Source: a bacterium
GTDB taxonomy: Bacteria > Hinthialibacterota > Hinthialibacteria > Hinthialibacterales > Hinthialibacteraceae
Length of the DNA stretch: 64,000 nucleotides
Direction: 5' to 3'
Assembly: GCA_963662285.2 (NCBI GenBank)
Contig: CAXXMV010000006.1
Location: 1,408,001-1,472,000, forward strand
A program made the position numbers and the translations under genes. Under the pieces are notes generated by a model. That model made no database searches. It saw nothing but the letters and a program-made list of their open reading frames with translations, and was not told where the DNA came from. Positions 1-64,000 of the stretch are shown here, piece by piece (the first letter of the stretch is position 1; each line of letters begins with the position of its first letter).

Positions 1-1478
1 TTGACGCAGTCTTCTACCACCGAATCCAAGGTTCGCGCCAATTGAGATTGACTGATGTCGTGTTGGTATTGTCCAACGCCGATTGATTTGGGATCAATTT
101 TAACCAATTCAGCTAACGGGTCTTGCAGCCTCCGGGCGATTGATACAGCCCCGCGAATGGATACGTCTAGATCGGGAAATTCACGGGCGGCCAGTTCGGA
201 TGCGGAATAAACCGAGGCGCCCGCTTCGGAAACCACCAATTTTTTCAAGTTCAAGTCGGGATGTGATTTGATGATTTCGGTTGCAAGTCGATCCGTTTCG
301 CGAGATGCTGTTCCATTACCGATACTGATCAGTTCAACGTTATGCTTACGTGAAAGCTCGACCAGCGTATCAATAGATTCAGCCCATTTATTGCGCGGCG
401 CGTGAGGGTATATCGTCGTCTGATCCACCAATTTCCCGGTATCGTCAACCACCGCAACTTTGACGCCCGTACGTAAGCCGGGATCCAAACCGAGAGTGGG
501 ACGTGGTCCAGCGGGTGCAGCCAATAAAAGGTCTCGCAGGTTATCTGCAAAAACTTTGATGGCCTCTTCTTCGGCGTTTTGCCAAAGACGCATTCTTAAA
601 TCAACATCGAGATGGGTGAAGATTTTAACGCGCCACGCCCAACGAACAGTCTCTTGCAGCCAATGGTCGGCGGGGCGTTCTTTATTTTGAATATGAAAAT
701 GTTGGGCGATGGTTTGTTGATAGAGGTCGGCATCCTGGCTTTTGGTCTCTTCTTCTGCACCGGTTTGCAATGTTAACCTGAGGAATCCTTCGTTAGCGCC
801 GCGAAATAAAGCGAGGGCGCGATGTGAAGGAATCTTTTTGATCTCTTCCTGATATGCAAAATAGTCGGAAAACTTGGCGCCTTCCTGTTCATTACCCTCA
901 AGAACTTCAGATTTAAGCAAGGCGTTGATCCAAAGCGTTTCGCGCAAACGGCCAATCAGTTCGGCGTCTTCGGCGAATTCTTCCATCAAGATTTGGCGTG
1001 CGCCTTCCAACGCGGACGCGGCGTCATCGATTTTATTATCGGGATTGATATAAGTCTCGGCAAACTCTTCCGGAACCAAATTAGGATTAGATAGCAATTC
1101 ATGAGCCAGCGGTTCCAATCCGGCTTCGCGGGCGATTTGCGCTTTGGTTCTGCGTTTGGGTTTATATGGTAAATACAAATCTTCCAATCGGGTTTTGGTA
1201 TCAGCGGCCTGAATGGATGCTTCGAGTTCGGGCGTGAGTTTATCCTGCTCAGTTATGCTTTTAAGAATCACTCCCTTGCGTTCTTCTAATTCACGTAAAT
1301 AGCGCAGACGCTCTTCCAGCAGACGCAACTGGTTATCTTCTAAAGCGCCAGTGGCTTCTTTTCTGTAACGCGCAATAAATGGAACAGTCGAGCCTTCATC
1401 CAACAATTTGACTGCGGCTAAAACTTGTTGCTCCTCAACAGCCAATTCATTCGTAAGACTTGTGATAATGCTATTCAT
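1..1478 (-). CDS. tex: Tex family RNA-binding transcriptional accessory protein (5' part; runs off the window start)
   Basis: Absent from the ORF track because it is open at the edge. Manual translation from ATG 1478 gives [58 protein letters not shown]..., later [59 protein letters not shown] and [22 protein letters not shown], all hallmark Tex/YhgF motifs. Confidence 0.95.
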
Positions 1479-1787
1479 TTATAGTAACTTTCCTATTATT
1501 TAGCAATGACAATTAATTTTTTTGTGTAAATAGAATCGCTCTATTACCACTATATCTAAAGCGATTTTATGCAGAAGATATCGTATCCGAAAAATGATTT
1601 TGGATAAGTACTTTGAAGCGAATATCATTTTTGATTCTAATTTCTGTTTTCCGATTATCCTATGAGACGTATTTGTTATTGTCATTCATTATAATCATGT
1701 AGACTTTCACATGATTTTTATTGATAATAGATGATATCCGTCGAAGATATATTTTTTTGACGATTCATCATCAAAGGAAAGAAAAAT

Positions 1788-4700
1788 ATGAACAGGAATT
1801 ATTCATTCATTATCTGCATAATAATTATTTGTTTTATTATAAATTTCTCGTTTGCCGCATCTCCCTATAACCTGCGAATATGGAAATCTTCCGACGGATT
1901 GGGTGAGACAAACTGCAATTGGATTTCAATAGATGACCTGGGCAATGTTCTTACCACTCACGGCCCGGTTGCTTCAATGAGTTATATAACGGGATACGAG
2001 GTTCAGAGTATACCTATCGAAAGGCATCTTGAATTTCGGTATAGTATCTTATATGGCAATAAAATCTGGGTAAATAAACCTTCGTCAGAAATTGGAGTAT
2101 ACGATTTATCAACCAAAGAATGGAAAATCAGTAAGTACAATGGACCTCACTTGTTTAACAATATGACCATGGCGCCCATTTCCAGCGATTCTGTGATCTT
2201 GTTATCAACTGATATCATAAGAAGGTTTGATATTTCAACCAATAAAACAACAATTATTCTCCATGCCTCTCAATCTGTTATCGCTCCTTTTCTTCACACG
2301 ATTCCATCAGAGGACGGCGAAATATTGATTACAGGGCAGGGCGGTCTGGCTAAACTCAGGTTTGAATATAGCAATGTTTCACAACCTCCATTGATAACGA
2401 ATTTTCCCTTCAATAAAGAAAGCGGCCTTAAAAATCTTACATATCCATTATCGGGTAATGGTAACTCAGTGTTTGGTAGAGCATATATTCAAGGAGGAAC
2501 AAAAGCACTAGTTTTTTTGCAAGGAAAACAATGGAAGGTTCTACATGAATCCCCGGAATTCGGTCGGGGAGGGGGGATTAATGATAATGACTATTGGTTT
2601 TATGATTATAATCGTAAGTTGAATTTATATCATTTGAATCACTATAAACTTGGAATAGTGACTACAGCCGATCAAGAAATTCCAGGAAATTTAGATTTCA
2701 AGGTTGATGAAGATGAGTCTCTTTGGGTCGCAACTTTTCGTGGAGTGAAGAGGTATTCAAAGCATACTTGGAATGTTCCAAAAGACTTGGACAAAAGTAG
2801 TCTTTTTCTTGTTTCTATCTTAGAAGATGAAAGAGGAATTATATGGTTTTTGAATCAGAATTTTTTAATTCAGTATAATAACGGTTCTTGGAAAGAACAC
2901 AGGTTACCTAAAGATTTCTTACATTCACAATATGCCACGCAAAATCTGGGATCAACACAGACTGGAAAAATTGTTATTGGTGGATTACCCAATACCTTAT
3001 TTTTTGATCCCGCTTCAGAGCAATTTGAATATTCTCAGATATCACAAAAAGGTATTTCAATAATAAACACGCAAGATAATGGCGATATATTCTCGCATGT
3101 TATTACGGAACGTTGGAAAAACTATTCGTTATGCATATTATCAGGAGATGAGTTTGAGCCAATATTAGAATTAAAAGATAAATGGAATATCGGTGAACTA
3201 CGGTATGTTTATCAAGACCGTGATAATAATCTGTGGATTGGAGGCATGGGCGATCAAAGGTTAGCTTTATATAAAGAGGGCAAATATCAGACATTTGGCG
3301 ATCAGTATCCATCAGATTCTGCTATGTGCATCCTTCAACTTGATAACAGTAAAATGTGGTTTTCAAGTAGAAAAGATCTGGTTGAATACGATGGAAATGA
3401 GTTTTATGTAATACGTAAAGGCGTTGATTCAATCTCATCCATGATCAAAAGCAAAAAAGACGGCAGCGTGTGGCTTGCCTCGTGGAATGGTTTATACCGT
3501 TATCACGATGGCGCATGGATTACATATACTAAGGAAGACGGATTACCTTCTTCTGGAATTATGAAAGTGTTTGAAGATAGCAACGGTAGGATATGGGTGG
3601 GTACGCAGGAAGGGAGAATTGCATATTATGATCCCAGTGCTGATCCTGATCCTCCCAAAGCCATTTTGCATCCCGAAGAGAATGTGTCAGAAATATCACC
3701 TGGCGGCGAAGCGCGTTTTGTATATTCAGGTATTGATAAATGGAAATACGTGCAAGCCGGGCGCTTGTTATATTCCCATCGTATTGATGATGGAGAATGG
3801 TCTAAATTCTCTCAATCCACGCTTGCCTCATATGAAGGACTGCACTCCGGCGCCCATCATTTTCAGGTTCGCGCTATGGATATACATCTAAACGTTTCCA
3901 CAGACACCGAGACATTTGATTTTGTAGTATTAAAACACTGGTATATGGAACCAATGTTCTTATGCATCATATCAATTTCCAGCCTTCTAACATTGATTTT
4001 TCTTGGCTATGCCATAAATCGCCATCTTAAGATAAACCATTACGCCCATAATCTAGAATCAACTAACAACCAATTGAATGAAGCAAACTTAGATCTACAA
4101 GAAGCCAATGCTCAATTAATCCAGCTGGATCAAATGAAAACGCAATTCGTCTCCCAGGCCTCACACGATCTGCGTACTCCCCTGACCGCCATAAAAGGCA
4201 GTCTTGATAATCTTCTTATGGGGATAGCCGGCGTCCTAAACGAAAAGCAAGCCAAGATCATGACCCGTGCAACAACATCAGTAGATCGTTTGACAAATCT
4301 CATCAATGACGTTCTCGATCTCAACCGTATAGAAACAGGTCGAATTATTTTAGAAAAAACCGATATTCCATTTAAAGCGTTAGTGGAGAACATTGTTAAT
4401 GAAAATCTCCCCGCCGCTGAGCAAAAGAGGATTCAATTAAATTTTGATGCAACCGACGGAGATTTCATGCTTAGCATTGATGGTAGTAAAATTGAGCGAG
4501 TAGTAGGTGAACTGATTAGTAATGCGATTAAATACACTCCTGAGAATGGAACAGTAGATATCGATCTCAAACAGAATGATCAAAAAATCACCTTATCTGT
4601 TAAAGACTCCGGCATCGGTATGACTAATGAAGAATGCAGTAAAATCTGGGAACGTTTTTACCGGACTTCTGCTTCTCAGAAATTCGCCAAGGGATCGGGT

Positions 4701-4805
4701 CTTGGGCTTTCTATTGCCAAGGAGTTAGTAGAATTGCATGAGGGGACGCTTTCCGTGGAGAGTGAACCGGGATATGGTACAACATTTTTACTGGAATTAT
4801 CTTAA
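1788..4805 (+). CDS. Sensor histidine kinase with periplasmic beta-propeller (Reg_prop) and Y_Y_Y domains
   Basis: Signal peptide; repeated DxxGxIW propeller motifs; YSHRIDDGEWS...GAHHFQVRAMD (Y_Y_Y); one TM helix; coiled coil; H-box SHDLRTPLTAI; N box ELISNAIKYT; DSGIG and GSGLGLSI G boxes. No adjacent response regulator. Confidence 0.9.
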   Translation: MNRNYSFIICIIIICFIINFSFAASPYNLRIWKSSDGLGETNCNWISIDDLGNVLTTHGPVASMSYITGYEVQSIPIERHLEFRYSILYGNKIWVNKPSSEIGVYDLSTKEWKISKYNGPHLFNNMTMAPISSDSVILLSTDIIRRFDISTNKTTIILHASQSVIAPFLHTIPSEDGEILITGQGGLAKLRFEYSNVSQPPLITNFPFNKESGLKNLTYPLSGNGNSVFGRAYIQGGTKALVFLQGKQWKVLHESPEFGRGGGINDNDYWFYDYNRKLNLYHLNHYKLGIVTTADQEIPGNLDFKVDEDESLWVATFRGVKRYSKHTWNVPKDLDKSSLFLVSILEDERGIIWFLNQNFLIQYNNGSWKEHRLPKDFLHSQYATQNLGSTQTGKIVIGGLPNTLFFDPASEQFEYSQISQKGISIINTQDNGDIFSHVITERWKNYSLCILSGDEFEPILELKDKWNIGELRYVYQDRDNNLWIGGMGDQRLALYKEGKYQTFGDQYPSDSAMCILQLDNSKMWFSSRKDLVEYDGNEFYVIRKGVDSISSMIKSKKDGSVWLASWNGLYRYHDGAWITYTKEDGLPSSGIMKVFEDSNGRIWVGTQEGRIAYYDPSADPDPPKAILHPEENVSEISPGGEARFVYSGIDKWKYVQAGRLLYSHRIDDGEWSKFSQSTLASYEGLHSGAHHFQVRAMDIHLNVSTDTETFDFVVLKHWYMEPMFLCIISISSLLTLIFLGYAINRHLKINHYAHNLESTNNQLNEANLDLQEANAQLIQLDQMKTQFVSQASHDLRTPLTAIKGSLDNLLMGIAGVLNEKQAKIMTRATTSVDRLTNLINDVLDLNRIETGRIILEKTDIPFKALVENIVNENLPAAEQKRIQLNFDATDGDFMLSIDGSKIERVVGELISNAIKYTPENGTVDIDLKQNDQKITLSVKDSGIGMTNEECSKIWERFYRTSASQKFAKGSGLGLSIAKELVELHEGTLSVESEPGYGTTFLLELS

Positions 4806-4912
4806 TAGAAATAATGAAACTGAGTTTAGAGCGATTATCGAAATTATGTTTCGATCTAACGATGGAGAATCTATAGGAGCCTTTACGAGGCCCATACATG
4901 CGGTTATGTGAG

Positions 4913-4947
4913 AGTGATAAGGTAGAATTGATTCCTACCTTATCACT
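4913..4947. terminator. Hairpin between convergent genes, probable bidirectional terminator
   Basis: AGTGATAAGGTAG (4913-4925) and CTACCTTATCACT (4935-4947) form a perfect 13-bp stem. Confidence 0.6.
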
Positions 4948-4979
4948 ACTCGATTGTTCGTGGATGACAATACTACCGA

Positions 4980-7430
4980 TTAATACAACATGAAGTCATC
5001 GATTGCTGTAACTGGTTCAAGGTCTGCCGGGTTTTGATCCAGGTTGTTGGTTAGCATTACCCAATCAACCATAGAGCCATCTTCACGGATATGGATGCGG
5101 AAGGTATGAACGCCCGCAGTCAGGTCCCAGGAGAGGTCCATATTGCCATCGACTCCTACCCAACCGGTATGAAATTCATCATCATAAATTCGGACGCCTA
5201 GTTCGTCCAATTCTATATAGCCTTCAAAACGGTAGCCAATGGTAACGGTCTGAATATCGTCATCCATTCCCACATAGAAGGAATCGTCGACGCCGCTGGG
5301 GGTGCGGGTCCGGGCGATAGCTCGGTAAGTTCCCGGTTCGGTTATTTCAAAGACGAAATCCAACTCGTCCATTGTAATCGAACTGCCTCCACCCCGTTCA
5401 GCATAGGCGTATAATTCCTGACTGGCGCCGGGAGCGAAGCGAATCGAGAATGGCAGTGATGCATCATTTGATGTGAACAGGTAAGCATCCTCCGCTTCAA
5501 TCATGGCCTCGCCATTGACCAGTTTAACCGCAACGGGAGAGTCAACATTCACATTCTGGAAAGAAAATGATTTAGCAATCACATCCTCGCCGGGTAATGG
5601 AATTGGATTGTAATAAAAATATGTTCCTTCAAACAAACCACCTATGATATCATCACCGGGCGCTGTGACCGAATAGGTCAATGTTTGAGAACCCGCTACT
5701 CCAGTCAATGACCATTCGACCTGTCCTTGATCATTTATTGCCGCAGAGCCTGCTGAAGCATTCAAGTTGCTGATAGGCCAGCCTGCCGGGGGGGTATCAG
5801 TAACAGACATCTCTGAACTGAATGATCCACTGGCTGGACGTGAAATTGTTACTTCGTAGGTTTTACCAGTTTGATATTCTGTATCGTCTATTTCCCGAGT
5901 GATAAAAAATTCGGTCTCTTCATCGAAATTTGCAATGTCTAGATTTGGATTGTTAGTAATGCAAAGCCAATCAATAGACGCGCTGTCTTCGCGGTTGGCT
6001 AAATAGAGATAATGATCACCGGCTTCTAACTGAAAAGACCTGGGATCCGCCGCAGGATCTGAACTGCTGACCCATTCGTTGGCGAAATTTTTCTTCATAC
6101 TCACAGACCAATAGGACGAATTATCTCCAGCAGGATAATCATCGATCTCGAAATGGAACGAATCGCTGTTGCCATCTTCAGAGCGGACGTGGCCAAACAG
6201 ATAGTACGTTCCAGATTCTTGAATAGAGATTGGAATCTCTAAGATAGATTGCGCAGAAGAAGTCATCGCAACTACTGAGATGCCTTCTGATGTTTTAAGG
6301 TCAAGCATCAAGCCGAAATCGGTTTCCGCTCCCAACCAATATCCTTGTTCTACTTGAACGATGGTTGGAAATGATGGATCAATGAACAGTGGTTGTTCGA
6401 GAGGCGTGAATTCAGGCGCCTGTGGAAGAAGGGCTTGGCCGCCGATGAAACTGTCGCGGTTCTCTCCATCGTTAAAAATTCCCCGCCATGCCGCTGAACT
6501 ATTTTGACCAAGAACCACGTCGTAGGTCAAGGTTGCTTCACCATCAAAGTCTGTCAGCACCCAATCAATGGCGCCATCGCCATTCACAGTTGCCTCGCCA
6601 GCTGATGACTGGATGTTTGATGCTCTGGCGCCCATCGGCATGATTTCATTAATAGTTGCTATAGCGACCTGCGAGCGGGCTTTGGCGGTTAAGGTTACGT
6701 TGGTAAGAGTGGCGCCTTTTTCTAATGAATCGGTTGGCAGAGCGCGCATAACGTTTAAGGGTAATTCAATTATTTGTACATCAGTAAATTCAAAATAGGC
6801 TATTTCATTAGTATTTTCCGTCGTTGCAGCTAATCCGGCAAGAACGGTTTCATCAAAAGCCGCCGCTTCACTTTGAAGCCATAGCCATTCACCTGCGGTA
6901 TTCTTGGTATAGAAATGGACGCTGTTGCCTATGCGTTCCAAGCGGATTGGTCCTGTATGCTCATCGGTGAAGCCGCCAGGTTGATCAAATGGATCGCCAT
7001 CCCTGATTGATCCGCCGCCCTTAAGCGTACGGAAGGTTGGAAATACCGAGCCGAGATCAGAGTTTCCATCTGACTCCGGTCCGCTGCTCATTAATAGAGA
7101 GATATGGATTGAGTCTTGATCGAGAGACTGGCGGATCATTAATCCACCGCGTCCCATGTCATCAAAGGGCCAGGGTTTGGATTCGATAGCGAAACTGCCC
7201 GACATTTCCTTGAAGGCGAAATGGAACTCATCGGTAAAACTGCGGTTACCGATGGTAGCGCCCACTGCATCCACCAGGTATTGTCCTGATCCTGCATCGT
7301 ACTCCACCGTTCCGGGAATTCCGGGTTCGCCGATATCCAGATGATCATCAAAGATACCGATAGGTTCCTGTGCGATGGCGCAAGGCGTGATTATAAGCAG
7401 CGCCAGTAAAAAATAGATTTTTTGTTTCAT
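4980..7430 (-). CDS. Secreted acidic multidomain beta-sandwich protein (ConA-like N-domain, two Ig/DUF11-like and two galactose-binding-like/CBM modules)
   Basis: Sec signal peptide. Internal duplication: ASNIQSSAGEATVNGDGAIDWVL / ISNLNASAGSAAINDQGQVEWSL, and GTYYL..R....SDSF..NREDSASIDWL / GTYRA..R....DDSF..IREDGSMVDWV. Ends TAIDDFMLY. Confidence 0.6.
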   Translation of the reverse strand: MKQKIYFLLALLIITPCAIAQEPIGIFDDHLDIGEPGIPGTVEYDAGSGQYLVDAVGATIGNRSFTDEFHFAFKEMSGSFAIESKPWPFDDMGRGGLMIRQSLDQDSIHISLLMSSGPESDGNSDLGSVFPTFRTLKGGGSIRDGDPFDQPGGFTDEHTGPIRLERIGNSVHFYTKNTAGEWLWLQSEAAAFDETVLAGLAATTENTNEIAYFEFTDVQIIELPLNVMRALPTDSLEKGATLTNVTLTAKARSQVAIATINEIMPMGARASNIQSSAGEATVNGDGAIDWVLTDFDGEATLTYDVVLGQNSSAAWRGIFNDGENRDSFIGGQALLPQAPEFTPLEQPLFIDPSFPTIVQVEQGYWLGAETDFGLMLDLKTSEGISVVAMTSSAQSILEIPISIQESGTYYLFGHVRSEDGNSDSFHFEIDDYPAGDNSSYWSVSMKKNFANEWVSSSDPAADPRSFQLEAGDHYLYLANREDSASIDWLCITNNPNLDIANFDEETEFFITREIDDTEYQTGKTYEVTISRPASGSFSSEMSVTDTPPAGWPISNLNASAGSAAINDQGQVEWSLTGVAGSQTLTYSVTAPGDDIIGGLFEGTYFYYNPIPLPGEDVIAKSFSFQNVNVDSPVAVKLVNGEAMIEAEDAYLFTSNDASLPFSIRFAPGASQELYAYAERGGGSSITMDELDFVFEITEPGTYRAIARTRTPSGVDDSFYVGMDDDIQTVTIGYRFEGYIELDELGVRIYDDEFHTGWVGVDGNMDLSWDLTAGVHTFRIHIREDGSMVDWVMLTNNLDQNPADLEPVTAIDDFMLY

Positions 7431-7643
7431 GATTCTCCTCCAATTATTAGTTTAGATTCTGATGTCCCCGTAATACGTTAGAGATAACGATAATGTTGCT
7501 TTAATTTCTCAAATATCAGATGAATTATCTAGGGTAAAAATGGAGAAATCAACAATTTAGTATTGTAATTTACATTGTATATATTATTTTGTTTGAAATG
7601 ATATTAGTTTTTTAGGATAAAGCGATTGTGAAGAGTTAGAGTA

Positions 7644-7680
7644 AATTCAAGGCCTTTGCTTTTGGCAAAGACCTTGAATT
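7644..7680. terminator. Stem-loop downstream of the CBM9-like gene
   Basis: AATTCAAGGCCTTTGC / GCAAAGACCTTGAATT, 16-bp stem with one mismatch. Confidence 0.45.
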
Positions 7681-7820
7681 ATTTGATAAGAAACAGAAAT
7701 TATGAATTAATGATTACCCGATTATCAAAAAAGTAATCTCAATTCAATAGTTATTTCATCTTTCATATTCACATAATTTCATTAATACTCTGACCAACTA
7801 ATTATGTCGGTCGACCTCGT

Positions 7821-7856
7821 CCCCTCTCCCGCCGGGAGAGGGCTAGGGTGAGGGGG
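7821..7856 (+). repeat. Family C palindromic repeat (CCCTCTCCC-N-GGGAGAGG...GGGTGAGGG)
   Basis: CCCCTCTCCCGCCGGGAGAGGGCTAGGGTGAGGGG. Related copies at 11001-11031 (reverse), 15804-15843, 15903-15945, 30293-30311/30663-30728, 33843-33905 and 34549-34620. Confidence 0.75.
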
Positions 7857-7897
7857 AATTACAGAACACCACCTGACAAAAGAAAATGGTAGAACTA

Positions 7898-9289
7898 CTA
7901 ATAAATATCCCAGTCAACAACCCGGGTTGCTTCGCTGAGGATGCGGATGTTTCCCCAATAGGTCTCGTTGCTATAGGCGAATTCGTAACTCGCATAGAGC
8001 CATTCCTGAGCGCCTTGATAACCGGCTTCGTTTTCGCCGTCCGAGTCGTTGATTGAGATATCGAAGCCATAGGTCTGGTCTTGTTCGAGTTCCCGTGCGG
8101 CCATATCCACCATCGCTTCGACCTGCCAGCCGCTGTCATCGGCTTTGACCTTCGATTCAATGGTTAACCAATCAGCAAAGTCGCCTCCATTGCCTACGCC
8201 ATTATCGGCGCGAACCGATATCTGGTCTGAAGTATTAGGCGTTCGACTGTTATCGTGGTCAATGTAAATTTCGGTGCTGTCTTCTTCCCACCAGCTGGCG
8301 CTTTCGCCAATAAAGACGACATCATCAACCACATCAATGCTGATATACAGATTGGTTCCATCATTTTGGAGGTATACCGTCGCGTTTAAGTCTTCCTCTG
8401 TAGGCAATGCCCACTGTCCATAGAATTGCGCATGGACTCCTGGGCGTTCGGGTGATGAACCATCCCAGTACTGGCTGTTGGCGCCTGCAATTTCATCGGC
8501 GTTTATCACTCCGTCGAGGGTGATATTATTCGAGGTTAGCGGCGCATCAATAATCTCAATGCCGGATGCAATGGGCGAGGTGCAGAGTATGTCGTCGAAA
8601 TACCAGGTTTCCACTGATTCACCGTCAGTGATGGAACCGTCGCTCTGCACCCTTCCATCTACGATGTTGATATACCAAAGGTTGCCGCCGGATGGCAACA
8701 CAACGCTGGCTTCTTCGTCATTGATCAAAACTTTGGTTGTCGATCCATCATCGATAAACACAAAATGATTCCAGTCGTCCTCTTTGATGGCGGCCCCATC
8801 GGCGCCGCTGGGATTATCGCTGGAAACCACGCGGAAGTTGCTGCCGTTAAACGGCAGTTCAATACCGATAAACGAGTCATTGACCAAATCGGAACCCGGC
8901 TGCACCGAGAGATAAACCGTGTTGACCGAACCGTCCATTCCATAGCCGAATATATCGTAATACACCCACAGGCTGACCGTGCCTACTCCACCGGGCAGAA
9001 CGGTCGGATGATGAGCGCCGATATTACCCATTGAATCCAGACCGAAGACCATCGACTGATTGAGGTTTACTTCGTCTGCGGCGTCCGGCGTATGATTCCA
9101 GAATTCGCCTAGTTCAACGCTGGTCGTAAATCCGCTGGCGCGTCCCTGTTCTTCCCAATCGAACGGCGCCCATGAAACCGAGTCGGGAGCGCTGCCATAC
9201 CAGAAGAAATAAGTTTCATCCGCCATACATATTGTTGACATGATTACAAACAATGCGGCTATGGTGAGAATAGATAATCTTTTCATCAT
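7898..9289 (-). CDS. Secreted protein with LamG-like region and C-terminal CBM9/DOMON-like sugar-binding domain
   Basis: AAGGAG RBS before ATG 9289 (MMKRLSIL... signal peptide). ITLDGVINADE...NLYISIDVVDD...WEEDSTEIYID...GWQVEAMV...GFDISINDSD match the CBM9_1 pattern. Ends RVVDWDIY. Confidence 0.65.
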   Translation of the reverse strand: MMKRLSILTIAALFVIMSTICMADETYFFWYGSAPDSVSWAPFDWEEQGRASGFTTSVELGEFWNHTPDAADEVNLNQSMVFGLDSMGNIGAHHPTVLPGGVGTVSLWVYYDIFGYGMDGSVNTVYLSVQPGSDLVNDSFIGIELPFNGSNFRVVSSDNPSGADGAAIKEDDWNHFVFIDDGSTTKVLINDEEASVVLPSGGNLWYINIVDGRVQSDGSITDGESVETWYFDDILCTSPIASGIEIIDAPLTSNNITLDGVINADEIAGANSQYWDGSSPERPGVHAQFYGQWALPTEEDLNATVYLQNDGTNLYISIDVVDDVVFIGESASWWEEDSTEIYIDHDNSRTPNTSDQISVRADNGVGNGGDFADWLTIESKVKADDSGWQVEAMVDMAARELEQDQTYGFDISINDSDGENEAGYQGAQEWLYASYEFAYSNETYWGNIRILSEATRVVDWDIY

Positions 9290-9477
9290 GGCATCTCCTT
9301 GATCACCGGGATTATCCAATTGAAACGTAAATCTAAAAATAGTATCGATTCAATTAACCGAGTTTCTCATGAAGAATACGTTTTGTCAACAATATTTTTA
9401 TATAATCATAATTTCATCAATGGTTTTGGTGGATATTTAGGACGGTTTTTGAATATGTATTTGTACATAGTTAAATC

Positions 9478-10845
9478 TTAACCAGCTGATCTCCCATCAT
9501 CAACCGCATCCGAACAATAGATATGATCCCAGATTGAATCCAGGATTTTGATTGCTTGGTCAAGCGGCTGCACGCGGCACTTGCCTTTATCGTCTTTGGA
9601 TAGCAGATGAGCCATTTCTGTTTTTTCGCCTTGCTCGCTGGATGTTGAGATTTCCCCGGATAGTTTTCTCAGTTTATCAAGCGCGTCTTCGATGTCGAAA
9701 TCTATGCGGGTGTCAAATTTTTTTTCAAACCAGGTTTCGATGAAGGCGTCCAGTTCTGGTTTTGTCATCCCCTCTTCGCAAGTGAGCAGGTGGTAGTAAG
9801 TCAGGATGGCTTCTTTACATTCTTCTTCTTCTGCGGAATCAATTAAGGTTTGGAAGACGCTGGCGTTGACGCTTATATTACGGAAAAAAAGCGTCTGAGT
9901 TACATCGTTAAGAAAGGCCACCCATTTGTTTTTGTAATTCATATACTGCTTCAGAGCGAAACCGCCCAGAGTTACCGTGACTGACAAAATAATAAGCAGT
10001 AAAGGATATATTTCATGAATATCAGGAATGCTATTCTTATCAATCGGCAGCCAGTCTAAAAATGATGTCAGTCCCAGCATGAGCAGGATTAGTCCAATCA
10101 GGACACCGAGACTGGGCAGCACTTTGACCAGCGTGGTTAATCCCAGCCCACAGGCGGGTACGAAAAACATGATTCGGTCTTTCAAGGTCATGCTTACTTT
10201 TACGTTGGGGAAAAGAATTTCCAAATCGGCTTTGGGAACGTTCTTGTAATAAAAAATATAGGTGCATCCGGGTTTGAAACGGAGTTTTTTTACATCGACG
10301 CCTTTCTCTTCAAAATACTTCTGATCCTTATATTTCAGCAGAAGGATAACCCGCTCGAAAAGTTCGAACTCTACCTTCTTGGGATAAAACGGCAGGAATT
10401 TCAACATCGTGGTAGACGATTTGGCGCCTCTGGAGAAAAACAGATAACGGTCAAAGGCATCGAAATCGACATCAATATTAAGCTGAATTAGGGTTTTATC
10501 CTTAAAAGCGTTGAGCAGATCATCCTCAGACAGGGGGTGAAAATTGGCTTTTTTGAGTAAGTGTTCAAAGTCACTATAAAACTGATCGGATCGCTTTTCA
10601 TCATCACGCTTAGTGTCTTTATGAAACGTTTTGAAATGAGTATCAGGATTAGCGGGCGAAAAACAATCTTTCAAGCGCTCTAATACGGCATGAAAACTAT
10701 AATGGTAGTAAGCCGTCAGGATATCGCAAAAGGTTTTGAATTTTTTCTTTCCATTTTCATCCAGTTTATCATCAGCTAAACACATCTCGATCACGTCGGA
10801 TCGTCGATAAGGTATGAACATCTCTTTTTGTATCTCTTTCTTCAT
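9478..10845 (-). CDS. DUF3754/TMEM143-like membrane protein
   Basis: FIPYRRSD N-terminus, KNVPKADLEILFPN motif, two hydrophobic helices, LIDSAEEEECKEAILTY and DFDIEDALDKL. Start placed at MKKEIQ (10845). Confidence 0.75.
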   Translation of the reverse strand: MKKEIQKEMFIPYRRSDVIEMCLADDKLDENGKKKFKTFCDILTAYYHYSFHAVLERLKDCFSPANPDTHFKTFHKDTKRDDEKRSDQFYSDFEHLLKKANFHPLSEDDLLNAFKDKTLIQLNIDVDFDAFDRYLFFSRGAKSSTTMLKFLPFYPKKVEFELFERVILLLKYKDQKYFEEKGVDVKKLRFKPGCTYIFYYKNVPKADLEILFPNVKVSMTLKDRIMFFVPACGLGLTTLVKVLPSLGVLIGLILLMLGLTSFLDWLPIDKNSIPDIHEIYPLLLIILSVTVTLGGFALKQYMNYKNKWVAFLNDVTQTLFFRNISVNASVFQTLIDSAEEEECKEAILTYYHLLTCEEGMTKPELDAFIETWFEKKFDTRIDFDIEDALDKLRKLSGEISTSSEQGEKTEMAHLLSKDDKGKCRVQPLDQAIKILDSIWDHIYCSDAVDDGRSAG

Positions 10846-10944
10846 TGGCGCCCTCACTACAAAGCAAAGGTGATAATCAGTGTAACAAGTTAACTGTTTG
10901 AAGCGTCTGCAATAATATATATAGGTAACGATTATCAAATCTCC

Positions 10945-11255
10945 GTAGGGGTAACTCTTGTGGTTACCCGATTACGAAACATCTTTGGATTTTACAATCT
11001 CCCTCACCTTAGCCCTCTCTTTGTGGGAGGGATATGCAACCACCAACGCGTAGGGTGGGCTAAAAGCGAAGCGTAGCCCACCAAGTATAACTAGAGCAGG
11101 CATTTCAATGCAATTTCATCACCTGTTTTTACGTTGATCCAACCGCTCTCCCTGAGGTGAGCGGATTGGGATATTCAGCCCTCCACTGGCTTCCAGTTCA
11201 TCGAAGAGTTGTTTTTTCATAGCTCGTAGGGTGGGTCGCGCCTCACCGACCCACC
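10945..11255 (+). repeat. Cluster of GTAG-type REP palindromes plus one family C repeat
   Basis: GTAGGGGTAACTCTTGTGGTTACCC (10945-10969), GTAGGGTGGGCTAAAAGCGAAGCGTAGCCCACC (11050-11082), GTAGGGTGGGTCGCGCCTCACCGACCCACC (11226-11255). Confidence 0.8.
11118..11223 (-). pseudogene. 106-bp orphan duplicate of the 3' end of the sulfatase gene at 12762-14303
   Basis: Aligns to 12761-12866 with three substitutions and encodes AMKKQLFDELEASGGLNIPIRSPQGERLDQRKNR-stop. Confidence 0.9.
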
Positions 11256-11295
11256 AAAAACCACCCTCTCCAACCAACAACCCGCCAAAACAAAA

Positions 11296-12684
11296 TTACT
11301 TTGACATAACTTCCTTTTCCCAACTTTCAATCGCCTTTTTAAGTTTAGATACAATCTCCGGGTGTTTATCCTTTAAGTCAATTTTTTCACCGGGATCTTC
11401 TTTGAGGTTGTGAAGCAGCACCGGCGCCTCTGCGTCTTTGCCAAACTCGGCCTTTGCGTTCAGCAGAAGTTTCCAATCCCCCCTGCGTACAACGCGTTGT
11501 TTGTCTAATGCCCAGAAAAGGTCATCGTTCCGGTGAGGGCTTTTATCTTGGTTGGTTATGGTCGGCATAATATCCTTGCCATCATAAACGCGATCCGTTG
11601 GCAGTGATCCTCCAATAGCATTCATCACTGTGGGGAACACATCCATAGTTATACCCACTTCATTGATTACCTGTCCAGCCGGAATAATTCCCGGCCAGCT
11701 GGCAATAGCGGGAACTCTGATTCCACCTTCGTACAGGCCGCCCTTGCCGCCCCGGAAATCGCCGGAACTTCCGCCAGTGTAGTATTGGTGTGAATCATCC
11801 AATAAGTTACGGGCTTCGGATGATGGGCCATTATCGCTGATGAAGAAAATCAGTGTATCATCGAAGAGATCGCAACGTTTCAGTTCGTCGATAATTCTAC
11901 CCACGCCATCATCGAGCACGGAAACCATGGCGGCTTGAATGCGACGGTGAGGATCGTCGATATGCTTGAATCGTTCAGTATATTCCGGGGGAGCATGCAT
12001 GGGATAGTGGGGGGCATTGAATGGTACGTACATGAAAAAAGGTTTTTCCCGGTTGTCGCGGACAAAGCGGGACGCCTCGCGAATTATGATATCGTTGAAA
12101 TAGACGCCATTTTCCCAAACGGTTTTATCGTTTTTCCATAGGTCATGCATTGGTAGGCCGGACCAATAGAAAATATGGGAATAATAATCGATGCAGCCAT
12201 TGATGAAACCATAGAATTCATCGAAACCTTGATCGTTGGGACGGCATCCTTCGGCGCTGCCTTGGTGCCACTTTCCAAAAACTCCGGTGCGGTATCCCTC
12301 TTTTTTTAAGGCTTCGGCCATGGTGATCGCTGTTGGCGACATGCCCATTTTATTGAAACCGGCAGGAATATTTCCCATCACGCCGCTACGCTGCTGATAT
12401 CGGCCTGTGAGTAAAGCAGTGCGTGAAGGAGAACAGACTGGACAATTTGAATACCAGTCTGTGAAGCGCGTTCCCTTAGCGGCTAACGAATCAATATGGG
12501 GAGTCTTAACATCCTTACCCCCGTAACATCCCACATCACCGAAACCTTGATCGTCGGAATAAAGGATAACCACATTTGGTTTCTTCTTATTGTTAGATTG
12601 AGCTAGACTGCTGGTTCCACTTAACAACGAAAGCGAAGCTAACGCTGTGGTTGATAGAAAATCTCTTCGTTTACATTTATCCAT
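11296..12684 (-). CDS. Arylsulfatase A-like sulfatase, Tat-exported
   Basis: KRRDFL twin-arginine signal; PNVVILYSDDQG; formylglycine motif CSPSRTALLTG; GKWH; SDNG; YEGGIRVP. Confidence 0.92.
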   Translation of the reverse strand: MDKCKRRDFLSTTALASLSLLSGTSSLAQSNNKKKPNVVILYSDDQGFGDVGCYGGKDVKTPHIDSLAAKGTRFTDWYSNCPVCSPSRTALLTGRYQQRSGVMGNIPAGFNKMGMSPTAITMAEALKKEGYRTGVFGKWHQGSAEGCRPNDQGFDEFYGFINGCIDYYSHIFYWSGLPMHDLWKNDKTVWENGVYFNDIIIREASRFVRDNREKPFFMYVPFNAPHYPMHAPPEYTERFKHIDDPHRRIQAAMVSVLDDGVGRIIDELKRCDLFDDTLIFFISDNGPSSEARNLLDDSHQYYTGGSSGDFRGGKGGLYEGGIRVPAIASWPGIIPAGQVINEVGITMDVFPTVMNAIGGSLPTDRVYDGKDIMPTITNQDKSPHRNDDLFWALDKQRVVRRGDWKLLLNAKAEFGKDAEAPVLLHNLKEDPGEKIDLKDKHPEIVSKLKKAIESWEKEVMSK

Positions 12685-12761
12685 TATTGCACCTCTAATG
12701 GTTAATATCATTATCACTATATTACCCAACTATAACCCAATGGGAAATGATTGCTTTGTTA

Positions 12762-14303
12762 TCACCTATTTTTACGTTGATCCAACCGCTCTCCCTGAGG
12801 TGAGCGGATTGGGATATTCAGCCCTCCGCTGGCTTCCAGTTCGTCGAAGAGTTGTTTTTTCATAGCCTCAATTCGTTCCTGGTAGGCTGGAACCTTGATC
12901 AGATTATGCCGTTCATGAGGATCGGTCTGTAAATCATAGAATCCATCGTGATCCCACACTCCGTAGTAATAAATGTACTTATATCTTTCAGTCCTAATAG
13001 ATAAGACGGTTGGAGTGGCGGGAAAATTCCATTCCCAGTGATATTCATAAAGAATATGGTCGCGCCAGGTAGTGGATTTACCCTGTAATAACGGGAGGAA
13101 TGATTCGCCATCCATCTTGGCTTGCGCAGGCGCTGCAATTCCAGCCATATCCAATATAGTGGGAGCGATATCAATATTCTGCACCATCTGGCTTACTTTA
13201 GTATTTGGCTTAATCACGCCGGGAGCGTAGGCCAGCATGGGCACGCGGATAGACTCCTCGAAAGCGTCGCGCTTATCATAGAAGCCATGCTCGCCAAGCG
13301 CAAAGCCGTTATCTCCCATGTAGATTACAGTGGTGTTTTCGCTCAAACCATTCTCATCCAGAAAATCCAGCACGCGCCCCAGATTCTCATCCAATCCATG
13401 CACCGTCTCGCAATACTGATGGTACAGATCATCAAACGAAGTAACCGGATCATTATCGTATTGCCCGGTCTCCATGTGATCAATACCGTGGATGCTGTAG
13501 CGCCGTTCGCGCACCCAGTGCGGTTGGGTTTGATAATTGCGTTCTGTATCGGCCATAGTTTCAGGACGCTCAACTTTTTCATTTTTGTAACGTCCCCGAT
13601 AACGCGGCGCCGGTTGGAATGGGTAATGAACCGCTTTGTAGGATAGATACATGAAAAACGGCTGATCATCATCCTGCTCGTTTTTAAGCCAACCGAGCGC
13701 ACGATCCGTCAAGACATCAGTAGTATATCCTTCAAATTGCTGATGCTCTCCGTTTATATTAAGCGTAGGATTGTTATATGCTCCCTGGCCTTTTAAACTA
13801 GCCCAATAGTCAAAACCCGGACGGGGATTATCATGCTCGTGTCCCATGTGCCATTTGCCGATAAACGCAGTTTTGTAGCCGTCTTGCTGCATATATTTCG
13901 GGAAGAACACAGTTCCTTCCGGCTCCGCCCTCTGATTATCAACGATTTGATGATGATGCATGTACTGTCCGGTAAGGATCGAGGCTCTACTCGGTGAGCA
14001 CAGTGAGGTGCTGACAAACGCGTTCTCTAAATGCACTCCCTGACGCGCCATGCGATCCATGTTGGGCGTCTCCAGAAAAGAGGGCGATTCTTTCATGAAT
14101 CCCATAAAATCATAACGGTGATCATCGCTCAGAACGAAGATAATATTCCGTTTCTTTCCCTTATTTATTGTCGCCGCGTCAGTTGGTCGGGTCTTGGCTG
14201 ATAAAGCCAGCGCCGCCATACCGCTGCTGGTGGTTTTGATAAAGTTACGCCGGGTTGACTGGGATTGTAATGAAGAAGAGATGCCATAATTATTTTTCTG
14301 CAT
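12762..14303 (-). CDS. Sulfatase (N-acetylglucosamine-6-sulfatase/mucin-desulfating type), Tat-exported
   Basis: TRRNFI Tat motif; NIIFVLSDDHR; CSPSRASILTG; GKWH; KAVH; GDNGFALGEHG..DKR; EESIRVP. Confidence 0.9.
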   Translation of the reverse strand: MQKNNYGISSSLQSQSTRRNFIKTTSSGMAALALSAKTRPTDAATINKGKKRNIIFVLSDDHRYDFMGFMKESPSFLETPNMDRMARQGVHLENAFVSTSLCSPSRASILTGQYMHHHQIVDNQRAEPEGTVFFPKYMQQDGYKTAFIGKWHMGHEHDNPRPGFDYWASLKGQGAYNNPTLNINGEHQQFEGYTTDVLTDRALGWLKNEQDDDQPFFMYLSYKAVHYPFQPAPRYRGRYKNEKVERPETMADTERNYQTQPHWVRERRYSIHGIDHMETGQYDNDPVTSFDDLYHQYCETVHGLDENLGRVLDFLDENGLSENTTVIYMGDNGFALGEHGFYDKRDAFEESIRVPMLAYAPGVIKPNTKVSQMVQNIDIAPTILDMAGIAAPAQAKMDGESFLPLLQGKSTTWRDHILYEYHWEWNFPATPTVLSIRTERYKYIYYYGVWDHDGFYDLQTDPHERHNLIKVPAYQERIEAMKKQLFDELEASGGLNIPIRSPQGERLDQRKNR

Positions 14304-14473
14304 AATGCACCTGGAATCTAAAATATGGTATTGATATTAAATTCAATATATTTAAGCATACTTAAGTAGTCGAGTATATTGATATATTGATGGGTATGAT
14401 TTAGCATATATTGGTATCTAAGGGAGAATCTTGTAAAAACAATACTCATTTATAAAGCGAAGGGGAAATATCC

Positions 14474-15739
14474 ATGAAACGACGCGATTTTTTAAAGAAG
14501 TCCACCGCAGCGACGCTTGGGGCGGCGGCGCCATTTATTATTCCAACAGAGGTCTTTGGTTCGCAAAACCGCCCCGGCGCTAACGACCGGATTGTGGTTG
14601 GTTTTGTCGGGGTTGGAGGCCGCGCCCGTTGGATAATGAAATACGATGAAATGCCGGATGCGCAGATTGTGGCGGTCGCCGACTGTTATAAAAAGCGTTT
14701 CAGCGATCTGGCCAAGGAAATTAAGCCATCGATAAAATGGAACAAATATGATGACTATCATGAGATGTTCGAGAAGGAAAAACTGGACGCTGTCTTTGTC
14801 GAAACGCCGACCCACGCGCGGGTTTTGATTTTAATCCAAGCCATGCAGGCCGGTTTGGATGTTTATGGAGAAAAGCCATTAACCCTGACTATCGCCGAGG
14901 GCCGCACCCTGGTCAACACGGCGCGTAAACTTAAGCGGATTCTTCAGACAGGCACCCAGCAGCGTTCAATGCCTATCAACCGCTATGCCAGTAAACTGGT
15001 TCATAGTGGCGCTATTGGCAAAATCCACACTGTCAGAGTATGTAATTTTGAAGGCCCTAAAACCTGGGTTCCAAAACCGGGACAACCTATGCCCAAAGGA
15101 TTGAACTGGGATCAATGGTGCAACCAGACGGAATTGCGCCCCTATCACGAAGACCTGCATGTCAGATGGAACTGGTGGCGTGATTACGATGGCGGCGGCC
15201 GCTCCTGGGGCGTTACAGGATGGGGCACTCACTCATTTGATCAGGTGCAATGCGGACTGGGAACCGATACAACTGGTCCGGTTGAAATATGGCCTGAAGG
15301 TAAAGGCGAAACAGCTGATGTAACTATGCGCTACGCCAGTGGAACGCTATTGAAAATGGATGGCAAGCGTCGGCAGCACGAAGATTTAGGCGGCATCTTC
15401 CTGGGCGAGGAAGGTAAAATAGAAATCCTGCGGGGCAATTTCCTTACTGATAAGAAGGAATTGTTAAAAGACGCTCCACCTCCCACACCAGAAGGCGCTC
15501 ATGAATGCGAGCCGCATTTTAAGAACTTCTTCGATTGCATCCGATCACGTGAACTGCCCAACGCCGATGTTGAGATCGGTCACCGTTCAACCACGGTCTG
15601 CTACCTGGTCAACATCTGCCGCGACTTAGGGCGCAAACTGAAGTGGGATCCAGATAAAGAACAATTTATAGGAGACGATGAAGCCAATAAAATGCTATCA
15701 CGTCCCCGTCGTGAAGGATTTGAATTACCAAAGATTTAA
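14474..15739 (+). CDS. Gfo/Idh/MocA family oxidoreductase, Tat-exported
   Basis: MKRRDFL; VGVGGRA Rossmann loop; ETPTHAR; GEKPL; QTGTQQRS; WGTHSFD. Confidence 0.92.
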   Translation: MKRRDFLKKSTAATLGAAAPFIIPTEVFGSQNRPGANDRIVVGFVGVGGRARWIMKYDEMPDAQIVAVADCYKKRFSDLAKEIKPSIKWNKYDDYHEMFEKEKLDAVFVETPTHARVLILIQAMQAGLDVYGEKPLTLTIAEGRTLVNTARKLKRILQTGTQQRSMPINRYASKLVHSGAIGKIHTVRVCNFEGPKTWVPKPGQPMPKGLNWDQWCNQTELRPYHEDLHVRWNWWRDYDGGGRSWGVTGWGTHSFDQVQCGLGTDTTGPVEIWPEGKGETADVTMRYASGTLLKMDGKRRQHEDLGGIFLGEEGKIEILRGNFLTDKKELLKDAPPPTPEGAHECEPHFKNFFDCIRSRELPNADVEIGHRSTTVCYLVNICRDLGRKLKWDPDKEQFIGDDEANKMLSRPRREGFELPKI

Positions 15740-15984
15740 TTCTGATAATAGCATTTCGATTATGATTAAACGTCAATTGGTAATTCTAAGGTTTTAGAAA
15801 ACAACCCCCTCTTGAATTCTCCCCCAAACTTGGGGGAGAGGGGTTTTGATGTATAAATTGTTATGTTGATTGGACTTAGGTGTACAAAATGCTTTAGTCA
15901 TATATTCCTCTCACAAGATTGGGAGAGGTTAGGAGAGGGTTGATATTGGCAATCTTTGCAGAAGAATATCTGATTCATACAAAC

Positions 15985-16015
15985 AAAGGGCATGGAGAAA
16001 AACTCCATGCCCTTT
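15985..16015. terminator. Bidirectional intrinsic terminator
   Basis: AAAGGGCATGGAG / CTCCATGCCCTTT stem between convergent genes. Confidence 0.7.
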
Positions 16016-16040
16016 TGAATAGTAATTATTTCTTTGTTTA

Positions 16041-17609
16041 CTATACGAAGAAGAGGAAGGTAATTAACAGGAAGACTGGCAGCAGGATGGTGCATGCATA
16101 CATGAACAGGTATCCAAAGAAACTGGGCATTGGAGTGCCTGATTCTTCAGCAATGGAACGAACCATAAAGTTAGGAGCATTCCCGATGTATGTACATGCG
16201 CCAAAGAATACCGCGCCCGCTGAAACCGCTTTCAGATAAATTGCTTTGTTGGCGATCAAAGACGCTACTGCTTCCGGTTCAGCTATGCCCGGATAGAATT
16301 TGCCAATGGCGCTGGTGAAGAAGGTCAAGTAGGTCGGAGCATTATCCAGGAAGCTGGAAAGGGCGCCGGTGATCCAGAAATAATGCCAGGGTTGCTGCAC
16401 TGATGCGACTAAACTCGCCGCAGCGCCATTCTCTCCCGCTTTCAAAATGGCTAGACATGGAATCATGGTCATGAAGATTCCCGCAAATAGGTATGCTACT
16501 TCTACAATTGGGAACCAAGTGAATTCATTATCTTTCCGCAATGATTGGGGAGTGGATTTAAGCGAAATGATGCCAAGAATTACCAATATGGCGTCGCGTA
16601 AGTAATCCTGGATTCCACGATGGACGCCGAGGATAGTAACTTCTCCCATATCGTAGAGACCACTCATCAATACCGCCCCTACAACTCCGCCAAGGAATAT
16701 AAAGTTATACGAACCAGTTAATTTTAACGGTTCTTTCTCTAAAGATGCATCTGGCTTGATCCCCTCTTTTTTATACATAATCAAATCGATGATGTAATAG
16801 ATAATCAGAAGGATAACTACAGCGACCAGCATGTGAGGCAGAAGGTTAAATGTCCAGAAGAACGGAACGCTATGCAGGAAGCCCAGGAATAGTGGAGGAT
16901 CTCCCAATGGAGTTAACGAACCGCCTATGTTGGCTACCAGGAAGATAAAGAACACTACCATGAATGTACGGTTTTTGCGGTGTTTGTTGGCGCGTAGGAA
17001 AGGACGAATCATCAGCATTGCAGCGCCAGTGGTTCCCATCCATGATGCCAGAAAAGTACCGATTGCAATCATGATTGTGTTGACGACTGGCGTTCCGACC
17101 AGCGTCCCACGCAGAAGAATGCCGCCTGAAATGGTATACAGCGCCCATAGCAGGATAATAAATGGGACGTAATCGAGAATATAAATATGCAATATCTCAT
17201 GAACAGCGCTCCCTCCATAAGCAATCAAAAATGGAATAGCTAAGGTTGCAGCCCAGAATGCCGATATCTTGGGGAAATGATGATGCCAGAAATGAGGCGC
17301 GAATAATGGAAGCAATGCAATAGAGAGAAGTATTCCAACAAATGGAATGCAAGTCCACATCGGCAAACTTTCACCCAGATTCACTTTAGTTCCATGACCA
17401 CTTTCGCCATGTTTAGCAACTGCCTGTTCATCCTTCCCCACTGTCGAATCATTACTATGTTCGCCAGCGCTTTGGGCTTCATGGCTAGTATCTGCTTGGG
17501 CGATCAGGGTGGTCGAATCTGAAATCGGATCAGCGGCGCTAACGTCAACCGCTAAACCAGACAGACTGATAAAAAGCCCGGCCATTAACAAAAAACAAAG
17601 TTGTTTCAT
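16041..17609 (-). CDS. Putative sodium:proton antiporter (ion-transporter superfamily, CitMHS_2-like)
   Basis: Many TM helices; GTTGAAMLMIRP, ANIGGSLTPLGDPPLFLGF, SSFLDNAPTY and TYIGNAPNFMV motifs. Confidence 0.85.
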   Translation of the reverse strand: MKQLCFLLMAGLFISLSGLAVDVSAADPISDSTTLIAQADTSHEAQSAGEHSNDSTVGKDEQAVAKHGESGHGTKVNLGESLPMWTCIPFVGILLSIALLPLFAPHFWHHHFPKISAFWAATLAIPFLIAYGGSAVHEILHIYILDYVPFIILLWALYTISGGILLRGTLVGTPVVNTIMIAIGTFLASWMGTTGAAMLMIRPFLRANKHRKNRTFMVVFFIFLVANIGGSLTPLGDPPLFLGFLHSVPFFWTFNLLPHMLVAVVILLIIYYIIDLIMYKKEGIKPDASLEKEPLKLTGSYNFIFLGGVVGAVLMSGLYDMGEVTILGVHRGIQDYLRDAILVILGIISLKSTPQSLRKDNEFTWFPIVEVAYLFAGIFMTMIPCLAILKAGENGAAASLVASVQQPWHYFWITGALSSFLDNAPTYLTFFTSAIGKFYPGIAEPEAVASLIANKAIYLKAVSAGAVFFGACTYIGNAPNFMVRSIAEESGTPMPSFFGYLFMYACTILLPVFLLITFLFFV

Positions 17610-18155
17610 TTCATATCACCTTTCATTAACTTGTTTTACATATATCTTTGACAAAGCCCAGATGTTATTGCTGAATTGGTTGATCAGATAACATCTGTCA
17701 TTGTTGATAAACTGATTTATAATTAATTAACTATCTTGAATCCAAATGTAGTGTGAAGTCTCGCAAAGCGCTTTTCAACATGAACATATAAAAACCTGCG
17801 TCCTTAAAAGCGTATTTGCCTTCAAGTAAAAAGGCAAGGAACAATCTTCATTTTACGCAAATTAATCTTGTGCTTGAAACAGTTATAATTGTTTAGTGAA
17901 AAACTGTTTTGAAAAACCTTGCATCCGTTTGACGCCAAAATATATCATTAACTTAACTACTTATTAATGAATATCTTAAAATGATATAAGATGTAATTAG
18001 CATGAATATTTATTCAATAAATTTCTAGAAAATTATCAGCATTGTAAAACTTGCTTGATTTGCTTTTAAATAAAAATAAGTTATTTTAATGGTGTTGATG
18101 AATATTTTTTTGAATTCCACTAATCAGCATATTTTCAGCATCTTATAATCTAAAA

Positions 18156-19130
18156 ATGAGTGTGATGATAATGAACGACTTTGAAAAAAAGATTGAGAAT
18201 TCGACCGGGAGTGAATTACATTGCTCTGAAATCGATATTATTCAAGTTAACATCGGGCTGATTTGCAACCAGCAGTGCGCTCATTGCCATGTAGCCGCAT
18301 CACCCAAGCGTAAAGAGGTCATGCCTTGGCCGACCATGGAACTGGTTCTTAAGGCGGCCAGGCGCGTTAGAGCCAGAATGGTGGATATAACTGGCGGCGC
18401 CCCGGAACTCAATCCACATTTCCGGCGTTTTATCGATGCTCTAGCTAAAGATGACTTTACAATCGGCGTTCATACCAATCTTACCGTGCTGCTTGAAGAG
18501 GGTATGGAGGATATGCCGGAGATTTATAAATCTCACCGCATCCAGTTAGTTGGATCATTGCCTTGCTATCTTGAAGAGAATGTGGATCGTCAGCGGGGCA
18601 GTGGAGTATATCAACAGAGCATTGAAGCATTAAAACTTTTGAATTCAATTGGTTATGGAATTGAATCAGAGTTAAAACTGAATCTGGTTTATAATCCCGC
18701 CGGGCCGGTTCTTCCTCCGAACCAGAAACTATTGGAAGAAGATTACCGTAGAGAATTGATGCAGCGCTTTGGAATTTCGTTCACCAATCTTATTACTATA
18801 ACCAATATGCCAATCGGTCGCTTTCAGACCCAGTTAAACAAACAGCATAAAGGAGTCGAGTATATGCAATTACTCAAAGATTCCTTTAATCCGCATACCA
18901 TCGAAGGATTGATGTGCCGTCACCAAATCAGCGTTAACTGGGACGGGACAATTTATGACTGTGATTTTAATCTGGCCTTGAAATGGCCCGTCAATCATGG
19001 ATCTCCCACGAAAATACAGAATTTTGATCCATCGCCTTTGTCTTCGCGAAAAATTGTTACCGGCGAGCACTGTTTCGGCTGTACAGCTGGATTCGGATCA
19101 TCCTGTTCCGGCGCTTTAACTGATGCTTGA
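18156..19130 (+). CDS. arsS: Radical SAM/Cys-rich protein of the ArsS (DUF3641) family
   Basis: CNQQCAHC (CxxxCxxC), DITGGAPELNP, SLPCY...VDRQRG.GV, LMCR, YDCDFN and the C-terminal HCFGCTAGFGSSCSGAL. Confidence 0.85.
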   Translation: MSVMIMNDFEKKIENSTGSELHCSEIDIIQVNIGLICNQQCAHCHVAASPKRKEVMPWPTMELVLKAARRVRARMVDITGGAPELNPHFRRFIDALAKDDFTIGVHTNLTVLLEEGMEDMPEIYKSHRIQLVGSLPCYLEENVDRQRGSGVYQQSIEALKLLNSIGYGIESELKLNLVYNPAGPVLPPNQKLLEEDYRRELMQRFGISFTNLITITNMPIGRFQTQLNKQHKGVEYMQLLKDSFNPHTIEGLMCRHQISVNWDGTIYDCDFNLALKWPVNHGSPTKIQNFDPSPLSSRKIVTGEHCFGCTAGFGSSCSGALTDA

Positions 19131-19151
19131 TGAAGATGAACCGCCCTAGAG

Positions 19152-20003
19152 GTGATTATTATGTCAATCTACAAACGAAGCATCGTCTTATTTACAATCA
19201 TTACCATTTCTATAAGTTTTTCATGGTCTAGCGACAACAATCAATCTAATGAACTGGATTATTCTCAATATGCTTCTGTTCTTTCTATGCATGTGAATGA
19301 AAAAGGCGGTGTGAATTATAAAACTCTTAAAGTAAACCGGGAGTACTTGGATTCTTTCACCAATTCTTTAGCAATCTTGAAACAATCTGCTTATGACGCA
19401 TGGCCTGAAAATGACCAGCTGGCCTTTTGGATCAATGCATACAACGCGCTTACCCTCAAAGTTATCTTGGATAATTATCCTATTAAAGCGTCGTTTCTTG
19501 GTTCATTACGCTTCCCCAAAAACAGCATCCGCCAGATTTCCGGGGTTTGGGATACAATCACGTTCAAGGTTATGGGTAACAATATGACCCTGAATGATAT
19601 CGAGCATGATGTGATCCGTAAGAAATTCTCTGATCCGCGCATCCATTTCGCTTTAGTCTGCGCCTCTGGCGGTTGCCCGCCATTACGTAATGAACCATTC
19701 ATAGGCGATGAACTTGATAAACAACTCGATGATCAGGTGCGGGATATGATTGCCGTATCTTCAAAGTTTCGCGTTGATCACAGCAGTAGAACCATCTTTT
19801 TATCTAAAATTCTCGATTGGTATGGCGATGACTTCATCGGGCAATATAAGCCATCCAAACCTACTGCGGGTAATTCAGCAAAACAACATGCATCTATCAA
19901 CTTTTTGGCTAAATATGTTGATGAAACCACCAGAAAGACACTACTTTCAACTGAATACCACATCTCATATCTGGAATATGACTGGTCGCTAAACCAGCAG
20001 TGA
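19152..20003 (+). CDS. DUF547 domain secreted protein
   Basis: Signal peptide; QLAFWINAYNA; LNDIEH..IR...DPRIHFALVCASGGCPPL; SKILDWYGDDF; YDWSLN. Confidence 0.88.
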   Translation: MIIMSIYKRSIVLFTIITISISFSWSSDNNQSNELDYSQYASVLSMHVNEKGGVNYKTLKVNREYLDSFTNSLAILKQSAYDAWPENDQLAFWINAYNALTLKVILDNYPIKASFLGSLRFPKNSIRQISGVWDTITFKVMGNNMTLNDIEHDVIRKKFSDPRIHFALVCASGGCPPLRNEPFIGDELDKQLDDQVRDMIAVSSKFRVDHSSRTIFLSKILDWYGDDFIGQYKPSKPTAGNSAKQHASINFLAKYVDETTRKTLLSTEYHISYLEYDWSLNQQ

Positions 20004-20114
20004 TAGTTACAAGTATCTGAAATATCGTGCTTTAAAAAATAATGACGACCGAAACGTCTCGGTCGCCACTTTCAACAATCTCGCCCGTATGGAGATTGTT
20101 TTATATAATGGGTA

Positions 20115-21002
20115 TTATGCGGATATATTCAAAAACTGATCCAATGTAGATACAAGTTTATCTAAATCAGGTTTAGCGATCTGACAGTCTGCGCCTACCG
20201 CATCTCCTTTATTGCGATTATCTTCTGTAATGATCGAAGAGAAAATTATCACTGGCGTTTCTTTCAATTCGATGTCCGATTTTATCAATTTAGTTAAACG
20301 CAATCCATCAAGACGAGGCATTTCAATATCAGATATTACAATATCGATAGATTCATTACTCTGGAGGTGATTCCAGGCTTCCTCGCCATCGTTGCATATT
20401 AAAACGCTGTTATAACCACCGTTAGATAACGTACCTTCGATCAAAGATCTAATTACACTTGAATCTTCCGCGATCAGAATTCTCTTGGATCCTCGAATTA
20501 ACGCCAGTTCTTCAGGTAACTCTTCCTCACTTGTTTCAATCATATGTGGCGCAATTTCCTGGGTGATTTTCTCTACATCCAACATAAGAACCAATTGATC
20601 TTCAACATGAGCAATGCCTGTTAGACAAGTGCATTGGTGATGTTCAGTCGGCGGCTCAATATCTGACCAGGAGATGCGATAAATATTGGATACTGTATCT
20701 ACAATAAATCCAAACCATTGTTTATGAAATTCCGTCACAATTATCCGGCTTGATTGATCCTCTTCTCTGTCTTTATAACCCAAAGCTCTAAACAAACTAA
20801 TTATGGGAATAATATGTTCTCGGAGATTTAAAACTCCCTCAATCATGGGGTGCGTCTGAGGAGGCAGTGTAAGATGTTGGATTCGTATAATTTCTCGTAC
20901 TTTAGCTATATTTATGCCATATTTTTCTGATTCAATCCCGAAAACCAAAACTTCCAGTTCATTTGTGCCAGATTCCATTAATATTTCTTTTTCGATATTC
21001 AT
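20115..21002 (-). CDS. cheV: Chemotaxis protein CheV (CheW plus receiver domain)
   Basis: ESGTNELE..F...YGINIAKVREII CheW domain; receiver ILIAEDS...DIEMPRLDG...IIFSS...KPD. Confidence 0.92.
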   Translation of the reverse strand: MNIEKEILMESGTNELEVLVFGIESEKYGINIAKVREIIRIQHLTLPPQTHPMIEGVLNLREHIIPIISLFRALGYKDREEDQSSRIIVTEFHKQWFGFIVDTVSNIYRISWSDIEPPTEHHQCTCLTGIAHVEDQLVLMLDVEKITQEIAPHMIETSEEELPEELALIRGSKRILIAEDSSVIRSLIEGTLSNGGYNSVLICNDGEEAWNHLQSNESIDIVISDIEMPRLDGLRLTKLIKSDIELKETPVIIFSSIITEDNRNKGDAVGADCQIAKPDLDKLVSTLDQFLNISA

Positions 21003-21268
21003 ATTGATAATTCTCCGATTTCACGAGTATTCCCCATGTTGTCAATCTACAATTTATTTAATTGATCTTTATCATTATATTTACTCAAATCCATACAGGA
21101 ACTTTTTTTTTGAATTATTTCTAAAATTTAACAAAATGATGCAATGCATCTGAATAAAATAATGCATTATTTTTATCTATTTATGATTACGTATGTAAAA
21201 TAAATAATATTTAGACATAAAATTCTACATATCCAGTACTTTTAACTATCAAAAAAGTGCATTTTATT

Positions 21269-21296
21269 TTGACAATAGTTCCAAATGTTCTATCAT
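21269..21296 (+). promoter_or_regulatory. Putative sigma70 promoter of the prepilin gene
   Basis: TTGACA, 16-nt spacer, TATCAT, about 70 bp upstream of ATG 21366. Confidence 0.4.
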
Positions 21297-21365
21297 TATT
21301 AACAGTGAGTTTATTGGGATATGCGCGAAAGTGTATAAAGTTCATTCTCTAAAGGGTTTTTTCTG

Positions 21366-21989
21366 ATGAATACTAAAAAAGTTGGATTCACTCTTATTGA
21401 ATTGTTGATTGTGGTAGCGATTATCGGTATTTTGGCCGCTATTGCCGTACCAAATTTTCTAAGCGCCCAAATCAGAGCCAAGGTTGCCCGTGCGCAGGCT
21501 GATATGAAAAACTTAAAAACCGCCTTGGAATCTTACCAACTGGATTATAATAATTTCCCTCCGGCGCGGGTTAACGCTATTACCGGGGAGAGCGGCCAAA
21601 TCGCTTTAAGTCATCGGTTATACCCGTTAACTACTCCTATTTCATATATGAGTTCTATCCCCTCTGATCCATTCTGGAGCCAAATGAGCGCGCAAAATCC
21701 TGAATTTTTTGATACTTACGATTATTTTGATAATTGGTCAGGAGTGAATATCGACAACGGCGTTCCTGGTGGAGGAACCAGGGGATTCAGTTACCGGTTG
21801 TCCAGCGCTGGACCTGATAATGTGATGTGTTGGGGAAATCCAGCTTATAATTTTGATTCCACTCATTCGGGAATTGACTATGATTTATCCAACGGAATTG
21901 CTTCGGATGGGGATATCGTGACGGTTGGCGGTTCGGTAGTGAACACGCGATATGTTGTGAGTTATCCTTTGGGAACCTATCCACGGTAG
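21366..21989 (+). CDS. Prepilin-type N-terminal cleavage/methylation domain protein (GspG-like pseudopilin), orphan
   Basis: KKVG|FTLIELLIVVAIIGILAAIAVPNF class III signal; LTTPISY...DPF; SAGPD; YD.SNG..S.GDI. Confidence 0.9.
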   Translation: MNTKKVGFTLIELLIVVAIIGILAAIAVPNFLSAQIRAKVARAQADMKNLKTALESYQLDYNNFPPARVNAITGESGQIALSHRLYPLTTPISYMSSIPSDPFWSQMSAQNPEFFDTYDYFDNWSGVNIDNGVPGGGTRGFSYRLSSAGPDNVMCWGNPAYNFDSTHSGIDYDLSNGIASDGDIVTVGGSVVNTRYVVSYPLGTYPR

Positions 21990-22240
21990 AGAAATTTGCA
22001 TAACAACATTCTCATACTTTATTCAACTAGCCTGTATATATAGGCTTGTTGAATAATAAACGTAGCGATAAACGAACAAATTATTGAGAAGTGTTCTTTT
22101 TCATGGATTTTAACCGCAAGAAACTTTTGAAAATCAAAGTAATAATTCCAGTTTTAATCACACAATAGGCGCATAAACCCACTTCCAGTTTAGATTATTG
22201 GAGTTATGATAAGTGTTTTAGTCTTAATTTAGGAGAGTAT

Positions 22241-24046
22241 ATGACTACCACCGAATCAACTCAGCTCGATTTCAGCGATTTGTCGCTGAGTGAAACAGTT
22301 CTAAAAGCCATTAAAGATTGCGGTTACGAAACCCCCACCCCCATCCAGGAAAAAACCATCCCTCTTATGATGGAAGGAAAAGACGTTCTGGGACAAGCCC
22401 AGACCGGCACGGGGAAAACTGCGGCTTTCGCAATGCCTTTATTGTCGAAGATCGATTTAAAACAGACCCAACCTCAAGTATTAGTCTTAACCCCGACGCG
22501 GGAGTTGGCCATACAGGTTGCGGAAGCATTCCAGCGATATGCTGGCCGGATGCGGGGATTTCATGTTCTGCCTATTTATGGCGGCCAGGATTATGAAATT
22601 CAACTACGGCAGTTGAGACGAGGGGTGCATGTCGTAGTCGGTACGCCAGGCCGGGTAATGGATCATATGCGGCGTGGAACGCTTAAACTGGACAACCTGA
22701 AATGCCTGGTACTTGATGAAGGCGACGAAATGCTGCGCATGGGATTCATCGATGACGTTGAATGGGTGCTGGAACAAGCGCCTGCAGAACGTCAAATGGC
22801 ATTATTTTCGGCGACGATGCCCAAAACCATCCAACGTATAGCGCAAAAGTATTTGCATGATCCTGTAGTAGTATCTATAAAAGTTCATACATCTTCCCCT
22901 GAAACCATTAACCAACGCTATTGGATGGTTAGCGGATACCATAAACTTGATGCTCTGACCAGGATTTTGGAGGGGGAACCCTTCGATGGCATGATTGTTT
23001 TTGTAAGAACCAAAACCGCAACTGATGAACTTGCAGAAAAACTTGAGGCTCGAGGTTATTCTACAGCGGCTCTTAATGGTGATGTTCCCCAGAAGAGGCG
23101 GGAAAATACTATTGCAGGATTAAAAGCCGGGAAATTCGATATCCTGGTTGCTACAGACGTGGCGGCCCGTGGATTGGATGTTGAACGTATCAGTCACGTG
23201 GTTAATTACGATATTCCTTATGATCCCGAAGCTTATATTCACCGCGTGGGCCGTACCGGTCGAGCGGGACGCACTGGAGAAGCTATATTATTTGTCGCGC
23301 CGCGTGAGAGACATATGTTGCGCGCGATTGAGATTGCCACCAAACAGAAGATCACAATGATGGAGTTGCCTTCGGTTGACATAATCAATAACAAGCGTAT
23401 TTCAAACTTCATGGAGCGTATCACCAATACGCTGGCGGTTGAAGAATCTGGTTTTTATTATCAATTGTTAGAACAATACCGCCAGGAACATAATGTTCCG
23501 GCTTTAGAGATTGCTGCAGCCCTAGCCAAAATGTTTCAAGGCGATAAACCTTTATTACTTAAAGATAATCCTGTACCTATCAGGCCGTCAAAGCCTCTCA
23601 AGTCTTCAAGGTCTTCAAAATCTGAACGTGGTGATAAATTTCATGGAAAAAGAGGGGCGACCAAAAAAGATAAAGTTTTAGGACCAGTTGATGCTGGTAA
23701 AGAACGTTATCGGATTGAGGTTGGTTATGCTCATGGCGTTAAACCCAATCATATAGTCGGCGCTATGGCTAATGAAGGCGGCATTGATAGTAAATACATC
23801 GGCCGTATAGAAATTTTCAATGATTTCAGCGTGGTGGATCTTCCTGATGATATGCCGCGTGAGACCATTCGCCCCTTGAAAAAAATCTGGGTGTCCGGCC
23901 AGCAAATGAAAATTTCTAAATTCAAAGAAGGCGATAAGCCTAAATCAGGCGAGAAGCCTAAGACGAGTAAAACCAGAAGCCGGTTTATTCCCAAAGATAA
24001 AAAAAGTAGTTCTGCTAGACCCAGGAAAAAGAAATCTTCATCCTGA
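22241..24046 (+). CDS. deaD: Cold-shock DEAD-box RNA helicase DeaD/CsdA
   Basis: Q motif PTPIQ; AQTGTGKT; PTRELA; TPGR; DEGD (motif II variant); SAT; ARGLD; HRVGRTGRAG; DbpA-type RNA-binding domain (YRIEVG..HGVKP..IVGA.ANEG); basic tail. Confidence 0.93.
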   Translation: MTTTESTQLDFSDLSLSETVLKAIKDCGYETPTPIQEKTIPLMMEGKDVLGQAQTGTGKTAAFAMPLLSKIDLKQTQPQVLVLTPTRELAIQVAEAFQRYAGRMRGFHVLPIYGGQDYEIQLRQLRRGVHVVVGTPGRVMDHMRRGTLKLDNLKCLVLDEGDEMLRMGFIDDVEWVLEQAPAERQMALFSATMPKTIQRIAQKYLHDPVVVSIKVHTSSPETINQRYWMVSGYHKLDALTRILEGEPFDGMIVFVRTKTATDELAEKLEARGYSTAALNGDVPQKRRENTIAGLKAGKFDILVATDVAARGLDVERISHVVNYDIPYDPEAYIHRVGRTGRAGRTGEAILFVAPRERHMLRAIEIATKQKITMMELPSVDIINNKRISNFMERITNTLAVEESGFYYQLLEQYRQEHNVPALEIAAALAKMFQGDKPLLLKDNPVPIRPSKPLKSSRSSKSERGDKFHGKRGATKKDKVLGPVDAGKERYRIEVGYAHGVKPNHIVGAMANEGGIDSKYIGRIEIFNDFSVVDLPDDMPRETIRPLKKIWVSGQQMKISKFKEGDKPKSGEKPKTSKTRSRFIPKDKKSSSARPRKKKSSS

Positions 24047-24081
24047 ATCTGTTTTTATGAAACGTTATAGTTGATCCAATT

Positions 24082-24120
24082 TCGCCCTCACTCTCTCCCG
24101 GATGGAGAGAGTGAGGGCGA
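24082..24120. terminator. Strong hairpin between convergent deaD and lactonase genes (family C-related)
   Basis: TCGCCCTCACTCTCTCC / GGAGAGAGTGAGGGCGA perfect 17-bp stem. Confidence 0.75.
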
Positions 24121-24148
24121 TTGTCGTATTTTCTATCCCAAAAAGCAT

Positions 24149-25375
24149 TTAAGGATTTGCGTCTACCGCTGCTAAATGAATATAAGAAGAAACGTTTGAT
24201 ACGCTTGGGGTATTACCCTTTATGGCGAATTTTATGCATACCGGAGCGCTGGGTAGTGATACTTTCTTAAGTGATTTTAGTAAGCCGGTGTCGGGATTAA
24301 TGCTGAATGATACTATATTTTTTGAACCCTGATTGGCGGCATACAGGAACTTGCCGGTTGGATCGATGGCGAAATTACGCGGCGTCTGGCCTTGGGTTGA
24401 TTCGTGTCCTATAAGTTTGAGTTCTCCGGTTTGTTGGTTTACTTTGAATATGGCGATGCTGTCATGTCCACGGTTGGAGCCGTATAAGAATGATCCATCC
24501 GGGGAGACATGAATATCAGCGCAAGAGTTATCGCCGGAAAAACCTTCGGGTAATGTTGATATGGTTTGGATCTGTTCCAGGGCGCCATTTTGGGCATTGC
24601 ATTTGAAAGAGATTATTTCACAACTCAGTTCCTCAATGGAAAAAGCGTATTTTCCGTTGGGGTGGAATGTGAAATGGCGGGGGCCTGAACCTGGTTTTAC
24701 GCTGGCGAATGGGGGATCGTTTGGTTTGAGTTTCCCATTTACCAGGTCTATGGCGTAAATCATGATCTTATCGATGCCCAAATCGGATGCGTAAGCGAAT
24801 TTATTCGATGGATCAATAACAATGGAATGAGCGTAAGGGGCTTTTTGCCGTTGTGGATTTATGCTTGATCCATGATGTTGTTGCATATCGCTGGCCTCGC
24901 CGAGTTTTCCATCCTGCAGTATCGGATGAACCGCAACATTGCCGCCGCTGTAATTAGCGTTAAAAACCCATTTACCGGTTTTATCGACGCTCACATAGCA
25001 TGGCGCCTGACCTAGAGAGGATTGCTGATTCAACAGACTTAAATCTCCGTTATCGGGATTAATGGCGAAGGCGCTTAATCCGCCGCTTTTCTGACCCTGG
25101 AAATTGCCTAGTTCACTTACAGAATAAAGAAACTTGCATGTTGGATCAATCGCTAGATACGATGGATTAACCACTCCAGATATCTTATGCAATAAGGTTA
25201 AGTCTCCGGTGGTTGAGTTCATGCGATACACGAATATCCCAGGGCTATTCTCAGACGCATAACTCCCGACATAAACATAAGGATCATTACTGGCTTCTTG
25301 AGCGAAACCGAGCGATGATAATACAGTGATGACTAAAGATGTTATCAGGTTGGTTTTTATGAGCGATAAATTCAT
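24149..25375 (-). CDS. pgl: 6-phosphogluconolactonase-like lactonase (cycloisomerase-2 beta-propeller) with signal peptide
   Basis: AAGGAG RBS before ATG 25375; YVGSY, NPSYL, ANYSGG, DLGID, GPRH, SNRGHDSI, PRNF. The longer ORF-track start overlaps the upstream gene and was not used. Confidence 0.85.
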   Translation of the reverse strand: MNLSLIKTNLITSLVITVLSSLGFAQEASNDPYVYVGSYASENSPGIFVYRMNSTTGDLTLLHKISGVVNPSYLAIDPTCKFLYSVSELGNFQGQKSGGLSAFAINPDNGDLSLLNQQSSLGQAPCYVSVDKTGKWVFNANYSGGNVAVHPILQDGKLGEASDMQQHHGSSINPQRQKAPYAHSIVIDPSNKFAYASDLGIDKIMIYAIDLVNGKLKPNDPPFASVKPGSGPRHFTFHPNGKYAFSIEELSCEIISFKCNAQNGALEQIQTISTLPEGFSGDNSCADIHVSPDGSFLYGSNRGHDSIAIFKVNQQTGELKLIGHESTQGQTPRNFAIDPTGKFLYAANQGSKNIVSFSINPDTGLLKSLKKVSLPSAPVCIKFAIKGNTPSVSNVSSYIHLAAVDANP

Positions 25376-25400
25376 TGATTTGATCTCCTTGTAATTGAAT

Positions 25401-27254
25401 TTATGAATTAAATCTAATTGACATTCGATTTGCGATGCGGCGAGTGAATTCATAAGGGTTTTTCCTGGCTTTTTCAACTGCATCCCTAACTTCAGGAGTA
25501 TCAACAGCGGAAAGTTCCAGCGCCCGGATAGCATACATCCCGGCAATAAGATTGCTGTTGTTAATCTCTTTGATAATTGAATTAATATGTTGGTCTGCTT
25601 CACCTAATTTGCATAGGGCTAGAGACGCCGCAATGCGAACCGCCGATGATGAATCGTTGGTTGTTTTTGATAGTGCAGCGATAGCCGAAGCGTCTCCAAG
25701 TCTACCTAATCCTGTGGCAGCCCAATATCTTATGGATGGTTCTTTTGACTCCAGTGCAATATTAAGGGCTTTGGCGTTGCCTTGATCAGCCGCTGTGATG
25801 ATCTTGATAAGTTTTCGGACTAAGTTTTTGTCGGTATGGTTTTGCAGAACAAAATATTTGTTGCCGTATTGTTTTCCCATGTCTTCTATAATTGGCTCAG
25901 GGATAAGACCTGGATCGTTGTTTTGAATCATCCATTGATATAGATCATTGCGCATTTGCTTTAAGGTTGCTTGATATTCTGTTTTGTCAGCCAGGTTGTT
26001 GATTTCATTGGGATCATTTTTGATATCGTATAGTTCTTCGGGAGGTCTTTGCGGTTGAAATATCCGGGATTGCAGCGGGGTAAGTTTTCCGGCTTTATGA
26101 AGCTGCTGCATGTTTTTGGTAATGGCTTTGTCGTCTTTGTACTGATTCGGTTGGGCGTGGGGCAGGTGGGACAGGAAATTACGGATGTATTTGTATTTTG
26201 GCGTACGGATGCAACGGATAACGTCAACCGTCTCATCGCAACGATCCCTGGCGCTGACGATCATTTTACGTGGAGTATGATGAGCGTCGAATATGTTCTC
26301 GCCCTGGACATAGCTTGGGATGTTGATACCCGCTAAGGCCAATGATGCGGCGGCGATGTCGATCTGAATCACAGGATCATGGCGATTCGTCCCGGCATGT
26401 TTTTTATCGGGAAAACGTACGATCAATGGAACGCGGATGCCCTCATCGTATAAAAATTGCTTACCCCGGATATGGCTGATGCCATGATCCGTCCAGAAAA
26501 AGACAATGGTGTTATCCAGGACATTGCTCTTTTTAAGGTTCTCTATAATCTGTCCCACTTCATTATCGATTTGAATCCATGAATTTAAGTAATCCGCCCA
26601 ATCCTCCCGCATGGTTGGGGTATCGGGGTAGTAGGGCGGCAGTTCAACATCAGCTGGATTCACCCCATGCTTGGCGCTGCGGTTTTTTCCTCCATGCAGC
26701 ATGATCTGCGCGAAAAATGGTTTATCGCCGGGGCATGATTCCCAGTTGGATGCATCATAGGCGGACTTGGGCCAAACAAAGTTATAATCGGTCTTACCCA
26801 TTTTCTGGCAGGATGGACCGTCGCCCAAGGTTACATAGTATCCCGCATCACGAAACAGTTCGGGGATAAGTTTGATGGGCAGTTTGTAACTATCATAGTA
26901 ATCCCGGTTGCCTCCAGCTTTGCCGGAGTCGCTTTGGCTGCGGTGGTTATGAGCGCCCAGCGTCGTCTGGTACATGCCCGTGATCATGGCTGAGCGGCAG
27001 GGAGAACAGACCGGGCAGGTTACGAAAGCCGCATCAAAACTAATCCCATCGTTGGCCAGAGCATCGAGATGGGGCGTTTTAATGGTTGTTTCGCCATAAC
27101 ATCCGATGTGAGGCGAGGCGTCTTCGGCTAATATCCATAATATATTAGGAGGATTTTGATCCGGGGCGGCGCTTGATCTCAATGGTCTTGCGGCCAAGGG
27201 AATGGTCATCCCCAGCGTTTGGAGTACGGCGCGTCGGCTGATTTTATTATCCAT
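25401..27254 (-). CDS. Sulfatase with C-terminal HEAT-like repeats, Tat-exported
   Basis: SRRAVL; PNILWILAED; CSPCRSAMITG; DHG...RGKQFLYDEG.RVP; ARDRCDE; C-terminal IRYWAATGLG / VRIAASLAL repeats. Confidence 0.88.
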   Translation of the reverse strand: MDNKISRRAVLQTLGMTIPLAARPLRSSAAPDQNPPNILWILAEDASPHIGCYGETTIKTPHLDALANDGISFDAAFVTCPVCSPCRSAMITGMYQTTLGAHNHRSQSDSGKAGGNRDYYDSYKLPIKLIPELFRDAGYYVTLGDGPSCQKMGKTDYNFVWPKSAYDASNWESCPGDKPFFAQIMLHGGKNRSAKHGVNPADVELPPYYPDTPTMREDWADYLNSWIQIDNEVGQIIENLKKSNVLDNTIVFFWTDHGISHIRGKQFLYDEGIRVPLIVRFPDKKHAGTNRHDPVIQIDIAAASLALAGINIPSYVQGENIFDAHHTPRKMIVSARDRCDETVDVIRCIRTPKYKYIRNFLSHLPHAQPNQYKDDKAITKNMQQLHKAGKLTPLQSRIFQPQRPPEELYDIKNDPNEINNLADKTEYQATLKQMRNDLYQWMIQNNDPGLIPEPIIEDMGKQYGNKYFVLQNHTDKNLVRKLIKIITAADQGNAKALNIALESKEPSIRYWAATGLGRLGDASAIAALSKTTNDSSSAVRIAASLALCKLGEADQHINSIIKEINNSNLIAGMYAIRALELSAVDTPEVRDAVEKARKNPYEFTRRIANRMSIRFNS

Positions 27255-27489
27255 GCCATTTATCCTTTGAATATAACGGTTATTGATATTTTGCAAACTA
27301 CTCTATACTCTAAGTTTGTAATATAGTTGAACATAAATCTAGAGTAGTTGATTCGGTAGGTCAAAAAACGCGATCCTACGGGATAGGTTTATGTAATATT
27401 GCGATATGAAGGTTCTTTACGGAATGGTTGGGCGTCCCTAAGATTGAAATGCGTATCAATACATTGAAAATAACAATCCAGGTTAAATA

Positions 27490-30270
27490 ATGAGCAGGAG
27501 AGATAATTCAATCATATTAAAGGATATTTGGCTGATTGCAGCGGGTGGTTTGCTGATATCTGTTGTATTGGGATTGGTCTCATATTTCAATGTTAACTTG
27601 CTGTATGCAATCGGCGACGGTGAATGCATCAACGTCCTTTACGCCAATGGTTATTTTGATTCATTAACCAAGGGCTTATTACCTGCCAACTCTGAACCTT
27701 TCCAGAACGCCAACCTGCTGACCCGGTCGCTGATTACATTTTCAACATGGTCGTTTATTCCTTATCGTGCGCTGATTTGGCTTGGACAAGCAATGGTTGG
27801 AGTATACTTTCTCTACCGATCAATGCTCTTGTTCTCTTTGATTGGAGGAGCGGTAACCGAAGAGCGGATTTGCTTCACTGCCTTGCTTTTGATTCACCCG
27901 CTTTTTTGGATAACGCTGATTTTTCATCCATCCGATGCACTGACCGCTGTCCTGGTATTGGACTACGTCAGTCGGATTGTTGGTGATAAGACTTCTGATA
28001 TCACAGGATGTGCATCATTGTTTATCCTGAGCCTTAGTGGCAGCGCTGGCTTCTTGTGGGCGCTGGCCTTGGCAGTCGCCAATCTTTTTATCTATCAACC
28101 ATTATCATTTACGAAGATAAACTTCGCCCTGCGTAGGATGGGGTATGCGCTTGGATTCATCGCTCCGATTGGCATTATCTATGCAGTGCGGTCATTTGAA
28201 TGGGGGATATTAGGCGGCCCCTGTCTGACGGATTATCCGACTGCCTTCTCGCAAATTTCAATCGCTAGGTTATTTGATGGAGTATGGTCCAGTCATGCCA
28301 TTGATGCGTTTAGTTGGTTTGGCAATGGATTATTGTATGCATCTGTTACTGTACCTGTTTTCGGATTTTTGTTTTTGCTCGGTTTGAGCAGTGGATTAGG
28401 CGAATCAGGTAGTAAACGAAGATTCAGTCTGATGATGGCGATGGTCGGCGCCATCTTGTTGTTCTTCTTTGCTTTTACGCCGATTGATGTTTCGCGCCAA
28501 TGGATGTTGTCATTTCTTCCTATGGGCTTGATTGGCGTCTTCGGGGGCTTGAAATGGTTGTCGCAATTTAAACCGCAGAGCCGGACGCCTGTTTGCATAG
28601 CGTTTTGCGTTTGCCTGGCGTTTTTTACTGTGTTGTCCAGCGTGAAGGATTTTCAGAATTATTTTGACCGGGCGCGTTATTACCAGAATATCTGCGTTGC
28701 AATGCAAAAGGAACTCGGACCGGTCATGGTCAATCAGCATGAGTTCGCTGCAGTGCGTTTTGATCCCGTGGTTTTGTCACGAACGCCATTCGCCGAACAT
28801 TTATACCCGGTCGATTTGGGATGGAATATACCTTTTTCGACAATATTTGGTAAACAGGGTGGGCTTTTCTTTGATTTACGTTTCGCTCCGGCGCCGGATG
28901 AGATTATACTGTATTCCCGTTATTGTGAGAGTATAAAACAGTCTTCGGCCATGAATACGCTAAGCGCCCGAACATGGGAAGCATCGCTGGATGAGCATTA
29001 TTCTTCAACTCTTTTATTTAATCTGAAGTTATATAAACGGGAAACTGATCCGGTTAAGGTAATGAGCGACTGGCGGCTTGCGGCTATGGAAGACGGGTAT
29101 CATTTTGAAACGCGGCATGAACAGAATTGGTTTGCTTCTCATTTTTTGGGAGAGCGACAATCTGCATTGGATTTTGATGACGATGTATTGCCGCAACCGA
29201 TTGGGCTGAAATGGGATTTCGAGATCGATTTCAGCAATACTCATCAAACCGGTTCTGCATTTGGCTTTGCTCCTGATTCAGCATATAGAGCCATCGGCAA
29301 CTATGGCGCTGGCAGCGGCGGCGATGATGCAGTCAGAAAGATGGGCGTGTTAGAATCGGTTCCGTTTACTATAGAGGGAGATGAACTGAGCCTTTATGCT
29401 GATATCCCATCCGATTCGACGGCGTCATTGGTTTGTTTGGCGGTTTATTGCGAAGTTCCATTCCAGGTGGATGGCGCTGAAGCGCAATTGGCCCGGCATA
29501 TATATGAAAAAGAGACTGTTGAGCCTTTGTTGGGAGATGTCTTTTTCTATATTAATCCCCAGCATTTGAATTATGGTCCAGGCTGGATTCGCGGGTGGCG
29601 GGTAGTGCAGGTTTATCAACAAGCGCAACAAGATGGCTGGCGCCGGATTGAGTGGCCGCTTGATGCATGGCGCGGCAGGCAGGCTTTATGGCATGCTGCG
29701 GATCGAAGCCCCAACCATTCAATCAGTTTAGATCAAATCGCCCAATGGAAGCGGCCGCCGGGTTTATATTTTAATTTTGAACATGCAAACTATGATGGCT
29801 GGCAATCCATTGGCGCTGCGTTTGGCGATAAACCCGCTATAGGATCAATTGGCGGGCAGGACGATATTGATGGTTATGAAGGAAATTATTTTGTTAATTC
29901 TTACTATCAGGGTTCTGATGCAGCCACTGGAACGTTGCGATCAGCAACCTTTGAACTGGAATGGGATCAGATCAGTTTTCACATCGGCGGCGGCAATGAC
30001 GCAGATAATTTATATGTAGGTTTGCGGGTAAATGATAAAGTAGTGCTGCGGGAAACTGGCGGCCAGTCAGAAAACCTGCGTCACATAACCTGGGATGTTT
30101 CAACCTGGCAGGGCAAGACGGCGCAACTCGAAATAGCAGACTTTTCTTCCAACCCCTGGGGACATATTCTGGTTGATGATATCCAGGTGTATCAGAAGCC
30201 TGTGTTGCATCCAGTTTCTAATGAAGAGCGTGGGCGCCAAGGGCAAGACCGCAATGCGTCCAGCCCTTGA
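27490..30270 (+). CDS. Large polytopic membrane protein with two C-terminal extracytoplasmic beta-sandwich repeats
   Basis: About 10 TM helices in the first 390 aa. Two copies of the module G.AFG..P...G.L.S..F.I...W....W.G..A...D......I..D.I, like accessory domains of GH32-type proteins. The last codons overlap a repeat. Confidence 0.55.
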   Translation: MSRRDNSIILKDIWLIAAGGLLISVVLGLVSYFNVNLLYAIGDGECINVLYANGYFDSLTKGLLPANSEPFQNANLLTRSLITFSTWSFIPYRALIWLGQAMVGVYFLYRSMLLFSLIGGAVTEERICFTALLLIHPLFWITLIFHPSDALTAVLVLDYVSRIVGDKTSDITGCASLFILSLSGSAGFLWALALAVANLFIYQPLSFTKINFALRRMGYALGFIAPIGIIYAVRSFEWGILGGPCLTDYPTAFSQISIARLFDGVWSSHAIDAFSWFGNGLLYASVTVPVFGFLFLLGLSSGLGESGSKRRFSLMMAMVGAILLFFFAFTPIDVSRQWMLSFLPMGLIGVFGGLKWLSQFKPQSRTPVCIAFCVCLAFFTVLSSVKDFQNYFDRARYYQNICVAMQKELGPVMVNQHEFAAVRFDPVVLSRTPFAEHLYPVDLGWNIPFSTIFGKQGGLFFDLRFAPAPDEIILYSRYCESIKQSSAMNTLSARTWEASLDEHYSSTLLFNLKLYKRETDPVKVMSDWRLAAMEDGYHFETRHEQNWFASHFLGERQSALDFDDDVLPQPIGLKWDFEIDFSNTHQTGSAFGFAPDSAYRAIGNYGAGSGGDDAVRKMGVLESVPFTIEGDELSLYADIPSDSTASLVCLAVYCEVPFQVDGAEAQLARHIYEKETVEPLLGDVFFYINPQHLNYGPGWIRGWRVVQVYQQAQQDGWRRIEWPLDAWRGRQALWHAADRSPNHSISLDQIAQWKRPPGLYFNFEHANYDGWQSIGAAFGDKPAIGSIGGQDDIDGYEGNYFVNSYYQGSDAATGTLRSATFELEWDQISFHIGGGNDADNLYVGLRVNDKVVLRETGGQSENLRHITWDVSTWQGKTAQLEIADFSSNPWGHILVDDIQVYQKPVLHPVSNEERGRQGQDRNASSP
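30232..30270 (+). repeat. Family B palindrome (GGCGCCAAGGGC-N-GCCCTTGA)
   Basis: Ten copies: 30232-30270, 30383-30415, 30576-30608(r), 33789-33821, 34489-34527, 38564-38602(r), 42830-42859(r), 45631-45668(r), 52757-52795(r), 52860-52892(r). Confidence 0.85.
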
Positions 30271-30311
30271 TGCGATCACCTAAGATTTTCAGTATTCCTC
30301 TCCCAAGACTG

Positions 30312-30662
30312 CTGAACTTTACCCACAAATATCAATATGGGAGATTATGAGAAATCCCATTATCTGAATATAGGACAATATTGGGCGCCAAGGGCAGTGT
30401 ATTTTCTGCCCTTGATTGAGTTCACCCCTTATATTTCGATAATTTAATCAAGGTTTCACTGAACAAAGAGAATTATGATTAACTTTAAAGTTGTGGTAGT
30501 TGGAACCATATGTCAATAATTCTATAAAAAAAGATAAATAATTATAAAAATTATTCAGTTTCTCTATAGTTGCCGTCAAGGGCAGAAAGGACGCTGCCCT
30601 TGGCACCCGTATTGATCTATTCATAGCAATTAATTCTGTCAAAACTTGTGGGTAAAGATCAG
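30312..30662. mobile_element. 351-bp non-autonomous MITE with IS50 (IS4-family)-like ends
   Basis: 19-bp terminal inverted repeats CTGAACTTTACCCACAAAT and (reverse complement) CTGATCTTTACCCACAAGT, 17/19 identical. Flanked by a 10-bp direct duplication CCCAAGACTG (30302-30311, 30663-30672). Interrupts a family C repeat. Confidence 0.85.
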
Positions 30663-30752
30663 CCCAAGACTGGGAGAGGCCAGGTGAGGGTTGATAACAA
30701 CCACCCGAATATAAAAAATCCACCTAAAAAAGTGCGCGAATAGCGTAATTCT

Positions 30753-31991
30753 CTATTCATGGTTAATCTCAACAAATGACATTGATGCGTAACGGTTATA
30801 CTTCTTCAGCGCCTCAACCAGGCGGTCATGTGGTAGAGCATAAACCGTATTGCCGCGTATGCCGGTCATGGTTTTGCCAGCTACCATAGCGTTGATAATC
30901 GATTCTTCCGTCGCTTCGACTGTGGCTTGGAAAAGCTGGGTCATGTGTTCATTGGATAATGCATTTAACGATAACATCTCGGTTGGCTTAAGTTTCTTGG
31001 AATTGCCCGTCGAAAATGCCAGAAAGATATCACCCGATGTGTCTGAACCGACGCCGCCCACTTTGGCGATGCCTAGAGCAGGCCGCAGCGCAAGCCGTTT
31101 TAGTTGATAGGGCAGCAGCGGAGCATCCGTGGCGACGATAACAATGATCGAACCTGATCCGGGTTCGTATGACGAATGAATCTCTGGCATTAGATCGGTA
31201 ATCTCCTGACCGACCGGAACTCCGGCAATGGTCAAACCGGGGCGGCTTCCGTGGTTAGCTTGAACCAATACGCCTACGGTATAACTGATGTCTCCAAATG
31301 TTACAATCCGCGAGGCAGTCCCGATTCCGCCTTTGAATTGATGACACACCATGCCCGTGCCTCCGCCGACATTGCCTTCTTCGACCAGGCCGGATGCGGC
31401 TTGATCGAGAGCGGCGAAAACGTGTTCTTCTTTGACATGGAAACCATGGATATCATTCAGCAGACCGTCATAAGTCTCTGCGACGACGGGAAGGCTGGCG
31501 CTGTAATCAGCAAAGAAAGTACTAATTAAATTATTTTGATATTGCCATTTAATAAGCGAGTCTCGAACCAGACCGACGCTGCTGGAGTTAGTGATAAGAA
31601 TAGGCGCGTCTATGGCGCCGCGTTCTTCCATTATTTGCGTCCCGGTCATCTCACCGGAAGCATTCAGTGAATTCCAAGCGGCGAATACCGGATCATAGGT
31701 TTTACCGCGCGGCAGAATCGCCGTGACGCCTGTGCGAACCGGCCCCTGACCAACCACCAGGTCGCCTTCGCCCTCAATGATCGTCGCATGGCCGACCTCA
31801 AGATACGGAACGTCAGTAATCGCATTGTAAGGTCCTGGCGTTCCTTCAAATGGAACGCCTAAATCCCTGGCGCGAGGCTGCGATTGGGCGTGGCTTAGGT
31901 TAATTGAACATACCATGAACAATGCAGTAAGGGTGAAGTTTAGCAATGACCATTGTCTGTTATACAAGGTTTTTCTCCTTGAAAAATTCAT
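30753..31991 (-). CDS. dmpA: P1/S58 family peptidase (DmpA-like L-aminopeptidase/D-esterase) with signal peptide
   Basis: PRARDLG, NAITDV..VGH, VRTGVTAILP, PVVAET.DG.LND, EGNVGGGTGM, KGGIG, G-SII autocleavage site, SGDIFLAFST. Confidence 0.88.
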   Translation of the reverse strand: MNFSRRKTLYNRQWSLLNFTLTALFMVCSINLSHAQSQPRARDLGVPFEGTPGPYNAITDVPYLEVGHATIIEGEGDLVVGQGPVRTGVTAILPRGKTYDPVFAAWNSLNASGEMTGTQIMEERGAIDAPILITNSSSVGLVRDSLIKWQYQNNLISTFFADYSASLPVVAETYDGLLNDIHGFHVKEEHVFAALDQAASGLVEEGNVGGGTGMVCHQFKGGIGTASRIVTFGDISYTVGVLVQANHGSRPGLTIAGVPVGQEITDLMPEIHSSYEPGSGSIIVIVATDAPLLPYQLKRLALRPALGIAKVGGVGSDTSGDIFLAFSTGNSKKLKPTEMLSLNALSNEHMTQLFQATVEATEESIINAMVAGKTMTGIRGNTVYALPHDRLVEALKKYNRYASMSFVEINHE

Positions 31992-32074
31992 AGGAAATCC
32001 GATGGGATACGCTGCTATGGTGATTTAAATGATAAAGTTTTTTCGCTTTGTCCCATCCTACTTTTTTCTTCGTA

Positions 32075-33647
32075 TTATTTAAGATTTATTTTTATAATGC
32101 GAGTTTTGTTTGGTTCGAGATTGATGGCAAGTCCATTATGCAGTTGGGCGCCGGTGAATGTTTTGGCGCCGTCATCCATGGTTACGTTATAACTTTCTTC
32201 CGGTTCTACCGTAAACCATTCGGGGATGGTGTTCATGCGCGGCCAGTCTTTCTGGAATCCCATGTAGAGTCGATAGCGTGGTATATCGAATTCCAGATGT
32301 CCTTGGTAGTTTTCTTTAGCTCGCAATGAAATAACGATGCCATTGTCTATAGGTGCGGCGCCGAGTTCCAGCCCTTGCTGCCAGGGACGCGCCAGGACGC
32401 CTTGAGTATGCATCAGCGCTTGCATGATGGTGGTGCGGACGCCGTTAGCTTGCAATTTCATGGTTCCCCAGAGCTCGCCGTTCTCCAGGCGCGAGGGATG
32501 ATCAACTATGTTGTTTTTGGTTTCGCGGTCGACCCATTCAAATCCTTCTTTGACGGGAAGACGGTTGAGCATGTAAATGGCGCCTTCAATAGAATCCGCA
32601 TACCCGTCAATGGATTCACCTTCCCAGGGATAGTCTTTGTATTTGGGATTCATCATGCTGGCTAGAGTCGCCTTCATGTGTGATGTGTATGTGTTCGTCC
32701 CCATCGCCATGTCGTAGCAAAGATACCCCACATAGTTGTATCCCCATCCATCGCTCATTCTGCCATTCCGATCGTCCCTTTTCGTGAGATGGTTATACAT
32801 CATGCCCACGTCAAGGATGCCTTTTTCGAGAATCGTGTCATACATTTTTTTCAGGCGGTCGCCATATTCAACCGCTTTTTGCGGGCGGTGTGTGGTGAGC
32901 ACAGCTTGCAATAAACCGAGACCGCCTATTATTTCACAGCCGTGGTCGCGCAGGACGCGTCGGGACATAGTTGTCGTCGGCAAAATAATAGTCGGCCAGT
33001 CGTATTGCCCAGGTAAGATATTTTTCATCTCCAGTCATGGTGTATAACCGCGCCAGCGCTTGCAGCTGCTCGCCATTCACTTCGACATCGTTGGAGGGGA
33101 TCATACCGAAAGGCGTCTCAATATCCGCGAATTTCCAGAGGTCGTCTTCAATGGCGCGCATGCGGTCAAACCATTCATCGCGGCCAGTCACTTCGACAAT
33201 AGCTATAAGGCAGTCTTTGACGTATTCCGATGCCTGAAATACTAACTCTTCGTTTTTTACTTTGATAGTCTCTTGTTTTTTGTAATCATACGGCGCCGGG
33301 ATGCGGCCTTTCACATTGCATAAAGAACGTTCAGCATGCAGTATGCTGCGTACCGGGCCGTTTAATGCTTCTATATCAGTGGCCCATGCCGCCCATGTCA
33401 GGAAGGGATAACAATCGGCCGCTGTATCCCGGTAATTCCAATAACCATCGGCAATGTACAAACCTGTTTTTTCGTCAATTTTCGGCAATGCGATTTCATG
33501 CAGCCAACGATGGACCTTGCTTAACGAATGGCCGGCGATTTTGGCTGACCGTGAGGCTCGCGCAATGGCGTCAGCATCTTTCTCTTGCGCCAAAGATATC
33601 TGAACCATCATGCCAGTGATTAATGTAAGTAGAATAAGACGTTTCAT
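32075..33647 (-). pseudogene. Secreted hypothetical protein (alpha/alpha-barrel-like) split by a +1 frameshift (or a sequencing error)
   Basis: ORFs 32934-33647 and 32075-33028 overlap. Removing one base at 32953-32954 joins ...YYFADDNYVPTR to LRDHGCEIIGGL..., giving about 523 aa. Confidence 0.7.
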
Positions 33648-33788
33648 AATATTATTTCCATTATCTGTTTAAAATTGGAATTAGAGAGATGATTCCGTGA
33701 AATTCTCAATTAGAATTATGCGGTTTAAATTCTAAAGAGTCAACATGATATGCATATTTCGTTATAATTGGCGGCGGGCGTCAAAAGA

Positions 33789-33905
33789 GGGTGCCAAGGG
33801 CAGTGTATTTTCTGCCCTTGATGCGATCACCCACGGATCTAAGTATCCCTCTCCCAAGATTGGGAGAGGCCAGGTGAGGGTTGATAACAACCACCCAATC
33901 ATAAA
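33789..33905 (+). repeat. Composite B+C repeat unit (about 120-130 bp)
   Basis: Family B hairpin, then TGCGATCACC..., then TATCCCTCTCCCAAGATTGGGAGAGGCCAGGTGAGGGTTGATAACAACCACCC. Direct copies at 34489-34620 and (MITE-split) 30232-30728. Confidence 0.85.
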
Positions 33906-33993
33906 AAAACTAAACAAATGTACATGATTGGCACGCTTCTTGCCATATAACGTATCGAAGCATCAAATAAATCCAATATTCAGGAGAAGCCAA

Positions 33994-34344
33994 ATGTCTA
34001 TCACGCCCCAAGCCATATCCAAATTCGATGAAAATATCATGGACGCCATGTACCACTGCATCATGAAGATTTCAGAAAACTTAAAAAAAAGATACGACCC
34101 GGATTCCCCCGAATCAAACGCCCTCTTCCGTCTCTTCTGTTCTGCATCCAGAACCATGATACAAATGACCAATAAATATCTTAAGGCGCAAGATAAGATA
34201 AATCAAAATACCCAAAATCCGCTAAACAACAAACAATCAAACTTAAACAATATCCCGGTTGATAACTCAAATTCATCCTTAAAACAGCAAGATAACGACA
34301 AAAATCATGGAGGATCATTCTGGAGAAAAAAGAAAACCGCATAA
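33994..34344 (+). CDS. Small hypothetical protein with N/Q-rich low-complexity tail
   Basis: AGGAG RBS before ATG 33994; 116 aa; no recognised motif. Confidence 0.5.
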   Translation: MSITPQAISKFDENIMDAMYHCIMKISENLKKRYDPDSPESNALFRLFCSASRTMIQMTNKYLKAQDKINQNTQNPLNNKQSNLNNIPVDNSNSSLKQQDNDKNHGGSFWRKKKTA

Positions 34345-34488
34345 CCAAAACGGTTTCAAAGAAAAATAAAAACCAATTTCCCGCCGTTCCTCGACGGGCG
34401 CGGGATAGTACTGCGCGTTATCTTGCACTGACCAATATAAATGGCCGCCAATAATGGGTGGAAAGGCGATATTGTCATTAAGTTAAGC

Positions 34489-34620
34489 GGGCGCCAAGGG
34501 CAAGACCGCAAAGCGGTCAGCCCTTGATGCGATAACCTACGTTTCCCAGTATTCCTCTCCCAAGATTGGGAGAGGCCAGGAGAGGGTTGATAACAACCAC
34601 CCGAATGAAAAAATCCACCA
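34489..34620 (+). repeat. Composite B+C repeat unit upstream of the Roco gene
   Basis: Direct copy of 33789-33905 carrying the long-loop family B variant. Confidence 0.85.
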
Positions 34621-34708
34621 CAAAAAGTGAGCAAAGAGCCTAATCCTCTATTGCTGACAAATCCAGTATGTTACAATCAACCTAATCCTATACATCAGGT
34701 TAAATATT

Positions 34709-37279
34709 ATGACGCCCGAAGAAAAAGCGCTTAAGAAAATCAAAGCAGCCAAACGAACCGGCGCCGATTATCTCGATCTTTCAAATATGGGTTTAACCTC
34801 GCTGCCGCCGGAGGTGTGTGGACTCACCAACCTGTCTAGACTAGATTTGGATAATAACCAACTAAGCGTGCTGCCGCCGGAGGTGTGTGGACTCACCAAC
34901 CTGACGACACTCTGGCTGAATAATAACCAACTAAGCGTGCTGCCGCCGAAGGTGTGTGGACTCACCAACCTGACGAAACTCTGGCTGAATAATAACCAAC
35001 TAAGCGTGCTGCCGCCGGAGGTGTGTGGACTCACAAACCTGACGGAACTGTATCTAAGTTATAACCAACTAACCTCGCTGCCGCCGGAGGTGTGTGGACT
35101 CACCAACCTGTCTAGTCTAGATTTGGATAATAACCAACTAAGCGTGCTGCCGCCGGAGGTGTGTGGACTCTCCAATCTGACGAGACTGTATCTAAGTGAT
35201 AACCAACTAAGCGTGCTGCCGCCGGAGGTAGGTCAACTCGCCAATCTCACTTCACTCGATCTACGTAGCAACCAACTAATCGTGCTGCCGCCGGAGGTAG
35301 TTCAACTCACAAAATTAGAATATCTCTTTCTTGTTGGAAATAAATTACCCATACCACCTGAGATTCTCAATTATTCTCATAATCCATCAAAAATCCTAAA
35401 TTACTATTTTGAGCATATTAAAACCGAAGCGCCTAAACGGGCGCTTAATGAAGCCAAGGTGCTGTTCGTTGGCCAGGGAGATGTGGGTAAAACATCGTTG
35501 ATCAAGATGCTGCTGACAGGTAAATACGATAAGAACGAGAACAAGACGGAAGGGATCGACATTCATAAGTGGGATGTGAAGATAAAAGGCGATAAGGTGC
35601 GTCTTAACCTCTGGGATTTCGGCGGGCAGGAGATTATGCATTCCACCCATAAATTTTTCCTCACCAAACGCAGCGTATATGTTCTGGTGCTCGATTCGCG
35701 CAGGGACGATCGCGCTAACCGTTTATCCTATTGGCTGAGGCTGATCGAAAGTTTTGCCAGCGATTCTCCGGTAATCGTAGTTTGCAACCAGTGCGATGAG
35801 GATCAACTCAACCTCGATTGGCGCAACCTGCATGCTAAATTCCCGAATATCCGCCATTTCGTCAAACGCGCATCCTGCGAGACGCCCGAGGGGATAGATG
35901 ATCTAAAAGAGGCCATTCGTGAACAGGCTGCTAAACTTGATCACCTCAAAGATGTCCTGTTAGAAAGCGAGTTTGCTGTTAAAGATGAACTTGAAAATAT
36001 GGAGGAACCTTTCGTCTCGTATGACGACTATCTGGAAATGTGTAAGCGACATGGTTTGACCAATGAACAGAGCCAAAACACCCTGCTTGAGTTTCTGCAC
36101 GACCTGGGAATTGTGTTGCATTACAGCGATGCGCCTCACCTGGAATTTACCAATGTCCTGAAACCTGAATGGGTGACTGAGGGAGTTTATAAAATCCTCA
36201 ATGCAAATGAATTTAAAAACACCAATGGCGTGGTGGAAACGGATAAACTATCCCTCGTTCTTGACCATAAAGCCTATCCCAAAGATAAGCGCATGTTCGT
36301 ATTAGAGATGATGGTGAAATTCGAATTGTGTCATGAGTTTGAAGGTTCGCGTCACTCAAAATTCCTTGTACCGGATTTACTGCATACCGAAGCACTTGAT
36401 ACCGGCGACTGGTCGGATGCGCTGGCTTTCCAATACCACTACGAGGTGCTCCCTCAAAGCATCATGACCCGCTTTATCGTACGCATGTTTCCGTATATGT
36501 CTGATAGCGTCTGCTGGTTGAAAGGGGTCATGCTTGAATCGGAAGACGGCAGGAATCAGGCGTTGATTAAATCAGATTTAGACGATGCCAAAATCTTCAT
36601 TAAAGTGCGGGGCCAAGAGGGAACCCGCCGCGACCTGCTGCAAATCATCCGCGCCGAATTCAGGTTGATACATGAGACATTTTCCAAACTAAGGCCAAAG
36701 GAAATGGTTCCAATCCCTGATACAGAAGCAGTGTATCCATACAAAAGTTTATTGAAATTGAAAGAAAATGTGATTGATAAATACTATCTTCCGGAAGCTG
36801 ATTGTATTATCTATCCTAATCAATTATTGGATATAGTCGAAACGCCAAAATGGCGTGAAGATCATAAAAAAATGAATTCATCTGAATCAGATGGATCAAT
36901 TAATTTAAAAATTGATATTAATCAGGGAGATAAGAGAATGGAAAAATACAAGATTAATAATGAAGGCGGCGCGGTTAATATTAAGGGAACACAGAACGTT
37001 GGTTCTATCAATTTCGTTAAATCGGTTGAACAATCCACTTTAAGCGACGACCTGAAAAATGCCTTTACCGCCGCTTATCAGAAACTAAAGGAAGGCGGTC
37101 TACCGGAAGCATACCAAAAACCTGTTGAAGACGACCTAAATACAATCAAGACGGAGATGGAAAAAGAAACTCCTGATCAAGGGGTGGTCAAAACAATATG
37201 GAATAGAATCCAACAGGTAGCTCCATCCGTAGCAACAGCGCTTGGTATGGCGGCGGCGTTAAAATCATTGTTGGTCTAA
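34709..37279 (+). CDS. Roco protein: leucine-rich repeats, Roc GTPase, COR and a C-terminal helical module
   Basis: 23-aa LRRs (LxxLxLxxNQLSVLPPEV); P-loop GQGDVGKT; TEGI; WDFGGQEIMHSTHKFFL; G4 NQCD; COR motifs FLHDLG and KPEWVTEGVYKI. Confidence 0.93.
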   Translation: MTPEEKALKKIKAAKRTGADYLDLSNMGLTSLPPEVCGLTNLSRLDLDNNQLSVLPPEVCGLTNLTTLWLNNNQLSVLPPKVCGLTNLTKLWLNNNQLSVLPPEVCGLTNLTELYLSYNQLTSLPPEVCGLTNLSSLDLDNNQLSVLPPEVCGLSNLTRLYLSDNQLSVLPPEVGQLANLTSLDLRSNQLIVLPPEVVQLTKLEYLFLVGNKLPIPPEILNYSHNPSKILNYYFEHIKTEAPKRALNEAKVLFVGQGDVGKTSLIKMLLTGKYDKNENKTEGIDIHKWDVKIKGDKVRLNLWDFGGQEIMHSTHKFFLTKRSVYVLVLDSRRDDRANRLSYWLRLIESFASDSPVIVVCNQCDEDQLNLDWRNLHAKFPNIRHFVKRASCETPEGIDDLKEAIREQAAKLDHLKDVLLESEFAVKDELENMEEPFVSYDDYLEMCKRHGLTNEQSQNTLLEFLHDLGIVLHYSDAPHLEFTNVLKPEWVTEGVYKILNANEFKNTNGVVETDKLSLVLDHKAYPKDKRMFVLEMMVKFELCHEFEGSRHSKFLVPDLLHTEALDTGDWSDALAFQYHYEVLPQSIMTRFIVRMFPYMSDSVCWLKGVMLESEDGRNQALIKSDLDDAKIFIKVRGQEGTRRDLLQIIRAEFRLIHETFSKLRPKEMVPIPDTEAVYPYKSLLKLKENVIDKYYLPEADCIIYPNQLLDIVETPKWREDHKKMNSSESDGSINLKIDINQGDKRMEKYKINNEGGAVNIKGTQNVGSINFVKSVEQSTLSDDLKNAFTAAYQKLKEGGLPEAYQKPVEDDLNTIKTEMEKETPDQGVVKTIWNRIQQVAPSVATALGMAAALKSLLV
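34801..35300 (+). repeat. Tandem 69-bp coding repeats (LRR units; seven full and one partial)
   Basis: Units begin GCTGCCGCCG(G/A)AGGT at 34801, 34870, 34939, 35008, 35077, 35146, 35215 and about 35284. Confidence 0.95.
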
Positions 37280-37290
37280 AATGCAACGAA

Positions 37291-37382
37291 GTAGGGTGGG
37301 CTAAAAGCGACAGCGTAGCCCACCATGATACGTAGGTGGCTCCGGTGGGCTACGCCGCTTTGCGGCTTTTAGCCCACCCTAC
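37291..37382. repeat. Inverted GTAG-REP doublet (REPIN-like)
   Basis: GTAGGGTGGGCTAAAAGCG...TAGCCCACC (37291-37324) and an inverted copy (37344-37382) between convergent genes. Confidence 0.85.
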
Positions 37383-37414
37383 GGGATTTTTTTTAATCCA
37401 CAACAGGATGTCTT

Positions 37415-38449
37415 TTATCCCAACAGCTCTTGCAGCATTTTCTTGCCATAGCGCAGCGTTTTTTGCATGTCGGGGACGCCGTCTTGCTCGAAGGTCAGGT
37501 AGCCGGTGTATTCTATGTCGCGCAGAGTTTTGACTACTGCTTTGAAATCCATTACTCCTTCGCCGATCCCTACGAAGACAAGACCTTCGCTGTCGATATC
37601 GCGGATGTGGGCGTTCATCAGATGATCCTTAACCTTGAGAATGGCCATCGGTGGATATTCGCGCTGCAACTGAATCCAACCGATATCCAGATTCATGCCT
37701 AAGCGTGGGTCTTTGATGTGATCCCACAGCCGCAGGAAAGCGGTTGAATCGTGTACTAAGGTGTGGGTGTGGTTTTCGATGGTGAAGCGCAGGCCGTGGT
37801 GGGCGGCGCGTTCGACGCAGCCCTTCATGGTATGCACGAAGGTATCCCACACTTGGTCGTAATCGAATCCCTCTGCGATATCTATGTGGAACTTCTTACC
37901 GGCGCCTGATTCAGCGAAATAGCGCGGCAAGTAGGCGTGCGGTCCGGTCATCTCGCGGGGCCAGGGCGACACGATGTTGATGAAAGGCGCATTCAGGGTG
38001 CGCCCGATTTTGCAGCCCTCCTCGAACACATCCAGGCTGCGGTTGCGGTCGTCGGAGTTGAGACTGGAGAGGTTTTCCACGGCGGATTGAAAGAGCACAA
38101 ACTGCGAAACGGCCAGGTTGTGCGAATCAAGTTTCTTCTTCATGTTGGGGATGGTGGAAGGCTGGAGCCAATAGTCTTTGAGATCGACTGCTTCTCCGAT
38201 GATCAACTCGATGGCGTCGAATCCCAGCCCGGCGGTCTGGTCTATCGCCTTATCAAAGGGATAGCCTTTGATGATGCCGCCGTAGTTCCAACACACGTTG
38301 CCCAGTTTGATCTGACCGGGCTTAAAACCGGGGGGGATGAATCTCTTAGGCTTTGCGGCGGCGCCCAATGCGGGAACGGCGCTGACAGCGGATGCCAGGG
38401 CGGCGCTTTGGAGGAATTGTCTACGGTTGGCAGTGGAAGTCGATTTCAT
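37415..38449 (-). CDS. Sugar phosphate isomerase/epimerase (AP-endonuclease-2 TIM barrel), Tat-exported
   Basis: NRRQFL; GFDAIEL; IENH; NLDIGW; HIRD; G.G.MDF; YLTFEQ metal ligands. Confidence 0.85.
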   Translation of the reverse strand: MKSTSTANRRQFLQSAALASAVSAVPALGAAAKPKRFIPPGFKPGQIKLGNVCWNYGGIIKGYPFDKAIDQTAGLGFDAIELIIGEAVDLKDYWLQPSTIPNMKKKLDSHNLAVSQFVLFQSAVENLSSLNSDDRNRSLDVFEEGCKIGRTLNAPFINIVSPWPREMTGPHAYLPRYFAESGAGKKFHIDIAEGFDYDQVWDTFVHTMKGCVERAAHHGLRFTIENHTHTLVHDSTAFLRLWDHIKDPRLGMNLDIGWIQLQREYPPMAILKVKDHLMNAHIRDIDSEGLVFVGIGEGVMDFKAVVKTLRDIEYTGYLTFEQDGVPDMQKTLRYGKKMLQELLG

Positions 38450-38664
38450 GATTTCTACTCCTTGAAGTGTATCCTTTTGTATGCAGAATTACTAAACACT
38501 ACATAAAATACTCGATATTGAAAATCAAAAAGGGCATACAATTTGTTATAATAAGTGGCTTAATCAAGGGCTGACCGCAATGCGGTCTTGCCCTTGGCAC
38601 CCATCTAATGTCGTGTGGGTTTTGTTGTTTTAATATATAACCTAATGTATACATCATACAGTAA

Positions 38665-39669
38665 TTATGCAACGCCAATCCCAGAGCCATCAGGCATAAC
38701 GATCACGCCCCGGTCGAGCCGCATTCCCTGGAACGGGTCGTTGCTAAGCAGGGCGGCGCCGTCCAGATCAATGTAATCAACCAGCGGCGCCAGATGCGCG
38801 GCGGCGGTTACGCCCAGGGAACTTTCTATCATACAGCCCAGCATGATGCGCAGGTTGTTGGTTCTGGCTATGTCGATCATCTGACGGGCGCGGCGCAGCC
38901 CGCCGCATTTAGCCAGCTTGATGTTGATGCCGTCAGCTAAGCCGATCCACTTGGTTATATCCTCGGGGCCGTGGACGCTTTCATCCACGATAATGGGGAT
39001 TCCGGTATGGTTGGCTTGCATGATGCGGCGGTAGCCGTCGTGATCGGCGCCGGGCAGGGGCTGTTCGATCAAGCGCACATTGCATTGCTGCATGATGGGA
39101 AGGTATTCCAGAGTCTGTTCGGCGCTCCATCCCTCGTTGGCGTCGATGTAGAGCGGCTTGCCGGTTTTCCCGGCGATGGATTGCAGCGTTTCGAGGTCTT
39201 GGCGCCCGCCCACTTTGATCTTGAGAATGGGATAAGGCGCCGCGCGTTCGACTTTCTGCATAACCACATCCAACTGATCCATGCCGATAGTGAATGAAGA
39301 GATCAAACCGCTGAGTTGGGGGATATGCCACATTTGATCCAGAGACGCGTCTTGCTTCTTACCCAGTGCGTCATGCATAGCCAGATCGATGGCCTGCCAG
39401 AGTCCAGTCTCGCCGGGGAATTGCTGGATCAGTTCATCGAGTATGGCATCCACCGGACGCTCTAAGTCGGGTTGTTGAACCACCCACTCGTGCGCCAGTT
39501 GAGCCATGCGCTCAACCGTCTGCCCGCGGTAGTAGATGGGCGCCCCTTCTCCCAGACCATCGCCGATGCGGATGAACAGGTTGCTCACCGTGCGCCGCAT
39601 GCCGCGCGCGATGCCGAATGGATCGCGCAGCTGAAGTTCACGGATGTCTATTTCGATAGGTGGATTCAT
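38665..39669 (-). CDS. Dipeptide (L-Ala-D/L-Glu) epimerase, enolase superfamily
   Basis: KIK, DANEGW, IEQP, VDES, NIKLAKCGG, GCMIES and DLD motifs. Confidence 0.9.
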   Translation of the reverse strand: MNPPIEIDIRELQLRDPFGIARGMRRTVSNLFIRIGDGLGEGAPIYYRGQTVERMAQLAHEWVVQQPDLERPVDAILDELIQQFPGETGLWQAIDLAMHDALGKKQDASLDQMWHIPQLSGLISSFTIGMDQLDVVMQKVERAAPYPILKIKVGGRQDLETLQSIAGKTGKPLYIDANEGWSAEQTLEYLPIMQQCNVRLIEQPLPGADHDGYRRIMQANHTGIPIIVDESVHGPEDITKWIGLADGINIKLAKCGGLRRARQMIDIARTNNLRIMLGCMIESSLGVTAAAHLAPLVDYIDLDGAALLSNDPFQGMRLDRGVIVMPDGSGIGVA

Positions 39670-39692
39670 AAGGTATTACTCATGATATTAAA

Positions 39693-39853
39693 ACGGAGCG
39701 TAGATTGTTCTACGCTCCGTTGATTTGCATGTTGTTGGTGGAGTGGTTTTGAGTGGGTGATTCGTGGTGGGCTACGCTACGCTTTTAGCCCACCCTACTT
39801 GCTATTGCATGAGTGGTTTTGATGGGACACGTTTGCGCTTTGTCCCATCCTAC
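39693..39853 (-). repeat. GTAG-type REP cluster (reverse orientation)
   Basis: CGGAGCGTAG...CTACGCTCCG hairpin (39693-39719), GGTGGGCTACGCTACGCTTTTAGCCCACCCTAC (39766-39798), GATGGGACAC...TGTCCCATCCTAC (39821-39853; half-copy at 32044-32061). Confidence 0.8.
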
Positions 39854-39888
39854 CTTTTTACTACATACCACACACTATCCACTGCACA

Positions 39889-40824
39889 CTATTTCACTGC
39901 CTTAAAGAATTCTGCGGCTGATCCGGCGATTCCTTCGGCGTCCAGTTTGTATTCTTTGTACATATCTTCGGGGCTGCCGGATTGACCGAATTGATCCAGA
40001 ACTCCCCAGCGTTTAACTGGTACGGGGAATTTCTCTGACGTCACTTCGCAAACCGCTGAACCCAGGCCGCCAATGATGCTGTGATCTTCGACGGTGAACA
40101 GGCATCCTGTTTCCTTGGCGCATTTTACGATCAATTCTTCATCAATGGGCTTGATGGAATGGATGTTGACGATGCGAGCATCAATCTTCTTGGCGGCCAG
40201 CAGCTCTTTGGCTTTGAGCGCATGTTGTACGGTTCCACCGGAAGCGATGATGGTCATATCAGCGCCGGGCGCCAGTTCAGCGCCTTTACCTAATTGGAAT
40301 TTATAACCCTCGCCATTGACGTCGGGTAGTTTCTGACGGGTTAGACGCAGGTAAACCGGGCCGTCGTGTTGCGCGGCGAAGGCTACGGCTTGTTTGGTTT
40401 CCACTTCGTCAGCTGGTTGAATGACGACCATACCGGGGATAGAGCGCATCAGGCCGATGTCTTCCAGACCCATTTGGCTGTGGCCGTCTTCTCCGATGCC
40501 GATTCCGGCGTGGGTGCCGACGATTTTGACATTGGCTTTGGCGTATCCAACCGAGATGCGGATAGTATCGAAGCGTCCCGTGATGAAGCAGGCGAAACTG
40601 CATACAAAGGGGACTTTGCCCGATAGAGCCATTCCGGCGCCGGCGCCGATCATGTTGGCTTCAGCGATTCCAAACTCAAAAAAGCGCTCGGGGTATTTAT
40701 CGGCGAAGAGGCAGGTCATGGTGGATTTGCTTAAATCAGCATCCAGAACCACAACATTAGGATTGCTCCGCCCGATATCCACCAAGGCTTCTCCAAAGGC
40801 GAGACGAGTTGCTTTTGTAGACAT
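39889..40824 (-). CDS. Transketolase, C-terminal (pyrimidine-binding) subunit
   Basis: ATRLAFG, DADL..ST, GIAEANM, GEDGHSQ, YLRL.R, EDHS..GGLGSAV. Confidence 0.92.
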   Translation of the reverse strand: MSTKATRLAFGEALVDIGRSNPNVVVLDADLSKSTMTCLFADKYPERFFEFGIAEANMIGAGAGMALSGKVPFVCSFACFITGRFDTIRISVGYAKANVKIVGTHAGIGIGEDGHSQMGLEDIGLMRSIPGMVVIQPADEVETKQAVAFAAQHDGPVYLRLTRQKLPDVNGEGYKFQLGKGAELAPGADMTIIASGGTVQHALKAKELLAAKKIDARIVNIHSIKPIDEELIVKCAKETGCLFTVEDHSIIGGLGSAVCEVTSEKFPVPVKRWGVLDQFGQSGSPEDMYKEYKLDAEGIAGSAAEFFKAVK

Positions 40825-40922
40825 ATTATCCTTCCATATCTATAGGAAAATTCTATTAATTTCAGTGTTACCCCGGTATGTCTGGTTACTCTGGTAGAAC
40901 CGGGTTTGATCCAGATCAGGAA

Positions 40923-41756
40923 TTATACTTGAGCCAGTTCCTTGAGCGCCTGCTCGGTCTCTTCAGGATTGGGAGTCTTGCCATGCCAGCCGACCTGGTT
41001 TTCCATGAACGAAACGCCTTTGCCTTTGACGGTTTTAGCCCATATAAGAGTGGGGCGGTCTTTGGTGGCCTGGGCTTCGTCGAGCGCTTTGATAACCTGT
41101 TCCATGTCATGGCCGTTGATGGCGATGACGTGCCAGTTGAATGAGCGCCATTTGGCGTCGATGGGCGTTAATGACATTACGTCTTCGACATAACCGTCGA
41201 TCTGGGCGTTGTTGTTATCCAGGATAAGCGTCAGGTTGTTGAGTTTGAATTTGCTGGCGGCCATAACCGCTTCCCAGATTTGGCCTTCCTGTGATTCGCC
41301 GTCGCCGATCATGCAATATACGCGCCAGGCTTTTTTGTCCATTTTGGCGGTCATAGCCATGCCCAGAGCGATGGAGAGTCCTTGTCCCAATGATCCGGTC
41401 GAGGCTTCCATAGCGTTGCAGCGAACGCGGTCGGGGTGTCCCTGGAGGAATGATCCGAATTTGCGCAGATTGATGAGTTCTTTTTCATCAAAATAACCCG
41501 CCTGAGCCAGGGCGGAGTACCATGCCGGGACGCAGTGTCCCTTGGACATGATGAAACGGTCGCGTTCTTCCCATTGGGGATTGGCCGGATCGTGTTTCAT
41601 TACTCCGAATAGAAGCGCCGCCGTGATATCCGCGGCGGATAATGAACCACCCGGATGTCCCGAACCGGCTTCAGCCAGCATCCTGATGCTATTCATGCGA
41701 ATATTTCGCGCGTGTGATTTGAGCGTACTTATGTCTCTAGTGAGTTCAAAAGCCAT
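40923..41756 (-). CDS. Transketolase, N-terminal (TPP-binding) subunit
   Basis: SGHPGGSLS, DRFIMSKGH, LQGHP, TGSLGQGLS, GDGE...N TPP motif, KGKGVSFMEN...WHG. Confidence 0.93.
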   Translation of the reverse strand: MAFELTRDISTLKSHARNIRMNSIRMLAEAGSGHPGGSLSAADITAALLFGVMKHDPANPQWEERDRFIMSKGHCVPAWYSALAQAGYFDEKELINLRKFGSFLQGHPDRVRCNAMEASTGSLGQGLSIALGMAMTAKMDKKAWRVYCMIGDGESQEGQIWEAVMAASKFKLNNLTLILDNNNAQIDGYVEDVMSLTPIDAKWRSFNWHVIAINGHDMEQVIKALDEAQATKDRPTLIWAKTVKGKGVSFMENQVGWHGKTPNPEETEQALKELAQV

Positions 41757-42072
41757 TACTGATCCCTTCAGCCTTCTTCTCCCGAAAGGGAGGAATATTC
41801 ATTCATGTAATCAGATTTAATTATGATGATATTGACTGAATGTCAATGCGGCAAGAGTGACGGAGCGATTGAATTAAAAAGTTGCCTGAAGCGTCAGTTG
41901 TGCGGTAGTTTTATTAAGAATCGTTTTTAAGCGTATTTAATAGATTATCGAGATGATGTAAGATAGTGAACGGTGTCTATTTGATTGGATAGATATGATA
42001 TTGTTTGACTTAGGCGCAAAATTTGTTTTATCCCGGAAATGATTGCTTATTGATTGACGCAGAATTAAAAAA

Positions 42073-42235
42073 TGTCTGAATCTGGATGTCCTTGATAAAA
42101 GGATACTCTGGATGGGTGAATCTATAATCTGATGTTATCCAAATACAGGGATTCTGAATAGCCTGAAAATAGGAATAGGGCGAATGATGAAAAATCCTGG
42201 ATATCCTGCTAATCCAGGGTATCTTGATTCAGACA
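42073..42235. repeat. 163-bp element with imperfect long terminal inverted repeats
   Basis: TGTCTGAATC...GATTCAGACA perfect 10-bp ends, extending imperfectly for about 40 bp through GGAT/ATCC subrepeats. Confidence 0.6.
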
Positions 42236-42301
42236 AAAAAAATATCTTTAAAATATATTCAAATGCATGTTGAAACTAAAATTTATTATAAAGGAAAAAC
42301 T

Positions 42302-42784
42302 ATGATATTTCATCTGAACGATAAAGAGCAATGGCAACCTGTGGTTGATAAATGGCGTGAAGAGGGCAAAGTTATCGTCACCACCAACGGAACTTTCGAT
42401 ATCGTCCATGTAGGACATATCCGGCTGATGACCGAAGCCAAAGCGCAGGGCGATATCCTAATCCTGGGATTAAACAGCGACAAATCAGTTAAACAATATA
42501 AAAGCGAGAAGCGCCCCATCGTCCCCCAGGAAGAACGGGCCAAGTTGATTGAAGCCTTACGCTGCATCGATATGGTGATCATTTTCGATGAACCGGAAAG
42601 CGCCCGCTTCGTCACCGAGGTCAAACCTGATATTCACGCCAAAGATTCAACCTATGGCTATGACCTGATCGAAGCCCCCATAGTAGCCGAATACGGCGGC
42701 AAGATTTATCTGGTCGAAAAAGACGGACATTCCACTACTAATGTTATTCAGAAAATTATTGATGTTTATAAGGATGAGTTGTAG
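42302..42784 (+). CDS. RfaE domain II-type (HldC) heptose-1-phosphate adenylyltransferase / cytidylyltransferase family
   Basis: TNGTFDIVHVGH (HxGH), GLNSDKSV, RPIVPQEER and HSTT; AAGGA RBS before ATG 42302. Confidence 0.85.
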   Translation: MIFHLNDKEQWQPVVDKWREEGKVIVTTNGTFDIVHVGHIRLMTEAKAQGDILILGLNSDKSVKQYKSEKRPIVPQEERAKLIEALRCIDMVIIFDEPESARFVTEVKPDIHAKDSTYGYDLIEAPIVAEYGGKIYLVEKDGHSTTNVIQKIIDVYKDEL

Positions 42785-42979
42785 GTAAGGGATGGACTTA
42801 ATGCTTTCGCTTGTGATTTTGAGTACTACTCAAGGGCTGAAAATATTCTGCCCTTGGCGTACGCGCCTATTCATGTAGTAGATTGATATAATGCATATTA
42901 TTGAAGGTTCATCTCAAAAGTGATTTGCAAATTATATATTTGCCCGTAAAATATATAATAGTTGTTCATTCCCGCAGAA

Positions 42980-43222
42980 ATGGATAAGACGCTGATGAAT
43001 GCCCTGGACATTATTACAGCGATAGAAAAACTGCCGCAAGATGAAAAACAGTTAGTCATTGATTTTGCGGTTTCTATCAGAGAAGCAATGTATCTAGCTG
43101 CTGACTATTCCCCGGAAGATGAGGAGATGATCGTTGAAGAAGCCAAACTCTGTAAACAAAGGGTAGATGTAAAAGAACATTCTTCGGCGGATGACTTGCG
43201 TAATTCTCTTGGTTTAACCTAA
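42980..43222 (+). CDS. Putative type II antitoxin
   Basis: Small acidic ORF 10 bp upstream of a RelE-type toxin; IEKLPQDEKQLVIDF N-terminus; HSSADDLRNSL C-terminus. The start codon is uncertain (42962, 42980 or 42995). Confidence 0.65.
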   Translation: MDKTLMNALDIITAIEKLPQDEKQLVIDFAVSIREAMYLAADYSPEDEEMIVEEAKLCKQRVDVKEHSSADDLRNSLGLT

Positions 43223-43232
43223 GAGCAATTTA

Positions 43233-43493
43233 ATGAGGTTTGTTCACCGCAAAAAATTCACCAAAGGTCTTGAAAAACTCACCCCAAACCAAAAGAAGAG
43301 CGTTGGGGAAGTTATTAAATTATTCGAAGATGATCCTTTCCATCCTAAACTCAATAATCATGCCCTTCATGGTAAACTAAAAGATTTGCGATCTATTTCT
43401 GTCGGAGGAGATTTACGTATCACTTTTTTTGAAGAAGATAATTATGAGGTGGTCTACCTTGTATGTATTGGAACCCATAACCAAGTGTATTGA
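43233..43493 (+). CDS. Type II TA toxin, RelE/StbE/YafQ family mRNA interferase
   Basis: F.K..KL...F..DPFHPKLNNHALHGKL...RSISVGGDLRI.F...IGTHNQVY. Confidence 0.9.
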   Translation: MRFVHRKKFTKGLEKLTPNQKKSVGEVIKLFEDDPFHPKLNNHALHGKLKDLRSISVGGDLRITFFEEDNYEVVYLVCIGTHNQVY

Positions 43494-43528
43494 AGATTCT
43501 TTACATTGGCGCCCCGGTATGATTTCAA

Positions 43529-44182
43529 TCAGGCTGGTTTCATTTTTAGGATTTTTTTGACAAGAAGGTCAACGTTCGTATATGGATGCCATGTTCTACT
43601 TGATGGATTTGCAGCAGAGTTATGATGAAAATCGTTAATTCTTTCTGCACCTTTAAATGCTTTTTCAAGGTTGGGGTATAACGAATTAATAATTGATTGA
43701 TTCTTTTTGTAATCTGGGATATATACTTGTAAATCATGTCTGACTTCATCGTTATCCTTAAATTGTTTTGTTGTATAAGCGAAATGAAGAAGAAACCAGA
43801 ATTCAAAACTGGGAGTTGAAAAAGCGATATTAAAGGTAGGCTTTTTCCCTTTTATATTGTTATTTATACTATTTGCTTTATCGATGGCTTTATCGAAAGT
43901 TTCATGTGTATCGCGATCAAAAACACACCAAATGTGATCAAACAGTGCTTTATTTTTATTGAGCATTTTTTCTGCATGTTCCACAACCTTTATTGGTGCA
44001 GAGTCACATTCTTTACCATGGATTTCTATCTGGAGTTGATGGATTTTCCTCTTTTTTCTTAGATCTTTAAAATATTGTGTTTCGGTCGTCTCTCTTTCGC
44101 ATACAATCAATATTTTATTACCTGAGAATTTAGGAGCATTTTGAGTGAATTTATTTTTTGCGCGATTTTGATGTCTACTCAT
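43529..44182 (-). CDS. RloB family protein (TOPRIM-like; AbiLii-like)
   Basis: ILIVCE(R)..TE..YF, WCVFDRD, S.PSFEFWFLLHF, YKK and PYT.V..LV motifs. The start overlaps the ATPase stop (TAATG). Confidence 0.88.
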   Translation of the reverse strand: MSRHQNRAKNKFTQNAPKFSGNKILIVCERETTETQYFKDLRKKRKIHQLQIEIHGKECDSAPIKVVEHAEKMLNKNKALFDHIWCVFDRDTHETFDKAIDKANSINNNIKGKKPTFNIAFSTPSFEFWFLLHFAYTTKQFKDNDEVRHDLQVYIPDYKKNQSIINSLYPNLEKAFKGAERINDFHHNSAANPSSRTWHPYTNVDLLVKKILKMKPA

Positions 44183-45462
44183 TAGAAATCAAGCCCCCCC
44201 AGGAATGGAATAGCGCCATAGCGTCCCGCCAAGTATCCTTTTTGCAGGGCTTCTTCTTTCCGGGGCTTAAAATCGGTCAGGGGATATAAAATAGTCGCGG
44301 CTTCTTTATTCTTCTCGGTAAACCAGACTTGGTCGCGTCGCAATATATCCGTATTCAACTGGGTTGTATCATGGGTTGTGAAAATTAGTTGAGCGCCATT
44401 TTTATTCAACTCCTCGCTGTGCACCATCTCAATCAATTTTCTGAAAAGCATAGGATGTAAATTTGAACCGATTTCATCCAGGAAAATAGTTTTTCCTAGA
44501 TTTAGTGAATCTACCAAAGGGCCGAGTAATGAGAACAAAACTCTTGTTCCTGCCGATTCTTTATTTGGAGTTAAATAGACATTTTTGCCTGTATCATTTT
44601 TCTTGTGAAGGAATTTCCATGCTATTAATTCTTCTTTTAATTTCTTAATAAACATATCCATTATTGAATTAGGTTTACTTGTTGGTGATTCTAAATTACG
44701 AAATTCATTCCTTTTCGTTTTTATATCCATAACGCCTAAATCCGCTTGTTTTAATATATTTCTAATGATAATAGACTGTTCATTTTTATCATCAATAATT
44801 GAAGCGGTAATTTCTGAATTGGATAATGATTCAAAATAATCTAAAAATCGAAAGCAGTTTTTGAACCATTCGTAAACATTACCTAATTGCCTATGGTTAA
44901 ATTGAGCGGCAGTCGATAGAAAGAGAGTTTTAAATTTTGTTTTCTCTTTCAGGCTTTCTTTCTCGCCCTTGAGGAATGTACTGAAATTCCATTCATACTC
45001 TTTTTTTTCATCATTAAAAAAACGGTAAAACCATTGCTGGGCTTTCCCATTAGGGTAGGCAATAAGCCATTCCTTATAAACTTTCTTTTTTTTTATCGCA
45101 AATCCATATTGATAACGGATTCCCTCATGAATAAAGATGATTTCGAATTCACTTAGTTCCTTTTCGCTTTTTGAATCAAATCCAAAAGGAGCAATATCAA
45201 TTTCATCAAGAAAATTTCTTCGGATTGATTCGTCAACAATTAAATTTCTCATGAATTTTCCGGCTTTGTATAAATTGCTTTTGCCTGATGCGTTAGCGCC
45301 GTAGATGGCTGCGCTTTTTAGTAGTTTTACGTTAGATAATCCTGGCGCTTGGGGATCGATCAGGTGGTTGGGGTGTTCGTTGTCTTTATTGTTGGCCACC
45401 ATGCTCAGGGTTTGTTTATCTTTAATGGAACGGTAATTTTTTACTGAAAATTCAATCAACAT
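44182..45462 (-). CDS. AAA_21/ABC-type ATPase (RloA/AbiLi-like)
   Basis: MLIEFSVKNYRSIKD start; Walker A GANASGKS; signature ESAGT; Walker B IFLDE..S.LHP; QLIFTTHD; RRDQVWFTEK; YLAGRYGAIP. Confidence 0.9.
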   Translation of the reverse strand: MLIEFSVKNYRSIKDKQTLSMVANNKDNEHPNHLIDPQAPGLSNVKLLKSAAIYGANASGKSNLYKAGKFMRNLIVDESIRRNFLDEIDIAPFGFDSKSEKELSEFEIIFIHEGIRYQYGFAIKKKKVYKEWLIAYPNGKAQQWFYRFFNDEKKEYEWNFSTFLKGEKESLKEKTKFKTLFLSTAAQFNHRQLGNVYEWFKNCFRFLDYFESLSNSEITASIIDDKNEQSIIIRNILKQADLGVMDIKTKRNEFRNLESPTSKPNSIMDMFIKKLKEELIAWKFLHKKNDTGKNVYLTPNKESAGTRVLFSLLGPLVDSLNLGKTIFLDEIGSNLHPMLFRKLIEMVHSEELNKNGAQLIFTTHDTTQLNTDILRRDQVWFTEKNKEAATILYPLTDFKPRKEEALQKGYLAGRYGAIPFLGGLDF

Positions 45463-45792
45463 TGTACTTGCCTATCAATTTAATCGCGATTTCCGCATAA
45501 AAACTGCGGATGTATGGTTATAATTTACATATATATCGGATTATGTGCAAGTTTACTTGATCTTTTTTTAGATATTTATCTAAAATACTCTAATCATTTC
45601 TGAGAATATTCAGAATCATAAGTGATAGCATCAAGGGCTGACTGCATTGCGGTCTTGCCCTTGGTGCCAGGCAATATCCTCTTTTACTGTTTTTTCTATC
45701 CAAGTAGATTATTTCGACTCATCATATTTCTAATAATAAATACCATGTTGATGATTATTGAGGTTGCTGTCGGAATTTTTTGAAACAATTTG

Positions 45793-45836
45793 TTGACATT
45801 TATTGTAACAAAGATTATGATTATTAATCTTTGTTA
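45793..45836 (+). promoter_or_regulatory. Sigma70-type promoter of the pAgo-SIR2 operon with an overlapping palindromic operator
   Basis: TTGACA (45793-45798), 17-nt spacer, TATGAT (45816-45821). Perfect inverted repeat TAACAAAGATTA-N7-TAATCTTTGTTA (45806-45836). Confidence 0.65.
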
Positions 45837-45912
45837 TATTCTATATTCTGTGAAACCGAAAGCAAAATATAGATAAACATTATTTGAAAATCATTAATAT
45901 TGGCGAATTAAA

Positions 45913-47814
45913 ATGAATGATCATAAAAAAATAGCTTTGAATTTCTTACCCATAGAACCACAGAATTTTGAATTCACAGTTTATCGCAAGTTAATGATAA
46001 ATAATGAACAGAGACCTTGTGAAGATGTTTTTAAATCTTCATTACCAAATGAAAAGAAAAATGAACCTTGGCCCAAATATTGGGTGTCCTTTACACAAAA
46101 AGAAGATTATGAAGAATTTTTAGTTAATACTAAAACAAACAATTATTTGACTAGAGAGTATCTTTTTCAACAATTAGTAATGAATATCAAGGAGCATATT
46201 CCTGAACGACTCGAAAGAAATGAAGAAAAATTCTATAAACGTAGAATATTTTTTAAACTTGAAGAATTTGATATTGGCAAACAAGTAATATGGCTAGATC
46301 CATTTTATTTAAAAAAAACATCCACTTTTGGATTCTTAATTGATTTTTGTTTTATCTCTAATGATGATTCATCACATTCAAAAGAACGTCAAAAACTATC
46401 TCTTAATTTAGATAGTTCCTATCGCTCAAACAAAAATTTCCACCAAGAAAAACTTTATAAAATAAAAAATTTCATTGACATATTTCTTGAAAAATTAAAT
46501 CCAATTTCTGATAATACTGACTTGAACTTAAGGATATCTAACAAATTTTCATGCATTAATTCAAGTACATTAAGTAATAAAATCTACAGTTTTGATAATA
46601 TGAAAACTAATAATTCTCAATTTCAGGGAATCAAAGAATACGGACCCTATCAAAAAAGTAATATTAATATTCACTATCATTTTATATTTAAGGAAGAAAA
46701 TATCGATTTAGGCCGGGATCTATTAAGGGCTTTAAATGGAGAAACATTTAAACAAACTTTTCCAGGAATGGAAAAAATGTTTCATATAAAATTAGGAAAG
46801 GATAATGTTTCAAAAATAATAATTAATTCATATAATAAAAGTGAAATTGATAAAGCAATCGAATCAATCAACAAATCAGGCTATGAAAATAACATTGCTA
46901 CTTTCATTTTCCCAGAAAAAGATTCAGATTTTTACTATAACCTAAAGAATGTTTTTCTTAATTCTGGTGTTTTAACCCAAGGCGTTCATATTGAAACCTT
47001 AAAAAATACGTCTGGTTTAAAGTGGTCGATTTCAAGTATTGCTCTTCAGTTGTTTTCAAAATCTGGTGGGGTGCCTTGGAGGCTTAAACCTAGTAATGAA
47101 AATTGTTTAATCATTGGAATTGGCAAAGCGCACCATCTGAAAAAAGATAATGGTCGAACTTTAGTTGAAAAATATTTTGCATATTCTGTTCTGACAGATT
47201 CAAGTGGAAAATATGTTTCTATGGATGTACTTTCTAGTGAAAAGGATGAAAATAATTATCTAAATAGTCTTCAAGCAAATCTGAAAAAAATTGTAGAAGA
47301 TTATAAAGATAAATATCAAAAAATCACTCTACATATACCTTTTAAAATACAACTACGAGAACTTGACGCAATAAAGAAAACGATTATAAACATAGATTCA
47401 GAGAAAGAATTTGTTGTAATCAAAATTGATGATCAGAGTAAATATTTTGGATATAATATAGATGTTAATTCATTTGTGCCTTATGAAAGTACTTTGTTAG
47501 AACTTTCACAAAATGAATATTTATTATGGACTGAAGGTTTAAATTACCATAATAAAAAAGTGATTAAACGATATTCAAATCCACTCCATATAGAATTTTA
47601 TTATTCAAATAAAAATTTATTAAGTCAGAGTGAAAAGAATTTATATTTACAGGATATAATGAATTTGTCAGGTGCAAGCTGGCGGGGATTCAATGCAAAG
47701 AAACTACCGATATCAATGTTTTATCCCAAGATAATATCACGATTCATAAAAGAGTTTTCAACTCGTAATCTAACAGAGATTAATTTTCAAGATTTACCAC
47801 CTTGGTTTTTATAA
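45913..47814 (+). CDS. ago: Prokaryotic Argonaute, catalytically inactive, compact long-B-like (633 aa)
   Basis: L2 motif QGIKEYGPY; MID 5'-phosphate pocket Y-K-Q-K (FYYNLK...TQGV...QLFSKSGGVPWRL); PIWI strands IIGIGKA, TLHIPFK, LQDIMNLSGASWRGF...LPISMFYP; C-terminal WFL. Confidence 0.9.
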   Translation: MNDHKKIALNFLPIEPQNFEFTVYRKLMINNEQRPCEDVFKSSLPNEKKNEPWPKYWVSFTQKEDYEEFLVNTKTNNYLTREYLFQQLVMNIKEHIPERLERNEEKFYKRRIFFKLEEFDIGKQVIWLDPFYLKKTSTFGFLIDFCFISNDDSSHSKERQKLSLNLDSSYRSNKNFHQEKLYKIKNFIDIFLEKLNPISDNTDLNLRISNKFSCINSSTLSNKIYSFDNMKTNNSQFQGIKEYGPYQKSNINIHYHFIFKEENIDLGRDLLRALNGETFKQTFPGMEKMFHIKLGKDNVSKIIINSYNKSEIDKAIESINKSGYENNIATFIFPEKDSDFYYNLKNVFLNSGVLTQGVHIETLKNTSGLKWSISSIALQLFSKSGGVPWRLKPSNENCLIIGIGKAHHLKKDNGRTLVEKYFAYSVLTDSSGKYVSMDVLSSEKDENNYLNSLQANLKKIVEDYKDKYQKITLHIPFKIQLRELDAIKKTIINIDSEKEFVVIKIDDQSKYFGYNIDVNSFVPYESTLLELSQNEYLLWTEGLNYHNKKVIKRYSNPLHIEFYYSNKNLLSQSEKNLYLQDIMNLSGASWRGFNAKKLPISMFYPKIISRFIKEFSTRNLTEINFQDLPPWFL

Positions 47815-47826
47815 AAGAAGATTAGC

Positions 47827-48879
47827 ATGAATTTTAAGGAAAACGAGATAATTTTTTTATTAGGTGCTGGGGCTAGTAAAGATGCAGATATCCCAATGTC
47901 TAATGAAATGATTGAAAAAGTTGAAAATTTAATTTTATCTGATAAATTTTGGAAAGAGTTTAGGGATTTTTATTATTTGATAAAGAGTGCAATTTTTTAT
48001 GCAGATGGTGTTCAGGGTAAGTTTAATAAAAAAGTTAACTTTAATATAGAGAGATTGTTTAATGTCTTAATTGAACTAGAAAAAAAAGAAGAACATCCAC
48101 TATATCCATTTATTGGCCAATGGAATATTAAATTTTCTGAAATTGTAGGTAATGATTATGAGTTAATTAAAAAATTTCAAGATTTAATCTTAAGTGAATT
48201 AAAAAATTGGATTACGCTAAAAATTAATAGTAACGCAGATTACTATAAAAAACTCAAAGATTTTAAAATAGAGATCAATCATTCTCTCAGGTTATTTACT
48301 CTTAACTATGATTTATGTGTAGAAAAGTCATTGTTATCAGAAGATTTTATTGTGGAACGAGGCTTCAATGAAAATCGCATTTGGGATTACAAAAAGATAA
48401 TTGACTTTCCTGCTGACAATACTCCAGATATTTTTCTATATAAGTTACACGGCTCTATTGATTGGGAAAGAGATAAGAATACTGGAGAAGTCAAATATAC
48501 TGATTGTAATGCACAAAATCCAGATTTGATTTTTGGAAGCGCCTATAAACTACAATATGTAGATCCATATTTATTTCAATTTTCTGAATTTAGGCACTAC
48601 ACTCTTAAAGCAAAACTCATAATTGTTGTTGGTTATGGCTTAGGAGATGAACATATAAATGGAATCATAAAGCAAGCGTTGGAGCAGGATGATTCAAAAA
48701 AATTGCTATATGTATCTCCTTCTGCAAATAAAGAAGAAATACAAAAATATCTTGGATTGAACAATGATGATCAATTGGAAACGATAAAATCAAGTGCCTC
48801 GAATTACTTTCAGAAAGAATTAGAATTGAATAAATTGAAAAACTTCTTTCCAGATGATTCAGATGATTTATGGATGTGA
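47827..48879 (+). CDS. SIR2-family (SIR2_2) putative NADase effector, stand-alone
   Basis: FLLGAGASKDADIP, FTLNYD, LYKLHGSIDW and VVGYGLGDEHIN. It starts 12 bp after the Ago stop and has no room for an APAZ domain. Confidence 0.9.
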   Translation: MNFKENEIIFLLGAGASKDADIPMSNEMIEKVENLILSDKFWKEFRDFYYLIKSAIFYADGVQGKFNKKVNFNIERLFNVLIELEKKEEHPLYPFIGQWNIKFSEIVGNDYELIKKFQDLILSELKNWITLKINSNADYYKKLKDFKIEINHSLRLFTLNYDLCVEKSLLSEDFIVERGFNENRIWDYKKIIDFPADNTPDIFLYKLHGSIDWERDKNTGEVKYTDCNAQNPDLIFGSAYKLQYVDPYLFQFSEFRHYTLKAKLIIVVGYGLGDEHINGIIKQALEQDDSKKLLYVSPSANKEEIQKYLGLNNDDQLETIKSSASNYFQKELELNKLKNFFPDDSDDLWM

Positions 48880-49034
48880 ATAAATATAGTGATTTTAGTG
48901 GATGCTGGTTCAAAAGGGGTGATACGACAATGCCTTTTGTACGTTTGATCTTTTTAATGGATTATTTAAGAATAGTAGTTTTGTTGTAATGTGAATTGTG
49001 ATATTACCAGTTGTAGGTAACAACCACACCCCTC

Positions 49035-49838
49035 TTAGAGATAGAAGATGGTGGTGAAGATCAGGTCGGTTATGATGATTAGCAGGATGGAGAAGACTAC
49101 TGACCGGGTGGTGGAAACGCCGACGCCTTCTGCGCCGCCTTCTACTGAGAGTCCTTCATGACAGGCCACGATGGCGATAACCGCTCCGAAACCTACGCTT
49201 TTTATGAGTCCTGTGAATAAGTCGGTCAGAGTCAGGCTGGTTATGGTTCCGTTGAGGTATAGTCCCATGGACATGTTCAGATCGAAAATACCTACCATAA
49301 GACCCCCTGATATGCCGATGAAGTCATCAATGATGGTGAGGCAGGGCATCATGAAAACCAGAGCGATGAAACGGGGGACGACCAGGAAGGGAATCGGTCT
49401 AAGCGCCATGGTCTGCAAAGCCATGATTTCTTCGCCGACCACCATAGTTCCCAGTTCGGCGGTGATAGCGGCGCCAACCCGTGCGGATATCATGATGGCG
49501 GTTATCAGCGGCCCGATTTCGCGGCAGATAGTAACGCCGACCAGCCCGGAAACCATGTTGCCCGCTCCAAATTTATTGAGCTGATAAGCGCTCTGCATGG
49601 CCAGGATCAAGCCGATAAGGAAATTTATTAGTATGAGAATTGGAAGCGAGCGTAAGCCCGCTTCCAGCATCATCGAAGTTGTCGCCTCGCGGCGGATGGT
49701 TTTGGATTTCGAAAATGGAGCAATTACGACATTATACATAACAGCGGAAAAAAGAATCCATAACCGTCCAATATAAATAAAGACGCCCGCCAGTCTTGAA
49801 TTCAGCATTCCGTTAGTTTTGTCTATTTCTGCTTTCAT
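49035..49838 (-). CDS. mlaE: MlaE family ABC transporter permease
   Basis: REIGPLITAI..SARVGAAITAELGTMVVGEEIMAL, LVVPR, GGAEGVG.STT.SVV. Confidence 0.9.
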   Translation of the reverse strand: MKAEIDKTNGMLNSRLAGVFIYIGRLWILFSAVMYNVVIAPFSKSKTIRREATTSMMLEAGLRSLPILILINFLIGLILAMQSAYQLNKFGAGNMVSGLVGVTICREIGPLITAIMISARVGAAITAELGTMVVGEEIMALQTMALRPIPFLVVPRFIALVFMMPCLTIIDDFIGISGGLMVGIFDLNMSMGLYLNGTITSLTLTDLFTGLIKSVGFGAVIAIVACHEGLSVEGGAEGVGVSTTRSVVFSILLIIITDLIFTTIFYL

Positions 49839-49841
49839 AAA

Positions 49842-51299
49842 TTAAAAGTTATTGAGTTCCATTAACCAATCGTTGGTTGAATAAGGCGTTGCGTTGACTG
49901 ATGTTAGCCCCATTGCGTTAAGTAATTGGGTGTAAACGCTGAGATAGCCATAACGGGTTGTGACGACGTTAGTCTGCGCTTCAACCAGTTCGGTCAAGGC
50001 CTGGGTTACATCCAGGCTGTCGGCTAAACCTTCTTCGAAAAGGTTCAAGAAACGTTCGTGGTTTTCCTTGGCCACGATCTCTGCTTCCAGAGAAATTTCC
50101 ATGTTGCGTTGTTCTTCCTGCAATGCTAAAGCCGATTGCTCAACCAGTGTTGATATGGTTCTGATAGCGTCTTCATAGCGTTTTTGCTGAGCGTTAAGTT
50201 GGGCTTTGGTGCGTTTCATTTTGGCTATTTTTCTGCCGCCTTCAAAAATGGGAATTTCTACCTGGAAGGATAGGGCCCATTCTTCTTGTTCAAATTCGAC
50301 GCGCCCGCTTTCATTGAAACCCCAACGACCGCCAGCCGAAGCGCGGGGAGCGAATTCACCGCGTGCGATGTTAACCGACTCGCTGGTCTGGTCTACTAAT
50401 AGAGCAGCCACTTTGATGGAAGGATGAGTCTCCCTGGCTATAGCAAATAGTTTTGAATAATTCTGCACAACATCAATGTTTTTGGATGATGGATTAAAAT
50501 TAGCTAATTTATCAATTTGGAATGAATAGAGGTTGTCGATTGGGTTGCCCATGATCTGGTTTAGTTTCACTTGAGAATTTTGCAGAGCAATTTCGGATGA
50601 AACTACATCCCGCAGAGCTGAAGAACGGGATAATTGAGCGCGCAATACATCGGTGCGGATTCTCATGCCAACCTCAAAGTTGGTGGTAGCGCTGTTAAGT
50701 TGTTTGTCCGCTAAAGCCAGGCGTTGTTTTTGAACATTGAGTAGTTCCTGAGAGCGTAGGACGTCAATATACGCAACAACGGTATTATAAACTACGGCCT
50801 GTTCCTGACCGGTCTCCTGCCATTTGGCTGCTTCTTGCTTAAGTTTCGATAGTTTGATTTGGCCGATTACGGAGCGGTCGAAGATCAATTGGGATACGTT
50901 GATGCTATTGATGTAATTGGCGCCGGAGAAACCAAGTGCGCTTGGATCAAAAATGCCTGCTAAGGGAGAGTCTGCGGGCATATCAAAATCATAACGACCA
51001 GAAGTGACTTTACTCATGCTGTTTTGAAATGAAACTTGCGGCCAATAGTAGCTATAAGCTTCGCTTTTGCCGTGTTTAGAGGCTTGTGAATCGAAACGTA
51101 CGGCCATCAGTTCCCGGTTGTTTTCCAGTGAATTTTGGACTGCGTCGGATAAGGTGAGAACAGGGCGGTCGTCGGCAGTGGATTGAATTGGATCAATCAC
51201 ATTAAGAGTCAAAGAAAAGATGAAAATGCTGACAATAGAAATGCAATATATAGTTGATTTGATTTTATCAACTATTGATTTCGTGCGTATAAGATGCAT
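49842..51299 (-). CDS. TolC family outer membrane efflux protein
   Basis: LTLSDAV..SLENN, two OEP repeats (YWPQVS, FAPRAS), IPIFEGG, F.EGL...LDV.QA. Confidence 0.88.
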   Translation of the reverse strand: MHLIRTKSIVDKIKSTIYCISIVSIFIFSLTLNVIDPIQSTADDRPVLTLSDAVQNSLENNRELMAVRFDSQASKHGKSEAYSYYWPQVSFQNSMSKVTSGRYDFDMPADSPLAGIFDPSALGFSGANYINSINVSQLIFDRSVIGQIKLSKLKQEAAKWQETGQEQAVVYNTVVAYIDVLRSQELLNVQKQRLALADKQLNSATTNFEVGMRIRTDVLRAQLSRSSALRDVVSSEIALQNSQVKLNQIMGNPIDNLYSFQIDKLANFNPSSKNIDVVQNYSKLFAIARETHPSIKVAALLVDQTSESVNIARGEFAPRASAGGRWGFNESGRVEFEQEEWALSFQVEIPIFEGGRKIAKMKRTKAQLNAQQKRYEDAIRTISTLVEQSALALQEEQRNMEISLEAEIVAKENHERFLNLFEEGLADSLDVTQALTELVEAQTNVVTTRYGYLSVYTQLLNAMGLTSVNATPYSTNDWLMELNNF

Positions 51300-51489
51300 G
51301 GGGGAATTCCTCCGAGATTATATTGTAAAAAGTTTAGATACAGTTTGTATGACTTAAGTAGAATACTCAACCCTTTATAAGGAATATTGCCCAGTTTTTC
51401 TTTGGTGAATATTTGTATGTAAATAGATTCACCTGAATGTTTTTCGGAATGTGAATAAACGTTTTTATGTGAATCACTCTGATGCAGAT

Positions 51490-51521
51490 GGCGGCGAGAT
51501 TCGTTTTGGAATCTCGCCGCC
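51490..51521 (-). terminator. Hairpin after the isomerase gene
   Basis: GGCGGCGAGATTC / GAATCTCGCCGCC perfect 13-bp stem. Confidence 0.65.
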
Positions 51522-51553
51522 TGATATAATTAATCGGTATGCAGTTGATATTT

Positions 51554-52648
51554 CTATCGCTTTAATCCAAGACCTAATGTTTCTTTGCAATATTTAAGGC
51601 TTTGTTCGAGATCGAATTTTTGCTGACGTTGACTTAGTTCTTTTGATCCCTCGCCGGATGGACGTTCGGCTGGATGATCCCAGGCTTTGCCACGTTTGGC
51701 CATAGCGACGAAACGGGCGAATTCATGAGCGCGGGCTTTGGGGAAAACATCCCAGAATTCAGGAGTCAGGTATTTAAATTCGCGCGGCAGGCCGGAAATG
51801 ATTTCCAGGATGAAAGGTACTTCGGGGCAGAGTTGTTTGTAGAGTTTGAGATATGCATCCCAATTAATTTGACCGTCGCCTATGTTAGCCCAGGCGGTCA
51901 TGGCGCCGTTTTCGGTTTCCCAGACTGCGTCATCGCGGATGCCGGTGGTGACTGCATAAGGTCCGAGGATTTCTAGATTGACCATAGGATCTTCGATAGC
52001 CCAGATGGCGTTGCCGTTATCCATTGTGGCGCCTACGTAATCTTTGCCCGCTGCTTCAATGAGCATGGCCAGTTCCCAGGCTTGCATGTCGCCAGCGTGG
52101 TTTTCGATGGCGATTTTTACGCCAGCATCAATGGCTTGATTGCGAACCGCCTTGCAGGTTTTTACGGTTGCTTCAATATGGCGGTAGATGCCGCCTTCGC
52201 CCTTGCGGTCTGCTGAATGCCCCTGATAACAACGCGCCACAGGTGATCCCAGCGCTTTGGCGACGCGGATTGTTAGAGCCAGGTGCTCTTCGCTGGTTCC
52301 ATATTTGGTGATGGCGCGGGATGAGGTGGGGCAGATGCCTCCCGTTCCAGCGTGAAGTTCGATGCCAAGGTCATCGGCTTGTTTTTTGACTTCACGCAGG
52401 TATTTATCTTCCAGGCTTTCGTATACATCCAGGTCGGAAAAGAGCACTACATCAACTTTAAGCGATGCGGCGTATTTAATGATTTGGGGAGCTTTCCATC
52501 CAAAATCCCGGATGGAGAAATTATCGAAGCCCAATTTGATGTTTGATTGTTTGGCTGATGCGCTGGCCAGTAATGATGTATTCATGGCGATGGCGCCAGT
52601 CGCTAGTGCGGTTCCTATGAATTTCCTTCTATTTATCGCATCACTCAT
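51554..52648 (-). CDS. Sugar phosphate isomerase/epimerase (TIM barrel), Tat-exported
   Basis: NRRKFI; AIENHAGD; MDNGN; G.GQI.W; ILEI. Confidence 0.85.
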   Translation of the reverse strand: MSDAINRRKFIGTALATGAIAMNTSLLASASAKQSNIKLGFDNFSIRDFGWKAPQIIKYAASLKVDVVLFSDLDVYESLEDKYLREVKKQADDLGIELHAGTGGICPTSSRAITKYGTSEEHLALTIRVAKALGSPVARCYQGHSADRKGEGGIYRHIEATVKTCKAVRNQAIDAGVKIAIENHAGDMQAWELAMLIEAAGKDYVGATMDNGNAIWAIEDPMVNLEILGPYAVTTGIRDDAVWETENGAMTAWANIGDGQINWDAYLKLYKQLCPEVPFILEIISGLPREFKYLTPEFWDVFPKARAHEFARFVAMAKRGKAWDHPAERPSGEGSKELSQRQQKFDLEQSLKYCKETLGLGLKR

Positions 52649-52756
52649 GATATTCTCCCATTTATATTATGTGTCTTTGTAAAATTGTTGGTTAAACTCG
52701 ATAAAATAACTTATCATATTTCGCGGTAATTGGAAGATGGACTGGCGGTGGTTTGA

Positions 52757-52892
52757 TCAAGGGCTGAGCGCAATGCGCTCTTGCCCTTGGCGCCCATGCA
52801 GGTGGTTCAGGTGGGCTACGCTATCGCTTTTAGCCCACCCTACGCGTAGGCGTGTTTAATCAAAGGCAGAAAATACACTGCCCTTGGCGCCC
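52757..52892 (-). repeat. Mixed repeat cluster: family B, GTAG REP, family B
   Basis: 52757-52795 (B, long loop), 52810-52843 (GTAG REP), 52860-52892 (B, short loop). Confidence 0.85.
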
Positions 52893-52916
52893 CCATCTGA
52901 TGTCGGTTAGTTTTTG

Positions 52917-53594
52917 TTAACTCTTCGGCGACCCGACTGCCAGAATGTAAATCGGTTTTTCTTCCTTGGGGATGCCTAAAATATCTTTGGCTTTGGGTGT
53001 GAGTACCGAGCCGTTTGGAACGCCTCCCAATCCTAGAGGGATCAATTGCAGCAGAAGGTTTTGCGCCGCGTGTCCTCCTTCGAGGTAGACATAACGCTCC
53101 GCTTCCTCTTTGTACTTGCTATAGGTGCGTTCGATGACGGCGGATATCACGAAGACGCAGGGGGCGTCATAAGCCGAATTGGTAGATAATCCTTCTTTGG
53201 AGAGAGCATTCCAAACATTACCTGACTGCACTTGAACTGCTGCGTGTTCATCCGGCAGGTAATGATAAACTCCATCCGCTACGATGTAATAGATTTCCAA
53301 GGGATACGTCCCTCCTGCTGATGGCGCGGTGCGGTGTTGGTTGGCGGTGCGGTTGACTCCCTGGGCGGCCCATAGCAGTTGGCCGATTTGTTTTGTGGTG
53401 AGAACTTTATCAGAGAATGCGCGTGTTGATTTACGTTGCCATAAGGTCTCTTCGAGTGAAAGGTTGCCTTGTTTTTCCACTTTAGGGAACATGATTTTCT
53501 TCGGAGTTGGTTTTTGCGCTATGGCTGTGGATGTTACCAATCCGAGTAGAACTAAAAAAGAAAGAAGTTTGCCTGCGTATGATAGACTTATCAT
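52917..53594 (-). CDS. SagB/ThcOx-family nitroreductase-like dehydrogenase with signal peptide
   Basis: RKSTRAFS, QLLWAAQG, RTAPSAGGTYPLE, LEGGHAAQN. The start overlaps the upstream stop (TAATG). Confidence 0.85.
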   Translation of the reverse strand: MISLSYAGKLLSFLVLLGLVTSTAIAQKPTPKKIMFPKVEKQGNLSLEETLWQRKSTRAFSDKVLTTKQIGQLLWAAQGVNRTANQHRTAPSAGGTYPLEIYYIVADGVYHYLPDEHAAVQVQSGNVWNALSKEGLSTNSAYDAPCVFVISAVIERTYSKYKEEAERYVYLEGGHAAQNLLLQLIPLGLGGVPNGSVLTPKAKDILGIPKEEKPIYILAVGSPKS

Positions 53595-54760
53595 TATTGT
53601 TTCTCCTGTTTTATGATGCAATCCATCAGAGGATTGAATAAGTATTCTTCCATGCCGCCCCAGAAACTATCTTTTTGCATTAAGCCGCCCACGCGGACGG
53701 CTATCAGGTCGAGACTGGGGATTACCAGTAAAACCTGATTACCGGCGCCTGCGCCCATGAAGGCGTCGCGGGGGAGTTTGGCAATTACGCCATCTGAGTT
53801 AACCCACCAGGCCAGACCTGCGCGGGGGCAGGGGCCTTCGCCGGGGCCGCGGTATGGATCAGGCGTTCCGGCGTCGGAGGTGACTAATTCGACTGTTTCG
53901 GGATCGAGGATTTGCTTATCCCGCCATTTGCCTTTGCGCAGCATCAACCGGCCTACGCGGGCTACGGCGCGAGCGGTGTAGGCGCCGCCGCCCCAATTGG
54001 CGACCAGCGGAAAACCATCAACGGTGTATGTTGCGTCATAACCGCACGACCATTCGGAATCGTCCACTCCGATGGGACGCATTACCCGTTCGCGTAATAG
54101 AGTTCTGATGTCATGGTGCGGAGAATCTTTTAGGGCAACGGTCACGGCGTATGAGAGCAGCGCCATACCGGGGTTGCTGTATTCGAATGAGGTTCCCGGT
54201 TTGAATTTCATCGGCGCCCAATCGCGTGATATGGAGAAAGGATCGGGTTGTTTTTTCCAGAAGCGGGTTTTCCAGCCGCTGGATTCGAAATGCCCCATAT
54301 CTTTGACTTCGGCGTCTTCCACGCCTGATGAGTGGGTCGCCAAATGACGGATAGTGATTCCCGCGCGGGTGGGATCATCGCGCCATTGTTTGATATATTT
54401 ATCTGCGGGATCATCAATATCAATCAGACCATCCTGCAACGCGAGCAGAAGAGACATGCCGCCCACCAGGGCTTTGGCCATTGATGCGGTGTAGTGTTTT
54501 TTGTCAGGGGCGAGTTTAGGTGAATACCACTCGCAGACAACCCGGTCGCCTCGAACAATGAAGAGTCCGGCGGTGGAATGCTCTTTTAATCCGACGAGCA
54601 TCTGTTCCACTTTTGCACCGGACATGCCTTGTTCATGCGGCGTGGACTTGCGCCATTGGAATTGATGTTGTGATTGGCTCAATACAGGATTCAATAGCAA
54701 GCCAATCATGAATATGATCAACATGATTGGTTTGGTTGTATGGAAAGTTAGGTAACGCAT
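53594..54760 (-). CDS. Serine hydrolase, beta-lactamase (class C-like) family
   Basis: SxxK = SMAK; TIRHLATHSSG; PG..FEYSN; GAGNQ...VIPS.DL. Confidence 0.88.
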   Translation of the reverse strand: MRYLTFHTTKPIMLIIFMIGLLLNPVLSQSQHQFQWRKSTPHEQGMSGAKVEQMLVGLKEHSTAGLFIVRGDRVVCEWYSPKLAPDKKHYTASMAKALVGGMSLLLALQDGLIDIDDPADKYIKQWRDDPTRAGITIRHLATHSSGVEDAEVKDMGHFESSGWKTRFWKKQPDPFSISRDWAPMKFKPGTSFEYSNPGMALLSYAVTVALKDSPHHDIRTLLRERVMRPIGVDDSEWSCGYDATYTVDGFPLVANWGGGAYTARAVARVGRLMLRKGKWRDKQILDPETVELVTSDAGTPDPYRGPGEGPCPRAGLAWWVNSDGVIAKLPRDAFMGAGAGNQVLLVIPSLDLIAVRVGGLMQKDSFWGGMEEYLFNPLMDCIIKQEKQ

Positions 54761-54780
54761 GTTATCACCTATGAATCATT

Positions 54781-55947
54781 CTAGAGTGAAAGTTTGGCAT
54801 CCAGTTTTTCATTATCGGATAGCATTTCTTTCCAGGTATATTCTTTGCCCTGGTAAGCGGCGTTTCGTCCCATGATGGCGGTCAGAGTTGATTCGACTCC
54901 CTGCGCCGATTCGTTGATGTATTCTTTACTGACTACGCTATCGTAGAACGCTTTTACCTTGAGCGCTTCTGGATTCTCTTCTTCACCTTTATATGACCAT
55001 TCGTTTTCGCCGCGTATTTTGGCTGGTCCACTCAGTGAATCAAGGGCGCCTTTGGGGCCATTGAAGCGTTCACCCGCATCTCCCCAGCCCAGTTTGAGGA
55101 ATTGAGTTGATGCGAAGACGATCTCTGCGCCATTGGGATACCAGAATGTTACGCCGTAATGATCCCATGTATCGCCGACGGCGGTGCGTATTTTTCGTCC
55201 TCCGGTTCCATAGGCTTTCACTGGATGAGCATCCATTACCCAATTGCATACATCAATGACGTGGATATTCTGTTCGACCAGAATATCGCCGGATAGCACT
55301 ATGTCAAACACCCAGTTGCGAATGCGTTTTTCCTGTTCGGACATCCCCGGTTTATGTTTGGGACTGAGCCAGCCGGAATGGTAGTGGGCTTGACCGCAAG
55401 CGATTTCTCCGATGGCGCCTTGATGGACCCGTTTGACGGTTTCTTGCAGATCAGGGCGGAAACGGGATTGAAAACCGACCATGACCGTACATTTTCCATT
55501 AGCTTTCTTTCCCGCCTGGAGTACGCGGTCGGCGCCGGGGGCGTCAATCGAAACCGGTTTCTCTAGATAGACATTTTTCTGCGCAGCCATCGCCGCTTCA
55601 AAATGCTGTGGATGAAAGTAGGGCGGGCTGGTAATGATGACACTATCCACATCGGTGGATAGTAGTTTTTCATAGGCGCCGAAACCCTGAAAGGTTTTGG
55701 GTTTACTGTCTGGAAATCTGCTTTTAGTAGAATCAAGCCGGTCTTGATAAGGATCGGCCAGCGCGGTGATGCGGCTGTTGCCATATTTCGTGAAATTATC
55801 CGCATCATGATTGCCTCTTCCGCCGCATCCGATGACGCCCACGGACATCGCTGAGTTCGCTTTTGAACCAAGAGCGGCTTGTGATGTCATGACGGTGAAC
55901 GCTGTTGCTGATGTATGAATGAATTTACGTCGGGTTACATTATTCAT
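54781..55947 (-). CDS. Gfo/Idh/MocA family oxidoreductase, Tat-exported
   Basis: AAGGAG RBS; TRRKFI; IGCGGRG; SPPYFHP; LEKP; VEQNIHVID. Confidence 0.9.
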   Translation of the reverse strand: MNNVTRRKFIHTSATAFTVMTSQAALGSKANSAMSVGVIGCGGRGNHDADNFTKYGNSRITALADPYQDRLDSTKSRFPDSKPKTFQGFGAYEKLLSTDVDSVIITSPPYFHPQHFEAAMAAQKNVYLEKPVSIDAPGADRVLQAGKKANGKCTVMVGFQSRFRPDLQETVKRVHQGAIGEIACGQAHYHSGWLSPKHKPGMSEQEKRIRNWVFDIVLSGDILVEQNIHVIDVCNWVMDAHPVKAYGTGGRKIRTAVGDTWDHYGVTFWYPNGAEIVFASTQFLKLGWGDAGERFNGPKGALDSLSGPAKIRGENEWSYKGEEENPEALKVKAFYDSVVSKEYINESAQGVESTLTAIMGRNAAYQGKEYTWKEMLSDNEKLDAKLSL

Positions 55948-56255
55948 TATAGTTCTCCTTTTTTCGTGAATCAGATTGCTTGGCATAATAACATTTACTT
56001 TCGCGTTTCGACGAATCCAGTAAAGATTGGTTTTGTAGAAGACTAAAGTCAATAATTAACGAACATCATTTAGATAACTGTTATAACTTAACAAAGAACT
56101 ACTAGGAAGTTGAGAGGAGTGAAATGTTGCGATACAATTATTTTTTTTTTGATGATTCCTGATCAATCATGCTTCATCTTTCTATACAGAAATTAGATAT
56201 CTGTGTCATACTGTAGATACATAAGTTTCTGATACTGGTCTGGAGGAGTGGGGTA

Positions 56256-57578
56256 ATGCATAGAACAAAGAGCATTTCGCGGCGTAATTTTTTGGGCGGC
56301 TTTGTTGCAGCGGGCGGAGTTTTAGCGGCGCCGTATATAATTCCAGCATCGGCCTTGGGTAAAGAAGGCGCATCGGCGCCTAGTGAACGCATTACGCTTG
56401 GGATAATAGGAACCGGCAGTCATGGGGTGAGCCGTAATATAAAACGGTTTCTTCCCGAACCGGACGCCCAGATCGTGGCGGTATGCGATGTTGACCGCCA
56501 ACGGCGCGTTGACGCTAAAAAATTGATTGAAGACCGTTATGCCGAAAAGTTTGAGGGAACTTATAAGGGCTGCGATGATTATAACGATTTCCGCGATATT
56601 ATTGCGCGGGATGATATCGATGCGGTGATGGTGGCCACGCCGGATCATTGGCATGTTATCCCGTCAGTGATGGCCGCACGGGCGGGCAAGGATGTGATGT
56701 GTGAGAAGCCGCTGTCTCTCACCATTCTCGAAGGCCGCATCCTCAGCGACGCCATCAAAACACATAACCGCGTCTTTCAGACTGCCACGGAAAATCGTTC
56801 GGACGTTAATTATCACCGCATGATTGAGTTGGTGCGTAATGGCCGCATCGGAAAATTGCATACTATCCGGGTGGATTTACCGAGTGGTTTTTCTGTCCAG
56901 GAACAGAGTTATGAAGTATGCCAGCCTCCAGACGGTTTTGATTATAATATGTGGCTGGGGCAGGCGCCTGAGGCGCCTTATTGTCCAGCCCGGATTCATT
57001 GGAATTTCCGTTGGATTCTTGATTACTCAGGCGGGATGCTGACAGACTGGGGCGCTCATATGATCGATCTGGCGCAGTGGGGTAATGATTCAGAATATAC
57101 TGGGCCGATTGAGGTTGAAGGTAAAGGTGAATTTCCCAAAGAAGGTTTGTATAACACTGCGACCAAGTTCCGTATTGAATGCAAATTCGCCAATGACGTT
57201 AAGATGATCATTCGATCCAAATCTCCAGCCCTGCGGTTTGAAGGGACTGAAGGATGGATTGCCAACGATGGCTGGCGGGCGGAATTGAAAGCCAGCGATC
57301 CCAAAATACTGGAAGAAAAAATCGGTGCTGATGAATTGAAATTGTATACCTGTCCTGAAGGCGAACAGCGCAATTTTCTGGACTGTGTGAAATCCCGTGA
57401 GTTATGTTACGCTCCAGTTGAGGTTGGCCACCGTACTATCACTATCGCTCACCTGGGGAATATTTCTATGGTGCTGGGACGCAAGTTGCGTTGGAATCCT
57501 GATATAGAAAAGTTTATTAACGATCCGGTGGCTGATTGGCTGCTGTCCCGGCCCATGCGCGAACCCTGGACGTTATAA
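56256..57578 (+). CDS. Gfo/Idh/MocA family oxidoreductase, Tat-exported
   Basis: SRRNFL; IGTGSHG; TPDHWH; CEKP; DWGAHMID. Confidence 0.92.
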   Translation: MHRTKSISRRNFLGGFVAAGGVLAAPYIIPASALGKEGASAPSERITLGIIGTGSHGVSRNIKRFLPEPDAQIVAVCDVDRQRRVDAKKLIEDRYAEKFEGTYKGCDDYNDFRDIIARDDIDAVMVATPDHWHVIPSVMAARAGKDVMCEKPLSLTILEGRILSDAIKTHNRVFQTATENRSDVNYHRMIELVRNGRIGKLHTIRVDLPSGFSVQEQSYEVCQPPDGFDYNMWLGQAPEAPYCPARIHWNFRWILDYSGGMLTDWGAHMIDLAQWGNDSEYTGPIEVEGKGEFPKEGLYNTATKFRIECKFANDVKMIIRSKSPALRFEGTEGWIANDGWRAELKASDPKILEEKIGADELKLYTCPEGEQRNFLDCVKSRELCYAPVEVGHRTITIAHLGNISMVLGRKLRWNPDIEKFINDPVADWLLSRPMREPWTL

Positions 57579-57632
57579 GAATAAATTGAGTAAAGAAGCA
57601 ATTATATTTGAAAGAAATTAATTGAGGAGAAA

Positions 57633-58643
57633 GTGATGGAAATGAAAAAGTTATTTATACGGGGATTGCTGATGACTGGTTTTTTGGGATTGGCGTTGAC
57701 CTCTTTGGCGGCGGGCGACCTATGGGTTGAATATGAAGGCAAGGTAGGCATTGGCCAAGGCAAGCATATTGTTTTTGTGACCGGCGATGAAGAATACCGT
57801 TCAGAAGAATCCATGCCGCAGTTAGCCAGAATCCTGGCTAAACATCATGGATTCAAATGTACCGTGTTATTCGCTATTGATCCTAAGGATGGATCGATTG
57901 AACCCAATCAGAGTTCAAACATTCCCGGTTTGGAAATGTTGAAAGACGCCGATCTGATGGTTATCTTCACCCGCTTCCGCGACTTGCCGGACGATCAGAT
58001 GATTCATATTCTCGATTATATTAATTCCGGTAAACCCATTATTGGACTCCGTACGGCGACTCATGCCTTCAACTTCAATCAGAACAAAACTTACGCCAAG
58101 TACAGTTACAATAACAAGAGTGAAGATTGTAAGGGTGGATTCGGCCGTCAGGTTTTGGGCGAAACCTGGATCAATCATTACGGCAATCATCAGAAAGAGA
58201 GCACGCGCGGTTTGATTGCAGAGGGCGCTGAAGGTTCACCGATCGTCAAAGGGTGCGACGATATCTGGGGTCCATCGGATGTATATGGCATTACTACGCT
58301 GCATGGCGACAGTAAACCAATAATTATGGGTCAGGTTCTGGTGGGGATGAATCCCGATGATAAACCTAATGACGAAAAGAAAGCCATTCCAGTAGCATGG
58401 ACCAAGACATTTACTGGAGATAAAGGGAAAATTTCCCGCGTCTTTACCACAACCATGGGGCATAGCGGCGATTTGCAAAGCGAAGGATTCCGCCGTTTGT
58501 TAGTGAATGCATGCTTATGGGGATTGGGGATGGAGGATAAAATCCCTGACAATGCTAATGTCGAGTTGGTTGGGAAATATGATCCCAGTCCAATCGGTTT
58601 CAACAAAGCTAAAAAAGGCGTTAAACCTTCAGACCATAAATAG
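57633..58643 (+). CDS. ThuA-like domain secreted protein
   Basis: Signal peptide; GDEEYRSEES.P.LA.IL...HGF; GLRTATHAF; RVFTTTMGH. Confidence 0.8.
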   Translation: MMEMKKLFIRGLLMTGFLGLALTSLAAGDLWVEYEGKVGIGQGKHIVFVTGDEEYRSEESMPQLARILAKHHGFKCTVLFAIDPKDGSIEPNQSSNIPGLEMLKDADLMVIFTRFRDLPDDQMIHILDYINSGKPIIGLRTATHAFNFNQNKTYAKYSYNNKSEDCKGGFGRQVLGETWINHYGNHQKESTRGLIAEGAEGSPIVKGCDDIWGPSDVYGITTLHGDSKPIIMGQVLVGMNPDDKPNDEKKAIPVAWTKTFTGDKGKISRVFTTTMGHSGDLQSEGFRRLLVNACLWGLGMEDKIPDNANVELVGKYDPSPIGFNKAKKGVKPSDHK

Positions 58644-58656
58644 AGGATTATAAATA

Positions 58657-59979
58657 ATGAAAAAAACAAATCACTTACGCAGAAATTTCTTGAAGGGCGC
58701 TTTGGCGGCAGCTGTAGCTCCCTCTTTTGTGCCTTCTACCGTGTTTGGCGCAACCGCTCCCAGCAATAAATTCACTATGGGATTTCTCGGTACAGGCAAC
58801 AACGGTACTAACTGGCTGAGGGGATTCCTAAAAGATGAACGGGTGCGCGTCATAGCAGTGTGCGACGTTAATCGCGAAGGCCCTGGTTACTGGGATAATT
58901 CAATACGCGGACGGGATGTCGCCAAGCGCATCGTGGATGAGCATTACGGGGGCGTTGGTTGCGGCTCTTATGAAGATTTCCGTGATGTGATCGCGCGGGA
59001 TGATATTGATGGAATCTATATCGGGACGCCGGATCATTGGCATGCCATCATGGCTATTGCTGCGGCGAATGCAGGAAAGGATGTCTATGGTCAGAAGCCG
59101 CTTTCGCTGACTATCGCCGAAGGACGCGCTATGTCCAACGCCATCCAACGTAATGGGGTCGTCTGGCAGACGGGAAGCCAGCAGCGCTCTGATTCCAATT
59201 TCCGCCGCGCCTGTGAATTGGTGCGTAATGGCCGCATCGGAAAATTGCATACTGTTCGTTGTGGATTGCCGGGAGGCATGCCGGATTATGGTCATACTGC
59301 GAATCTGACTGATCCTGCGCAGGTTCCCAAAGGATTCAATTATGATATGTGGCTTGGACCATCGGAAGAAGAATATTATTGCCCGGCTCGCGTTGGAGTC
59401 AATTTCCGGTGGAATCTAAATCATTCCGGCGGCCAACTGACTGACTGGGGCGGCCATCATCCCGATATCGCCCAGTGGGGCATGGATACGGAATATACCG
59501 GACCAGTCGCTATCAAGAATCCCAAGGCCAAATGGGCGGAGCATCCTGTTTATAACACTGCTACGGAATACTATTTCGAATGCGAATACAAAAACGGCCT
59601 GAAATTGATTATTTCCGATAAGGAAAAAGGCGGCGTAACATTTGAAGGATCGGACGGCTGGGTTTGGGCTAACCGGGGAAATCATAAAGCCAGTTCTAAA
59701 GAAATTCTTGAATCGAAGATTGAGGATAACGAGATTCATTTGTATGAAAGCGATGATCATATCACTAACTTCGTCGATTGCGTCTTCTCACGCAAAGAGA
59801 CCATTGCGCCGGTAGAGGTAGCCCACCGTTCTATCTCTCTGGCTCATCTTGGCAATATCGCCATGATTCTGGGACGTGATATAAAATGGGACCCGGAAAA
59901 AGAGAAGATAATTGGAGATGGCGGAGCGAATTTCTTGTTGAAGCGGGCTTACCGCGCTCCCTGGGTTTTGGAAGCATAA
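58657..59979 (+). CDS. Gfo/Idh/MocA family oxidoreductase, Tat-exported
   Basis: LRRNFL; LGTGNNG; TPDHWH; GQKP; QTGSQQRS; DWGGHHPD. Confidence 0.92.
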   Translation: MKKTNHLRRNFLKGALAAAVAPSFVPSTVFGATAPSNKFTMGFLGTGNNGTNWLRGFLKDERVRVIAVCDVNREGPGYWDNSIRGRDVAKRIVDEHYGGVGCGSYEDFRDVIARDDIDGIYIGTPDHWHAIMAIAAANAGKDVYGQKPLSLTIAEGRAMSNAIQRNGVVWQTGSQQRSDSNFRRACELVRNGRIGKLHTVRCGLPGGMPDYGHTANLTDPAQVPKGFNYDMWLGPSEEEYYCPARVGVNFRWNLNHSGGQLTDWGGHHPDIAQWGMDTEYTGPVAIKNPKAKWAEHPVYNTATEYYFECEYKNGLKLIISDKEKGGVTFEGSDGWVWANRGNHKASSKEILESKIEDNEIHLYESDDHITNFVDCVFSRKETIAPVEVAHRSISLAHLGNIAMILGRDIKWDPEKEKIIGDGGANFLLKRAYRAPWVLEA

Positions 59980-60027
59980 TTTTTGTTGTTTATCTATAAA
60001 CGGCAAGTAAAATGCTACTGAATTAAT

Positions 60028-60057
60028 CTCAAGCCCCTGATTTTTTAGGGGCTTGAG
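60028..60057 (+). terminator. Probable intrinsic terminator of the 56256-59979 operon
   Basis: CTCAAGCCCCT / AGGGGCTTGAG stem followed by an AT-rich tract. Confidence 0.65.
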
Positions 60058-60405
60058 TTATAATGTTATACATAGAAACAAACTGCCGGATAGAACAACG
60101 CGTGTAATAATCTATTATCTATGTTTAGATCAAGATAATATGCGTAACGTTGAGGCGAACAGAAAGCCTCCTTGATATATTGCAGATTCTTTCCAGGAAT
60201 AGTAGATAGAATTATTATCAATTAAACTTCGTTCATTGAATTATGTTTTTTTCTTATTAATTCTAATATGCAAAATTTTTTCATGATTTTGTTTGCTGCT
60301 ATCTCCTTTATTATTACTTTCAACATTGAATGGTCTTGGATGGATGTGTTTATTTGTTACTAAGACTGACTGATAAACTCTTGTTTTATGGAATTGAGGT
60401 GAATT

Positions 60406-61353
60406 ATGCCTATTGTAAGTTTATTTTGCGCATCGCATTGCCATGGCGAGGAAATCGCAAAGCGAATTTCTCAAAATCTTGGATGCGAATTAATTGAAAA
60501 TAAAATAATTAAATTAGCTGCAGAACGATTTGATGTTGATTATGATAAATTGCTTCGTTCCATGCATGGTCAAGTATCAATTTTTAATAATATTAGCCAC
60601 GAAAGAGAACGATGCATCGAATATATCAGAATGGCCTTTGCCGCAAGATCCAAGCAAGACGATTTTATCTACTCTGGTTTTGCCGGTCATTTAATGCCTC
60701 GAAAATTCAATCATATTCTGCATGTTTGCATCGTCGCCAATAATGACTATCGGATTCGGCAAGCTGTAAAAGGTGATAACCTAAATGAAAAAGAAGCTCT
60801 ACGTCGTATTCAGATAGATAACAAACAGCGCTTCGAGTGGACTAACTATTTACATAATTCCAATCCATGGGATCAATCATTATACGATATAAAAATCCCT
60901 ATTCATATTATGCCGGTTGATAAAGCGGTAGACCTGATTTGCGAACATGCCATGGTTTCTATCCCTGAACCTGCGCAGAATATTATGCAGGACATTGAAG
61001 ATGAAATCACCAAATGCAAAGTGAAAATTTTATTGCAAGACAAAGGCTATGATGTCAATGTCTCATGCATTGATGGCATGGTCACTGTTCAACTTAATAA
61101 ATTCACTCTGCGATTGGAAAGAATGAAAACCAAAATTGCCAAACTGGTCAAATCATATCTATGTATTGAGGATATAGAAATACGCGCCGGTTCCTGTTTC
61201 AACCGTCCCCGGATTTCTCCTTACGATTTTGAGATTCCTTCCAAGGTTTTACCAGTTGATGATGAAAAAGATTATGTTCTTACTATGTCTAAACGCCTGC
61301 AAACAGAGGAATATAATCATTTTTTTGAAACCTTTGAATCCGTATTATTGTAA
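60406..61353 (+). CDS. Cytidylate kinase-like (Cytidylate_kin2) protein with a truncated receiver-domain remnant
   Basis: S....C.GEEIA..I...LG, HILHVCIVA...RI, D..R..W...L....PWD.SLYD..I. The C-terminal SKVLPVDDEKDYVLTMSKRL looks like the first strand and helix of a REC domain and then stops. Confidence 0.7.
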   Translation: MPIVSLFCASHCHGEEIAKRISQNLGCELIENKIIKLAAERFDVDYDKLLRSMHGQVSIFNNISHERERCIEYIRMAFAARSKQDDFIYSGFAGHLMPRKFNHILHVCIVANNDYRIRQAVKGDNLNEKEALRRIQIDNKQRFEWTNYLHNSNPWDQSLYDIKIPIHIMPVDKAVDLICEHAMVSIPEPAQNIMQDIEDEITKCKVKILLQDKGYDVNVSCIDGMVTVQLNKFTLRLERMKTKIAKLVKSYLCIEDIEIRAGSCFNRPRISPYDFEIPSKVLPVDDEKDYVLTMSKRLQTEEYNHFFETFESVLL

Positions 61354-61533
61354 TGCCTGTATGGAAATACCCCTTCTTCATTGTCGTACTCAAATTATGT
61401 CTTAAACCTCAGATATTCAGCAGTTCTCTTTGATCTAGCATATTGCGCGCAATAAGGCCGCGCTCTATCTATAAGATATGTAAATGTGTTAATATCGAAG
61501 TTGGATTTTATTAAAATATCTTAAGGTGAACTG

Positions 61534-63840
61534 ATGAAAAAGACTGGTCTGATAATATTTATTTGGGCGATGGCCGCGTCAATTTGTTATGCGGTTAGTT
61601 TGGATAAACAGCTGCGTAATCCGATTCCAGTTAATACGGCTGAAGCGGTATTGGAAATATTCTGGGATCCCGATATCAGCGATTTTTCACAATGGGAAAT
61701 TACTCCTGGTGAAGCCCATGGTCTGAAAATTTTTCAAAATTGGGGCGCAGTGGATTTCCAATGGACGGTGAAACCGAAACAAGGTCCGGCGCTTCAGATG
61801 AAACGGCAGGTTTGGGCTGATTGCTCGAAATACGATAGTTTGATTCTTAGCCTGACAACCCCTCAACAATCTATAGTGAAAATAATCGCCGGTACTGATA
61901 AGGGAGCAATTACTTTTACATCCAAACCATCCGAAGGTAAAAAATTAGAATTACTGATGGATTTAAATGGCGCCCGAATAATTGAAGAACTTACATTGGA
62001 AATCTATGCGCAGGATGAAGGTATTTCCGCCGGATGGTTGAACTGGATAATGCTGCAAAACTCAGAACAACTAAAAATCCATTTAGACCAGTGGAACCAT
62101 TTTGATGATAAATGGATAAAACATCTTAAATCTGAAGATTATCAACCTTCTTTTGATCCGGCATACGGAATATTTCTAACCAAAGATGAGGTTGACTTAT
62201 TGCGGGATATTCATAAAAAACAGATGAAGGAACATGGGGAATCTTATTTCTCGCGATTGGCGCTGAGCGCACGGAATTATCAGCCCGAAAAAGCCATAAA
62301 GCAATTCGCGCGGGGCAATACCCGACTTAGAGATGATAATGCTTCGGGATTTTCAAGCATTGCAAGAAAGGCCGCTGTTGCTGCTATTGTTCTAAAAGAT
62401 AAGGAACTGCTGCGTATCGCGGCGCGTAATGCGCTTTCTCTGGCGGTCAGCCAGTATTGGGATCATGGTTTCAATACCCAGTTTCCATTATCCGGCTGGG
62501 AACTGAGAGCGTTTAAGCGGTCTTATTGTATGGAAGATACAGCATGGATAATGGATCTTGCCGGAGAATTGTTTACGACTGCGGGGCGTCGATTAGTGCT
62601 TCGTAAACTATCTGAAGAAGGGGCTGGTCCGATCAATTTTTGCACCTGGCGGCATGAGTATATTTTCGATTGCAATCAGCTGGCATTTTTTAATACAGGG
62701 CGCATGGCAGGGTATCTGGTGCTTGAAAGAGAATATCCCAGAGTTAAATCATATACTGATATTGCGTTTAATGAATCAATCGAAAATATCGAGCGCGCCA
62801 TTGCTTCTGACGGCGGTTACTATGAAGGTCCTGGATATTTCTCCAGCGTGGTTCGGCGCAATTGCATGGTCATTCAACAATACGCCAAAGCGCGCGGCGT
62901 GGATTATTCCGCCGTACTCCCTGAAATCTTGAAGCGAACTGATCAATTCGCCTGCGCTATTGCATCCACGACTGATAAAGATCACCTGGCAATCTGCGAT
63001 GGCGACGATGACGGCCTTGATCTTCAGGCCATGTTGATTCTCGCCGCGCTGATGCCTGACAGTTATTGGGTGACGATGAGCCATAAAATGATGAATCGCA
63101 TGACGCCGGGAAGTATGGACCCTTTCGACCTTCTCTTAAGCAGACAGATACCTCCTCAAGGCCCTGTCTTGCCTGAATTTGTCTTTTTGCCGGAAACCGG
63201 ATACATGTGTTCCCATCGAAAATTAGATGGTAAAGATGTGAAACTATTTATTATGGGCAATATGAAAGGCGCTGATCACTGCCATGAAGATAAGGGCAGC
63301 TTCATTCTTGAGTATGCCGGAGATTGTTTCGCCGTAGATATCGGCATCGGTAGTTACAAAGATCCATTGCATTTTCCTTATAAGCATTGTCAACGCCATA
63401 ATATGCTGGTTCCGATTGATGATGGCGTGCGCGTGGCGCCGAAGAATCCCATACCTTTTGATATTAAGCCCGTTGGGCAGGGTGATAGCCAAAAGTTCGC
63501 CGCTGAAATTGATGCGTCTGTCGGTTGGAACGGCTATTATAAAAAATGGGTTCGACGATGGAACTCACCTTCGCCAGACCTGATTATTATCGAAGATGAG
63601 TATGAACTCAGTAAAGGGAAGGGCGTAGAGTTTTATTGGCAGACGCTTTTACCCTGCAAGATAAACGGACGTATGGTGGAGATTCAAGGAAAGAATGGTA
63701 CAGCAATCATCGAAGCGCCGGAAGATTGCGGCATCAGAATTGAACAGTTGCCCATGCAGAAAGGCGCCGAACAAAACCGGATCGCCATAAGAAAATTATC
63801 ACGATCCGGTACATTGAAAATATCTGTCAGACTGCAATGA
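61534..63840 (+). CDS. Heparinase II/III-like polysaccharide lyase, secreted
   Basis: Signal peptide; DGGYYEGPGY; H.HEDKGSFILE; D.G...Y; HN.LVP in the C-terminal beta-sandwich. Confidence 0.72.
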   Translation: MKKTGLIIFIWAMAASICYAVSLDKQLRNPIPVNTAEAVLEIFWDPDISDFSQWEITPGEAHGLKIFQNWGAVDFQWTVKPKQGPALQMKRQVWADCSKYDSLILSLTTPQQSIVKIIAGTDKGAITFTSKPSEGKKLELLMDLNGARIIEELTLEIYAQDEGISAGWLNWIMLQNSEQLKIHLDQWNHFDDKWIKHLKSEDYQPSFDPAYGIFLTKDEVDLLRDIHKKQMKEHGESYFSRLALSARNYQPEKAIKQFARGNTRLRDDNASGFSSIARKAAVAAIVLKDKELLRIAARNALSLAVSQYWDHGFNTQFPLSGWELRAFKRSYCMEDTAWIMDLAGELFTTAGRRLVLRKLSEEGAGPINFCTWRHEYIFDCNQLAFFNTGRMAGYLVLEREYPRVKSYTDIAFNESIENIERAIASDGGYYEGPGYFSSVVRRNCMVIQQYAKARGVDYSAVLPEILKRTDQFACAIASTTDKDHLAICDGDDDGLDLQAMLILAALMPDSYWVTMSHKMMNRMTPGSMDPFDLLLSRQIPPQGPVLPEFVFLPETGYMCSHRKLDGKDVKLFIMGNMKGADHCHEDKGSFILEYAGDCFAVDIGIGSYKDPLHFPYKHCQRHNMLVPIDDGVRVAPKNPIPFDIKPVGQGDSQKFAAEIDASVGWNGYYKKWVRRWNSPSPDLIIIEDEYELSKGKGVEFYWQTLLPCKINGRMVEIQGKNGTAIIEAPEDCGIRIEQLPMQKGAEQNRIAIRKLSRSGTLKISVRLQ

Positions 63841-63854
63841 GGCGGTGGTATTCT

Positions 63855-64000
63855 TTACCAGTCAACATCATCTGGAAAGATGCTGTTGTGTTTGACGCCG
63901 ATACGCTTTTGCGCCATCCAGTCTTGCACCGTTTCACGCCAGTCGAGGTAATGCTGGGTTTGTTGATGGATGCTGAAATCTTTTGGTGTTTTATAACATT
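63855..64000 (-). CDS. LsrG-like/antibiotic biosynthesis monooxygenase family protein (3' end only)
   Basis: Manual translation gives ...CYKTPKDFSIHQQTQHYLDWRETVQDWMAQKRIGVKHNSIFPDDVDW-stop, matching the H..T.HY..WR..V...MA..R pattern. Confidence 0.75.
   Translation of the reverse strand, partial: CYKTPKDFSIHQQTQHYLDWRETVQDWMAQKRIGVKHNSIFPDDVDW

Follow-up and report, generated by a model that had tools for sequence, protein, structure and literature searches.

Organization of the locus

The window, by which we mean the whole 64,000-nt stretch of DNA that was analysed, contains a gene for an Argonaute (Ago) followed on the same strand by a gene for a SIR2 protein. The features that define the locus are as follows.

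45793..45821, + strand: promoter-like site, TTGACA, 17 nt, TATGAT; a candidate, ~90 bp upstream of the Ago ATG
45913..47814, + strand: Ago open reading frame (ORF), 633 aa, ATG start (ORF list)
47815..47826, + strand: 12-bp spacer from the Ago stop codon to the SIR2 start codon (ORF coordinates)
47827..48879, + strand: SIR2 ORF, 350 aa, ATG start (ORF list)

The ORFs confirmed both the gene coordinates and the 12-bp Ago/SIR2 gap given in the original prediction. The candidate promoter at 45793..45821 matched at 11 of 12 positions and was the top score of the scanned region. Over 45.3-49.2 kb, promoter-like sites were no more frequent than in shuffled sequence (27 versus 22.0 ± 5.5 expected), and the same was true for terminators (1 versus 1.2). 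An Rfam search over 45.4-49.1 kb returned one sub-threshold chance match, which scored 18.9 bits where the gathering score is 40. Neither protein passes an NCBIfam model, the scores being 26.3 and 46.1 bits where 700 and 500 are required. The Ago-SIR2 pair adjoins AbiL and a YafQ-type toxin-antitoxin pair in a low-GC stretch.

Domain organization of the Argonaute

We delimited the domains of Ago by secondary structure and by the ranges of the alignments rather than by residue-level superposition.

45913..47814, + strand: Ago of long-B type, single chain N-L1-L2-MID-PIWI with no PAZ, predicted catalytically dead (PADLOC, Pfam, AF2)
45913..46362, + strand: N domain and L1, residues 1 to ~150, borders approximate (AF2 secondary structure, RsAgo alignment)
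46360..46440, + strand: linker at the PAZ position, 27 residues (150-176), with a short helix at 157-162 (AF2, family alignment)
46438..46617, + strand: L2, residues ~176-235, with helix 176-195 and strands 205-219 (AF2, profile alignment to EcAgo)
46618..47097, + strand: MID, residues ~236-395, with the predicted 5'-phosphate pocket Y341/K345/Q356/K383 (family alignment; AfAgo alignments starting at residue 214/235)
47098..47811, + strand: PIWI, residues ~396-633, without the DEDX tetrad (family alignment, motif positions)

Ago matched the PADLOC pAgo_II model PDLC02381 over profile positions 2-617 of 617 (E 6.9e-207, 687 bits) and Pfam Piwi over residues 331-610 (E 8.9e-14). Its AF2 model (pLDDT 91.0, pTM 0.89) shows strands at 5-72, a helix at 77-95 and strands at 100-149 in the N-lobe. 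RsAgo and AfAgo were the top structural matches of this model. AfAgo, which consists of MID-PIWI only, aligned to model residues 214/215-633 with Z of 36.5-37.3, the alignment to 215-633 having Z 37.3 and an rmsd of 2.5 with 381 residues aligned. Since these alignments start at residue 214/215, ~214 residues remain for N, L1 and L2. The RsAgo chain (19-776) could be aligned to model residues 4-633 with 579 residues aligned (Z 30.5, rmsd 3.7), and ~180 RsAgo residues were left without an aligned counterpart in the model.

The same region was compared with EcAgo, whose PAZ spans residues 155-218 (PMC13535254). Positions 180-617 of the family profile aligned to EcAgo residues 254-707. As profile position 180 corresponds to residue 254 of EcAgo, within the L2 of that protein (218-308), EcAgo has ~75 more residues upstream. 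Across all 55 family members aligned, the stretch that takes the place of PAZ (150-176) measures 26-31 residues. The sequence and the model support the absence of PAZ from Ago, with 27 residues between L1 and L2; what had originally been described as an apparently PAZ-less protein is borne out by the AfAgo, RsAgo and EcAgo alignments and by the short linker in the entire family. A canonical long-B protein with a PAZ* of the RsAgo/EcAgo type, with ~60 or more residues at this position, was considered and rejected on the 27 residues found. The motif GIKEYGPY, which had been assigned to L2, is present at residues 239-246 but lies at the L2/MID border rather than in L2 proper, as it is part of helix 236-243 and is matched by N-terminal residues of the AfAgo MID-PIWI protein.

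Guide pocket and catalytic tetrad

In the family alignment of 55 sequences, Y341, K345, Q356 and K383 are each present in 55 of 55, in agreement with the claim of an intact Y-K-Q-K pocket in MID. The motifs GIG, HIPF and YPK, from which the loss of the PIWI tetrad had been proposed, were found at residues 402-404, 474-477 and 604-606, respectively. We take columns 404, 476 and 605 to be the DEDX positions; this mapping relies on motif context and on strands 398-405 and 470-476 of the model, which end at the putative tetrad columns, and not on residue-level alignment to an active Ago. At the expected tetrad positions, the window Ago has G404, P476 and P605/K606. Column 404 is occupied by G in 52 family members, A in 2 and S in 1, column 476 by P in 42, T in 12 and S in 1, and column 605 by A, C, P, S or T. 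Acidic residues and histidine are absent from 404, 476 and 605 in all 55, and the proposed loss of the tetrad holds at the mapped positions. On these alignments, Ago keeps an intact pocket for the guide 5'-phosphate in MID and lacks a catalytic tetrad.

The SIR2 partner

The second gene encodes the putative effector.

47827..48879, + strand: stand-alone SIR2_2 protein of the bAgaS type, predicted NADase (PADLOC, Pfam, AF2)

This protein matched the PADLOC Aga_SIR2 model PDLC02408 over profile positions 1-340 of 343 (E 4.5e-119) and Pfam SIR2_2 over residues 156-308 (E 1.4e-12). Its AF2 model (pLDDT 87.9) shows a Rossmann core with a helical insertion at ~25-150. The GAGAS, NYD and HGS motifs, which were predicted to be intact, were found at residues 13-17, 160-162 and 208-210, and all 53 SIR2 sequences compared have N160, D162 and H208. 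This free SIR2_2 protein has an intact NAD site. The 350 residues form one SIR2 fold plus the helical insertion, with neither APAZ nor an extra ligand-sensing domain, and this single-domain model agrees with the claim that SIR2 is free. The best fold match was the SIR2 of SIR2-HerA (E 6.8e-14, TMq 0.67), a 337-residue protein to which the model aligned over 334 columns. The Sir2 profile likewise matched the SIR2 of SIR2-HerA (E 2.1e-24), and it matched the SPARSA Sir2 at E 4.5e-3 over the N-terminal glycine motif only. No close sequence relative of SIR2 was found in the PDB set searched, the best E value being 1.2e-12 with the sequence alone and 2.1e-24 with the profile.

Conservation of the gene pair

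A relative is encoded in 206 of the species genomes scanned. Out of these 206 genomes, 80 loci were kept, and in every one of the 80 the Ago gene is immediately followed on the same strand by a SIR2 homologue, so that the pairing is conserved wherever it was examined. The tblastn matches to Ago and SIR2 are spaced by 5-31 nt in 79 of the loci and by 183 nt in the remaining one. The 80 loci cover more than 20 phylum labels. The median lengths in the family are 637.5 and 362.5 aa, compared with 633 and 350 aa in the window, and the 44 best Ago representatives are all 620-652 aa long. The window copy shares at most 59% identity with any protein found here. In the plasmid collection, relatives were present on four records only, one from Leptolyngbya and three from Hymenobacter; plasmid carriage of the family is occasional. 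The family tree was built with FastTree using SH-like support and midpoint rooting with no outgroup, and it is silent on placement among the pAgo clades.

The Ago of one related locus is EbAgo from Epilithonimonas bovis (WP_076783222.1, 636 aa). End-to-end alignment with the window Ago gives 38% identity, and no sizeable gap occurs ahead of window residue 318. The neighbouring protein, WP_076783223.1, is annotated as 'SIR2 family protein'; this EbAgo Sir2 is encoded 12-16 nt downstream and its tblastn match is 37.5% identical to the window SIR2. By sequence, the window Ago and SIR2 constitute what appears to be an intact two-gene defence module that belongs to a family already described and tested.

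Clade placement

When the PDB was searched with the family profile, the three best matches were AfAgo (E 2.5e-33), EcAgo (1.7e-29) and RsAgo (3e-19). Short pAgos scored 4e-8 or weaker, one of them at 4.2e-8 and the SPARSA Ago at 3.2e-7, and no prokaryotic long-A protein was found at E ≤ 1e-3. The PADLOC class I (short) models gave at most 60 bits for Ago and E 1.3e-5 over residues 4-31 only for Sir2. These profile and model scores assign Ago to the long-B clade.

The original prediction had described an intermediate architecture between short and long pAgos. We examined in this light whether the locus could be a SPARSA-like short-pAgo system with APAZ fused to MID-PIWI and Sir2 set free. The N-lobe of ~214-235 aa is of APAZ size, APAZ is structurally equivalent to N-L1-L2 (PMC10954474), and the SPARTA Ago 8k34_B aligns to model residues 216-633 with Z 33.7. 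However, the profile E values are 2.5e-33 to 3e-19 for long-B proteins as opposed to 3.2e-7 for the SPARSA Ago and 4.2e-8 for another short pAgo, and the class I models reach 60 bits or less where pAgo_II gives 687. In addition, the SPARSA Sir2 resembles the window protein at the glycine motif only (E 4.5e-3, against 2.1e-24 for the SIR2-HerA SIR2), and EbAgo from the same family is treated as long-B in Manakova 2024. An origin of this kind has, in our estimation, next to no probability. Since long-B proteins are matched at 2.5e-33 to 3e-19 and short ones at 4e-8 to 3e-7, we prefer to read the architecture as that of a long-B pAgo which has lost PAZ and not as APAZ fused to a short pAgo. Membership in SPARSA itself was also considered and rejected: the N-L1-L2 lobe is in the Ago chain, Sir2 is a single domain and the class I models are weak.

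Manakova 2024 (PMC10954474) shows EbAgo as a single-chain long-B pAgo (Figure 6C), states that PAZ* is lost in such single-chain pAgos and includes Sir2-like genes among the types that directly follow long-B pAgo genes. Ryazansky 2018 had earlier catalogued both the SIR2 orthogroup og_44 and long pAgos that lack PAZ. Two parts of the original prediction did not survive these comparisons. An intermediate architecture is not supported, as a length of 620-650 aa and a linker of about 27 residues are family-wide (the 44 best representatives and 55 of 55 members, respectively). Nor is an uncharacterised subclade supported, given the family's own full-length PADLOC models, the gene pairing in 80 of 80 loci, EbAgo in Manakova 2024 and the listing in Ryazansky 2018.

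Genomic setting

The GC content is 27.1% for Ago and 28.1% for SIR2, compared with 43.8% for the whole window, and 46-48 kb is the lowest-GC bin of 32. Ago is present in one copy in the 7.29-Mb genome and was not found in the 30 relatives searched. No tRNA was detected within 36-56 kb and no convincing flanking direct repeats within 41.5-49.5 kb, where short AT-rich two-copy families appeared chance-like; no integration site is proposed. Because the pair shares its unusually low-GC stretch with AbiL and the YafQ-type pair, we infer that the module was acquired horizontally.

An acquired module could be a silent or decaying passenger of its island that is inactive in this host. The atypical GC content (27% versus 43.8% for the window), the failure to find the module in 30 relatives and a promoter signal not above chance are all compatible with such a fate. 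On the other hand, both ORFs are open and full length, the family-invariant Ago and Sir2 residues are given with the positions they have in the window, the two lengths (633 and 350 aa) accord with the family medians (637.5 and 362.5), and the gene spacing is the family norm. We consider a silent passenger highly improbable.

Proposed function and mechanism

We propose that the pair is very probably a BPAS-type defence operon, consisting of a long-B Argonaute and a Sir2 effector. The assignment to long-B/Sir2 (BPAS-type) abortive infection that had been made at the outset is consistent with every test run. In Song 2023 (PMC10620215), a long-B pAgo with a downstream SIR2_2 was named 'BPAS', and GbBPAS caused killing and NAD+ depletion only with a plasmid of CloDF13 origin. 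GbAgaS was toxic alone and was suppressed by GbAgo, with which it co-purified, and the GbbAgaS N155A mutant led to neither toxicity nor NAD+ loss.

By homology to GbBPAS, Ago would keep Sir2 inactive in a complex and would load short 5'-phosphorylated RNA guides from invader transcripts. Pairing of the guide with complementary invader DNA may then change the conformation of Ago such that Sir2 is released or activated. Sir2 would hydrolyse cellular NAD+, and the infected cell would arrest or die before the plasmid or phage spreads. The type of guide (RNA or DNA), the type of target and the 5'-nucleotide preference are presumed here by analogy.

A variant of this proposal is that the pair is defensive but that its Sir2 is not a bulk NAD+ hydrolase and instead carries out ADP-ribosylation or deacylation, or responds to a nucleotide signal. 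SIR2-fold defence proteins are chemically diverse, and among solved structures the closest relatives are Sir2 subunits from SIR2-HerA systems, not the SPARSA Sir2. Yet NAD+ was depleted in vivo by the BPAS Sir2 that was tested but not by its Asn mutant (PMC10620215); this Asn, together with Asp and His, does not vary in the window family; and a single SIR2 fold of 350 aa offers no extra ligand-sensing domain. The variant thus seems very unlikely, and NAD+ hydrolysis is retained as the predicted activity.

Structure prediction lent weak support to an Ago-SIR2 complex. The median ipSAE was 0.47 (runs at 0.70, 0.47 and 0.39) and the best of three controls was 0.00. Among 80 solved complexes, 58 attained the mark, as did 2 of 110 mismatched pairs; only 7 of the 80, but both of these mismatches, did so with a score of 0.60 or under. 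The runs shared at least 80% of their contacts, with a partner pLDDT of at least 80. We offer the tentative idea, which we hold to be more doubtful than not, that all BPAS of the EbAgo type, the window copy among them, couple Sir2 to Ago by a third, structurally unsolved way. The free Sir2 would be held constitutively on the PAZ-less Ago and be switched on by the guide-target duplex, perhaps via the PIWI beta-relay strands; there would be no APAZ tether, unlike in SPARSA, and the complex would be stable, unlike in BPAN.

The locus itself adds little, being one more copy of a widespread, named and partly tested two-gene defence module. Its analysis annotates the defence island of the host genome correctly and adds a case in which the module occupies DNA of foreign composition, in a lineage whose searched relatives lack it. 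Among the related loci examined, the PAZ-less form of ~635 aa is the usual one and no oddity. The question it raises is family-wide, namely how a PAZ-less long-B Argonaute holds and releases a free Sir2. [quoted passage not shown]

Comparison with known systems

GbBPAS (PMC10620215) resembles the window pair in that two genes form an operon, the first for a dead pAgo and the second for a free SIR2_2 protein. The catalytic Asn occupies comparable positions, N155 of GbbAgaS and N160 here, an equivalence made by motif and position and not by alignment; counted from the first start codon, this Asn is at 158-160 in four family members and at 167 in two others. The proposed link to GbBPAS consists of the SIR2_2 effector common to both, the order of the genes in the operon and the Asn position. 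The outcome expected for the window pair by this likeness would be NAD+ depletion and cell death upon sensing of an invader. EbAgo (PMC10954474) has the same architecture as the window Ago, a long-B pAgo in one chain (636 aa) and a Sir2 gene downstream; it is on a different branch of the family tree from the window Ago and is known only computationally.

The best MID-PIWI match in sequence and structure is fAfAgo of Archaeoglobus fulgidus (AfAgo plus AfAgo-N, PDB 8ok9), AfAgo matching the window Ago at E 2.5e-20 with the sequence alone and 2.5e-33 with the profile. fAfAgo is also PAZ-less, long-B overall and catalytically dead. It is, however, split in two polypeptides, whereas the window Ago is one chain, and its downstream effector Af1317 is not a Sir2 but has been described as homologous to a membrane effector that carries a conserved helical domain. 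EcBPAN/EcAgo (PDB 23wq; PMC13535254) and RsAgo (PDB 5awh) share with the window a long-B Ago, a dead PIWI and a downstream effector gene, and RsAgo shares the whole-chain fold. EcAgo and RsAgo keep a reduced PAZ in chains of 731-778 aa, in contrast to the PAZ-less 633 aa of the window Ago, and their effector is a PD-(D/E)XK nuclease, which does not co-purify with EcAgo, rather than a Sir2. SPARSA would resemble the window pair as an Argonaute-controlled Sir2 NADase that brings about NAD+ depletion and abortive infection. In SPARSA, APAZ, the equivalent of N-L1-L2, is fused to Sir2, while in the window N-L1-L2 is part of Ago; the SPARSA Ago is of the short clade (profile E 3.2e-7) and its Sir2 is marginally similar (E 4.5e-3).

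Domain content of the Argonaute and Sir2 genes

Two ORFs, both with ATG starts and separated by a 12-bp spacer, were found exactly where the original prediction had placed them:

45913..47814, + strand, Argonaute (Ago), 633 aa
47827..48879, + strand, Sir2, 350 aa

Each motif that it had named was located in the translations: GIKEYGPY (residues 239-246), GIG (402-404), HIPF (474-477) and YPK (604-606) in Ago, and GAGAS (13-17), NYD (160-162) and HGS (208-210) in Sir2. Pfam searches identified a Piwi domain at Ago residues 331-610 (E 8.9e-14) and a SIR2_2 domain at Sir2 residues 156-308 (E 1.4e-12). Neither protein passes any NCBIfam model. Ago matches the PADLOC model pAgo_II (PDLC02381) over profile positions 2-617 of 617 (E 6.9e-207), and Sir2 matches Aga_SIR2 'Class II' (PDLC02408) over positions 1-340 of 343 (E 4.5e-119).

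The Argonaute family lacks a PAZ domain

The structure of Ago was modeled with AlphaFold2 (AF2) from a 55-sequence alignment of its family, giving a mean pLDDT of 91.0 and a pTM of 0.89. Foldseek ranked the long-B protein RsAgo first (6d9k_F, E 6.3e-31, TMq 0.72). In structural alignments with VIA-align, AfAgo (1ytu_A) covered model residues 215-633 (Z 37.3, rmsd 2.5, 381 residues aligned), and RsAgo (5awh_A) residues 19-776 covered model residues 4-633 (Z 30.5, rmsd 3.7, 579 aligned). As these alignments place the start of MID-PIWI at about residue 215, only about 214 residues are left for N, L1 and L2. By the domain borders given for EcAgo in PMC13535254, N (1-92), L1 (92-155) and L2 (218-308) together occupy 245 residues and PAZ (155-218) another 63. 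In the Ago model, the strands of N and L1 run to residue 149 and are followed by a 27-residue linker (150-176) with a single short helix (157-162), after which comes the L2 helix (176-195). This linker is 26-31 residues long in all 55 family members. The family profile 180-617 aligns to EcAgo 254-707, which means that EcAgo has about 75 more residues upstream. From the short N-terminal lobe, the conserved linker and the surplus in EcAgo, we conclude that the whole family lacks PAZ; the domain borders are approximate. The model thus agrees with the PAZ-less Argonaute proposed from the sequence.

The clade was examined by searching the family profile against PDB sequences. The best matches were AfAgo, a truncated long-B protein (E 2.5e-33), EcAgo of the long-B BPAN type (E 1.7e-29) and the long-B RsAgo (E 3e-19), followed by animal PIWI proteins (about 5e-12) and two short pAgos (4.2e-8 and 3.2e-7), the second being the Ago of SPARSA. 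No prokaryotic long-A protein in PDB was matched at E ≤ 1e-3. Because the three long-B proteins rank above the short pAgos, the profile supports a long-B affinity for the window Ago.

Length and conserved residues of the Argonaute family

The length of 633 aa had been taken to indicate an architecture intermediate between short and long pAgos, but it turned out to be the norm of the family. When 5.8 billion proteins were searched through a word index and 8000 candidates were scored, Ago had 262 matches at E ≤ 1e-10. Among the 120 matches listed, 118 are 601-668 aa in length and the other two 438 and 564 aa; most span 99-100% of the query, with a top identity of 59%. The Ago profile, searched exhaustively against 1.84 billion cluster representatives, gave 1719 matches at E ≤ 1e-3, 1005 at ≤ 1e-10 and 410 at ≤ 1e-30, and the best 44 of the 1719 are all 620-652 aa.

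Some relatives differ in extent. Four strong matches of 402-426 aa (P0229, P0240, P0241 and P0255) align only to profile 215/239-637. Such proteins could be the MID-PIWI halves of split Argonautes, as AfAgo is, or incomplete genes on short metagenomic contigs. The first relative of clearly greater length is P0277 (750 aa, E 1.1e-94), whose residues 249-750 align to profile 157-637 and which has about 90 extra residues at its N-terminus. Of the long-B relatives, this may be the closest one still to have PAZ* or an extended N-terminus.

The MID pocket residues Y341, K345, Q356 and K383 are each present in 55 of 55 family members. Columns 404, 476 and 605 are what we take to be DEDX tetrad positions, a mapping supported by the placement of 404 and 476 at the ends of model strands 398-405 and 470-476. 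Position 404 is G in 52 sequences, A in two and S in one; position 476 is P in 42, T in 12 and S in one; position 605 is A, C, P, S or T. None of the 55 members has an acidic residue or histidine at any of the three, and Ago is predicted to be unable to cut.

Sir2 is a single-domain protein

In a 53-sequence alignment, Sir2 residues N160, D162 and H208 are invariant. The AF2 model (pLDDT 87.9, pTM 0.88) consists of one SIR2 fold, into which helices are inserted after the glycine motif and before the NYD strand. No APAZ is present in the window Sir2, as had been read from its sequence. In fold the protein is closest to SIR2-HerA systems, whose Sir2 subunits give the top matches (8wld_J, E 6.8e-14, TMq 0.67); the Sir2 domains of SPARSA and DSR2 come next at about 1e-6. 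The Sir2 profile likewise matches the SIR2-HerA Sir2 at E 2.1e-24, and that of SPARSA only through the N-terminal motif (E 4.5e-3). No close sequence relative was found in PDB. Ago and Sir2 are both intact, with the residues required for binding a guide 5' end and for NAD+ chemistry in place.

Ago and Sir2 are inherited together

One genome per species was scanned; 206 had a relative, and 80 loci were kept and examined. With the window Sir2 as the tblastn query, a Sir2 homolog was found directly after Ago on the same strand in 80 of the 80 loci, with 37-60% identity to the window protein. In 79 loci the matches to Ago and to Sir2 are separated by 5-31 nt; in the remaining one (L052) the separation is 183 nt, and the genes there are also adjacent judging by the ORFs. 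One locus (L047) is truncated at a contig end. The Ago ORFs range from 620 to 713 aa with a median of 637.5 aa, and the median for the Sir2 ORFs is 362.5 aa. The check on conservation of the pair thus came out in its favor, and the genes are inherited as a unit.

The 80 loci carry more than 20 phylum labels. These are scattered on a FastTree tree, with 34 label changes against a minimum possible of 20, which fits frequent horizontal transfer of the module. Relatives were also found on four plasmid records. The window Ago groups with a support of 99 in a 12-row clade that includes eight Bacteroidota, one Chlorobiota and one Peregrinibacteria, and its closest relative on the tree is 51% identical.

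Genomic setting

The GC content is 27.1% for Ago and 28.1% for Sir2, against 43.8% for the whole window. When the window is divided into 32 bins of 2 kb, GC is lowest at 46-48 kb (26.9%). Ago occurs once in the genome, an assembly of 8 contigs and 7.29 Mb. Thirty relatives were searched, 18 of them from the same family, and none had a match to Ago; of the 30, 17 reach at least 90% completeness with no more than 5% contamination, the others being less complete. The module was likely acquired horizontally from a low-GC donor. The following genes lie to its left:

42962..43222, + strand, candidate antitoxin, 86 aa, 10 bp upstream of the toxin ORF, no family match
43233..43493, + strand, YafQ/RelE-family toxin, 86 aa (Pfam YafQ_toxin E 3.6e-8; NCBIfam RelE_StbE 32.5 bits, cut-off 27.9)
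43529..44182, − strand, AbiLii, RloB-like, 217 aa (Pfam E 1.6e-40; PADLOC AbiLii E 4.8e-24)
44182..45462, − strand, AbiLi, AAA_21 ATPase, 426 aa (Pfam E 7.8e-37; PADLOC AbiLi E 5.8e-97)

The AbiL ORFs share one base and lie directly upstream of Ago in divergent orientation; beyond them, 42962-43493 is likely a type II toxin-antitoxin pair. Since the AbiL pair and the YafQ/RelE-type toxin gene adjoin Ago-Sir2, the region constitutes a small defense island. Between 42000 and 49000 the GC content steps down from about 38-40% at 42-44 kb to 33% at 44-46 kb and 27% at 46-48 kb, with immediate flanks of 50-53%. This stepwise fall suggests separate arrivals of the toxin-antitoxin, AbiL and Ago-Sir2 modules. 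Searches around the island for a tRNA, an integrase signature or flanking repeats found none.

A G+C-rich inverted repeat at 45634-45665, spotted by eye, has a 7-bp stem (CAAGGGC/GCCCTTG) and an 18-nt loop. The spacer that separates AbiLi from the divergently transcribed Ago is 450 bp long and AT-rich apart from this repeat, which had no Rfam match or terminator call and could mark a junction between modules or serve as an operator. Two adjacent ORFs of 277 and 311 aa (39889-41756, − strand) lie immediately to the left of the island, in DNA of 50-53% GC; by eye, their translations resemble a transketolase split into an N-terminal and a C-terminal half.

Proposed mechanism

The tested BPAS example is GbBPAS (GbAgo and GbbAgaS), described by Song 2023 (PMC10620215). 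As reported there, its Sir2 is toxic alone and this toxicity is suppressed by GbAgo; together, the two cause cell death and NAD+ depletion solely in the presence of a plasmid with a CloDF13 origin; the effect is abolished by N155A; and the two proteins co-purify. By homology to GbBPAS, our analysis supports the original functional reading of a dead long-B-type Ago with a Sir2 NADase in abortive infection. Extrapolating from GbBPAS and from work on long-B and short pAgos, we propose that Ago would keep Sir2 off and would load 5'-P RNA guides from invader transcripts. Guide pairing with invader DNA would then lead Ago to release or activate Sir2, and the resulting depletion of NAD+ would abort the infection.

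The predicted Ago-Sir2 complex had a median ipSAE of 0.47 (runs of 0.70, 0.47 and 0.39), compared with 0.00 for the best of three controls. Of 80 solved complexes, 58 reach the ipSAE mark, as do two of 110 mismatched pairs; at values of 0.60 or lower, only seven of the 80 and both passing mismatches reach it. At least 80% of contacts agree between runs, and the partner pLDDT is at least 80. The prediction weakly supports a complex in the window pair. A 2025 preprint speculates that a PIWI beta-relay may modulate effector binding in long-B systems (10.1101/2025.04.08.647717). The literature found on BPAS and its protein names consists of Song 2023 and otherwise passing mentions; as PDB also lacks anything closely related to this Sir2, the way in which BPAS is activated appears to be structurally unsolved.

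Comparison with known systems

Ryazansky 2018 (PMC6299218) lists 31 long pAgos without PAZ and includes a SIR2 orthogroup, og_44, among pAgo-operon proteins. Song 2023 (PMC10620215) describes the pAgo gene upstream of a Sir2_2 gene and names the system BPAS. In Manakova 2024 (PMC10954474), a Sir2-like, ThsA-like protein is one of two major gene types directly downstream of long-B pAgos, and Figure 6C includes single-chain examples such as EbAgo of Epilithonimonas bovis (WP_076783222.1).

Of the family Sir2 proteins checked, four (the window protein and those of loci L023, L042 and L077) have the catalytic Asn at 158-160. In those of L014 and L066 it is residue 167 by numbering from the first start codon, and both also have later in-frame starts. 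The Asn is residue 155 in GbbAgaS (PMC10620215), a position compatible with GbBPAS belonging to the same PAZ-less family as the window pair.

By exact look-up, our locus L042 is from E. bovis DSM 19482; its Ago is WP_076783222.1, EbAgo itself, and the neighbor, WP_076783223.1, is annotated 'SIR2 family protein'. Window Ago residues 7-633 align to EbAgo 4-636 with 38% identity and no sizeable gap before window residue 318. Since EbAgo aligns end to end and has a Sir2-family neighbor, it shares the architecture of the window Ago, which is therefore one already published, and PADLOC has full-length models of both proteins. The suggestion of an uncharacterized subclade is thus not sustained; the window pair is a BPAS system of the EbAgo-type, PAZ-less form.
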